From NCBI GenBank assembly GCA_951406725.2, contig OX597814.1, positions 67,890,001-67,954,000 of the forward strand: a DNA stretch of 64,000 bases, written 5' to 3'. This DNA comes from Octopus vulgaris (taxonomy: Eukaryota). The notes under the pieces are model-generated. The model saw nothing but the letters and a program-made list of their open reading frames with translations. It did not search any database and had not been told where the DNA came from. Position 1 is the stretch's first letter. Every line of letters begins with the position of its first letter. Below, in pieces: positions 1 to 64,000 of this stretch. The position numbers and the translations under genes were made by a program.

Positions 1-1404
1 TTAAGTGAACTAAGTCAACGAAAATGAGGTTAAGTATTTGTGCCCGAGCGCAGATTCGCAGTCTACTCATCCTACTGCAACAGCAACACCTCCGCTCACT
101 GGAAAATGTACGCTGAATGTCAAATGGGAGCATCCTGAAACACTTGGTGTGTGGTGAACCGAGAAACATTAAGTCTCGTTACGACAACATCCAAAAATGA
201 AAGAACATTGTTGATGATTGCTCCAGTTGGTTGCTAGAACTAGAAGAGGGTCTAAAAAGATGAGAGAGGTGGGTGCGGCTTGCCTATGAAGAAAAGCAAA
301 CGCGTTGAAAAAACACCACCTTCGAATGCTGTCAGCACAGCCAGAGCTGTAACTCACATGTAAGCCTCTATAGTCACAACAAAAGTTTCTCTACCAACTA
401 TTCCAGGGTAGATCCATAATCTTGCGAGACATATACGTTTATGTGCGTGTGTGCATGTGTATGTGTGTGTTTGTATGTGTGAGTGTGTGTGTGCGTGCGC
501 GTGCGCGCGTGCGTATGTGAAAAAGAAACGAAAATGAGCTAAGAAAGTGATCATGCTGGAAGTGCAGAAAGGTTTTTAAAATTTTATCCTGTATGGCATT
601 TGATATAATCTTATTTTAGTGTTAATCATCATAAATGTCATCTATCATTTTTTTTTGTATGTCTAAGCATCTCATTCTGCTGGAGACAAGGTAGACCAAC
701 TGTTTTTCTGATGACTCCCTTTTAAAGCAGAAAGTGTCCACATGTCTCCTGCAAATGTCTTTTCTTACTTGCAAATCCATTTTGGAGAATTTTTGAATTT
801 TTTATCTTTTTTTTTTCATTATCCTCCTTTTTCATATATATATAAAAAGGACGAACAACGGTATATTAAACACATGATAGAATTCTTAACTTATTTGAAA
901 TCATCTCTGCTGCGTGAGAGATTTGAACAATCGCTTGGTTGCAATTAGCTCCATCCCGATATGAGATGGTCCTAATTGCAACCAGGTTAGAAGGTTTCAA
1001 ACTATCAACACTTATACTGAGTTATAACAACACCATCAGTTGACTGCATATGAGTAAATACCACGCGCGAGCATTTAAGTAAGAAAGAAAAAAATGCATA
1101 AACACTAAAAACATCATAAAAGAAAAACATAGTTCTAAAATCTCTAATTTCTAACCTCAGTTGTGCAACACAACAGTGGAATAGGGATTCTAAGATTCCT
1201 TGGTTTCCGCGAGGGACGAGCATGAATCAGAGATTAGACTGAGTTGAGTGGAAGTGGGGGTAGCTGTATGTTCTGGGAATATTTCTGATAAGAATGCAGA
1301 ATGAGAACAAGGTTGAAAAAAGTTTCAGTTTGAAATGCGATAGGCAAGAAAAATAGATAGATAAATCGTTGACTATAACAAGCAGGCTTTGAATTCTGTA
1401 TTAT

Positions 1405-1715
1405 ATATATGGTAAGTAGCTTGTTTACCAACCACATGGTTCCGGGTTCAGTCCCACTGCGTCGCACCTTGGGCAAGTGTCTTCTACTAAAGCCTCGGGC
1501 CGACCAAAGCTTTGTAAATGGATTTGGTAGACGGAAACTGAAAGAAGCCCGTCGTATATATGTATATATATGTATATGTGTGTGTGCGTGTATGTTTGTG
1601 TTTGTCCCCCTAGCATTGCTTGACAACCGATGCTGGTGTGTTTATGTCCCCGTCACTTAGCGGTTCGGCAAAAGTGACCGATAGAATAAGTACTGGGCTT
1701 ACAAAGAATAAGTCC
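1405..1715 (+). mobile_element. tRNA-derived SINE with CORE-like segment (cephalopod-type)
   Basis: B-box-like GGGTTCAGTCCC near 1444, CORE-like CCTTGGGCAAGTG, internal (TA/TG)n and a 3' segment GATAGAATAAGTAC. Homologous copies at 2990-4470 (-), 15400-15610 (+) and 51335-51730 (-). Confidence 0.8.
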
Positions 1716-1863
1716 TATTGCTCCTATTTGTCGGTTTTCTTTCGATTTAATGGACTTTCAGCATTAACAGCGTTACAATCGAGTGAGTTGCCTCACGAGC
1801 GTGCATGTGTGTACACATGTATATATAAATTTATGCATCCATGTGTGTGTAGATATAGATAGA

Positions 1864-1943
<80 letters not shown>

Positions 1944-2113
1944 GATAGATAGCAATGTATAAAATTTTGCAGATGACATTTGGAAAATTCGTCCCAAATT
2001 CAATGAAATATGAATATTTTCTTAATATTTATATATTTACATAGTGCAAATTTTAACTCAGTAGTTTTAATACCCAATTCCACATATCACGCCTTTATTT
2101 CAATTTTTTTTTC

Positions 2114-2177
<64 letters not shown>

Positions 2178-2551
2178 TATGTTATATAATGAAATTCGAT
2201 CTGCCATTATAAATGCAAATACAAACTCCTCACTTCTATACAAATATGCACAGATCTAAATCAGTAAAAGAGATGTATAAGATGAAATGTAACATTACAA
2301 CCCTGCGCCAAAAATTTCTTACTATATATGCGAGTGCCACTATATAGTTATCTGTTTAATTATATGCCTAACTCACAATGGCTAGAGAATGAATAAGAAC
2401 TTTTCTCATGAAACCATAGGAATATATATGTACATTATTTATAGATACTCTACAGCTACCTACCTACCTACCTACCTACCTACCTACCTACCTACCTACC
2501 TACCTACCTACCTACCTATCTACATGCCTGCATACATACATGTAAACATAC

Positions 2552-2608
<57 letters not shown>

Positions 2609-2989
2609 TGAGTGTATTTTTACCTTGTTAACAATTAACACGGAAAAAATAAATAAATAGTTACCAGGGTAGCAAAAATCTCACAAGAGGTTGTAACTCC
2701 TTGTTTATAAAGGTAGAAACTTCGTGTTTACGAGGTATATTTTGAATAATATATGAATAAATAAATGGAGTTTAACGTAGGTGTAACTCAAATATTTTTT
2801 ACTTTCGACACATGTTTCGAAAATTCCACTGGTGGGTAAAAGGTCGGATACGTTTTGAATGCACCTCATATATATACATAATTAATTGAGATTACAGGCG
2901 TTTCACAAGAATCCAGAGTTTCGTGTCAATACTCTTGATACAGAATTCTGCTTTTGATAAGTAAATATCTCTAGGCCCTTTTATCTTAT

Positions 2990-3700
2990 ATTTGTTTCCG
3001 TCACTGGACTGCGGTCACGCTGGGGCACCGCCTTCAAGTGTTAAGTTGATCCCAGTACTTTTTAGTTTTAAATCTGGTACTTATTATATCGCTCTCGGAT
3101 CTTTTCTATTCTGAAGCCAGTTTTTTCAAATTTTTCCTACTGAACCAAACAATTTGAAACTTCGTATACTGGTAGAATGTGTCAAAAGTAAACTTAATTG
3201 TAAACCAGAATGAAAACGGAATTGTAACTTCTAAGTTTAATGTTGTTTAATAATTAGAATTTTAACCAATGATATTCCGTCATTCGGCTTTATTTTATTT
3301 ACTCCGTCTCGACCACCAATTTCGTGACGTATTAAACAATGTAAACAAGCTATAGTCAGCCACCTTCTAATAACAAAAGTTTGTCTTTGAAGTTACCGTC
3401 TAGGGGAAGCATTGATGTACATGTGTGTGTGTGTGTGTGTTTGATGGGGTGTGGGAGACAGTATGTTGTGTAAGTGAAGTGCTTCTGTTAGTGTGTGTGT
3501 GAAGAGACAGAGAGATAACTGAAATTTTTTACTCGGTGTATGTGTATATGCCTGAATGTATGTGTGTATGTATCTGTGTATGTGTATGTATGTATGTATG
3601 TAAGGCCGATTCAATGTAATTTTTTACACATACTTACACACACACACACACATACATACACACACACATGCAGACATACATATACACATACACCGAGTAA

Positions 3701-3757
<57 letters not shown>

Positions 3758-4470
3758 TTTATAAAAATATGGTAAAGTAAAAAAATTACTTAACCACACA
3801 CCGAGCTTTTTAGAAATAGCAGCCAAAAATTTCTCAACTGCAAGAAAAAGTCTCCCAGACAATGCATACTCAGAAATAATTCACATACGTATAAGAGAAA
3901 AACAACGAAAAATCACATGGATTCTCCGATATATGTTATAAAAATATGGTAAAGTAAAAAAATTACTTTACCACACACAAAGCTTTTTAGAAATAGCAGA
4001 CGTCACAAAACTGCTTTCAACGTCACACTAACAGATCGCAGTAACGTTTTAGATATGAAAACAAGCAATCTCATTGGTTAAAATTCGCAGTTTTAATCTA
4101 CGATTAAAGTCATAAAATAGATTTTTCTCAAATAAACTAGTTCCAACTGGCGAATAAACTAGTTCCACTCTATGAGTACACAAAGTTTCAAATTATTTAG
4201 TTAACTAGAAAGATCTGGGGTCCTGGCCACAAATTTGAAAAGATCCTCGCTAAGTTATGGGAATGTAAATATACCAATACCGGTTGTCAAGCAGTGGTGG
4301 GACACAAAACGTATGCAAAGAAAAACACAGAAACACATATATACATATATACAATGAAGTTCTTTCAGTTTCCGTCCCCCAAATCTACTCACGAGGCTTT
4401 GGTCGGGCTATAGCAGAAAACACAAGACTAAACCCAGGACTATGTGGTTTGGAATCAAACTTCATGCTAC
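2990..4470 (-). mobile_element. SINE copy interrupted by a TIR element (3097-4246)
   Basis: 2990-3096 matches the reverse complement of the SINE 3' part. The sequence resumes at 4247 (GCTAAGTTA...CCGGTTGTCAAGC...GGCTTTGGTCGG), collinear with the 51335-51730 copy. Confidence 0.7.
3097..4246. mobile_element. Non-autonomous DNA transposon (MITE-like) with GGATCTTTTC TIRs
   Basis: Starts GGATCTTTTC (3097) and ends GAAAAGATCC (4246). TC dinucleotide on both flanks; splits a SINE; no ORF. Confidence 0.65.
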
Positions 4471-5106
4471 ACAAACACACGTATATATATATATATATAT
4501 GTATGTATATATATCCTATATTCTACCAATACCACTATCAACACTTACCTCTACCTTGGATTTTCTTTACCTCTTGGATACTTACCATTGGCTGCACCTC
4601 TCTTTCGCGGATCAAAGTGACTTTGCATTGATGTGAAATCCTTAAAAAATATACCACGACGTCTACACATTTCTCACCTTGAACTTTCAACCTTGAACTT
4701 GTTCGCATAAACTGTCCCGTTTGTTGTATTTTTATTTTCTCTTATATTACCACTTTTTTTACATTCATTTCATGTTTCCCACATTTTCCTGAATTTTTGT
4801 TCTCCTTTCCGTCTTTCTTCCCTCTCTGGATGTCCATACTCCGTTTCCTCTGCCTGCACCCCCCTTTTTTTTGCCTCCCCCTCTCTCTGCTTCCCTTCTT
4901 TCTTTCCCTTTTCCGTTTGCCCCGTCTTTTATGCCCCTATCGCTTACTTATCTAGTTTTTTCATACGATTATTATTTTTTTGTTTTTTTGAACGTTTGTT
5001 TTTTCCCCTTTTTTCGCTATCCCTTTTTTTCTATTTTTTTCATACGATAATTTTTGTTTTTTGTTTTTTTTTGTTTTTTCGAACGTTTTTTTTCCGCTAT
5101 CCCATC

Positions 5107-8004
5107 ATGCCGGATCCTAGGTCCTACCTCCTCACCCTCCATCACCGTTTGAAGGATCATCTACGTTCGCTTCCTGTATATTGCCTTCAGCCGTCCGTTA
5201 ATCTCTCTCTACTTCTTTTTAAAAAAAACCGCTTCTCTAGCCATGTCTCTTTCCTAAGCCGCTGCCTACATCACCGACTCATCCCTAAAGGTTTCCGCCT
5301 CCACTTCCACCCTGCTCTCCACTCGGATTCTTCCATCTTACCCATACTCCGCACCACATCTTACCGCCTTATGCGGGCCACCATTCGCTCCAATCTCTCC
5401 AAACTACATGCCATCAACCGCCTTCTTCCTCCTGCTTTCTCCACCTTCTTCTCCTCTCTGCCGCCTCTCTATGCTCCAAACACGCTACGCTTCATTATCC
5501 ATTTGAATCAACTCTTCCATCAATTTCTTTCTGATACCAAACTTCGTAAACTCCAATCACTCTTCCATTCCACCCTACCCGACGCCACTACCCCAACTCC
5601 TCCACCACCCTTCTCCCCTCCCGATAGGCTACATCCACCCACACCTAACCCCACTGCCCCTCCCTACAACCCCTTCTCCCCTCCCGTTAGGCTCCATCCA
5701 CCTACACCTAACCCTACTGCCCCGCCCAACCACCCCCACACACCTCCCCAATCCCTCCCCCTCAGACCTCCACGAGACCTACCACCCCTCCTACTTCTAT
5801 TCCACCCACCCCTTCTCCACTTCCGTCTGTTGTTACCATTCCCCCCGATCTTCCCCTCTCTGCGGCTGAACGCTCCGTCCTTGGTAGGGGTCTGCGTTTC
5901 ATCCCCCTCACTCCATCCTGTAAGGAATTCCAGACGCGAGTTGATGTCCACAGCTTTGTGCGCCGTGTCCGGTTGGGTGCGCATTACCACGACTCGCCAC
6001 CCACACCCAACGAAGAGGACGACTGCTTCACTGGCCTCGGCCGCCGACCATCCCCGTGGATGCCTGCCCCTGGCCAGATCCTAGCAGTGGATCTTTTCGC
6101 GGGCGCTTGTCAGCGTGCATTGGAGCGGTTCAACTTCTCCAGGCGCCAACGCCGCCTCAATATCTCCCCGGCTGAGCTCTTGGCTCTTCGTTCCCTCCAA
6201 CGGCGCGCTGACATTATCATCAAACCGGCTGACAAGGGTGGAGCTGTAGTGGTGTGGCGCGCGGACCTCTATAGGGCCGAGGCTTTCCGCCAACTCAATG
6301 ACACCTCCTTCTATTCCCCTCTGCCCTCTAACCCCACACGTAGCTACCAACAGACGGTATCCTCTACTGTCCAAGACCTCATCTCGTCCTCCCGTCTCCC
6401 CCGCACCGCATCCAACCTAATTGTGCGAACCCCACGTACCCCCACCATTTACTTCCTCCCCAAAATCCACAAACCCAACAACCCTGGCCGCCCCATCGTC
6501 TCCGCCTGTAACTGCCCCACGGAGCTCATCTCTAAATACCTCGACCGTGTCCTTGCCCCCTAGTGGCATCTCTTCCCTCCCACATCCACGATACCAACCA
6601 TGCTCTCCGGCTTTTCAACTCTTTCTCCTTTCCTCCCGGCTCCTCCAAAATCCTTTTTACTATGGACATCCAAAGCCTCTATACTGTTATCCCTCACCAC
6701 GAAGGACTGCAGGCCCTTCGACACTTTCTTGACCTCCGCTCTAACCCTGTACCTGACACCTCCACACTCATTCGTCTGGCCGAACTTGTCCTTACTCTGA
6801 ACTGCTTCTCGTTCGAGGGCGAGTTCTACCATCAGGTCTCGGGAGTGGCCATGGGAACGCGAATGGGCCCCAACTATGCGAACCTGTTCGTTGGCTATGT
6901 TGAGGCCCAAATATTCTCTAATTTCACTGGTCCCACTCCTGAACTATATGGTCGTTATATTGACGACATTATCGGTGCCACCTCACTCTCCCGCGAACAT
7001 CTAGATTCCTTCCTCTCTTTCGTCCAATCTTTCCATCCAGCCCTCCACTTCACTTCCACTATCTCCAACACCTCTGTCTCCTTCCTCGACATTTCGGTTA
7101 GCATTCTTCACTCCACTCTTACCACCTCCATTCACTACAAACACACAGACTCACACTCATACCTCAACTTCTCTTCCTCCCACCCAGAACACACCAAGCT
7201 TTCCATCCCCTATTCCCAATTCCTCCGTCTACGTAGGTTCTGTAGTGACGACCATGACTTTGAGACTCAGTCTCAACGTATGGCTCACCCTACGTGGATA
7301 CCCCCTCACCACTATCCACACCGCCCTTGCCAGAGCACGGTCCGTGGACCGTGTATCTGCTCTCTCTCCCGAACCCGCCCTGTAGTCTCCCGCCTCCCTT
7401 TTCCCCTCACTTACCACCCCACGACCCTACGTCTCCAACGCACCATTCTTCGAGCTTTCCGTCATCTCCAGTCCGACCCGTCCACTTCACACCTCTTCCC
7501 TAACCGACCCCTCCCCTCTTTCAAACGAGCCCACAACCTTCGAGACCTTTTGGTCCATAGCTCCTTCCCTGACCCTACCTCCCAACCCGGCTCGTTCCCC
7601 TGCTCCCGCCCACGTTGCCGCACTTGCCCTTACCTCTCCAACACCACCCGCCTCACTAGCACCCACCATCGACCCTATCCCATCATCCACTCCTTCACCT
7701 GCACCTCCAGCAATATTATCTATTGCATCTCTTGCTCTCTCTGCAATTCCTTGTACATCGGACAAACGGGACGCCGCTTGGCTGACCGGTTCGCGGAACA
7801 CCTTCGTGACATCCACCTTGCGAACGACACACCGGTCTCACGCCATTTCCGCTCCACCGGTCACTCCTTGCAACACCTATCTGTGTTCGGTTTGTCCTTA
7901 CACAGAGGCCATCCGGATTCCCGTTTGCGCCGTGAACAGGAATTAATCTTCTCTCTTCGCTCTTATACGCCATTTGGTCTCAACTCTCCCCCCTCCTCAT
8001 CTAA
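5107..8004 (+). pseudogene. Penelope-like element (Neptune-like) RT + GIY-YIG endonuclease ORF, frameshifted
   Basis: Motifs IIIKPADKGGAVVV, YFLPKIHK..PGRPIVS, MDIQSLYT, GVAMGTRMGPNYANLF, YGRYIDD (RT), C-rich linker CSRPRCRTC and NIIYCISC..C..LYIGQT..RLADRFAEH (GIY-YIG). Frameshifts near 5790, 6560, 7290-7365 and ~7990. Confidence 0.95.
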
Positions 8005-8329
8005 CCCCCTCCCCCCTCCTCACCTATCCTTTCTCCCCCGACCCCTACTTCTTCAGTCCTTCATCCTTTCACCCCTACTCCCCTTCCCTTCTTCCCTCTT
8101 TCTCCCTCCCTCTTCCCCTTCCCTCTGCTCCCTCACTCCCTCTCTCCCCCTCTCCCTCTTTCCCCATCCTCCCCCTCCTCCCCTTCCGTCTCCCCCATCC
8201 TCTCCTCTTCCCCCTTCTCCTCCCCCTCTTCTTCCCCTCGCCTTCTCTCCCCCTCTTCTCCCCCTCCCCCTCTTCTCCTCACTACACCACATGACTTTAC
8301 ACATCACATCACATATGATGTGCCATACT

Positions 8330-8660
8330 AATACACACACCAACTAATATATACTAATACGTACTAATACATACCAGTACATACTAATACTTACACCAAC
8401 CCTATACATACACACGTCCAGACCCCGCATACGCACTTATACTCTCTCACACACACACACACACACCTATACATACCAATACGTACTAATACATACTAAT
8501 ACATACTAATACATACACCAACCCCATACATACGCACGTCCAGACCAATCTTACGCACTAATACTCTCTCATACACACACACACACACACACCCTTATAC
8601 ATACTAATACATACACCAACCCTATACATACACACATCCAGACCCCTCCCACGCACTTTT
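8330..8660 (+). repeat. ~125-bp imperfect tandem repeat (about 2.5 copies) in PLE 3' region
   Basis: Recurrent ACACCAACCC(T/C)ATACATAC...GTCCAGACC...ACGCACT units near 8394, 8515 and 8614. Confidence 0.7.
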
Positions 8661-8829
8661 AGCTGGTCCCTCAACCCTTTTATCAACCGTATTATCTCCC
8701 CTTATTTCGCTCTCGCGTCTCATGTTTGATCTTTGACCTCTGGCCGAAATCAGATCGCCATGTTGATTCGTTAGCTACTGCACGCATTTTTTTTCTCTCC
8801 TTCTTTCTGTGTTTTTCTCTCTCTGTGTA

Positions 8830-8867
8830 TCTTTCTGTTGAAGAGCGTAGGCTCGAAACGTTAAAGA
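8830..8867 (+). ncRNA. Minimal type-I hammerhead ribozyme motif in PLE 3' pseudo-LTR (A6U variant)
   Basis: TCTTT-CTGTTGA-A-GAGC(GTAG)GCTC-GAAA-CG-TT-AAAGA: helix I TCTTT/AAAGA, helix II GAGC/GCTC, palindromic ACGT helix III. Minimal HHRs in PLE pLTRs are established. Confidence 0.7.
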
Positions 8868-8981
8868 CTTGTTTTATTTATATTTATATTTATTTATATT
8901 TCCTGAGCGCCATACTAATACAATTGTTCGTTTGTTTTCCACCTGCCTTCGTCTTTTGTTTATTTTCATAAAGCTTCCCGT

Positions 8982-9013
<32 letters not shown>

Positions 9014-9201
9014 AACACACACACATGCACACACACACATACCTATATATAGTAAATAATTCACGAGAAAATATTTGTGAAGATATCACTGACTCTATTA
9101 TTATCTAGTGTAACAATTTAAAAATGTTAATATCAGAATTAATAATATAGTTGATTGCAGACCCCCAAAATGTAATTAAATAGCTGAAAGATTAAAATAA
9201 A

Positions 9202-9291
9202 TCAGAGGACATACTAAGTATGTCTACCTACTAGTAATAACAGGCAAAACTCTTATTTCCAGCAGATAAACATACTGAGTATGTCCTCCGA
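9202..9291. mobile_element. 90-bp hairpin MITE with TAAA target-site duplication
   Basis: Arms TCAGAGGACATACTAAGTATGTCTA and TAAACATACTGAGTATGTCCTCCGA are near reverse complements. TAAA at 9198-9201 and 9292-9295. Confidence 0.6.
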
Positions 9292-9297
9292 TAAATA

Positions 9298-9385
<88 letters not shown>

Positions 9386-9411
9386 AAAAAAGCAACAAGA
9401 ATGGATTAAAA

Positions 9412-9499
9412 TCTCGGTACGATCGTTTCGTACGAGGACATCTTTAATAAGCTACAAAAAATGCAGTGAATACAGATGGCTCGTATTCGTCAGCCGAAA
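9412..9499 (-). ncRNA. Type-I hammerhead ribozyme with long helix II (copy with A10.1-C11.1 mismatch)
   Basis: Reverse complement reads TTTCGG-CTGACGA-ATACGAG...CTCGTAC-GAAA-CGATCG-TA-CCGAGA. Confidence 0.75.
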
Positions 9500-10741
9500 A
9501 TATCAGAGAATTCCCAAACATCAAAAGGGGTAGATATACTCCTACATAGTATATATTTAACTAGAAAGATAAGTTCTAACTAGATATGATTATAATTTTT
9601 TCTCTCTCTGATGGTACTATTTGATACTTATTGACTTAAATTATTTATTTGATTTGTTTCTATTGGACCATATTATTAATAAATTAATTTTATCTCCATT
9701 TCTTAGTCTATTTTTTATCCCATTACAAATTTTAGTTAGTTAATTCTCTTAATTTCTTTTTTTAAACTTTTAAAATTAATTTCTGCTAATACCAGACCTA
9801 TCATAGTGTATTGTGATGTGATATAATTTATCAAAATAATATAATATAATATAGTGTAGTGTATTATAGTTTAGTATAATAATAATATAATTGTTTAATT
9901 TAAGATTTTCATTTAATAACATTATGTATGTTTTATAGTTTAGTATAATATTAATATAATAGTTTAATTTCATTTAAAAACAACCCCATTTTTCTTTCCT
10001 TTCTAATGACCTCTCTGTAACCTGACAATCTATTAATAGTAACATTTATGAATAAAGAAATAAATTGTTGACTTCAGTTCGAAATTGTTCCAAACAAACT
10101 TAGACTTTTTTGTTAGTATCAAATTGTGCCCATCCCCTTAGCTTCCCCTTTCCTTTCTCTTTGACATCTTAAATAGCAGTAACTGATTAAATTCCTACCC
10201 CTTCCTCCTATTTCTGTGATTCTTGAATATTTCATTAACTACCTGAACCACTACAATATAAGGCTGTCATTTTTGCTTCTCATTCGGACTCCCTAATATT
10301 TTCGCATGATTGTACCTTAAATCCCTCCACAAAACCGGATTACGAACTATAAGGACATACACAAATTTTGTAAGTTCAAGACTTTTTCATCAGATCTCCA
10401 AAAAAATCGAACTTATCTGCGATTCTTGTTAATTTCAATAACAATCTGTTCTTCTACACGACATGACAGTCACTATGTTTTTACTCAGACTTTCCTCTAC
10501 ATGATGTGGCAGTCACTTTGCCTCTTACTCGGATTTTCAGAAATTTTGCATGTCTGTATCCGAAAATTTCTTCATACAACTTGATCAAATATCCAATATG
10601 AACTATATGTAGACATGCATAAATTCTATAGGTTTAAAACCTTTCATCAGATCTCCATGAATCGAACTTTCTTCAATGCAGTTAATCCTACAACCTCTTT
10701 TATATCTACCCCTTTTGATGTTTGGGAATTCTCTGATATTT

Positions 10742-10829
10742 TTTCGGCTGACGAGTACGAGCCATCTGTATTCACTGCATTTTTTGTAGCTTATTAAAGA
10801 TGTCCTCGTACGAAACGATCGTACCGAGA
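10742..10829 (+). ncRNA. Type-I hammerhead ribozyme with long helix II, canonical core
   Basis: Helix I TTTCGG/CCGAGA; core CTGACGA 10748-10754; helix II GTACGAG/CTCGTAC extended by CATCT/AGATG and CTGCA/TGTAG; GAAA 10812-10815; palindromic helix III ACGATCGT; predicted GUA cleavage after 10823. Confidence 0.88.
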
Positions 10830-10976
10830 TTTTAATCCATTCTTGTTGCTTTTTTCCTATTTATAATCACCCCACTTGTCGTATGGCTAACACCATATCG
10901 ATATCCGGTGCATCCTAGTTAAGGACCATATTCATGTGAATTCTTTAGAATTCACTAGAATCTCAATTACTTAACC

Positions 10977-11038
<62 letters not shown>

Positions 11039-11062
11039 CTATGTGTGTGTGTATATATGTAC

Positions 11063-11110
<48 letters not shown>

Positions 11111-12523
11111 CCTACATTAAAAACCTACATTCAACTTGAAGGAGCATATAATGAATTTTGGTATAACTCCTACAATTAAGCTTGTTTGTCCATCCAAACT
11201 TGACATGAGTAGATTAAAGAAAAAATAATATTTAAAAATATATCTAAGGTGGAAATTATACATGGGACTCACCACCTGACAAAATAAAGATGACATTTTG
11301 CATTGGTTTATTCAATTGATAATAAATACAATATCTCTTTCCTTCAGTTTGATATAGGTATTTACTACTCTTCCATCTCACCTATACTCCCGAACAAAGT
11401 CCTTATTTTTACTCAACAATTACAGACTTGACGAAAGTGCTAGTTGATATTGAAACTGCTTGGATAACTTCGACATCACAATAGGATCATAAGACTCGCT
11501 GCAGGCCACTGACTTGGTCGAATTATTCTTACTGTACCAGTTAAAGGATGAACGATTAACTCAAAGACCTCGACGAGGACAACATTCTTAACAGCTACTT
11601 ACACATCAATATCACTTGGAAGACTCCGTTAAAGAGTACGTAGATGTTTTAGAGAATATCACCTTCCCCTGTATTTGGAAAAGAATATTAAATAAGTTAA
11701 TTTCCAGCACATCACGCTAGATCTTTGTATTGGACTATAACACTCCTGCCATAAAAAAAAACAAAACGTGAAATCACATTATATTCATCAACTCTCCAAG
11801 AACCATAAGCCTATAATTAAGAGCTTGATTGAAATTCTTACCACTCTTGTCTCAAAACGTTTAGTTAAGGAACGGTGTTCTACGGATGGTGCTGATAGTT
11901 ATAACGAAGAATCGGATATAATAAAAGTAATACTTACATGCATATATAATAGTAAATGCACAAACTTAGTACCTAATATAGCAGATCTAGTAACTATAAC
12001 ATTATATTTAATGAGACCATAATTTTCATGGAAAATAGTAAAATGAATACATATGATAACGAAAAAACAATATTAAGTTAAACTAATCAGGATACTAACA
12101 TGAGTAGATTCATAAAGAAAAAAATACGTATAATAAAGTTACTAATAATATAAGTATAATAAACTATAGATCAATTACCCTTTGTGATGGAGAGAATTGT
12201 AATAGCAGCATTGGAAGGAATACTACTAACTTAGAGAGTAACAAGGTAGATGGAATACCTAGTCATAAGTAGGTAGTAACACAAAATCTAATCTAGCACC
12301 TAATAAATAATGATATAAATAGCAGAAAAAATTGTAATATTACTATAAGAACTAAGAAGAGGAAACATAACTCATCGCATATTGAAATTAACATATCTGA
12401 AGCATTTTGATATACTTCGAAAAAATTTCCCACCACAAACTAAATAACACCCTTTAACTTGTACAGTAAAACATTGTTACTCGAGTCCTCCAATCTCTGC
12501 TGATGATATTTCTGCCACTAATA

Positions 12524-13782
12524 TCAGGTCATCCCATGAGTTATGTCCGATTTTACCTTTTTTAAAATTAAATGAAATTTAATTGTATTTTAGAATGTCT
12601 AATGGAATTTAAAATTATTTTTATGCATTTGTGTACATTTAAACTAATTAAATATTATTTTACAGAATAATAGAATTAAAATTTCTTTGATTAAAACCCT
12701 TTCTAACATGGAAGTATCCAAAGAGCATTTAAGGCACATAATGCTTTATGGAAACTCTGCAGCCGAAGCGACTTGAAACAATAGAAAAGAATGCTTGATT
12801 GAAAGAACTTGCAGAAGATAGTTTGCAAAATTCAGAAGTGGAGATTTCAGCCTTGAAGATAAAGATCGAACAGGACGTCCAGTTGAGTTTGATGATAAAC
12901 TCTTTGAGGCATTACTTGAAGAAAATCCTGCATTATCAGTTGAAGAATTGGCAATAAAGCTTAGTTCAAACCATACAACTGTTCATCGTCATCTTCAACA
13001 ACTTGGAAAGGTTCCTAAACTTGGAAAATGGGTGCCTCATGAAATGTCCGAAAGTAACCGCAAATCCCGAGTTGACATCTGCTCTTCTCTCCATTCTCGC
13101 GAACTCATTTCACCCTTTTTGGATAGACTTGTGGCTGGCGACGAAAAAGGGATCTTTTATCGAAATGTTAAACGTCGTGAACAGTGGCCTGGTAAAAGGG
13201 AAAAAGCTCAACCACAACCGAGAAGGGAACTTCATGGAAATAAAGGTTCTTTTCTCTATCTGGTGGATTGCAAAGGAGTAATTTATTTTGAATTGTTAAC
13301 ACCTAATGCAACAATCAATGCTCAAGTCTACTGTCAGCAATTAGAGCGTTTGAACCAAGCTTTGAAGCAAAAAGACCCGCTTTAGTGAATAAAAAAGGAG
13401 TGATGTTTCATCAGGACAATGCGCGACCCTACACTGCAAAGATCACATCACAGATCGAAGAGCTTGGTTGGGAAAAATTCCTCATCCACCTTATTCTCCC
13501 GACCTTGTTCCTTCAGACTACCATTTGTTTCGTAATGTACAGACTCATTTGGGGGACATAACTTTCGCAAGCCAGGAGGAGGTCAAAACTGGCATTTCAG
13601 AGTTCTCCGCTTTGAAACCAAAAGAGTTTTACATTGATGGGATTAAACAGCTTGTAAATAGATGGAAGGAAGTCATAGATAATGAGGGAAAGTACATTAA
13701 TGGTTAAATTTCAATTAAATATAACATTTGATCACTTGTTTTCTTTATTCAACATTCGGACAGAACTTATGGGATGACTTGA
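12524..13782 (+). mobile_element. Full-length mariner DNA transposon (DD34D), decayed
   Basis: 27-bp TIRs TCAGGTCATCCCATGAGTTATGTCCGA / TCGGACAGAACTTATGGGATGACTTGA, TA TSD at 12522-12523 and 13783-13784, length ~1.26 kb. Confidence 0.95.
12708..13707 (+). pseudogene. Mariner transposase pseudogene
   Basis: WVPHEM, AGDEK, HQDNA and HPPYSPDLVPSDYHLF motifs, with stops and frameshifts. Confidence 0.93.
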
Positions 13783-15025
13783 TAGTTAAAACTAATTCTA
13801 AGTCACTGATAATTGATACCTGTGTGGTGCCCGTCTCAATTAATTATGCATACATAGGACAAAATAACAGCAATAACATTAGCAGGCAATGATAACATAC
13901 AAGTAGATATCATAGCAATTACTATGTTATCAAACTAGGTACTTTATGTACTGCTCCAGTATCATGTGAATTATCACTTACTTATAGTCATATTTACAGG
14001 AAAGGAACTGAAAGTATGTGTAATCGTAGTTGTCAATCAATGTCTCCTTAAGCGGTATCGTCTTCGAAAAAGTAATGTCAATGTAATGTCATCACCCATA
14101 ATGAAGTTAGGCAATATATTAGCTCGACCATTTATATTTTAAAAGCTAGGTACTTTTCGCACAAGCGCTCTTTCTCTAATTCGAAATTATGCCTTCAACG
14201 CTACTGTCAGAATACCAATGGAACCTGAAACCTAAAGCGGTCAAATTTAAACACGACTGGAATATTTTATATCCAGTGACACTACATGAGTCTGAAAGGT
14301 GTGAATATTGTTTACTTGTTAAATTCTAGAATTCTTACAAGCAAATAGTAACATACTGAACAAAATAATGAGGTTTTAGTTAATTGCAACCATAAAATAC
14401 TAAATGTCTATATAACTAGAACTATGAATAACAGTTAAGTGTTACTATTCTCCTTATATAATGGTTACTGCCTCCATAAAGTCACTAGGAAATGTTTCAG
14501 AGTGATAATCTTTGACGTAAGCTTTCTCCCAATAACTTTTTTATACAACAAATATTTCTAAACAACTAGGTTCTGTTTAATATGATACGCCTCAACAAAT
14601 ACTATAATCGCAAATTTGTCTCTTATATCTGGCTTCTGTGCTAACATTTTATTACTTATTACTTACAGGCTTATTACTTATTTCCGTAAATGTTGCAAGT
14701 GTTGTTATGTTATCTGCGATGATACAAGTATACTCTATATGTATCTCTGCATACACACGTCAGCGTTTGTGGATTGAATTTTTGCCTGCGCACGCGCGCA
14801 CATGCATGCATATATGCATGTGTGCGTACAACTGAATATAGATATATGTACGCATATGTATATGTGACTGTGTATACATGGCAATGTATATGTTTGTGGG
14901 TATATATATGTGTATGCGTGTGTGTGTATATTTTTCTTACATAAACGCATATAGAGACACATATGAACGTATACATATGCTTGTTTGCACATACACACAC
15001 ACACATACACACACGCGCGCACACA

Positions 15026-15070
<45 letters not shown>

Positions 15071-15399
15071 AACTTATACGAGTCAATGGATTCTAGTAAC
15101 TGTTGCTGATAAATTAAGAATTTAGCGTTTATTAATCCAGACATAGTGGCTGTTTTGTCATACATCTTTTTTTCTTTTCTCCCTTAGTTAACTTTTATCA
15201 AAGAAATATGCTTCGGTGGCGAATTTTCCGACAGTCATTTTGAATTTATAGTTTCCTTATGAAATGGATTTTATCATTGATGCAGAAACAAACGTAGAGA
15301 CAAGAATGTTTGAATAAATAATCTCTTTCTCTTTTTACATAATCTGAATGTGAGCGTATGTGTGTGTTTGTGTGTGTGTGTGTATTTGTATGTGTGTTT

Positions 15400-15612
15400 A
15401 TGTGCGTGTATCTTTGTGTTGGTCTCCGTTTACCGCTTGACAACTGGTGTTGGTATGTTCCTGTCCTCGTAACTGAGTGGCTGGGCAAAAGAAATGATAG
15501 AATAAGTACCAGGCTTAAAAAGAATAAGTAGTGAAGTTGATTTATTCGACTAAAATTCTTCAGGACGGTGCCCCAGCATGGCTAATCACTAAAACAAGTG
15601 AAAAATAAAAGA
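15400..15612 (+). mobile_element. SINE 3' half
   Basis: CCGCTTGACAACTGGTGTTGG...GATAGAATAAGTACCAGGCTT...GGTGCCCCAGCATGGC matches the other SINE copies. Confidence 0.7.
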
Positions 15613-18600
15613 TATACTCATATTCATATATATGAAAGATTATCTCTTTTAATGAGTTTTTCACTCACTGTATAATGTATGTAAAATTCAAATGTCTGAG
15701 TGTGCATGCGTATATATTTATTAGTAAGTCATATGACGAAGGGCAGCCTTCCTATTTTAGTAACAGCAGATATAACGTTACAGATTACCACAAATATATT
15801 TACATATCCTAGCCGTATGAAGGACACAATAAGCAGGCAAGTATATTCTAGTTGGTTATGTTACTAAAAGATCTAAAGATACTAATGATCACGATTGGTG
15901 ACATCGAACGTTTGGCGAAGTAGCAAAACCAAATAGAAAATCTGATGATGAGCAAAGAGCAGTTAAGAATCGGAGGAGGTCCAGGTGGAAAACTTTTAGA
16001 TCACTTCTTGTGCCTAAAGTTAAAGCTATTACTGATACGGCTGACAATACTGATAAGTTACCAGTAATAATATACCTGAACGTTGGTCGCTAAGTCGAAT
16101 TGCCTTTTTTGCATTTTTGCTCTGGCGTTTGTATGTGTTGTAACAGCACTGACAAAATACAAGAACCAATAATATATGAAATGTGATAAAGTGAATCTGG
16201 TAGGCATTTTCTGTGATTCTTTAAATGAGTCTGATGGAACGGTAGAGTACTGGTGGGTGTGCTAGTAATAGCTAAAACTTTCTATCTAGATTATCTTCCA
16301 TAAATAATGTAATGATTGTTCTGCGATGGAGCTACTTGCAAAAGATATCAGGAGGAAAATATATTTATCTTTCCTTACTTTATCGAGGTATATCAGTTTA
16401 AGAACGGTATGTTGATATTGATCGTACCCTAAGGTACGCAAAGGTATTAGAAGAAATGATGCAGCCGAAACGATGTTTAATTTCATAGAAGGGAAAGCGA
16501 CAAGAAATTACAATCTCTAGAATCTGCCATAATATAGACTCGTCTTTTCCTGCAGAGGAAAAGTGACATTAAAACACTGTCTGTCATGGGCACGCATGCG
16601 CACGCATACACACATACATACACACATTCACACACGTTTGGGTGGACAAGCGTGAGAAATAGAGCCTGGTAAAATGTGACTGTGTGTGTTTGTTTGTTTG
16701 TGGTTGAGATGGGGAGGCGAAAGAGGAGAGAGACAGAGAAGGGGAAATAGAGGGGGAGAGAGATAGAGGGAGAGTGTGTCTGTATGATCTGTATATCATC
16801 ATAGGCTCGTAAGAAGGCTAATCCTTTTCGATTTACAATTTCCATGATGTTTAAATTTTCTTTCAATTACATTAATCAAATGTCCAATAATTTTTCTTCC
16901 CGAAAGGCTTATGAATTTCCTTGCAGTTAATTGAATTGCGAAGTGTAAGACTTGCAGATTCCATAGGATCTATATTAATCAAAGCTTGGACTCATCTATT
17001 GATTAATAAGATATGATTGTAATATAGTGCTGGTAAAAAGAAATGAACCTTTGATTGGTTGTTTTGAATTCTCTTGATTCGTACATCAGTGTCGCTTCTC
17101 TCTCTCCTCCTCCTCCTCTCTCTCTTTCACACACATACTCGTACATTTGCATAGATGCATACGTAATTACAATCACATACACGTGCACGCTCACGCACAC
17201 GCACACACATATGCACGCATACAGTTATTCTTCAATAAGACATTAGAGTAACCAGGTGTACAGTACATACGTGTTGAATCCTACATTTTTTAAAGCATGT
17301 GTAATCTAGATTGATTCTGTTTACTTTAGCGAATAAAATCTACTTGACAAATAAATGAAGTGTGACCACTTAGTACTTTTTCTGGTGTTTGCACACACCC
17401 ATCCTATCCCTCCCGATGACGACGACCACCACCATTTTATACAAACATTTGTTGGTTTGATTTGCGAAGAAATCTGATCTGTTTTGTTTATGTACTTCTT
17501 TGTTTTAGATATTTTATATTTTCTCCACCATTCCAAAGTTTTTCATTCCCATCGAGTATATTTTAGAAGCAGGAAAATTACATGTTGATGTAAATTCTTC
17601 TCTTAAGTTACTAAGTGTGTGAATTACGTTATCAGCTGCTGGGCCCCATAAGTTAACTCTCTCTCACACACGAGGGAAATTGTATTTAGCAACTACAAGA
17701 TCATCCACAGAATCAGTTTAAAAAAGATTGAGAGAAACCAAATATTCCTGAAATGAAAGTCTGTCATCTTGAAAAAAAAAAAGGGAAGGTCATATTGGAT
17801 ATATGATATTAGGAAGACTGAGTGAGAAAATCACCAGTCGTCACTGTTTGAATACCCTCAAACATGCGCTCAGTAATCAGAGCTGGATCAAGGCTAAACA
17901 ACATTTTAACTATTGGGTAGGAAAGAAAATCCTGTCACATTTTTGACATGATGGATCTAAGGGTACTTTTTCTCTACGTAGTATAGATACAAAATGGGCT
18001 CTTCAGCAATGGAAGCGGCAAGAAATATTCGGTATGTGTATAGAAATGAAGCTTTAAGTTTCCAGGCATGCTTTGGCAGTTTCATTCAAGAAATTGTCCC
18101 CTTGTTGCTTCCCGTTGAACATATTCTGTCAATACTGAATTTTGAAAACCGTAACTGAAGAAAATTCAAACCAATCTGCATGAATATTAGGAAAACAGTT
18201 CAATTATAATCACTTTTCAATAATAAAACACATTCACAAACTAGGAAAGTGTTTAAAGTTTGCTGCTGTCACCGATCCATCGCTCTCCCCAAACAGTCGC
18301 GCTGCTCGTAAGTCACATACGTCAGCATAGAACCAAGCAGAATGCGCCCGTCCCAATTCACCAAAGACCTTCGGTTTTGTTGCCACGTCGCGCCTCCATC
18401 GCTCGGGCCCATTTGACAGCTTTGTTTCCCTCGTGATTGAGAGCACGGGCCATAGTTCTGATAACGCAGCCTTAGTATTTCGCCTCGAAGAAACAGTCAA
18501 GGGCCATTCTCACCACTGCATGTCGCTCACAATGCCTTTACTAATAGCCTTTTCTAGGTTGCTTACTAGCTCACCCACTAATCTATCTCTTCTATGGCTA

Positions 18601-21289
18601 GCTCTTTCCTAAATGCTATTGATTCTACTCTAATCACCCTCTTCAAGGTACCCTATTACCGGTTGTTGACGACTGCCCCCTAACCACCACCACCTTAATA
18701 ATAATGACAACTCTTCCAAGACTAGAAGTTTTAGAGAGAGCGGTTAATTGATTACATTGGCTCCAGTACTTGATTCGTACTTTAATATATCGACCCTGTT
18801 TGGAGTATAAACATGTTTTATTCAGCTTTTCTTTTCATATCTGTCTGAGTTGCCTTCCTCTTTTGACTGTTATTGTTGTAATGCTTCAGATTCTATTCAA
18901 TCTTTTCAACGAAAGATTGTCAGGGATGAGTGAAAAGACAGAAAAATTAAAATAGAATCTGAAGCAGCTATAAGTCCACATTCTGAAGTTCCAGAAGCTT
19001 GAGACCTCATACACAAAAGAACAAATGACTTTTTAAATACGACTGTGTTACTATAGTAAATCTTATAAGCTTTATTACGCATCATTGCATTTTTACGCAT
19101 CATAGCTTTTTTACACATCAGAAAAAGGGATTTGTATAGAATCTTCTGCTGAATACTTATGCTCTGAAAATGATTGATTAGAAAACAAATATACTTCAAA
19201 TATTTTGTTTTTAGATATATTTTCTTAGCGGAGAGTTAGCAAGTCCTTTCGAACTTCAAGAGAAAAGTCTGCTGAACATTCTCTTAGGAGATTGAGGTTT
19301 CGCACACTTAATCTTTAATCGAGACAGTGTCTCAAACGTCAAGCTTTCTTCTCAAAGCAGGTTATTTTTTTCAACTACTTCCTTACTTGGAGATTTAGGA
19401 CCTCACTAGTTTCCTTGGATTCTGGATGTTACAGCATCCTTTGAGATTTTCAACAAGATTTTATTGTCATATTCACTATTCAGTATTTTCCTTCTCTATA
19501 TATTTTCTTTCACAAATGCTAGGTTGCAGTCTCTCTGGAATAAAAGTATTTTGGTTGTGAACTTCTATGTATTCTGAATGTATTTACTCAACAACACTTG
19601 CAAATATGTACAGGCAGTAATGACAACATTTAGAAAACAACTGCTACAATATTTGTCATAATTTAGTAATATTATATCACAATGATTACGAGAACATATT
19701 TTATTTCGTGGAACATATTTTTATAAAAATGTTGCTTTAAAGGCCATTGCAGACCTGATTAGTAGACCAGTGATGTGTATATTGTCACAAGCATTCCATT
19801 GTCTCTGTTGTAAATGCCTTAACTTTTATAGCTACTTCCTAACCAAATATCTATTATAGGACATTTGGCTCACAGATGTAAGTGGCGAGAATATTGTTAA
19901 ATTGTTTACTTGATTCTATGTATATCCTCTTTCCGAAAAGTCGGTTGCTTCAGTCTATCAATTGAAAAGCATGCTAAGCTTCCTTTTATGAGATTAAAGT
20001 ATTGAATCCGAAGAAACTGGCAAGAGTTTAGGTTATCAACAGTAGTGTAAGTAAATTAAGGAGAGTTTCTTGGCAGTCAATAAGCCATAAGGAATGGAAA
20101 AAGCTCACGGAGTGTTATACTACAACTGAATATTTTAAGTATATATAGACAGGGAGAGAATTCCAAAGGGACAATATTATTGGGCTGAAGGACTAAAATT
20201 AGTAATTAATGCAGGCCTTGTGGGTAGCTATAATATGGCTGGTTATATTTTTGCAGAGTATTGAGATGATTCACTACCTGAAGAAATCTGTATTAGTTTA
20301 ACCGTTATGATGAAAACTGAAAAAATAAAAACTTTTGAATATGAAATTATATTTAAACAGTTATCTATTAACGTGCAATTTGCTCAACTACAGTTGTTTC
20401 ATTGTTAATATGAATATAAAATAATTCAAACGGAGAGAATGATTATTCTATCAATACATATTCAAGAAAATAACATCAGTTTCTTCACACAAGGCACATA
20501 ACACGTGAAATGTAAAGGCTGTAAAGTTCATGCATTTACTAATCACTACAAACTTTGACATATAGGACAGATTCATTTTAAAATGCTGTATAATGGGACT
20601 TTTAAAGATAGAGCTTTATTGAACCTTGAATGTAGCTGTAGATGCAGAGATTATCAATGCTATTGCTGTGCGAAGAGTGAATCTGTTAGATACAACATAC
20701 AATAAAATTTGCGGAGACTTTTAATCTTTTAAAGTAGTATTGCATAGCACTTTGCTTCTATGACGCTGGAATAGAAATAGCAAAAAATATGTTAATCAAT
20801 CAGCGTGCAGATATATTGAGGCTTGTGTCATTTTAATACTTCTAACATTTTATTCGTATTTTTCATTCTTTCCTATCGCTAGTTAGAGCCAAAAGTAGTT
20901 TAGCAGCAAAAAAAAAAGTAATTATGTTATTGTTGCTTAGCTTCAAGTTAGCGCACTGGTTGAACGGACATGATCAAAAGCCTTCAAATTGTGACTATTC
21001 TATGATATTATCACATAGAGCATATTTAGGAGGACATTATCCAATGTCCTCTTTTAAAAATATGGATGGGGTTTATGAAAAATTTGATTGCTGTTTCTTG
21101 CAGGTTGACTGACCACGTAGAAGCTCTTTCACTGACTCATAAAAAGTCATTATTTCTTCATATGCTCAGAGGAACGGCGACACGCTAATTATGCGAAAAT
21201 CTGATTAAATAAATCCAGGGATCATGTAACTGCATTATTCACATCGACTTTATAAATATTTCTTCTATCCCCCTGCCTCTACGTCCCTC

Positions 21290-21767
21290 TCTTCTCTCCC
21301 CACGTGACTGGTTTTCGGCCAAGCCTGATCTTTCTTTCATGGTTCGGCCGTTGTCCGTGCAACATCTATATTCTTCCCAGTGCCTGTGAAATCTTGTATC
21401 CCTGCCGTAAGGCTTTACTTCCACACACACCAGCTTAATTTAATTCATCCTTAGACGAAAGACACCTGTTGTTAATTTCCTGTTATTTGTATTTGTGTAA
21501 CTTTCTCCGTTTTTTCCGTCCTTGTTTTCGTATACATTCGCTGCTTTCTTCCAAGGAATCTAATGCTCTTAGGTTAGATTTTCCTTGGGGTTGGCCAGAT
21601 TGGAGCAATCTGGAGTATAACCAGCCGAAACTGTAAAGATAATCTGGAACTCGACTCTGGAAAGAAAACTCTGAATGACCCGTCCTTGTTTCCTTTGTAT
21701 CATCTATCTGGATGTTTTATTGTCCATTTCTTGTATCACCTAACTGTCCCATTCTTGTCCCATTTTA

Positions 21768-21770
<3 letters not shown>
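21290..21770 (+). repeat. Non-coding interspersed repeat, family A copy 1 (PLE-derived?), ending in (TA)n
   Basis: Aligns with 34075-34583: CACGTGAC start, CTGCCGTAAGGC, TTCGTATACATTCG, AATCTAATGCT, CAGCCGAAA, GAATGACCCGTCC, CTTGTCCCATTTT. Confidence 0.75.
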
Positions 21771-21839
<69 letters not shown>

Positions 21840-21844
21840 TACAC

Positions 21845-22015
21845 ACATTTTTTTCTCCCCTTGTTTTTTTGTGTCCCTTTCTGTAGAAGAGCGTAGGAAT
21901 AGAAGAGCCCAGGAACAGAAAAAGAAGACTTTTTCTATTCCTGAGCGTTATACTAATACATCTGTTTGTTTTGTACACCACCTGTCTTCGTCTTTTGTTT
22001 TTTTTTCGTAAACAC
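21845..22015 (+). repeat. Solo fragment of PLE pseudo-LTR with disrupted HHR
   Basis: CTTTCTGTAGAAGAGCGTAGG and TTCCTGAGCG..ATACTAATACA...CACCTG.CTTCGTCTTTTGTT match 8830-8970. The 3' half of the HHR is replaced. Confidence 0.75.
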
Positions 22016-22096
22016 TCTCTCTCTCTCTCTATATATATATAATATGTGCGTGCGCGCGCGTGTGTGTGTAGGTGTTTGCGTGTATGCGTGTGAGTG

Positions 22097-22176
<80 letters not shown>

Positions 22177-22872
22177 GATAGATAGATATGCATGTATATA
22201 TGCGCGCGCACCCACACACATACGCGCACATGTGCTCACACAACAACAAAAAAATTCTTCTGGTAAAAACTGACCCTTGTTCAGGGTTTCATCGGACGAC
22301 AGAAAACTTATGACAACTCTCGTTGATAATTGTGGGAACTAAATGGTAAGCACTTCATTATCATTGGCGCACAGTATTTAGAAACAGCAGAATCCAACTA
22401 GTGTAGATGTTTTGCGATACGATACCAAAATAAAATTTTCATGTGTTGCTGTTACAGTGAATTTCAGTGTTATGACATTAAGTCCGAAATGCGATAAATA
22501 ACTCATTTAACCACCCTTCAATAAGGTAGATTTAATTTGAGTACTACACTCACCTGTCTCCCTCATAATATCAACCCACGTCTTATACCCATGGAATTAA
22601 TATATTAAGTTTCTGAAAATATTGCGTATTATAGATTTTCTTTTAAAGCAATTTTCATGTTAACTAATTTCATAAGATTATAGTTCTGACAGAGCATCAT
22701 ATACTTTTAAGGGGAGGGGTATATTCAATTATATTGATACCAGTATATATCTGGTGCTTTATGGACCTCTTAAAGAAAGAAATGTAAAGTTCACACACAC
22801 TCACGCATATACATACACACATACATACACACATACATACGTACATCCATCCATCCATCCATCCATACATAC

Positions 22873-22909
<37 letters not shown>

Positions 22910-22922
22910 GATAGATAGATAT

Positions 22923-22989
<67 letters not shown>

Positions 22990-23307
22990 AAAAGAAAAAA
23001 TGATACAAGTCCACCATTTACTGACTTATATATAATACAAATAAGAAAATGGAGAAACAAATTCATTTCGATCATCAACTTACGGATATTACAATTTCAC
23101 ATTGTTTATTAATTATACAAATGGGAACATGAAAGTCGAACAAAACAATATACATCAACATGTAAAATAATAATAAAAATTAAAATAATACAAATAAACT
23201 GCTCCTTACAGCTGTTTCAGCCTATGGTCAAGAGTCAATCCAACTTAAATTGCCTAGGGGTCCATTTAGGAGGATTGTAAGAGGTCATATGTATATTTTC
23301 TTGAATA

Positions 23308-23424
<117 letters not shown>

Positions 23425-25104
23425 GTATGTATACATATGTATATATATATATGGATATGGTTTTTTAAAAATATTTTTTTAATTTAAAAAACTTTTTAAA
23501 ATATTTTTATTGGCAGTTCATGATGATTTTCTCTTCCACTTTCATGTGTGTATATGGGAATAGACGCATACATATTTATATTTATTTATATGTATTCCAT
23601 TAAATGCAGGTTTGCGTTGTCCATTTTGTACTTTTTTGTGGAAGTATGCATTGCATATGTATAGCTGGTTTTGTCCATCGAATGATTTTTGGTTTAAATT
23701 TGCATATATGTGCATGTATGTATAAATGCCAGTTGTAGGTGGAAAATAATTCAGTGGACCTAGTTGTTTATTTACGTATTGCATAATTATATGTAAGCTT
23801 GCGTTGTCCATCGTTTACTTTTTGGTTTTAGTATACTTTGATGTGTATGTATGTATAAATGCAATTCGTATATGTAAAATAAGATAATAGATATAATAAT
23901 TCTTTTGTTTACTTAACACGTAACCCTATAGGCATAATTCCCTTCTTAGGTATAAATCACTTATTAAGTATTAGTACATACACGACCGTATGTAAGTTTG
24001 CGTTATCAATCGTTTAATATTTTGGTTTTAGTATACTTTGATGTGTATGTATATATAAATGCAATTCTGTATATGTAAAATAAGATAATAGATGTAATTA
24101 TTATTTTTTATTTTTTGTTTACTTTTATTCAACATTTTATTCAGTTTAGATAAACTATTATGATCTGTTTAATTAATTTTCTGACCCCATATTGTTTTGA
24201 AGCAGGCCTAACGGATGCGTTTAAATGAATTAGCCAATTGGAAATAGATCAAGAGTTTACGTGACTGCTCCCTGAACCTTAATATATTTTGAATATTTAA
24301 TATGCATAGATTAAATTGCCAATATTTTAAATGACTGCTCCCCAACCCCCAGTATAACTTTAAATATCTTTATATATTTAACATGCATACTTTAACGCAA
24401 ACCTCGAACTGAATTAAACTTGGACATGGAGTTACTACTATGTTTTTTAAATTAAATTTATTTGATTATGCGGATGTATTAACTTTAATATCCATATAAC
24501 AGCAATGTAAACACTGTGAAATCTGATATGCATATAACAGGGACTTATATTTTGTGGAACTGACCTTACCTGGACTTGTAATTCGGACTGAATGTTTTGG
24601 ATGCTAGAATTTAACTTATTCGTGTTAAGCGGATGCGTTAAGTATTATTTAGATTATGTTTGTATAACATATTCATACGCAAATATCTTGTTTGTGCATA
24701 TGTGTATATATATGTGTACGTGTGAACATTTATACTTCGTACCTTGTTTCATGAATTTTTGATACGTTGTTTATTATTACCGTTAAAACAACATTATTGT
24801 TGGTTTTGTTAAAAGTGGTAGTATATTACGTTAGAATGCATTTACTGAACTATACGAAACATGATAATCCAATGTAATGTGATATATTGTTCAATGTTGT
24901 TCTTTATGTTTTTTGCACATGTGATTAATATGTACGATTTGCCTATGTATGTATATGTATGTATATTTGTATATTTTATATGTATATATGTGTTTATAAA
25001 GGCGGTGCTCCAGCATGGCCACAGTCAAATGACTGAAACAAGTAAAAGAGTAAAAGAGTATATATATATGTATGTATTTTGAATATCCGTCTTATTTATT
25101 TTCT

Positions 25105-25582
25105 TGTTTCTTGGGTTCTTGAGGTGGTCATTAAGCTCTGCAGTAATTTTGGGAGCTGTAGTTTTGTGTTCCTTTCTAATACTTCGTGTAAGAGTCCGAC
25201 GGTCCCTAACTGAAAGTTTTGGTTTTCTTCCGGAGTTTTGTTTCGACGAGGAGGTTTTCCCTGTTTCTCAAAGGCTGTCATTACTTTCGAGACAGTACTT
25301 CTTGATACACCAAGCATTTCGGCTGTTTTCGTTACGCTAGCGCCTACCATACGAGCACAAACAAGTTGACCTCTTTGAAAGCCCGATGGATCTGTCATTT
25401 TAATGAATTTTAATCACCTTTTTCTGATGATATCTGAAAAGAAACAGCAATTTTAGCAAAACATATTAAGCAATACTAATAAATCAAAAAACAAAAATAA
25501 ACAAGCTTTTGACGGTTTTACAGATATTTCAAAATTATGATGCTATGATGCTAGGTATTTCCATTATTTTGTTCAAAACCTG
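25105..25582 (-). mobile_element. Tc1-like transposon 5' fragment (left TIR and HTH part of transposase)
   Basis: MTDPSGFQRGQLVCARMVGASVTKTAEMLGVSRSTVSKV (paired-like HTH); terminus TA|CAGGTTTTGAACAAAATAATGGAAATACC. Confidence 0.85.
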
Positions 25583-25631
25583 TATAATATATAAATCAAA
25601 ATGGAGGACAGATTTTCGTAGGTCAAATTCC

Positions 25632-25678
<47 letters not shown>

Positions 25679-25794
25679 ATAATAAATCCCCCCCACCCCC
25701 AAAAAAACAAAACAAACACAACAAGAATAATTAACAATACGAGGACGTGATGCATGCAAAGTATTAGCAGACACTCAGGGAAGGAAAGAACGGT

Positions 25795-25831
25795 TGTTTT
25801 GCGTTTCGAGCAAAGCTCTTCTTCAGAAACA
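25795..25831 (-). ncRNA. Minimal hammerhead motif (CUGAAGA core; U16.1 changed to C)
   Basis: Reverse complement TGTTT-CTGAAGA-A-GAGC(TTT)GCTC-GAAA-CG-CA-AAACA. Confidence 0.6.
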
Positions 25832-25898
25832 GGAGACAGAGGGAGGTCCAAGAGACAAGGAAGATGGAGGGAAAAAATTGCCAACGATCAACATGTGG

Positions 25899-25969
<71 letters not shown>

Positions 25970-25973
<4 letters not shown>

Positions 25974-26155
25974 GTTCAAATTTATAGAAAACAAAAGACG
26001 AAGACAGGTGTAGGAGCAAAAAGCAGGTGTATTGGTTTAACGCTCGGGAGGAATGAGATCGTATTTTACGTTTCGAGCCTACGCTCTTTGACAGAAAGGA
26101 TTAAAGGGAAAAAACGGAGAAGGAATGATAAAAAACGGAAAGAGAGAGGAAAAAT
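25970..26155 (-). repeat. PLE pseudo-LTR fragment with minimal HHR motif (26064-26097)
   Basis: Reverse complement CCTTT-CTGTCAA-A-GAGC(GTAG)GCTC-GAAA-CG-TA-AAA. Flanks match 8830-8970. Confidence 0.7.
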
Positions 26156-26299
26156 ACATACATACACTTGAGGCTCAACCGAAAGTTAACCAAAAGTGCC
26201 TTTAACTTTTTGACGCTGATCATTCAAATTACACGTGTTGCTAGAATAACCCTTCCTCTACAGAAACGTACTTCTAAACATAATTTCCATCACACGTGA

Positions 26300-26830
26300 T
26301 ACTTTTGCACCATAGGCGAACCTAACTTTTGAAATCTCTTTGAAAAATACCAGTGTGCACTGTTATAACCGCTTCTTTACAGTCATTTCTACCTTGTCTG
26401 TGTCATCAAATTGGTGTCCCTGAAGATTGTTCGTCATTGGACTGCACAAGTGGACACGAGAAGGCGACAAAGTTCAGATCGTGCAATAGATGGGGACCAC
26501 AGTTCAACCCAATTTGCCAGTTGCCTGATTGTTGCCAAAGATGTCATGATAAATATGGATCGTTTCTAGATTCTTGTTTGGTCTCTTCCTTTTAATGATT
26601 CTGTACAACCACGTTCTAGAATATCAAAGAGAATGATACCCTTTGTTCCCCTCTCCCTCCCCTAAGAAAAAAAACAGTCACCATGACTCCCTGTGCCGTT
26701 CGTTGGCTTTTTAACTTTTAGGGCTCGGAGAAATGGCATGATGTCATTCCATAGATTGAACCTTCGCTTCGGGATGATAAATATCGACTGTGCCACCCAC
26801 ATTGTGTGTAGCTTTGTGCTTATGTTAGAA
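26300..26830 (-). pseudogene. Degenerate mariner transposase remnant (catalytic region)
   Basis: Minus-strand fragments IYHPEAKVQSME*H and LG*TVVPH..HLCSPMTNNLQGHQFDDTDKVEMTVKKRL resemble mariner ETKRQSMEW and PHPPYSPDL..HLF..L.G..F motifs. Confidence 0.6.
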
Positions 26831-28799
26831 ATTAATATACAATGTGTGAGCATTTTAGGTTGGTGATAAATTTGTAGTTTCAATTCTCGACCGAGGCAAT
26901 GTTTGCTTCACTGGTGTTAATAATAACACTGGAAAAGATATGAATATCACAGCAACTCAATTGACTTCAATCATTCATACATGCGAGAAGGTAATAGAAG
27001 AGCATGTCAGTATTTATTCCTTCTGTAGACTATAGTAGTTATATCAGGTTATGATTTATATGTAAGTTGAATAGTAACAATATCATGAAAAGCTGCGAAA
27101 TCCAATGAAAAAGTATTTCTATAGATGTGACTGATGTAAATTATTAGAGATTTACAAAGAAATACGATACACATTCAAGAAACAAATGAAATAATAATTT
27201 TGACTGTGCTTGATGTTATAGTCTTGTAAAAACCATTTCTAAGGATAGTTGGCATGCTAACACAATTATTCTTTTCAGGAATATCTCAGAATACTTTCAA
27301 CATGGATGACTGGGTTAAGTATGTCAGAGTGAATTGTTACATTCGTGTGTAACGAAATTATAATGCACTTGTTGCAATTACACATATACACACTTACTGC
27401 GGGACCGAGTGTACTTGCATATATGTATGCGTGCCTGCATTTCTTGCATATATGCTTATTCCGTAAATATATGCATGGGTGCCTGGATTTCATTTCATAG
27501 TTTGAAACGTAATAGTTTAGAAGGTTTTTTGATATTAAAATAATTACTTTTGCGTATGAAGAGCTATAAAATCCCTTATATCCATTACTGTAACATGAGT
27601 AATGCACGAATGTAAAGAAATTCTAACATTAAACAACAGGGGTGTTAAAATAAATTGCAAATAAATACATTGGGGTTAGTTTAAAATAAAATAAAAAATA
27701 CTTATTACTTTTCATCTCAATAGACATAGATATCAGTAAAAGCCGCATACCGTTTCCGTTAGGTTTAATCTCATAGAATACAGTGAATTGACAACTTGTT
27801 ACGTTACATTGTGTTTTAGCCCCAAGTAATCTCTGACTGAGCGGATCTATAACCAAATGCATTACAGCCGTGATCATCCCATCATATTTTTCATAGATTA
27901 CCACTAGACGACTGTCGTGCTATTTGACGGAGATTTGGCTGCTATTTCGATAAAGTCGAGCGGGCGCTGCCGATACAATGATTTTGTTGAAATTAGAACC
28001 CCAGTAATTTTTTGATGGCTTGGTACGAGGATTGAACCAAGCTGTTAACAACTCATCAAGAATCGTTCACCCCTGAGTGGAATCGAACTTCAGATAAACA
28101 CAATGGGATCGAACATGAGAGCTCGTGATTGAGTTCTTGGTTTCGATTTTATTGTGTAATTTGTTCAAGCGTTTCTTATAACGTTGCCTTGTGTCCACTC
28201 GATCCTTGTGAATGAAACTGGGTAGACAGAAAATGTGTTAGCAAGCTTTGTAATACACCGTGTTTTACTGAGTCTGCTTGAGAACTACGTTAAGGATATA
28301 CGTTTTTGTTGAATACTCAGCCACTTACATTCCAAATTGGTGAGTTGGTCATTTAGTTGATTGAAAAACAGGAATACTCGTTGTCGAAGCCGACAGAGGA
28401 TTCATATACTTATTTACCAGTATGTTTGCATTTCAATTTTTTGCACGATGTCTGCTAGTAAGTCTAAGGGAGGATATATTACTTCGTAGTGATTACATGC
28501 CAGTTCAGAGAGTGAAGTGAAACGACTGCAAACGGTAATTTTAATATTGCGAACACAAAAGAACTACTAAAGATATTAGATGTGATACGAAGGCTGATGA
28601 TGAGATACGTCGCTATTTAGATGTGGCAACAAATAACAATCGGCCAGTAAACTTGCCAAATATAAATCAGGACGTAAGTTTGAATTTCCATAAGAACAAT
28701 TTGTAAGTAATAGCTGCATTTCTAAAACCCTAGATAGCATGCTGGTAACTAGTAAAAGTCTTACTTAAGTTAAAATTTTCCCCAGACAAGCAGCCAACG

Positions 28800-29050
28800 T
28801 CTCAGTATTATTACTGCTGTGACAAACATAGAGAGATTGACCTTGACTGAATTTCATAGTTACGTGCATAAAGAACAATTTGAAAACTTTCTTTACTATT
28901 TAGCTGAACATTTTCAGGGCCAAGGGTATATTTGCATATTCGATAATGCACTTGTTCATAATGGGAGTCAAAGTTTTCAATTCAAGGTTTTTACTATTGT
29001 TGTTTGAAACATCAGTCGATGTGTTCGCCTCTATTATTAGAAGACTGTTA
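28800..29050 (+). pseudogene. IS630/Tc1-type DDE transposase remnant
   Basis: FENFLYYLAEHFQGQGYICIFDNALVHN resembles the second-Asp 'MDNA.IH' motif; heavily decayed. Confidence 0.4.
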
Positions 29051-30057
29051 TTCGTGCATATACTACGCAATAAAAGCGGGAGTTTCTCCAGCAAATATTT
29101 GCGTAGAAGTGTTACAAAAGCATATACCAAGATAATATTCTCAGAAAATTTGCATTGGAGGCCACTGATGAATTGGCTCCCGAAAAAAGAAAGCTGGAAG
29201 GTATTACAATAATATAAGGAGTTTTACATCGATTCATGATTGATAAAAGCATAATTAAATAGGCTTGTTCACATTACAAACGATATGATGTTATAATTCT
29301 TTTTAAGGAAATTGTTTTGTTTTAATCTTGTTTTGAAATCATAATTCCCAATTTAAAATTTATTCATTGCTATTTTGAAATCAATTTTACTTAAATTACT
29401 TATTCAAACAAGTTATATTGAATACAGCACAATTGTGCAGTTTTCAATATAATTTATAAATATATCCATAAATTTTAGATTTCCCTAATGACAACTAGTC
29501 TTGCCTGACATGTTTGCTGATTAAGGATATATACCTACCTACAAGGTATATAAATAAATCTTTGGAAGAGAGCTGAACACAGCACTGTACATCAACGAAA
29601 CACGCGTCATTCTTAGTACTAAAGACAGCAGATAAAATAAAGTTTCTATATTAGCTGTTTAAGTTACTCCTGTTATATCTGATTGATTATTTTAAAAGAG
29701 ATCTATATGTATACTCTCGAGAAAGTAACAGACTAACAAATGAATTAACAGTGGGGTTTGGAAGTTCGATTCACAATCACGTGAATTCAAGTGCAATCCC
29801 ACTACGTGGCGCTTAGAACATATGCTTTTTTCAAATTAATCACATTGGTCGTGGGTTTTAGACAGTGAATCAAATAATACAAAATTTACATTTGGATGAA
29901 GGGTTTATGTATAGTTTGGTAGTAATTTATATGTAGTTTAGTAGTCACGTATCTACTAAAATACCTCCTTTATTCTTCCAATCATTAGAAAAGTACTTTT
30001 CTTATATTAGCTCTTATAATCTTATTGTTAAACATATATATTTATATTCATTTATAT

Positions 30058-30107
<50 letters not shown>

Positions 30108-30325
30108 TCACTCATACATAAATATATGTATACATGTATTCACTGTCATAAATATATATGTATTCTTTTATTTTTTACTTGTTTCTGTCATTTGACTGCG
30201 GCCATGCTGGAACAACACCGCCTTTAATCGAACAAGTTGATCCTACAACTTATTCTTTATAAGCCGAACAATAATTTACGTTATTAATTCAAATCCTGTT
30301 ATCGTATTCATGAATACGTTTTTCG

Positions 30326-30382
<57 letters not shown>

Positions 30383-30386
30383 GTAT

Positions 30387-30453
<67 letters not shown>

Positions 30454-30735
30454 AGTGTATGCGTCCTTTCATATTTACCTATGTCGCTGTTAATATGCAA
30501 TAAAAAGTGTGCACTCGAGCGTGTGTATGATTAACCATTCGGACGCATAAAATGTTGCTTTTGTTTTTGTATGAATAGTGTGTTAGAAGAAACTAGTTTA
30601 GAATGTCTTTGACAGCGTTTATATTTTAGATCCAATGGTATCTACCCGTTTACCCTACAAAAATCGTGTTCTATTTACTTTTTTATAAATGCACCTGCTT
30701 TTGACTTTAGATATATAGTTATACAAATAGATATA

Positions 30736-30809
<74 letters not shown>

Positions 30810-31373
30810 ACAGAATGAGATAAAAATCCAAGGCTGTGAAAGATTTCAGAACATTTATAAAGAGGTCTTACAGCTGTTTCCGGGACCTAAATAATACTCA
30901 CGCTGCCCTAATTACCCAACGAAACAAACCAATCTACCACTAGCAAACCTCTACCCAGCAAATTTACCAGTGCAAGAACAAAAATTTAATGTAATAATTA
31001 CCGCTTTGTTTACATTACCGTCACATATGAATCAATTATTTTCACATCCTAACCGATGCATCTATCTATATTCGCATTCTGTAGAGATTTACTTAAACCA
31101 GTAAATCGAAAGGATCGTAAATGCTACTCTCATCTCTGCTTCTTCCTTCTTTGTTACCTATTTAATTAAAGACATACCAGCGTAAACCACAAGTTTCCCA
31201 TTTTAATTTTATCCATTTTCTTCTCCTATATATATAAAAAATAGTAAAAAGTGAAAAAACTACAGAAGGCTTAAATGTTAAAAAATATATATTTGCGTCA
31301 ATATGTCTGAAGAATATTAAAAAAATTTTTGAAGAATATTAAAAAAAATTCCTCTTATAATGACATAATTTAG

Positions 31374-31412
31374 AAGAAAGACCGGTTTCGCGTTTAGCTT
31401 TTCAAATTTCTT
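31374..31412 (-). ncRNA. Degenerate minimal hammerhead downstream of PLE ORF
   Basis: Reverse complement AAGAAA-T-TTGAAAA-GC(TAAAC)GC-GAAA-CCGG-TC-TTTCTT: helix I, palindromic ACCGGT helix III and GUC site intact; CUGANGA core mutated. Confidence 0.55.
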
Positions 31413-31521
31413 GCGACGTTATGTTTATGTGGAACAGGGTTATCGTTATGTTTATGTTCAAAAGAGTTCTAAATAAGGGGAGGTAATGAGTGATTTCTTC
31501 CGGTGTAAGGGAGATAATCGC

Positions 31522-33510
31522 TTAAAATTTTTTTCCTTTCCCTTGGTGTGAATTTCTCTGTATCAGTATGTTGGGATGGTTAAGTCTGGGCTTGTACTTT
31601 TCAATGAAGAATGTTTCCTTGTTTAGTCTAATTTGTGTTGATGATCCGATAGCACATTGGTAAAATGGAAAGATTAAAAATTGTGGTAGTAGTTGCTTTG
31701 CGCATTTCTCAATGTGCTCACTAAAAGGTATCATTCTGTATTCTGGGAATGCAATCTGTTGTCGATGCAGTGTGCATCTACGTCTGAGTGATAGTCCCGT
31801 GGATCCCACGTAGTCTTGGTGGCAGCCCGAGCATTTTATGACATAAATTATGTTTTCAGAGGCACAAGTAAAGTTAGATTTGATCTTGAATTTCTGTCCC
31901 TCTTTAAAGAGGAATTCTGATCCTTCTAGCAGGTTTGGACATGTTGCACAGTTCGATCTACCACATTTTTTAACTTTTGCATCCGTAATATCAGAAGACA
32001 ATTTTGCCTTTGTGAGAATCTTTTTAAGTGATTTAGGTTGTTTGTAGCTTTTAATGATTTGGTGTATGTTTAGAATTTCCTTTAATTTGGGGTCCTTATG
32101 AAGTATTGGTAAATTCTGGGTGATGATGGTGAAGGCTTCTTTGTTTCTGGGGTTGTATGTAGATATGTAAGGTAGTATTTTCGGGGAAGGTGTGTTGTTG
32201 TGTTGAACTTTTCTTAAAGTTTCTATGTTGATTTCTGTTTCACGTCTGATCCCATCCTCTATGAGTTGAGCTGGGTAATGTCTGTCAATTAGGGTGTTTT
32301 TGAGTTCTTGCAGTCTAAAGTTCCTGGTATTTTGTTCTGACACTATTGTGCATATCCTTCTTGCAAGGTTGAAGGGGGTGTTTGTTTTAGTGTGTCTTGG
32401 GTGGCATGAATTAAGAAGAAGGTATTGTTTGGCGTCTGTGGCTTTGTAAAAAATGTCTGTTTCTATTTTAAGGTTAATTTTTTAATTAGTATATCCAAGA
32501 ACGGGAGCTCATTTTGGTTGTATTCCATTGTGAACTGTATATTTGGGTTTATGCTGTTCAACAGGTTTTTAAATTTTAGGAGTTTATCTGTGTTTTCATT
32601 CCAGAGTATAAAACAATCGTCTAAGAATCGTTTCCAATTCTCTTTTATGTATTGAGAAAGGGGGTTTCCAAAGATTGATAAAGATTCCTGGTAAATGATT
32701 ATTTCCATGTAGCCCATTGTTAGGTTCGCAATGACTGGTGCTGCCCTTGTACCCATAGCAATTCCGGATTTTTGACGGTAAAATGTATTGTCAAACATGA
32801 AGTGGTTATTATGTAGGATGAATTCAATTGATTTAGTAATGAATTCTTTACTGATCCTTTTTGGTATTTCTTCCGGAAATTGGTTCAGCCAGAACTGTAT
32901 TGCCTCTAGTCCATAATTATGAGGTATACTGGTATATAAGTTAACCACATCAAATGAAACCAGGATTGTTTCTTCCTTGGCTTTTTTTGGAAGGTGGTTT
33001 AACATATCCAAGTCATCTCTGATATGGCTATCGATATGTTTAAGGAAGGGTTTCAGGAGGATGTCCATAAATAGACTTACTCTGTGTGTTTCACAGGTTG
33101 GGCCAGCTACAATGGGTCGTAGTTTTAGGTCCCCCGGGTTAGGTGTGTGTATGTATGTCTTTGGTGATTTTTTAATGGTTTCATTTATAATTTGACTTTT
33201 ATGAATTTTTGGCAGACCATAGAAAAGGCTAGGTTTGCATTTAAAGTTTGTTAGAAAATCAATCTCTTTGGTTGTTAGTTCCTTTTCATGGGTTTTAATT
33301 AGTGAAGATAGAGTTTTCATTATTTTTTGTGGGGTGTAGTTGGTAATTTTTTCATAATGTAGGTCGTCATCAAGCAAGGAAATTACAAGATTTCTGTAGT
33401 ATGATGTATCCATTATTACAACTGCATTTCCCTTGTCTGCTTCCTTAATGGTTATATCCTCATCATTTTGAAGTTCTATCAGTTCTTTCCATTGTGTGGT
33501 GTTAAAATTT
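31522..33510 (-). pseudogene. 5'-truncated AT-rich Penelope-like element (Neptune-like), RT + GIY-YIG
   Basis: FYGLPKIHK, LRPIVAG, SFDVVNLYT, GIAMGTRAAP, WKRFLDD, CGRSNCATC and NIIYVIKC..C..YVGST. One frameshift near 32465. Confidence 0.95.
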
Positions 33511-33593
33511 GAGATGGCAGTGATAGATGTATTAACGAGGTATATGTATTAATGAGTTAATGGCACACACTCCCATATCTATCTATCTATCTG

Positions 33594-33672
<79 letters not shown>

Positions 33673-33673
33673 A

Positions 33674-34226
33674 TCTTGTCCCATTTTGTATTTTTATATA
33701 TATTTTCTATACATAAATTATTGCGGCGTAACGTATACCATGTTCTCTTATATGTATGTAAGCATTCCACTAAACTTTGTACAACTTCTTACACACTTCC
33801 TCTGTACTTCACTTGTCTCTGTCTTTCTCTTTTCTCGCCTCTTTGATTCTTTGGTCTCCTCTTCCCCCACTCTCTCACATTTCTCTGCCTTTCTCACTTT
33901 GCACCTCACTGACCCTGCCTTTTGTCCCGCCAATCCTTAGCACGCTCTCTTTCTTCTCCCTTCCTTAATTCCTTCTTTCTCTCTCTTCTCCCCCTCCTTG
34001 GTGCCCTTGTCCCTCTTTTTCTCTCTCTTCTCCCTCTCTTTGATTCCTTTGCCCCTTTTCTCTCTCTCTTCTCTTTTCACGTGACAGCCAGTCAACTATA
34101 GCCTTTCGGCTTCCGACCAGCGCCAGGACAACATCGATTTCTTCGTCTGCCGTAAGGCATTATCTTTCAAATACGCCAAGCTAAGTTGAACTGTCTAAAG
34201 TCGAACGACGCCTGTTGTTTTTGTCC

Positions 34227-34275
<49 letters not shown>

Positions 34276-34580
34276 GTTTTTTGTATTTATATTCGTATTA
34301 CTTTTTGTTTTTTGTATTTATATTCGTGTGTTATCGTCCGTTTTTCTGTCCTTGTTTCGTATACATTCGATCCTTTTTCCAAGAAATCTAATGCTGGTAG
34401 CTTAGTTTTTCCTTAGGGCTGGCCGGATCGGAGCGATCTCAAGATTAATCAGCCGAAATTGCGAGGATGATCCGGTTCTTGACTAAAGATTAGAGGCTTC
34501 GAATGACCCGTCCGTTTTTTGGGTCGTCTATTTGAATGTTTTGCGTTCTTGTCCCATTTTGTATTTTTATATATATTTTC

Positions 34581-34583
<3 letters not shown>
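33674..34583 (+). mobile_element. Non-coding element, family A copy 2, with 37-bp terminal direct repeats
   Basis: TCTTGTCCCATTTTGTATTTTTATATATATTTTCTAT at 33674-33710 and 34547-34583; 3' half homologous to 21290-21770; microsatellites on both flanks. Confidence 0.7.
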
Positions 34584-34625
<42 letters not shown>

Positions 34626-34829
34626 AATATAAATCTACAGTGAGAAATGTAACAGAATGTTAGTAAATGGCGGTTGAATGTGGTAAGGTGTTGGGGAGGC
34701 AACAGAGGACTATTGCTGTCACACCTGGGACGGTGCTGTTATGCATATAGGCATCCTGGGCTTCACCCAGAGAAGGACCACCCAACTAAATAAGATTCAA
34801 TTACTCCTCTCTCCACGCGTCTCTGCACT

Positions 34830-35160
34830 AACCATTTTATCCAGTCCTTTCTCAGTATAATGGACGGTGCGAAGCCTCAGCAGAAGCTAAAGTTAAAAAC
34901 AAATCATCAGGTTTTGGGTTGCAAAAGGACATTTCTTACTGCTGCCCTGCAATGCGACACAAAGTCAAGATGCACTTTTGTTGTCTTCCCAACATCATAT
35001 TCAGCAGAGCGGGGCTTCAGTACAGTTGCCCAGCTTCTTTCTAAGTAAGGAAACAGGCTGGAAAGTTATTGAATGCGCAGCTCCAAGACTACTTAGTATC
35101 TTACAGTCTGATGTAAAGGAGCTGATATCCCAGCACCAAGTACATCAATCTCATTAAAAT
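34830..35160 (+). pseudogene. hAT (Buster/Charlie-like) transposase C-terminal remnant
   Basis: VFPTSYSAERGFSTVAQLLSK*GNRLE matches the hAT dimerisation motif FPTSY..ERGFS.....K.RNRL. Confidence 0.7.
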
Positions 35161-36881
35161 AATTAAAATATAATTACAGGTAAATAAAGTGTTTACTAGC
35201 TTAAGTTTTATTTGTAAAATATAGTTGTTTTGAATTTGCAACAGAAAAGCGGTGAAGTTGTGTGAGGAGGTGCTAGGAATGTGATCTGGAAACTACTGCT
35301 TTAGGTGGTGCCTCAACATAGCTGCTGTGCAATAAGTTCAAGAAATAAAAAAAGGTAAACACGGCTTAAAGCGATGTTGGTTTTCAAATGCTCGTAATGC
35401 ATTTTATCAAAATTAATAGAAAATTAAAGTATATGATTTTGCTATTTAGGAAAAATGAATCCTGCTATTCTAAAACTCAAATGCCCTTTAATATTTTTTA
35501 TGTCTCAAGGCTGGATTTAAATTAATACTTAAGAGCTCCTATTTTCTAACAAAATATGCCTTGTGAGTTAGTCGAAAATTGCTTTTCAGCAGACAATTAA
35601 GATTAGGTATGCGCAGCACTACAGTAAGCTACAGAAAGAAATTCTAAATTTGTGTTCCGGTTCAGGTTTTTCTTTATAAGTTTCGTTGCTAATAATTTCG
35701 AAAAGACATAAATCACACGGTGTAATAAATTTGAAGCCTGTTGTCAGTGTTAAACATCAATATTATATGAACAGAAGTTCTGAAATCTAACATTAATGCA
35801 GGTGTTGTATAGTTTTAATATACATTCTTTAGCTTATAACAGTTTTATAAAATATATAATGGAGTTAAGTAACCTTATTGAATCGATTGCACGCACTTCT
35901 CATTCACTGTGTCGAGTAACATTAAGTAATATTAACAGTCTCAATACACTCTAAGCTAACGACAGCTGGAATCAAAGAAAGGTCTGCCTGGGGAAAATCA
36001 GTCTTGTAGATTAGCAGAATCATAGGAATGTCTAACAAATGTCTCCGGTATTTACTTACAGCATGTCAACGTTTTGATTTAAATACCACCGAAATTAATT
36101 TTGCATTTCCTTTTTTCGGGATCAATAAAATAAAGTATCAGTCAGGAACTGAGGCCTATTCCTATTATGTATCCGAAATCTGAAAAGAATTACAATGGAA
36201 GACAAATCAATTTGTGAGCTGAATATCAGCATATCCAAGAGCTGAGTTGTTTCATATTTCTAGAATGTGAAATAAGAACTGGAGTCATAAAAAAAAAAGC
36301 AGTATGTAATTTTATAACTACTAGTGGGACCCGGGAAAATTCCATGGAATGGAAAAAATTAAAAGGGCTTATTTAAGGAAGAAAGGATGATTTGCATTTT
36401 TCATAGCATTCATAGTTTAACTTTCTTTAAATAGCCATGACATTCGTCTACACACAGTTCCTCACGTCTCCGTCGGTGTTATCTTTTTTTTTTATTATAG
36501 TTTGTCGCTGTTCCTCTCTGATCCGTGCCCTATATCTGAGCATTCTTTCTCGGGCAGCTTATAGACAAATATCAATCTTTTAAGTGAGCCGACGATAAAT
36601 AATTGCGCTTAAGCATATGCGATGTCCGCTATAAAAAAAAAATATCAACACACCACCAACATCAGCATCACCACCACTATCTGTCTGTCAGTCCCTCTCT
36701 CTCTCTCTCTCTCTCTCTCTGATCGGTCGTGTTATTCTTTGCTCCGCAGTGAAAGATTGTTTTTGTGCTGAAAAGTTTGAAAATTTGCTGTTTTGGTCGT
36801 CGAGGCCACTTCTTTTCTGCTGTTGCAGCAGAGCTTTGCTGTTCTTTCCCCCTTGTTTCAAGGGGGAAGTGACGAAAAGAC

Positions 36882-38496
36882 ATGAATTTGCAACCAGTCT
36901 CCTCCGAGTCGGAGGAAAACGTTGAAAATTTGTTTGAAGGCATGAAGGCGAAAATGCGGGAGGAGGAAGGTAGAAGTAAAGAGACGTCTCACGCGAGCGT
37001 CACAAAAGCAGACGACAATATGTCTGGCGAAGTTAGTAAACGACAAGAAAAGGCAAAAATAAATTTTGCGAGTGCAGCAACTCGCCCCTGTGAAAATATA
37101 GTCATCAACAAGGAAGAATTAAAGAAATACCAAGGACTACTAAAAAAAGAAGGTGATAATGTGAAGTTGTTCCCTCCCAGTGAATTGATTTACGCGACGG
37201 AGAGAAAAACTGTCATATACAAGACGTATAATGTCAAAAATAAGAAAATTGACTTCGTACAGAGAGAAGCCATTGAAAAATGTTTGAGGCCGATATGGCA
37301 ACAAACTACATTTATAACAAGGGGTAGTCGCTTCGGCACGGTAGAGGTGCGTTTCCCTAGCGAAGAAATAGCTAGGGAACATTCAACAAGAACGTTGAAG
37401 TCGGAAGAGGTAGTTCTTTTACCATTTTATTTAGGAATGAGAACTAGTAGAATAACGGTTACGGACATTCCGCCCGAAATCGAGGTGGATTTTATAACAG
37501 CAGCGATTCTCTTAGGCAAAGAGGAAGAAATTGCCATTCTTCAGTCTAAAAGATATCGCCCCACAACCTGGTATGGACAGGACTTAGAGCTTGTGATCCA
37601 AGCGAACCCCTCGGACTTGGAAAAATTGCCAAGCTCCCTCACCATTGGAGATACCACCTTGATGGTAATAGTCGAGGGAAGAAAACCGAGATGCTATAAA
37701 TGTGGCGAGAAAGGCCACATACGGTCGAGCTGCAAGAAGACAGCGAAAGAAAATACTACAGAGGCAAGCACGACGCCGAAAACAACTTCACCGCTAGAAA
37801 TAGCAGCCACGTCGCGCACCCCAATTGCCGAAATTCAGCCGACAACGGGAGAAAACAACGACAACAACGATGACAACAACATCAACAACATCCAGGAGTG
37901 GGTCAACGTGGAAGCTTCAAAAGAAGACGGAAACGGAAAAATCCACCCTCTTTGGATACACAGGACTATACTCTGACACAGACAAGCACACCCACACCCA
38001 CAAATACAGTCGCAAACACACACGTAGCCAAAAAAACACACACACTGGAAAAAGCACACACAAACACTCACACACCTACCACAAGCACGCACACACCTAC
38101 AAACACCCACGCTTCTACAAGCACACACACACCCACAAACACACACACACAGCCCCCTCCACAATCACCTAACAAAAAAAAAGAAACACCTTCACGGCGA
38201 TAAATAAAAACAATAACCCATTAAGGGAAAAAATTAATTTACTGAAATCGGCGAAAAAATATATCGCAACAGATATAAATAGTATTATATCCGAAAATGT
38301 AGAATTTTATACGATAGATAACGAGGATTATTTTGAAATTAAAAAATCTTTTGCGGAGGACGCAGGCCCGTTACAGATGAACTTTTCAAGCCATCTGTAC
38401 AAGCAATTAGCAAAAAAACTGACCTCGCAAAACACAACACTCACAGACAGAAAAGATGAGGGTGAAACTACACCCTCTCTTCTGTTAAAACAGTAA
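36882..38496 (+). pseudogene. Tx1 ORF1 (gag-like, CCHC zinc knuckle), two frameshifts
   Basis: CYKCGEKGHIRSSC knuckle and Thr-rich linker. Continues in shifted frames near 37915 and at the A-run near 38175, to TAA at 38494-38496. Confidence 0.85.
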
Positions 38497-38515
38497 GTTT
38501 TAAACATTCAACTAA

Positions 38516-41500
38516 ATTTTCACATTCTCGTTTAAACTCGGTTGTATAAATATTCGCGGCCTGGGGTCGTATTGGAAGCAAGGCTACCTCCTTAACGACC
38601 TTAGGTCGCATCGTTTGGATGTAGTGGTAATTACCGAATCCAGACTGAGTGGGCTGCAGGCTTTTTCGCCCCTTCTAAACGGCTACGAGAAATACATTTC
38701 TCCCTGTCGACCTGGAGGGGGAGGAGGAGTGGCAGTGCTGGTCAGGAAAAACCTGGATTTAGAGATTAGAACTGTCTTTATAGATCCGGAAGGCAGGTTG
38801 GTCGTTTTGGATGTGACGCACAGCAGTGGTAAAGTGTTCAGGCTGGTCGCTGTCTATGCTCCCTGCGAAGGAAAAGCCGGGCAGAAAGAGTATTTCAAAA
38901 GCCTAGAGAATTTTCTTGGCACGTCGAACACGTTAGTATTGCTTGGTGACTTCAACATAATTTGCGATGCAAGCGTAGATTATGTTGGCTCAAGAAAGAA
39001 TACGAGGGATTACCTCACCTCAACGATATGCTAAGTCGTTTCGAATTGGCAGATAGATTCAGACTGGACCATCCAGACATTCCAGAGTGGACCTGGGCAA
39101 GAAACGACGGGTCGTCCAGATCTTATATCGATAGAATCATAACTAGAAGGAAAGATAAGAAAATACTTAGCTGCCCACAACACCATATCGTCAGCTACAG
39201 CGATCACAAATTAGTGACCTGTACGCTCGACATAGATAGCATGTGTAGACGAGGTACCGGCTACTGGAAGCTAAACAAGTCACTATTGGACTGTGAAGCC
39301 TACAGGAATCGGATTAAACAATTAGTAATGAGGGCGTTAACCGGATCCATTATCAACAATAAATGGTGGTACGCCCTGAAAAGAGCCATCAAATTTGAGT
39401 CAATTAGGTTTAGCAAAGAACTAGCTAGTGCTAGAAACAAAGTAGAAAAGGAACTAGTTAAGGCTATAGAGGAGGCAATGAGGTCAGGCTGTGCATCGAA
39501 AGTGTTAGCGGCGAGGTTAGCACTAGACCAACATCTCCAAGCTAAACATGAAGGGTGCATTATTAGGGCTAAGATCCGTGCAATGAGACAGGAAGGGATC
39601 AACGCAGCCGGATGGGCCCGGGTGGTAGAGGGCCAGCGTGGCAACAACTAAACCATTCGATCCTTGACGGGCCCAAATGGTCGATTAGTAAACGAACCCG
39701 AGGAGATGTGCAAGGTGTTTCATGATCATTTCGCCCAGCTATTCGAGAGGAGCGGCGAGCTGGAGCGCGGGGAGAAGCTCGCAGACTTCCTAGCCGGTTC
39801 GCCGCGTCTATCGGGGCCGGACGCGGAATCTTGTGAGGCGCCGATCACAGCCAAAGAAGTCGAGGATATGTTGGCAGAATGCGGCGGGGACAAATCGCCG
39901 GGACTCGATGGTCTGCCTTACGAACTCTATAGTAGCATGCCAGACTTGTTTGGGCACCTACTTGCATGCGTGTACACCAACTGGCAGCAGAACGGGAGAA
40001 TTCCTAAGTCTGTGAGCCGAGGGGTGGTAGCGTTGTTAAGAAAGGACCCAAACAAGGGGGATTTAATTGATAATTTCCGGCCTATCACTCTGCTTAACGC
40101 AGAGTTGAAGATCTTGGCCAAGGTCTTAGCAAAAAGGTTGGCGAGGGTCGTGGGTGAACTTGTTGGCGAGGCGCAAACTTGCGCCATCCCTGGAAGGACC
40201 ATCCACGACAATCTCCACTTTCTACGCTATGCCTTAGAAAGGGTAAATAGGATTCCTGGCAAGGGTGGGGCTATGGTCCACTTGGACCAATCGAAAGCGT
40301 TTGATAGGGTGGACCATCAGTATCTGGCGGCGGTCCTCGCGGCGGCTGGCTTCGGCCCGACCTTCCGCGGATGGATCATCGCTTTATACAGCAACATCGA
40401 ATCGGTAGTTCGGGTAAATGGTTTCCTTTCGGAGCCGTTCAGCATTAAACGTTCGGTACGTCAAGGGTGTCCTCTCTCCCCGCTTCTCTACGTTTTGGCC
40501 CTCGAGCCGTTGCTGAGGAGGTTGGAAACTATGAGAGGCACCCCGCAAGATCTAGGGTGCGGAAAGTCAGCTTCGGCGTATGCGGACGACATCACGGTCA
40601 TCGTTTCCCGAGTCGAGCACCTACAGTGGGTGGGTGAGGCCTTAAGGGACTACGAAGCGGTGGCAGGAGCGAAAGTCAACCGGGATAAATCGGTCGGCTT
40701 GCAACTCGGCACCTGGAGGGGCAAGTCGATGTCTTCCGACAGCGTCGTAGGACGTTGGACGGAAGGACCGGTGAAAATGCTTGGGATCTGGTTAGGTCCA
40801 GATCTCCAGATAGAGAAGAATTGGAGCGAGGTGGCGAGAAAGGTGGCTCTCCTAATTCAGACATGGTCTGAACGGAATCTGTCCTTGAAAGGGAAGGCGG
40901 AGGTTGCAGAAGTGTTTATCGCCTCTGTAATCACTTACCGCCTAACCGTAGTGCCTTGCCCCGATTCGTGGCTGAACAAACTGGAACGCATGCTCTTTCG
41001 CTTTTTGTGGAGGGGCAGCAGACCTCTTGTAAGGCGCTCTATTTGCTGCCAAAAGCCGCTGAACGGTGGGTTAGGGATGCCGTGGCTAAAAATGCGCAGA
41101 CATGCGCTCAGGCTTAGGCACCTCTGGATTTACCTGGACGGTGAGCAGGTGTGGTCTCCGTTTGTCAAGCTGTTATTTCCACAGTTCACATCGTTTAACG
41201 AACTGAACCCATGGATCAAGTGTAGACCGAGGTTAGGCATGTGGCATGCAGAGTGCTATCAGGCACTCGTGCTTCTCTCCCAGTCGGGCAACGCCGGTGG
41301 CGGGGCTACTACCGCGTTCTTCTATAGAGGGTTAGTAGAGTTTAAGTGTGACGACGTCCTAGGAGAAACTCTGGGCTTCGACGAAAATCAACTGGCCAGC
41401 CTGTTCCAAAGAACATTCGGTCCGGGGCCTATGGATAATTACCAAAAGTCCCTGGCCTGGCAATGTTACAGAGGAGCTTTACCGGTTCGAGATAAGCTCT

Positions 41501-41931
41501 TTAGACATGGGTGTGCACCTTCGCCGGTTTGTGCAAGATGTAAGAGGGACAGTGAAACTGTCCTGCACGCGATTGTGCAATGCCCCAAGGTGACTGAACT
41601 CTGGACTTATGTCGAACACCTGCTGTCGCATTCGAGAAGAGTACAACTGTCGAGCGAATCTGTAATTAAGATAGTTCCGCCGACCTTCCTGAATAGGGAG
41701 GAGCGAGCCTGTTTTCTTTCGGTAGTTGCTATGGCGAAAGAAGTAGTGTGGAAGACGAGAGTAAAAGGAATTGCAACAGGCATGTTTATCTCCAGTCTCG
41801 AGCTAATCGACTTTTTCGTTTTCCACATGAAACGGAAAATAAGGCTGGAGACGAAATGCCTGTCGCAAAGTGTGTTTCGTAAAAGATGGAAGTCTATAGC
41901 AAGTATGTTGCGAGTGAAAGAACCTATTTAA
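38516..41931 (+). pseudogene. Tx1 ORF2: APE endonuclease + reverse transcriptase + C-terminal zinc finger
   Basis: FKLGCINIRGL, VITES, LLGDFN, SYIDRI, SDH (APE); KSPGLDG, FRPITLLN, LDQSKAFDRV, RQGCPLSP, YADD (RT); CARC..ETVLHAIVQC. One frameshift near 39000 and an in-frame TAA at 39649-39651. Confidence 0.95.
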
Positions 41932-42145
41932 TCGAGAATGTAAAAAAGGATAAAGCAAAGTCTTCAGTGTGAGTATGTGGTTTGTGGGGTCGACCGCGTC
42001 CTCCGCTTCATTTTTTGTTAATCACTCATTCTCATTTAATTGTATATATATTAATTGTTTGTTTATTCATGTTTCGTCTCATTCGATACCCTGACCCCAA
42101 CGTTTGTTTTGTCCCCTCTTTTTCTCAACCTTATGGTGAATAAAG

Positions 42146-42184
<39 letters not shown>

Positions 42185-42600
42185 ATAACTGCCTCTCCTA
42201 CCATCTCTCTCTATCTACCTTTCCCTTCAGCTACCACGTAATAAGTATTCCTTTCCCACTCCACAGCACGTCGTTAACACTTCTCTCGTTGCCTTCTCTC
42301 TCGTTTCTCGCCTCTACCTTCAGCAGATCACGTGACAATTTGGCCAAAGCGTATTAATATTAATTACCTTTCTCTTCTGCCTCTCTTCTTTCTTTACTTC
42401 TCCCCCTCTCTCGCTCTCACTCTTACTTCACTTCTCACTCACTCCACTTCCACCTTTAACTAACTAATGTATAACAGGCGAACGAGCATGCAGATTATAT
42501 AGATTCTGCCTGCCTTCCTGCTTGCCTGTCTGCCTGCCTACCTGTGTGGTTGTCAGTCAGTATGTCTGTCTGTCTTTCTCTGTTTCTTTCTCTTTATCTT

Positions 42601-42649
<49 letters not shown>

Positions 42650-43624
42650 TTGTATACATTCGGTTTAGATGCATCCTTTAGTCGCAGGACGCCATGACTT
42701 TGATGACTGCTGCTTTCCATGTTATTCTAGCACAGTAAGGGGATGATGAAATAAGTTGTCAAAGGTTGTACGAAAGAACAGCAGTTGCCAATATAGTAAG
42801 AAATTGAAGAAACTTCTAACTGCCTCACAAGCTCCTCCGAATTTCTCCTCAGGGTTTACGCAGGGTGCCTCTCCTGTAAGTGAGACCAGAACACAGCAAA
42901 AGTTTTTAATCTGTTTTCTCACTTGTAGATGGACTGTTCCATACACCCGTTAACACTAGTTTTAGAGTGCCAAGAATTTCTCTCACTAATTCTGCTGTCA
43001 AGGAAAGAAATACCACTGAATCTAAGGATAAACTACACTAGCTGGATCTAATTATCAAAAGCAGCTCGAGAAGTTAAAATGCAATGTACTTTATATGTCG
43101 TATACAAGAAATTCTTAATTTATTGAAATTTCCTATTAAGCTGGAGAACGAAAATTAATCATGATAGCAATTGGAAGAGACTCACAGAAAAGGATGATGC
43201 TTTTGCAGGCGATGTTCATATTTGTTTTGGTGATGATGTTGATTTTGTTTCTTCTGTCGTCTGGCTCAAAACAACGCTGCTTAGCGTTTCCCCCTTCCCC
43301 TCCTTGATAATGCCATCGTTACCGTTATCTGTCTGTCCCCATCTCTTATTGTTGTGCTTTTATCCTCCCATTATTATCATTATTATCGTTTCTGTATCTT
43401 GAAAATTTGAAAGAAAAACTTTTACCACTGGAGCGTAATTCAACCTCTTGGAGCCAATCAGGAAACAAACATTTTCCTTAATTTGTGTTCCCTGGCTTAC
43501 CAGCACTTTCTTAATCGGAAAGACTTTCGATGTAGTGTCATCAGCGCGCTGCAAAGTATACGTTACATGACGACGACGACGATATACATGCATATATACA
43601 TACATACATACATACATACATACA

Positions 43625-43649
<25 letters not shown>

Positions 43650-43655
<6 letters not shown>

Positions 43656-44572
43656 CCCTAGCAACAATAAATCAATCATAGAAATAATGAGAAAGAGAAT
43701 TAGAAAATTTTTCATAAACTTTAACTTAAATATTACGTATGAATATGGCGCTAAAGTAGTACATTATTTGGATACTATTTTAAACATTAACTCTAAATTA
43801 TACTACCCCTATAGGAAAGAAGATGAGGTTACAAGTTATGTGAATAAATTATCAAATCACCTCGCTAATGTATTAAAATCGGTAGTTAAAAGTATTTCTA
43901 GGAGAATTACTAAATTATCATCAAACATTGATATTTTTAATTCTCATTCATACCACTATAACGTTACTTTGTCTAAAGCGGGATATGACCAGGAAATTAC
44001 TTTTCTCAGTCCTGAAAGTTCAGCACCTTTTAATAGAGGACAAAACTGATAGTTTGAATAATAGAAAGTCTACTAACTTACTTAGTCGTGAAAAAATACC
44101 AAATGATAACCCATCCTACAATCCTAACATTTTAAATAATAATAACAGAGTATGCTTCGATAGGAGACAGGATACTAAAACAAGTAAGAAGCTTAGGTTG
44201 AATAAAAAAGGTGACGATGAAAAAGAAATGGCTACTCTTCCAGATAAGGGATCCACTAGAAATATATACAAAACTATTAATCACGGCACGATTCTAGGGA
44301 GCAGGGATAGCACAAATATATCCTGCCCTTACTCATACAAAAATTTAAAGGTAAGAATCTCGTCTGGTTCAATATCCCATACAACTACATTATCCACAAA
44401 TATATATAGAACATATATGGCTATTTTAGAAAAAAACTTCCCTACTTCCCATAGATATAATAGAATCTTTTCACGTAAAATACTTAGAGTCTAATACTCT
44501 ACTCTCCCCAATATATGTACTATCATAACTAGATTAAATAGGAAGAATATAAAATTAGCCAGAATTGTTGAA

Positions 44573-44625
<53 letters not shown>

Positions 44626-44638
44626 TAATAATAATAAC

Positions 44639-44724
<86 letters not shown>

Positions 44725-45285
44725 TAATAATAATAATCATAATGCCCTGATGCAGTATCAGGCAGTGGCTCTCGTGGCTTCTGATCTTAACTGATTGGAA
44801 GTGTTATCATGTACATTGTTTTATCTTGGTATAAAAGATAGGCTACAGCAAATATTCTGCTCAATACCACAGATTTGCTTGTCAGCTGTTTGACCATAAC
44901 CAGTTGAGCATGTCCCTTAGTGGCTGACGATATGTGCATCTCTGATCACGAGCAGAAGTAGTGGGGGAGCATCATAGCCATGCGTCGAGAGGGATTCTTT
45001 GGGGTTTGAATAATTTACCTCTGGAAACATGGGTGTTTCGTTCAACATCCTTAAACAATCCTTGTTCAGGGACCTTTTGAGCAGCATGGGTGACTCGACC
45101 AGAAGAAAATTCTATCCGGGTCCCACCTGCATTGTCATGTGCTGTTTATCTTGATATGAGATCACCATGTCGCGCACATATGGTTGTGATGCATATGCCT
45201 GGTGTACCCTTATCAGGCAGATAGTCATGATGGTCATGATAGTCATGATTAAATAGGAAGAATATAAAATTAGCCAGAATTGTTC

Positions 45286-45328
<43 letters not shown>

Positions 45329-45780
45329 CAACAATAATAATAAAAATAGCAATAATAATAATTATATTATTAATAATAATAGTACTGTCAACTATAACTT
45401 AAACCCACAAAATGAAAATAGTAGTATTGATGATGATGGGGTGAATAGAAGGAATAATGGTAACACTTCTAATAAAAACAATATGGATTGTAGTTCCAGT
45501 ACACAAACGGTCATGCAGAGGCGATTTTATGTGATAATACGATGGAGGTGGAGTTAGAAAATAACAGACGTGGAAGTGGGTTTAGCCTCAAATGGGGAAT
45601 AATAAAAATAGCTCAGCCTTATAGAAATAGCTGATATGGGTGTGAGCTTTGCTCTATGGAAACATATGAAATTTTTAAGCATAAAGATAATGGCAACCTG
45701 GCTAATAATTGGTTAGACCTTAGGATATCATGTGTACATAGTGCCACCCGTACCTTCAAATATTTTAGAAAGTAGCACTT
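43650..45780 (+). pseudogene. 5'-truncated Naiad-like Penelope element, decayed and interrupted
   Basis: HYLDTILN..YYPYRK..SNH..KSISRRITKLSSN..KAGY, NLVWFNIPY..TNIY..LEKNFP..RIFSRK, KWGIIKIAQPY..CELCSME..CVH. Confidence 0.8.
44570..45246 (-). mobile_element. 5'-truncated LINE 3' end with (ATT)n tail and 38-bp TSD
   Basis: GATTAAATAGGAAGAATATAAAATTAGCCAGAATTGTT at 44532-44569 and 45247-45284; the minus strand ends ...CTGCATCAGGGC-(ATT)n. Confidence 0.8.
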
Positions 45781-45869
45781 TATTGATCTTGGGTTTTAAA
45801 ACCTATAATGTACCTCTTAGTAATCAGTGCATAGGTAGTATGTCCTACAGCAGATGAGGTAAAAGATAT

Positions 45870-48000
45870 GTCATGGGTGGTGGCGGCGCTGAGACATCTA
45901 TAATCCACCACCGGACGAAAATCAACATCAGCCTTATGAGCCATGTGCAAAGGAGACGCCCATAGACTCGTAGATGGCCGAATCAGTCCGAGCTGGAGCA
46001 TGTGTTCGAATTCAGCTCGAGCTGCTTTGAGTTTGTCCGGTGCCAACCGATGAGGACAGAAAAAAAAAACAGGACGTCTCTTCGTGGAGATGAAATGTTT
46101 CATAGAGTGAACGAGCTCAGTAGGTTTAAACGTCAAGTTAGTGAGTTCCGGAAACGAATCAAGCAATGCATGATATTGATCTCCTGAGGCAACAACGAAG
46201 AAAGAAGGACTCACAACTGCAACAGTAGAATCCTTTCCAGGGGTTGTCAGAGAGGTGGTACCATCGAGAAGCCGTTGCCTTCTCACATCTACCAATAGTA
46301 AGTATATTGGATAAGGCAGGTCAGCGATGATGAAAATCCATTTGAAATTTCTACGTAGAGATAAATCCAAGAATAAGGATATTTGTCCGAAGGTCCGGAT
46401 AGCAGAGTGGTTGACAGTATACAAGGATATACTGGAAAGATCAGGCTTGGTAGGGGTAAAACGGAAGGGCCAAATGCTCACGCTGGCTCCAGTATCAACT
46501 GTAAAAGACTAAGAAAAGATTATGTCAGTTACGAAGAATGCACGATACAGAGTAGAACTGACCACGGGGACCTCCGACGTGCTCAGGGTTTCCCATGTTA
46601 GTTTTCCTGAGGGGAGTAGGAACATGACTGTATACATCATCTGGCCTGGTTCTTGAAACACCAATGATATCAACAGTGTGAGGTGTTCGGAGAGGTTGCA
46701 CGTCTGCGAGGAGAGGAAGAACAATTCCTAGAACGTGGTCTGGCAGAGGAACGAAAGTAACCCATGCGCGAAACTTGGTGTGACAAGTCCTTAATGACCT
46801 TGAGGATTGCTGTATGACTTAAAAGTTCGGCAGTAGAGGATTCCTGGGCAGCTGAAGTAGAAGCGACAGCTACTACCCTGTCGGCCGTGGAAGATTCCTG
46901 GATAATTCCAAGATCTTGTCTGCCGACGTAATATCTGGTCCACTGAGCTGACTTCCCCCATCGGGGCTAAAATAGATTGCACATTGGACGACATACGAGA
47001 GGAGAATAATTGTTTTACGAAAGAGCTGTCTTCCATGGAACCATCATCCAACTCGCAGATGCAGCGCAAAAATTCAGTCGAGGACCAGTCCCCAAGATTC
47101 TCGTCCTCGATGAGCGTACGGAAACGGCTTCCGGAGGATTTGTTAAATTTTGGCGAAGAACTTCCGCTTTTATAGATGTGTAGGAGGCATCAGGTGGAAT
47201 ATCCATGATGAGATCCTTGATTGTAAGTGCGAGAGTAGAAGGGATGCCACTAATCACAATTTGTAGTTGCTGTTGAGCCGATTGAATGTTGTTCACCATA
47301 AAGTAGGACTCAAGTTGGGTGAACCACATGCGTGCGTCACCATGATAGTGAGGAAATGAGGTATGACTCATCGATCGAAGTGAGAAAATGAAACATGTGC
47401 AGAAGGAATACAAGCCACTCAAAACCAAAATTCAAAAAAGGTGGCAGGAAAGAAAATTCCACAAGCAGCAGCGAATAACCAGGATGGTGTCTTCGTGAGA
47501 CGAAGACGAGGATGAAAGAGAAACGCTAAATCGTACCTGAGTATAAAGAATACGTATAAATGATCCTAAGGAAAGCTTCAAGCGACGAAAGAAGGTTACA
47601 TGATGTCAGATTGAAGCAGTAGAACGAAAACCTTAGAAGAACGTATGATTGCCATGCCAGCAGAAAGAGGTGGAAAATACCACGTGGCATGATTGTACGG
47701 TGTCGTAGTCCAGGCCGTAAGAGTTCTCCCGAATCCATAAATTTCAATAAAAATTCCTCGTATAGAAAAATGTGCAGGGACACCATAAGAAGTTGTTAAC
47801 ACATGTTAAACCGTGAAGAAAACATGTCTGAAGTTGAAAAATGAGAAGGAATGCGTATTCTGGGTTGGGTTCACCACTGTAATCTAAACGTTGGCCATTG
47901 TAAAGAGAGTTAAAGCTGTAACTTGGCCTTGTTACTTCTGAAACAAGAGGTTAATTAAGAAGCAAAAATCCCCGTGTTACGAAAGGCAAAATGCATTCTT
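45870..48000 (-). mobile_element. Gypsy/Ty3 LTR retrotransposon remnant (5' LTR end, PBS, gag, protease, RT start)
   Basis: Gag-like FPHYHGDARMWFTQLESYF; protease VDTGASVSIWP; RT start RLAPDKLKAARAEFEHMLQLGLIRPS.S.WASPLHM..DFRPVVDYR; ...CA-G-TGGTGAACCC (LTR end and PBS) at 47879-47867. The outer LTR boundary is uncertain. Confidence 0.85.
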
Positions 48001-48399
48001 GATTGGAATAAATGAAAGAGCCATTCTTGAACTTCACAAATAATTTAATACCAATTCAAAAGCTGGTAAGAATTCACAAATAGTATGCTTCGGTTGAAGC
48101 GGTACATATGAGGTAACCGGTTCCTCCTCTAAGGTATTTTGTTTTTATTATTTGGGCCACGTGTAGCAAAATCTATGTGCTCTCAACACAGAGATGTGTC
48201 TAGCACGAAGTCTGGCGATGAAAGAGAGATCGAGGTTCTGCGATTATTCAATATATATTCCAGAGACTGTTGACTCCCCTTGGCAACTATATTACATTCT
48301 AAAAACATTCCACGGCTCATTGGGATTTGTAAAAGAGACATAAATCCAATTTCTTGGAAGCTTCTAGATTGCAAGTGAGATCACTGGGGGTTACTCCCA

Positions 48400-49110
48400 T
48401 GATTCGTAATTAATCCCATGATTAGGCAATGACAAATCTGTTTCAAATTACGTATCTCCTACAGGTCTTCCGTATTTTTTATTGATAGTTTCAATGTTGT
48501 TGACGAGTGCACTTGGGCTTGTGTTAGAAGACTTTTCATTGATTTGGGTTGTCTTTTGCTCTTTAAAATGATGTGCGTTTGGAGGACTTGATTCATTCTG
48601 TGGTTCCTTTTTAATGTTCTGGAGGATGGTGTCAAAGGCTTCATTGTTTAGGAGGTTGTGTGTGGATGTGTATGATAGGGATTTTGGTTGTAAATCCTTC
48701 TTTAGTTTGGGATGTCTGATTTCATGGATGTTGAGTTGTAGGGCGCGTTGAAAACCGATATCAGTTAGTGATGGTGGGTAGTTCCTGCAGATGAGCGTAT
48801 CCTTTAGCTTTTCATGTAGTCGTGTGTCCCTGGTGCTTGTATCAGATACTATAGTACAAATCCTTTTTGTCAAGTTGAAAGGGATATTCATTCTAATGTG
48901 TCTGGGATGGCATGAGATGATATTGCTTGGAGTCCGTGGGCTTATAGTATATGTCTGTTTCTATTTTGTTGTTGGATTTCTTAATGCAGATGTCGAAGAA
49001 TGGAAATTGTTGATGGCTATATTCCATCTTAAACTGAATGTTTATGTCAAGTCCATTTAGAAGAATGAAGCCAAAGAATGAAGCAGTCATCTAGATACCT
49101 CTTCCAGTTA
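48400..49110 (-). pseudogene. Decayed fragment of the AT-rich Penelope family seen at 31522-33510
   Basis: NIQFKMEYSHQQFPFFDI..IETDIYYKPTD and NIPFNLTKRICTIVSD..LKDTLICRNYP. Confidence 0.85.
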
Positions 49111-51334
49111 TGTTCTATGTATATGTATGTATGTATGTATGCATGCATGCATGCATCCATGTATGTATGTATGTATATACATGCATACATAGTCAACACA
49201 AACCAGTTTTATAGATAAATAAATTATTAAATGTCATGCAGTTACATTTATTGAAGAGAAATACTATTGTTTCGTAATCTATATTACAAAAATACCATTG
49301 CATGTTCATGTTTGTCACGCTTTTACATTGACTTTTAAAATAATTTGAATTGCACAATGAAGTGTGTACATAGGAAGAGGGCATGTTTTCTACAAATCAA
49401 ATGATTTAACGTCATACTTTCTACCTCTACTGAGGCAAATTTTCTTTATATTTCTGCTGCATTTGTAAATGGGGTGGGGTAGGATTGTCGTTTGCAGAAA
49501 TGTTATGATATATCTCCATATTCGGCATGCGATAGTGTTCCTAAACTGCTGTTGTAAATCTGGAGGCGTGTCTTCCAACTATAATTTCATCTTGAAAAAA
49601 CAAAAAAATAAAAAAACAAAAACGGTTGCAATGTAATGTTTTGGGGAAATTTAAATAAATGTAATGGGGTTTTTTCATAGAACAAAAAATTTACATAAAA
49701 TTTGCATAAATATATGATGGGGATAACAATGATTTGAAAGTTAAACAATATAAAAAAAATTACGTTATGCCAGGTATTAATCTGAAAACTTCTGTCATCA
49801 CTCTGCCATTTAAACTTACGCAATGACAGCTTCCAGTTTTATTGATCTTTGCAATTTAAAGTCAATAAATCTGAATGCTATTGAGAATATAGTCCTGTTC
49901 TTTCTAATTGAGATGTTTGCGCATGGAGAATAGTATGTTTCTCTCTAAAGAACACCGGTGTGTTGCTGGTAAAGTGACTATGTCGAAAATGTCACAAACA
50001 CTCCTCTCAAGGAAGTCTTTTAGTGTTGAAATTGCTTTCGCAATTATTATACCGACCATATATTTAATTCAGGTAAACTATTTGTATTTATACATGTGTT
50101 TTAGTATTTATTTACTTTTAACTTATTTTCTTTTTTAAATGTTCGCCATCACTCAGCCTCAACCTCATGATCAACAACACGAAAACTTGTGTCATGCAGA
50201 GTGAAAGCGTACGCACTCGTATATATTGAAATTTTACCGATCTAATTTTACAATTACTATACTTAAATACAAAAATTTGTGCACAATAAACTCATAACTA
50301 TTATTTAGTAAATGTTTCTAGAAATCTCTTATTTAGTAACTTTCTAAAGTAATACTTTAAAAAGTGCAAAATATTCAAGTTGGGTGGCAGAATATCAGGT
50401 ACACAGATTTATTTCTAAGTTGTAAGCTGTTAATAATAAATCAAATGATAAAGTTGTGTTTTTACTGCTGTTGTACTTCATTACTTTTCAACTATAGTTA
50501 AAATTGAAAGTTATAAGTATATTCGGGTTAAGTACTAGCAAGCCTGATTTTACAATGAGCTTTATGTCGAAATATAGTTCTTATCAAAATGGAATTTTAT
50601 ACCATTTATTGATCTCCTTTGTGAGATCAATAAATTACTCAGTTTACAGCGCCTCTTGTTTGATGTGAAGCGATATCATATATCTTAGAGAATGACATCG
50701 AATATTGATTAAAAGAACAAGGATTAAATATGACTTAACGTGTAAGGTTAGGCAAGTGTGTATCTTAAAATATCTGCTATTATTAAGTGAATCGGAGAAA
50801 CGGCTAATGTTCATACTACTGTTATTACAATCTTCAAATGTGCAATCGCCAAAGTCATGCCATAACATAACTATTCATGATTTCCCCCCCCCCCCATTAC
50901 CAGCTACTACAATAAATTTCGATAAGACACAAAACTACTCTTTGTAGATTATAGAATATTGATACTTGCCTAACTGATTTCTAATGGATAAAAAGCAAAA
51001 TCGTGCTGGGCAGAACATGTGTACTACAAACATTGACAACAACATTTAAAAAGAAGTTAAATAAATCCAATTAATCTTCCACTTCTGCTTTATAATTGCC
51101 ACATATTTTAAATAAGTAACAATCTTTGGTTTCTTTATAAAGGTCCCTTCATTTATTCGCAACGTTGATATGGGGACAAAATATATTAGAGTATTCGTCT
51201 GCATCATTTTGTGTACTGAGTTTGAATCCTACCATGCATGGTTTTATCTTTACTCTTTGTAGACGATAAAAGGATAACTTGTCTAAGTTCAAAGTTGATT
51301 GAATTGTCCATAAAAAATAACAAAATGACCTATC

Positions 51335-51730
51335 TTATACTCGTTTCAGTCATTAAACTGCGGCCATGATGGGAGTACCGCCTTGAAGAATCTTTTGTTG
51401 AATACATCAATCCCAGTACTTACTATTTTAAAGCCTGGTACTTATTCTATCGATAATTTTTGCTGAATAACTAAGTTATCGGCACGTAAACACACTAGTA
51501 CCGGTTGTGAAGCAGTGGGGACGGGGATGACAGACACAAACACATGTACACACACACACACGCACAAGCATATATACGGCGTGCTTCTTTCCCACTTCGT
51601 CTACCAAATTCACTTACAAGGCTTTGGTCGGCCTAAGACTATAGTAGAAGACACTTATTCGAGGTACGATGCGGTTGGACCGAATCGGGAACCATGTGAT
51701 TGGGAAGCTAGCTTCTTACCACACAGCCAC
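51335..51730 (-). mobile_element. tRNA-derived SINE copy
   Basis: Reverse-complement homology to 1405-1715 (CGTCTACCAAATTCACTTACAAGGCTTTGGTCGGCC...AGTAGAAGACACTT...GAACCATGTG). Confidence 0.8.
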
Positions 51731-53304
51731 GAATCGCCTCTCCATAATATCACGCCTGCGCCTATAGACTCATGCGAATTTCTAAATTATTCTTTTTGTG
51801 GCACAACTGCGTGCAACTCTATATATGAGTGCAGTTAGTAACTTTGGTTTACTGTCTCCACAGGATTTGTAATTTGATTTCTGTGTTTTTATTTTATCAC
51901 CTCATCCAGCCATATCTATGATAAACCATTCTCTGCTTTCTTTTGCAATCCTCAAATTACAAATCTTCCTACAGCCAATGCCAGTAAGACAGGCCACCGT
52001 AGATTTAACCAATAGAAGCATGACGTCCCACATTTACTGAAAGCATCGTACGCTGACATCATCGAACCTCACACAGCTTTTTAAATTTTAGTCTTCTCCT
52101 TCCAAGAACCAACACCATAATTCTCTTCCAAGGCAGCTCAATAATCAGAACTTATTTGTCAAGTCAGACTTGTCACAATATTAGATTTTTAATTCGTTAA
52201 TGCAGCATGGCTTAATAAACGATCATTACCAACAAGTGTACGTTCACGTTCCAGATATTAGCATCATTTAGGAGTCTGAGTTTTCCATTATCTACACTCT
52301 TGTGTTACACTTTCTTGCCGTTCTCATAGAAACAACAGGCGATAATTTGGTGTTAATTTCCATCTCATTGGTGATGTATTACTCTCTAGTGTATCAGTAA
52401 TGATTTTGAAAATTGTTCATGCTGGCAAGTATACATGTTCTATATACCGCCAGGGTATGTTTGAACGATGCATAGCTTGTGCGGCGACGAAAGTGCCAAT
52501 CAGCAGTATCAATGCAATCAAGATTTGATATTAGTCAAAGACAAGAACATTGCATAATGCTTTAAAGCGGAATTACAATCAGTTGACTCGTTCACATAAT
52601 ACTCCAGGATAGCTTCCTTTGCTCAACTGTCTCCCATGCATCTCATGTTCATTGGCTTCTTAGTCCTACAGAGGTTTAGTTCCACTTTTTAAGTAGGTTA
52701 TTTTGTTGTAGCACATTACAACGCAGTATCTGTAAAACACGGCAGAAGCCAAACCATTTGTATGGTAAATGGCAAGCCGGAATTTTATCTTCACCATTTT
52801 TCTTACAGATTTATTACATCATTCATCGAACTTTCCTTGTTACTGCCAGTGGTCCATGTCTTAAATTGTTTTTAATTTCATTATCATTCTTTGTATCATT
52901 TAAGATGAACTGTGTAGTATACATATTTATACAGATATGTTTACACGGGGCACAAAAAATACAGTATACTAAGGAGGGATACTTCCTTTTTTAACACGAG
53001 AGATGTTTCCTGAAGCTCGGAATTACGTAATAATCATTATGTTCATAATTAGCCCGATACAATATGCAAAAAATGTCTTGGGCATAGAATCAGCAAGTAG
53101 TATCATAGATAAATTACTATAAGTCCGGCTTTCTTCATCAGAAGGTTGGCAATATAAGACTATGTCTGAGTGTTCAGCTGTTGCTGAATGACCTGCACAA
53201 ATTATTTGTTTATAATGATCAAATGTTCGTGCTGCACCTTCATCACTAGGCCATGCACTCTCACACACACATACAAACACAAACACACACACGTCCCCCA
53301 CACA

Positions 53305-53421
<117 letters not shown>

Positions 53422-53427
53422 CTATCT

Positions 53428-53616
53428 TATTCTTTTTATTTTTTATTCTATTTATTTTTTTTATTTTATCTTATTTTTTTTGTTATTTTCTTCCCTTTTA
53501 CGATCCCTCTTGATCGAAAACTTACGCCACCCCCTTTTTTTTCATCCCCCAAAAGAAAATCTCTACCTTGTAACTTGTCCCATCTGTGTGCAGCCCTGTG
53601 TGGCCAATAAAGAAAC

Positions 53617-53617
<1 letters not shown>
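53428..53617 (+). mobile_element. Short 3' end of a putative Tx1-like LINE inserted in (TATC)n
   Basis: Ends TTGTCCC...CCCTGTGTGGCCAATAAAGAAAC, resembling the Tx1 3' end TTGTCCC...CCTTATGGTGAATAAAGAAATA at 42109-42150. Long (TATC)n on both sides. Confidence 0.6.
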
Positions 53618-53700
<83 letters not shown>

Positions 53701-54547
53701 ATATATATATATGTATATATATACACGCACATCCATACATGCATGTATGCATGCATGTACACATGTATCCAAACGCAATCAAGTGCCTAGATCAAGTAGA
53801 TGTTTTCAAAATTTTCAAATACAAGAAATTTGCTATACAATTACAATTATTAGACGAGAAACACTTTAATGTATTTTATATCTGTTACTAAAATAACATT
53901 GTGTGTTTATGTTTATGTGTATATGTGTATAGTGTATATGTTTGTGCGTGTCTGTCTGCCACACATCCCATTAAATTTTCGATATAATTACAACTGCAGA
54001 ATGTACGAGGGAAAAGGGTGTTGTATATCCTAGATTAATGAAATTAAGTCGGTGTCGATTATTAAGAAGTGGATCTCATATAAAAGTCTATACTGCTGAG
54101 GCAAAATAGTAGAATAATAAGTTAATGCGTGTGAATAGAACATCAAACTAGGTTTAATACAAGTTCTTCGCCCCTACGAAAGGATGGAATATCGATGACT
54201 TTATTTAATACTAGGAATGAGAGCTTCGTAAGTGTCTAGCTTGAAATTCTTGGTGAATCAAGTGAGAGAGAAAAAAAACCGGAGTCGAACTAAGCTTGTT
54301 GGCTATGGATATAGTAATAATATACACTTTTTCGCCGATTCGGCGGAGACTTGTAAGGGTTTAGAACAAGGAATTTAATTAGTTTCGCTGTTACATTGAT
54401 AATCATGTCTGTCGCTCTAATGCAGGCTGAGTATTGGGCTGGATGTGGTACTTGCTAGTATTTGGAGTTTGATCATTGACAGATCTAGCAGAAGGAGCAA
54501 GATGTCGAACTGTGACAGTCAGTTCTTTTATGCTTGGAAACCACATC

Positions 54548-54663
54548 TTGTGATTTAACATAAGCACTTTTTCCAGACAATTTAACCATTTTCACAGAAA
54601 CTAGAATTGTGATTTAACATAAGCACTTTTCTCATACAGTTTAACCATTTTCACAGAAACTAG
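54548..54663. repeat. 59-bp tandem duplication
   Basis: TTGTGATTTAACATAAGCACTTTT...TTTAACCATTTTCACAGAAACTAG twice. Confidence 0.85.
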
Positions 54664-57600
54664 GAGTTTTGCTAGTAAATAAACATGCGTTCGCAAGAAA
54701 TTACATTGGTGGCAGTGCACAACAGAGATCTGACGAAACAAAGGTCATTAACCAGATAAGTTTCGTACTCACTGATCATCAAGCTTTTCAATTTAGGTGA
54801 CAAAAAGATGGCGTCGTAAAGGGTGACGATGAGACTTGCATGAAGAACATCGAGCATGTGGGCTGGTATAATTGTGGCTCTTTCATGCAGCTATAGTCAT
54901 GGACCGATGCTTAGAAAAGAAGGGTTACAATGGAAATGTATGAAAGAAAGTATGTCAAACAAAGCAAAAAAACTGTTTGCAGCACTCGATAACAATGGAA
55001 TGCTTCATTTCAAAAGACAAAATTGAAGGGGAACTGAGTGTGTTCATGAACGGCAGTCAATAGGTATTCATTATCAAAATCAAAAGGTAGTGGTACCCTT
55101 AAAGTCCATACTTAGTAATTAAAATGGTTATGTTGTTTTGATTAAATTTCTATGTGGTGAGGTGATGAATAACAGTTTAAGTGCAATGCATGTTTGGTTG
55201 ATGGAATAAAGGCAGGTTCTTTGTGCGAACAAAATCATTATTCACACGATGCGAAGATGGCACAAAGTATGGAGTAGAACCCTGAGTGAATATGTTTGTC
55301 GCAGAACAATTAGTGACAAACAAAACACCGAATGCAATAGAGTTTGATTTGCTGTCTTTAAATTTTGCCGTACTTAATCATTCTGTTCACCATGTTGTCA
55401 TACACAAAAGCGAATTATCATTCATTTGTCACATTGCAAAATGTTTCCGTTTATGTGTGGCTTTAATGTTCTTTTTATACTGATTCTCAAAGAATCTGCT
55501 ATCCAGTGTTACGACAATAGCTATCTTGGAAACATGTTTCAATAATAAGCGGTAAATTATGATTGATGTTGATGATGATGGCATCTTTCAACTCTCTTTT
55601 GAGATACTGAATTACCTTTTAGTGCTTCCGAAGGCAGAAGAAAGGTTTTTGTTATACACTATTGAATAGATTTTATCTGAATAATGTAAAATTTACTGTA
55701 CGTAATAAGAAAATATACCAACTGCCTGTACTTTGATGTCTGTATGGAGGTATTAACTTCAGAAAAGAAAGACGCCCGTTAGGTCCTGTATTATTTTATT
55801 TTTGGAAACCTCTTATCCTAAAAGTTGAATGGTAAGGTAAACGATAACAACTTTCTTGTTATTGAACGTAATATCTGTAAAAAGGTTTGTTAGATTAGCG
55901 TCATGTACCTGTGCTGTTTCTACATATTCTCACAGTGTCTACGTAAGTAAAAATTTCTTTGAACACTTATTTCAGCTGAGATCTCTATTACGCTTTGGAA
56001 ACAGACCATATTGTTTACAACATTGAACGAATACATGCTCTTTTTAAGTATAATTATATTACTTAAAATTATACACTATAATTTTACGGATGAAACTTAA
56101 AAAAAATTACATTATATAAAGTTTATACTATCGTCAGATTGGAGGTAAGCGAAATATTTACGACTATGTTGTAAAACTGGCTCATGTTTGCAATCTCTCC
56201 TAAAGCAATGATTTTTAAAATGCAAATATATTCTAAATCAAAACGACTGCGAAAAACGTCCATCGATAAATATTTAATATAATTTTCAGCTTGAGGTTTT
56301 CAGTTTATATTATCTGCCATTCTTTCAACATTTATTTCTCTCGCTCTTTTTTTTACTGAATGATAGTTCCTTTCTGAACTTTACGACGCAATATCACTAA
56401 CAGTCGATACCCCAAAAGAGATGACAGCAAATAAAGTTTCTGAGCAACGGAAGATCAGTAAACTCTTTGGCCTTCCAAATTACATTAGGGATTTAAGATC
56501 AAAATATTTTGTTAAATATGCCATTTCTGATTCTATGTAATTCTATAATTTATCTACTCCTGTTCTGCTTCAAATTCAGTTCAACACATATCCAACAAGT
56601 ACTCTCTCTGGTACATCTTACATCAGAGGCACACATTCCCAACTATAGAAGCTTCAAACTCTTAATCCATCGTGACCGATCAATACGGATGGTATTCATG
56701 TTAATAACAATAAACAGCACATCCCTAGTATGATTATGTCTGTACCAAACTCTTAAACTTTTTCTCTCACAAGAGTACCTACAATAAGATATTCAAATAC
56801 TTGATAGTGTGTCTTATCACCCCATAAAAGCGACGTCTATCAGTGTTAAATGTAGGATAGAATAAGAATGATCACCTCGGAATACATTATTGTCAATCAA
56901 GATCAATGAGTAACTAATTTTTTATGCTATGCAAAGTTTCGCCTCTTTCCTTGTCATTAAATTGTTGTAAATGATTAGTAACATATCAATTCATTTATCT
57001 GCTGCAATCAACTAAATGAAAAGAGGTGCTAAATCTTGAGATGTTTATTGCGACAGACTGGTATATCTGTCAATAGTTGTACCTCACGTTAATGAAACTA
57101 GAAGTAGGAACAAAATCTTTAATGTCTTTTTCTCATATTTTAAATTCACATAGAAAAATCTCAAGTTTACTGGAAAGTTAAGAGACAGTGTAGCATTCAT
57201 ACATGCTATATTCGAAGAAATATAAAACTTGCCTGCCAAATTTGTCAATTTTAATTCCAGCAGAGCCTTAAGGCCTCATATTTATAAAGCAAGGATATAA
57301 AACTGCATGACATCAGTTTTCCAATTGCATTAGTTGAGTGCAAAAACAAAAATAGCTACCACAAGAAATGGAAAATGACGTTCGAGAGGAATAATGTAAA
57401 TAATTGTCAAAACTATATCATTGTTTTTCTTCAACGACAAGGGAATAATTGTGACTCCAAAATATCCTGTAAATACGGGAGTGTTATTTGTTTATTGTCT
57501 CGAAACATATAAAATTGAATATCTAACGATACACAGAAAATAAAAGAGTAATAAACAATGGATACAAAATAAGAATTAAAGAATAAAATAATAATAATAA

Positions 57601-57924
57601 TAGAAGTAGAAAAAGAATAAAATCGATGAAAAGAATAAAGAAAAACAAATAGAAAAAAGTTACAGAAAAATGACAAAAAGCTTATATGTTTTCTAGATAT
57701 TGTAATTTTTCATGTTTGTGTTTTGAAGGCTGGAAGTTACAAAAATTGAAGGATATATTTACTCATTTCTTACAAGACTGATTACTATTTCCTTTTCGAC
57801 ATCAATAAATATATCGTCCATCTTTCATCATAAAAAGGAAAAGCAATCAGCTATTTTAGATTTATTTATCTTTCAGAATTATAGGCATTTTCATAGATAT
57901 TCTTATAAAATGTAATTTCCAGAT

Positions 57925-59456
57925 GAAGGCGCGCGGACCTCCGCCAACTTCAAGACGCCTCCTTCTACTGCCCTCTGTCCTGCGATCCCACGCCCAGCTA
58001 CCAACAGACTGTGTCCTCCACTATCCATGGTCTCATCTCCTCCTCCCATCTCCCCTACATCGCCTCCATCCTAATTGTTCGCACCCCTCGAACCCACACA
58101 ATTTACTTCCTCCACCAAATCCACAAACCTAACAACCCTGGACGCCCCATCGTCTCCGCCTGCAACTGCCCCACCGAACTCATCTCCAGATATCTTGATC
58201 ATGTCCTTGCCCCCGCTAGTGACTTCCCTACCCTCTCACATCCATGACACCAACCATGCGCTTTGTTTGCTCAGCTCTTTCTCCTTCCCTCCTGGCCCCT
58301 CTAAAGAGCCTTTACACGGCGATTCCTCACCACGAGGGGCTGCGTGCACTCCAACATTTCCTTGACCTTGGATCCAACCCCCAACCTGACACATCGAAAC
58401 TCGTTCGTCTGTCCGAACTTGTCCTCTCACTCAACTGCTTCTCGTTCGCTGGTGATTTTTACCAGCAATTCTCGGGAGTGGCCATGGGAACGAGAAAGGA
58501 CCCCAACTATGCGAACCTGTTCGTTGGCTATGTTGAGGCCCAAATATTCTCAAGTTTCACTGGTCCCACTCCCGAACTATACGTCCGTTATATTGATGAC
58601 TGTATTGGTGCGACCTCACTCTCCCCACAAACATCCAGACTCCTTGCTCTCTTTTGTCAAATCTTTCCATCCTACCCTCCACTTCTCCTGCACTATCTCC
58701 CACACTTTGAGACTCGACCTCAACTCATGGCTTGCCACTTCATCCTACGGGGATATCTCCTCACCACTATCCTCACTGCCCTTGCCAGAGCACTTCTGTG
58801 GACCGTGCATCTGCTCCCCCCCGCACACGCCCGCTGTATCCTGCCTCCCGTTTCCCCTCACCTACCACCCCACCACCCTACCTCTCCAACGCACCATTCT
58901 CCGAGCCTTCCGGCGACTCCAGTCCCACTCCTCCACTTCGCACAGCTTCCCTAAACGACCCCTCCCCTCCTTCAAACGAGCCCACAACCTACGAGACCTC
59001 TTGGTCCACAGCTTCTTCCCTAACCCAACCTCCCAACCCGGCTCGTTCTCCTGCTCCCGCTCATGCTGCCGCACTTGTCCTTACCTCTCCAACACTACCT
59101 TCCTCACCAGCACGCATCATCGACCCTATCATATCACCGACTCCTTCACCTGCACTTCTACCAATGTCATCTACTGTATCTCCTGCTTTCTCTGCCCTTC
59201 TCTATACATCAGGCAAACGGGACTCTGCTTGGCTGACCGGTTCACAGAACACCTCCGAGACATCCGACTCGGCAATGACACCCTGGTCTCGTACCATTTC
59301 CGCTCTATAGGTCACTCTTTGCAACACCTGTCTGTGTTCGGGTTGTCCTTGTACAGGGGCCATCCGTACTCCTCTCTTCGCCGTGAACAGGGATTAATCT
59401 TCTCTCTTCGCTCCTTTGCGCCTTATGGGCTCAACTCTTCTCCTTTCTTCATCTAA
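57925..59456 (+). pseudogene. 5'-truncated, more decayed copy of the C-rich Penelope family
   Basis: Collinear with ~6250-8004 (PGRPIVSACNCPTELIS, YVRYIDD, NVIYCISC..LYIRQT), with internal deletions and frameshifts. Confidence 0.93.
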
Positions 59457-61469
59457 CTCTCCTCCTCTCTCCTCTCTTCCTCTCACACCTACTTCCTCTC
59501 ATCCACCTCTCCTCTCTTGCTCCGACTCCTACTTCTTCTCTTCAATCCTACCCTCCTTCTCTCTTCTCTTCACTCCTACCCACCTCCTCACTTCCCCTAC
59601 CTTCATCGTCACCACTCCCTCGTAACCCCACCCCTACACAATCCAACTCTACCTTCCCTATCCATCCCACCCCACCCACCCCATCCCTTACACCCATTCT
59701 CATATACCCCACCTCTACCCCCACCCTCAGCCTAACCTACACCCACCCTTGCTTTCCCCACTCTCACCCCCCCACATCCCAACACCACCACACTACACAA
59801 CACCACATCACATCACACCACCACCGCGCACACACTAGCTGTTTATAAAAAATTGATGCCGCTGAAAGTTGCCTTCACCAGGATTTGAATTCAGAATGTA
59901 ACGAGCTGGAGCAAAGATTTTAATGCACAAAGATTTTAAAACTAGAATAAACAAGTTGGAACGAAAAACCGTATCAGTATTGAATGAAGCATTAGTCATA
60001 ACGAGAATAACACGATCAAAAACATACAAAGCATAATCCTGTTAGGAAAACACTACATATTAAGCAAAGCACCTTTAATTCAACTGTACAACTCAAATAA
60101 AACACACTCTACATACCAAACATGATCTGTTCTGTGAACATCCAATAAAATAGCACAACTTATGCAACACAGCCGCTCTAGAATCCACACAAAATAACAT
60201 CACACAACACATTCTCTACAAAATAAGCAGCCGTAAAGTAACGCAACATTGCCAGTCTGTGTGTTGTAACCACGAAAAGTCGTTAACATGTGTTTTCAAG
60301 AATTAGGTCAAACAGTTGGTGAAGCGTCCCTCTAAATCATGAAAAAGAATTATTTTGAATAGCGTTGGTTGAAATTATGCGAAATGACGTTTCTTACCCA
60401 AGGTCGCAATCCGCTTTTCGACCAAGTAATCGAACTAGCGTACATTCTAAGAATCAAGTAATGTGCTTTTACGATATAAAACATACACATAATAGATATT
60501 TGATACTGCAGTATAAACAACTCACTTTACATCTATTACTAGGATGCAACTCACAAATTACATAACTTACATACGCAATGTCCGAAAACACCAACCACTC
60601 AGCACATACACCAGAACACCTCCCATTTTGCATACTCTTTCTCAAGAACGAGACACTATAATAATACAACCAAATTCCTAACGATGTGAATATGGTTACA
60701 CATTTGAATACCTACATCGATGCAAATGTATATTTTCTCTTTTCTCTCTCTCGTTGCTCACACGTGACCATCGTCCATCTTCCCTTTCCTCACGTGAACA
60801 TCTTTCTTTTCCTGTCCGGACGTTCAAAGGACTGGACGTTTTTTCTCTCTCTTCTATCTTTTCTCTTTTCAAAATAAAATATTTTTCCCAGCATTCACTA
60901 TTTCATTCTCGTTCTGGTCTAACGACCCGCTATGTTTGTTTTCGTTCGGTTTCCTTTATGTCTCAACTGTCCTGTTTTTGTTCCCAACTATCTTTGAAGA
61001 CTCATATTGTCGTTGACTGCTCAAAATGAGGAGTAGATAGACAGCTGACAACTGATGACGGGTCGTTTATCTGCTTACTTGTCCTGTTCTCCATTTTTTC
61101 TCATTGTTTACGCATTTAACTCGTTGTCTATGTATTTCATATTGTTACACAGTCGGTGACGTTCTGTACATACATATACATACATACAAATCAAGCACAC
61201 ACACGCACTCACACATACACACATACACACACACATATATAATTTGTTAATATTATTATTTAATTGAACGCCACGCAACTATTTCCAAGTAAGTTTATCT
61301 TCACCTTTTTGATGCGACTCTACTTTATACTGTTTCCTTCCTTAATCCTTCTCTAATTCCCTTTTTCTCCCTTCCCTCTTTCACCGATTTCTATCTGTCT
61401 CTCTCTCCCCTCTTTCTCTTCTCTCTCTCTCTCTATATTATTATTATTTAATTGAACGCCACGCATCCA

Positions 61470-61507
<38 letters not shown>

Positions 61508-61510
<3 letters not shown>

Positions 61511-61625
61511 CCTGCTCGCTTAGCCAGCGGGGTGGCGTCATTCGAAGGCTAAAACAATGCGAACGCATTGTGACCAGCGATGTGTAACTACATCTGATGG
61601 ACTGGTCGGTCACGTGATCACGTGA
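61508..61625 (+). repeat. Short interspersed repeat fragment between (TA)n tracts (probable retroelement 3' end)
   Basis: GC-richer ~115-bp island ending in duplicated TCACGTGA, flanked by (AT)n. Confidence 0.4.
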
Positions 61626-64000
61626 TATATATATGTTTGTGTGTGTGTGTGTGTGTGTGTATCTTTGTGTATGCGCGCGCATATGTGTGTTTTTGTGTTT
61701 GTGTGTGTGTGTACATTTGTGAGTTTATATGTGTGTAGTTGTGTGTAGGTGCATCTGTGTAGGTTGGGTATGTATGTGTATTTGTGTGTTTGAAGCGCGC
61801 AAATCAATTCCGAGTTATGCCACCGCTCGATTATTGTTTTAAGTACGGGAAACGCACAGATTCAGGTACATACATATTTAGTCTCATGGCGAAATGACAC
61901 CCACGGCAATGTTATCGGTTGCTTGTGATGAAGATAAAATCTATCTTCTTCGGTATTATTTAATAATTAATCGGGAAACATTCACCTTTCCCTTCCAGAA
62001 CGACAAAATTACTTATTAAAATGTAAAAGGTTGCGAGAAGGTTCGAGTTTAACAGTCAAACAATAATTACAAGAGTATTATTTACAATGCGTGTTATGGA
62101 TATGTGGTGATATTGGCTCGCTTACATCTTTTTACTGTGACGGCATATTCTCGATATTTTGGGACGAAGATAGACCTCAAATGTTACGTATTTTGTAAAT
62201 GCTTTGGGATTTCAACCGAAGCTTGCTGCATTATTCACAAACACACCAAAGGTATTGTAGAGAAGTCACATCAAACAAGTCAATATATTAGGTGACTAAT
62301 ATTTAATTAATTTACTGTACCCCTTGAGAAATGAAGAAAAAAAATCGACTCCACTGAAAATTAGGCTCACACGCAACTATACAACACAATTTATTTGTGA
62401 AAGTTAACTTCATTCAGTCACATTTATCGATTCCTTACATTGTTATACGATTTAACATTTGAATACAAGCGGGGAAAGTTGAAAGTACATGTTTGAAGCC
62501 TATTTTCACATGTATGACAAATATGTTATTAAACGGACGAAATAAAATAACGTAGTGCTGTTCTATTATCGGGCGCCTTTATAGCTATTAGTCAGACTTA
62601 ATTATTATTAAATTATTTCAACAGTTGTGTTTCAACCGTAACTCTGAAAACTAGAAGTGTATATTGTTTTGTAGCTTATCTATTTGTATTCTATAGCCTT
62701 TTCTACGAACAAAAATGGCGTTTCAGATTTGTGAAAAGGAATATGAATGGTTCACGTTATTTTAAGGGTAGTATTCACCCCTATAGGTTTCTATTGCCTT
62801 AACTAGGCCCATATCATAACTTGATCTCAATATTATAAACTAACAAAGCATTTCTTATTTATTTACTACTCCTATTGTCAGCATTTCTAATAACTATTTG
62901 ACGATGTGTATTTGATGTGAGGCAGACTGAGATATCAGAGATTTAAATCATTTTGGCTATAGATATTGGGCAGTAAAGATATCTCTACATATTATCGACC
63001 TTGCTAACACTAGTCAGCAACTATTCCTCCAAAATAAGAGAGTTTATTCTGTGATACTCTTCGTCATTATTATATTTTAGCTTAAAAGTATCCAATAAAG
63101 CTGGTAAACTACATTTTATGTATGATATATTTATATATATTATGGTGGAAAGATTAAAGAGAAATTTAGTAGTCACTTTGATCATAAGTTTCATTCTTTG
63201 ATGTAATTCACAGAACGAAAGACGGGCTAAATATTTTAAAATAAGACCTCCACAAAGTAGATACTTTACAAACTGAAGCTTAAGGAAGTTAATTATACAT
63301 TTTTGCCAGTCAACCTACTGATTGAGTGTACAGGCTATATAGGTTAACTGGCTATTTATAATTATTGAATTTTCCAGTTACTGCTTGGTTGTTGGATAGT
63401 GTGACCAATTGCTTCGTATACATCTTGACAGAATTAAACTGGTCGTTTAGCAATTTCACAATTCATTTATTTTCTTGCAGAATTTGATTTGAAGTTTCCC
63501 ATTATTTCAGGATAGCTTAAACGATAATAATGATTTCTTACGGTGAAACTGTTTGGAGGAAAGACAAAGTCAGTTATATCCACCTCAGTATTTGACTGGT
63601 ACGTTATTATTTTATCGATACAGAAAGGTTTAAAAAGATGACCTCTAAAGTGAAATGCTAAAAAGTTGACACTCACATGATCTTCTTAATCGCTTTGGAA
63701 TGTTTCTACACAATTTTCTCTCATCATGTTCAAAATTTATTGAAGAATTTTAGGTCATTAGGCAACTAAACCTTTACATGTGTATTCTTTATGCACATAT
63801 CTTTCTAATTTCTTATTGTGTGTGTATGTGAATCAATATATATATTTGTCTTAATTGCAAGGTTATTACCAGCTTAAATATGTTTGGGGCATATTCTACT
63901 GCGAGAAATTTTCTCCTTGGTAAAACACAGTGAATGACTTTCTTACGGGCTCGAATATACCCCAAGCATACTTGAACTGGTAATAATCTTGTATTATTTC

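Follow-up and report, generated by a model that had tools for sequence, protein, structure and literature searches.

The 64,000-nt stretch of Octopus vulgaris DNA analysed here (hereafter the window) carries, at 10742-10829 (+), a hammerhead motif with a 57-nt helix II, situated near the 3' end of a truncated Penelope-like element (PLE). The features at this locus are:

9382-9538 (-): inverted, tail-less partial copy of the element (equal to 10701-10859); it holds another long-arm hammerhead (core 9493-9418) and runs out into (TA)n at ~9290-9381
9535-10977 (+): 5'-truncated 3' arm of a putative Hydra-clade PLE (3' UTR, pseudo-LTR and tail), placed by 93-99% identity with longer copies (L071-L086) over their 3' part
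10742-10747 (+): helix I 5' strand, UUUCGG (descriptor scan)
10748-10754 (+): core strand C3-U4-G5-A6-N7-G8-A9, CUGACGA (descriptor scan)
10755-10811 (+): helix II, 57 nt (fold and covariation)
10755-61/10805-11 (+): basal helix II, 7 bp (fold)
10763-67/10798-802 (+): middle helix II, 5 bp (fold)
10775-79/10785-89 (+): apical helix II, 5 bp (fold)
10793-10798 (+): AUUAAA within helix II, on the 3' strand of the internal loop; related families have A(A/U)UAAA
10812-10823 (+): G12-A13-A14, palindromic helix III ACGAUCGU (10815-10822) and A17, with the predicted cut after 10823
10824-10829 (+): helix I 3' strand, CCGAGA (descriptor scan)
10860-10977 (+): optional tail of ~118 nt, between two preferred family 3' ends (~10859 and ~10977)
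10978-11110 (unstranded): (TA)n/(TATG)n microsatellite forming the target at the element's 3' junction, a junction shared by most copies

A strict descriptor scan of both strands returned 10742-10829 as its sole good match, a second match spanning a 289-nt gap and not being credible. The parse is identical to that of an earlier note on this DNA: the core of a type I hammerhead (CUGANGA, GAAA and NUH with three helices, open at helix I), a GUA site that puts predicted cleavage at 10823/10824, a 6-bp helix I (TTTCGG/CCGAGA, including one G-U), a self-complementary helix III, and helix II at 10755-10811. Core position 7 alone varies (C/T/G) in our alignment, whose rows were chosen by a pattern with the other six core letters fixed. 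The 102-nt region around the motif has a folding z of -3.41, and for helix II by itself the folding energy is -18.0 kcal/mol (z = -4.9, from 200 dinucleotide shuffles); because the antisense strand of helix II also folds, at -15.6 kcal/mol, the strand is not fixed by energy alone. The three stacked helix II segments of the earlier note reappear in the minimum free energy (MFE) fold of the window's family (7, 5 and 5 bp), and across subfamilies the description holds for the basal and apical segments only. Its mention of other hammerheads in the window with arms of 9-12 nt comes down to one weak case, a degenerate minimal hammerhead at 25826 (-) with a 12-nt helix II and C replacing U16.1, as relaxed scans found no intact short one there.

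The window copy has no ORF: the stop codon would sit ~90 bp further 5', and the ORF is present upstream in longer copies (L075, L267, L268), with intact copies having their ATG ~55 nt beyond the optional tail. The inverted copy, absent from the earlier note, is 97.6% identical and has G10.1 changed to A. In a read-through RNA from this locus the two inverted arms would pair, at a predicted -283 kcal/mol, and since the copy lacks an ORF and such an RNA would pair both arms over ~160 bp, it is likely inert. Neither a MITE nor a DNA transposon bounded by terminal inverted repeats was accepted as the source of this arrangement, the inverted repeat being a truncated PLE copy and longer copies reaching an RT-EN ORF.

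Elsewhere in the window, a decayed Hydra-type RT fragment (11121-11857, +) lies directly past the microsatellite that ends the element, and a second decayed Hydra-type element (43660-45769, +) carries (AAT)n expansions at ~44500-44750 and 45280-45390; window scans gave no hammerhead downstream of the latter. Also present are four Neptune-type PLE pieces (33509-31579, -; 6159-7948, +; 57945-59267, +; 49121-48613, -), those at 6-8 kb and 58-59 kb being C-rich and 82-87% alike, and a LINE-like element (36873-41931, +) with a zinc-knuckle ORF followed by an RVT_1 and zf-RVT ORF.

Judged by its sequence, the host is a young, high-copy PLE of the Hydra clade with the hammerhead in its pseudo-LTR. 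The 361 bases around the motif have 1,857 candidate matches in the 2.8-Gb genome, of which the 40 scored are 98-100% identical, and copies end in (TA)n, are 5'-truncated at many points and often carry an inverted partial copy. [quoted passage not shown] The GIY-YIG of one such protein (L075) scored E = 0.0024, below Pfam's cut-off, Pfam gave no match at E<=0.01 for another (P0027), and the RT core motifs were identified by eye. The protein's clade-marking motifs are ADKTG, RIRWRT (RWK in the sister family, L271-L273), CNCRIKSKC, CQLC and CIH. Craig et al. (2021; PMC8557442) describe DKT, RWK, CxCX5C, CxxC, CxH and (TA)n targets as marks of the Hydra clade, to which we assign the element by motif comparison with that paper, on the DKT, RW[RK], CxCX5C linker, CxxC, CxH, C-terminal EN and (TA)n insertion that it displays. 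Two other clades were considered and rejected: Neptune, whose DKG and CX2-5CxxC linker are absent here and whose true representative among our ORFs (P0028) differs, and Naiad, whose EN is N-terminal. Because the EN of the octopus element is C-terminal, it does not explain the Naiad "HHR_half_core" entries (Craig et al., 2021).

Pseudo-LTR tandems, 5' truncation, the inverted 5' copy and the optional tail are likewise those of an EN+ PLE. The unit measures 4.7 kb with a 3' UTR of >1.2 kb, and the hammerhead occurs 284 nt 5' of the ATG (L267) and again ~1.2 kb 3' of the stop (L268). The two copies in the window lie on opposite strands. Two sister copies (L271, L272) are direct hammerhead-ORF-hammerhead tandems with spacings of 4,623 and 4,650 bp, and L268 is a tandem with a partial upstream copy. 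The ORF has 25 homologues, the single named one, a gene model from Octopus sinensis, covering 42% of the region at 67% identity; the homologues are 633-769 aa long, and the 1,071-aa P0027 (L267:2172-5384, -) has long Asn-rich inserts between RT and EN.

How far the long arm extends beyond this family was addressed by counting hammerhead patterns in the genome with the ACGATCGT palindrome fixed. The matches numbered 1,192 for arms of 9-39 nt, 4,516 for arms of 41-71 nt and 373 for arms of 72-101 nt, against 2 controls in each range, for patterns that leave the helices unchecked and may count some places twice. Arms above 100 nt gave 173 matches against 14 controls; among 20 such loci inspected, several were chance upstream half-cores or local duplications and were set aside. 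A long helix II is a genome-wide trait, borne by thousands of copies at more than twice the usual arm length. The large-insert class of the earlier note exists in the two upper ranges, as one end of a continuum from 19 to ~100 nt rather than as something discrete. The loci inspected belong to some ten families whose arms, 19-100 nt long, are unrelated in sequence and in some cases predicted to branch. Hydra-type endonuclease sequence was found upstream in the window's group and, decayed, at single loci of the 59-nt, 79-nt and TGTCTAC families, with microsatellites intervening between endonuclease sequence and motif at the 79-nt locus. Among the families with arms of 72-100 nt (L087-L116), some have arms predicted to branch, many have C or U at position 17, and in one the arm contains a (TAATT)n-like tract that varies.

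An abundant AT-rich family (L413-L456; 1,402 candidates) has arms of 44 nt or 67-68 nt and a weak helix I. Its copies share at least 1.4 kb of upstream sequence, and no PLE ORF contiguous with the motif turned up in the 14 that were extended; a Neptune ORF beside L343, considered as its ORF, belongs to a separate element. Both arm lengths coexist among copies 97-99% alike upstream, and the arm tip in this family is therefore dispensable and can be gained or lost. Octopus vulgaris was the sole animal genome searched; a metagenome scan gave 120 stretches, of which one passed a weak helix filter, consistent with chance.

These motifs are hidden from standard searches. Rfam reported no hammerhead at its gathering score in the whole window and none at E<=10 in 9300-11000. 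The descriptor of Cervera and de la Pena (2014; PMC4209133), as given there, limits stem II to 3-7 bp and loop 2 to 3-10 nt, with no loop 3; the 57-nt helix II and the 12-nt 3' core strand do not satisfy its minimal form. The earlier note's expectation that length-restricted searches would miss the motif is borne out on both counts. Thousands of PLE hammerheads in one animal genome thus escape Rfam and published descriptors by arm length only, and since it is arm length that hides them, ribozyme censuses and statements of "no hammerhead" should be repeated with searches that admit a long helix II.

Covariation was assessed on 33 distinct copies, chosen from 65 distinct sequences of the lineage with 57-60-nt arms. 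Changes on both sides of a pair occur at 3 of the 4 pairs tested in helix I, 3 of 5 in basal helix II and 2 of 5 in apical helix II, counts that are not probabilities because the rows are related. Overall 93.7% of cells pair, compared with 28-51% for slid controls, so that helices I and II covary above every slid control. Helix II covariation among copies, on which the earlier note had staked its motif, is present in the basal and apical pairs. In 8 of the 33 rows the first basal position does not pair, mostly as U-U, which also stands at the base of helix II in published Hydra entries (PMC8557442, File S2). The middle segment is irregular, with per-sequence folds showing shifting registers, and its pair counts are less reliable because the 60-nt rows were out of register by one column (columns later re-anchored). 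The arm folds with z <= -2 in 19 of 25 family representatives.

Conservation is uneven along the element. Seven sister-family copies have 48-70% identity in the upstream UTR, where the random baseline is 56%, but 73-93% in the arm apex and 80-100% in the 3' strand of the middle segment; the 30 nt that follow stand at 76-90% in six of the seven, and the tail (also seen in L275 and L276) at 80-85% in the two that carry it. In four distant copies the apex drops to 53-60%. With the UTR decaying while apex, 3' strand, flank and tail persist, the whole terminal block is either constrained or exchanged as a unit, and by these identities the conservation of apex and 3' strand (73-100%) exceeds what plain tolerance of the arm predicts. 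Within the arm, the 3' middle strand is 80-100% kept in eight close copies and its 5' partner 46-85%. This strand bears A(A/T)TAAA in 31 of 33 rows (17 AATAAA, 14 ATTAAA), ending 23-26 nt before the cut; after re-anchoring, five of its columns are 97-100% fixed, position 2 admits A or T alone, and the next four columns are at 36-64%. The hexamer could pair with two invariant bases on the 5' side, and a U/GU-rich tract lies at 10840-10855, 17-32 nt past the cut. We rate the conserved A(A/U)UAAA, which may be poly(A)-signal-like or structural, as a lead.

Helix III offers a view of how the motif may become active. In the monomer MFE fold, core G5-G8 pairs with the 3' half of the palindrome and helix III has a probability of 0.0, whereas an unconstrained co-fold of two copies gives a double hammerhead at -58.8 kcal/mol (compared with 2 x -26.4 kcal/mol). 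Among dimer MFE folds of the 25 family representatives, 20 have the full 8-bp intermolecular helix III, 17 also a free core and 12 also helix I, leaving five without intermolecular helix III. By prediction, then, helix III is palindromic, unstable in the monomer and paired between copies.

The palindrome itself has changed in step on its two sides. A hand tally of the first 100 listed among 2,424 matches found GATC, GATT or AATT as the inner four letters in 99, and the non-pairing AATC occurs in 8 of the 2,424. Predicted duplex energies are -10.0 kcal/mol for ACGAUCGU, -5.8 for ACGAUUGU and -6.4 for ACAAUUGU, and +0.3 for the rare ACAAUCGU. On a tree of the 33 rows, built on 142 columns that include the two columns of the trait itself, the palindrome passes from GATC to GATT to AATT and back to GATC in the window's family, whose GATC rows are nested among AATT rows with starred support; the third pair has accordingly switched from G-C to G-U to A-U to G-C across subfamilies. 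In a monomer this third pair would close a loop of 2 nt, which is too short, and its compensation hence points to pairing between copies. Dimer dependence, floated in the earlier note, is well supported by these predicted co-folds and compensatory palindrome switches. Such natural compensatory changes in young subfamilies, at a pair possible only between RNA copies, provide sequence-level support for the double-hammerhead model, and the subfamilies supply ready variants (arms of 19-100 nt and three palindromes) for testing PLE hammerhead function.

We consider it likely, on these models, that the motif is a type I hammerhead of a Hydra-clade pseudo-LTR that cuts after GUA (10823) only as a palindrome-paired double hammerhead, and that its 57-nt helix II is probably non-catalytic, tolerated and kept folded. 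A lone copy would be inactive, with core G5-G8 paired to the palindrome, and two copies would refold to the active form; a tandem transcript could supply both partners, and the element's protein may assist, as happens in anole Poseidon. Catalysis would draw on the basal helix II pairs only, an assumption from which lengthening of the arm at its tip follows.

What cleavage does for the element is less evident. None of the seven close copies that include the start of the ORF begins at the cut site, and both family 3' ends lie past the cut, by 35 nt and ~155 nt. With no 5' ends at the cut site and 3' ends beyond it, the template would be uncut or circular RNA; cleaved linear RNA was rejected as the template on the same count of close copies. 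Frangieh et al. (2024; PMC11167929) report that cleavage by an anole PLE hammerhead requires its protein and is dispensable in vitro, and by analogy cleavage may be dispensable for the octopus element. PLE hammerheads are also reported to cut poorly even as dimers or multimers. Both this reported low activity and the missing genomic trace of cutting at 5' ends would suit a catalytically silent relic, or a DNA-level element such as part of a promoter in the pseudo-LTR, where the Drosophila Penelope promoter is reported to sit, with folding incidental. We hold this to be very improbable, for compensatory changes in helices I, II and III and the avoidance of a non-pairing palindrome argue for selection on RNA pairing.

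More substantial challenges concern the arm. It could be a binding or folding platform for the RT-EN protein, or make a tertiary contact to helix I that speeds cleavage, and so be needed for activity: the conserved block comprises the arm, the downstream 30 nt and the tail while the upstream UTR decays to baseline, both sides of the internal loop carry invariant bases, and the anole hammerhead is described as cutting only with its protein (PMC11167929). However, arms are unrelated in sequence between families, span 19 to 100 nt and are sometimes branched, the 44-nt and 67-68-nt forms coexist within one family, and the published Hydra-clade elements of File S2 (PMC8557442) manage with 10-24 nt, so we regard a required arm as unlikely. 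The strand-biased conservation of the middle segment raises a different prospect. AUUAAA and AAUAAA are poly(A)-signal hexamers that obey a spacing rule, and an arm with a half-hidden hexamer would resemble the HIV polyA hairpin. A second job for the arm would be to hold the poly(A) signal of the pseudo-LTR, half hidden in a weak helix, with some transcripts ending as mRNA and others reading through to the tail as templates. Favoring this are the near-fixed hexamer with its A/T-restricted second position beside variable columns, the better-kept 3' strand, and three other long-arm families in which a hexamer ends +12, +13 or +27 past the cut (9/18, 9/13 and 24/29). Yet the sequence is AT-rich and its rows related, the two invariant 5' bases make a structural motif fit equally, most other long-arm families have no hexamer inside the arm, and a weak test for poly(A)-tailed copies gave 0 matches in the genome and 4 in the control. 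We therefore judge this second job quite unlikely, and less probable still its fullest form, in which helix II would be a regulatory arm partly masking a poly(A) signal 25 nt before the cut, one RNA element choosing between polyadenylated mRNA, read-through template and dimer-triggered self-cleavage.

The tolerated, folded arm on a dimer-dependent hammerhead, which we continue to prefer, has relatives in several described systems. The metazoan PLE hammerheads of Cervera and de la Pena (2014; PMC4209133) share, as presented there, the type I form, the pseudo-LTR setting, a palindromic 15.2-16.2 region, proposed action as dimers and closely spaced pairs on opposite strands; they differ in a helix II of 6-8 bp with a short loop, and the accompanying descriptor cannot match the octopus motif. 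The newt and axolotl double hammerheads (Cervera and de la Pena, 2020; PMC7229834) have a weak, palindrome-capped helix III and cleave better as dimers, but the axolotl motifs are described as lying in short non-coding tandem repeats, with the loop 1-loop 2 contact retained. In anole Poseidon (PMC11167929), internal reverse-transcription starts are likewise reported, giving two 3' ends and a tail, although the hammerhead there is short and overlaps the ORF start. The nearest parallels in arm length are the Selaginella PLE-X1_sMoe, with a 9-bp stem and 35-nt loop for 53 nt in all, and PLE-X1_sTam, with a 29-nt loop (File S2, PMC8557442), where the PLE-X1 hammerheads are marked as deviating from canonical structure. 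They belong to plant, EN-minus, rDNA-targeting elements of another clade, as single consensus entries presented without covariation or dimer analysis; their 35-nt and 29-nt loops, being already listed, are nevertheless a precedent for a long arm. We found no description of long-arm hammerheads in animal PLEs in the literature consulted, though Lunse et al. (2017) and Arkhipova et al. (2017) may list variants.

The closest comparison is with the Hydra-clade PLEs of Craig et al. (2021; PMC8557442), which in the portions relevant here share the C-terminal GIY-YIG, DKT, RW[RK], CxCX5C, CxxC, CxH and (TA)n targets, along with a type I hammerhead in sense orientation close to the 3' end, a helix II whose base is G-C or U-U, and an inverted 5'-truncated copy. 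By eye, several Hydra magnipapillata entries of File S2 have AATAAA, ATTAAA or a near variant right after helix I, followed by GTTGTTTTT or GTTTTTT; there is a hint that hexamers resembling a poly(A) signal could be a general companion of the hammerhead. The differences are of scale. The octopus unit is 4.7 kb with a 1,071-aa ORF bearing Asn-rich inserts, whereas the Hydra-clade elements described are mostly <3 kb; its tail measures ~118 nt, where 30-40 bp is the figure stated for PLEs; its helix III is a perfect 8-nt palindrome, unlike the Hydra rows; and its helix II is 57 nt, compared with 10-24 nt (stem, loop and stem) in the 26 Hydra rows of File S2, among them an octopus element with a helix II of 22 nt. 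A palindromic helix III is a known PLE design, and the host element, the architecture and the mechanism are otherwise known as well; going by the entries compared, it is the length of the arm that falls outside the published range for the Hydra clade.
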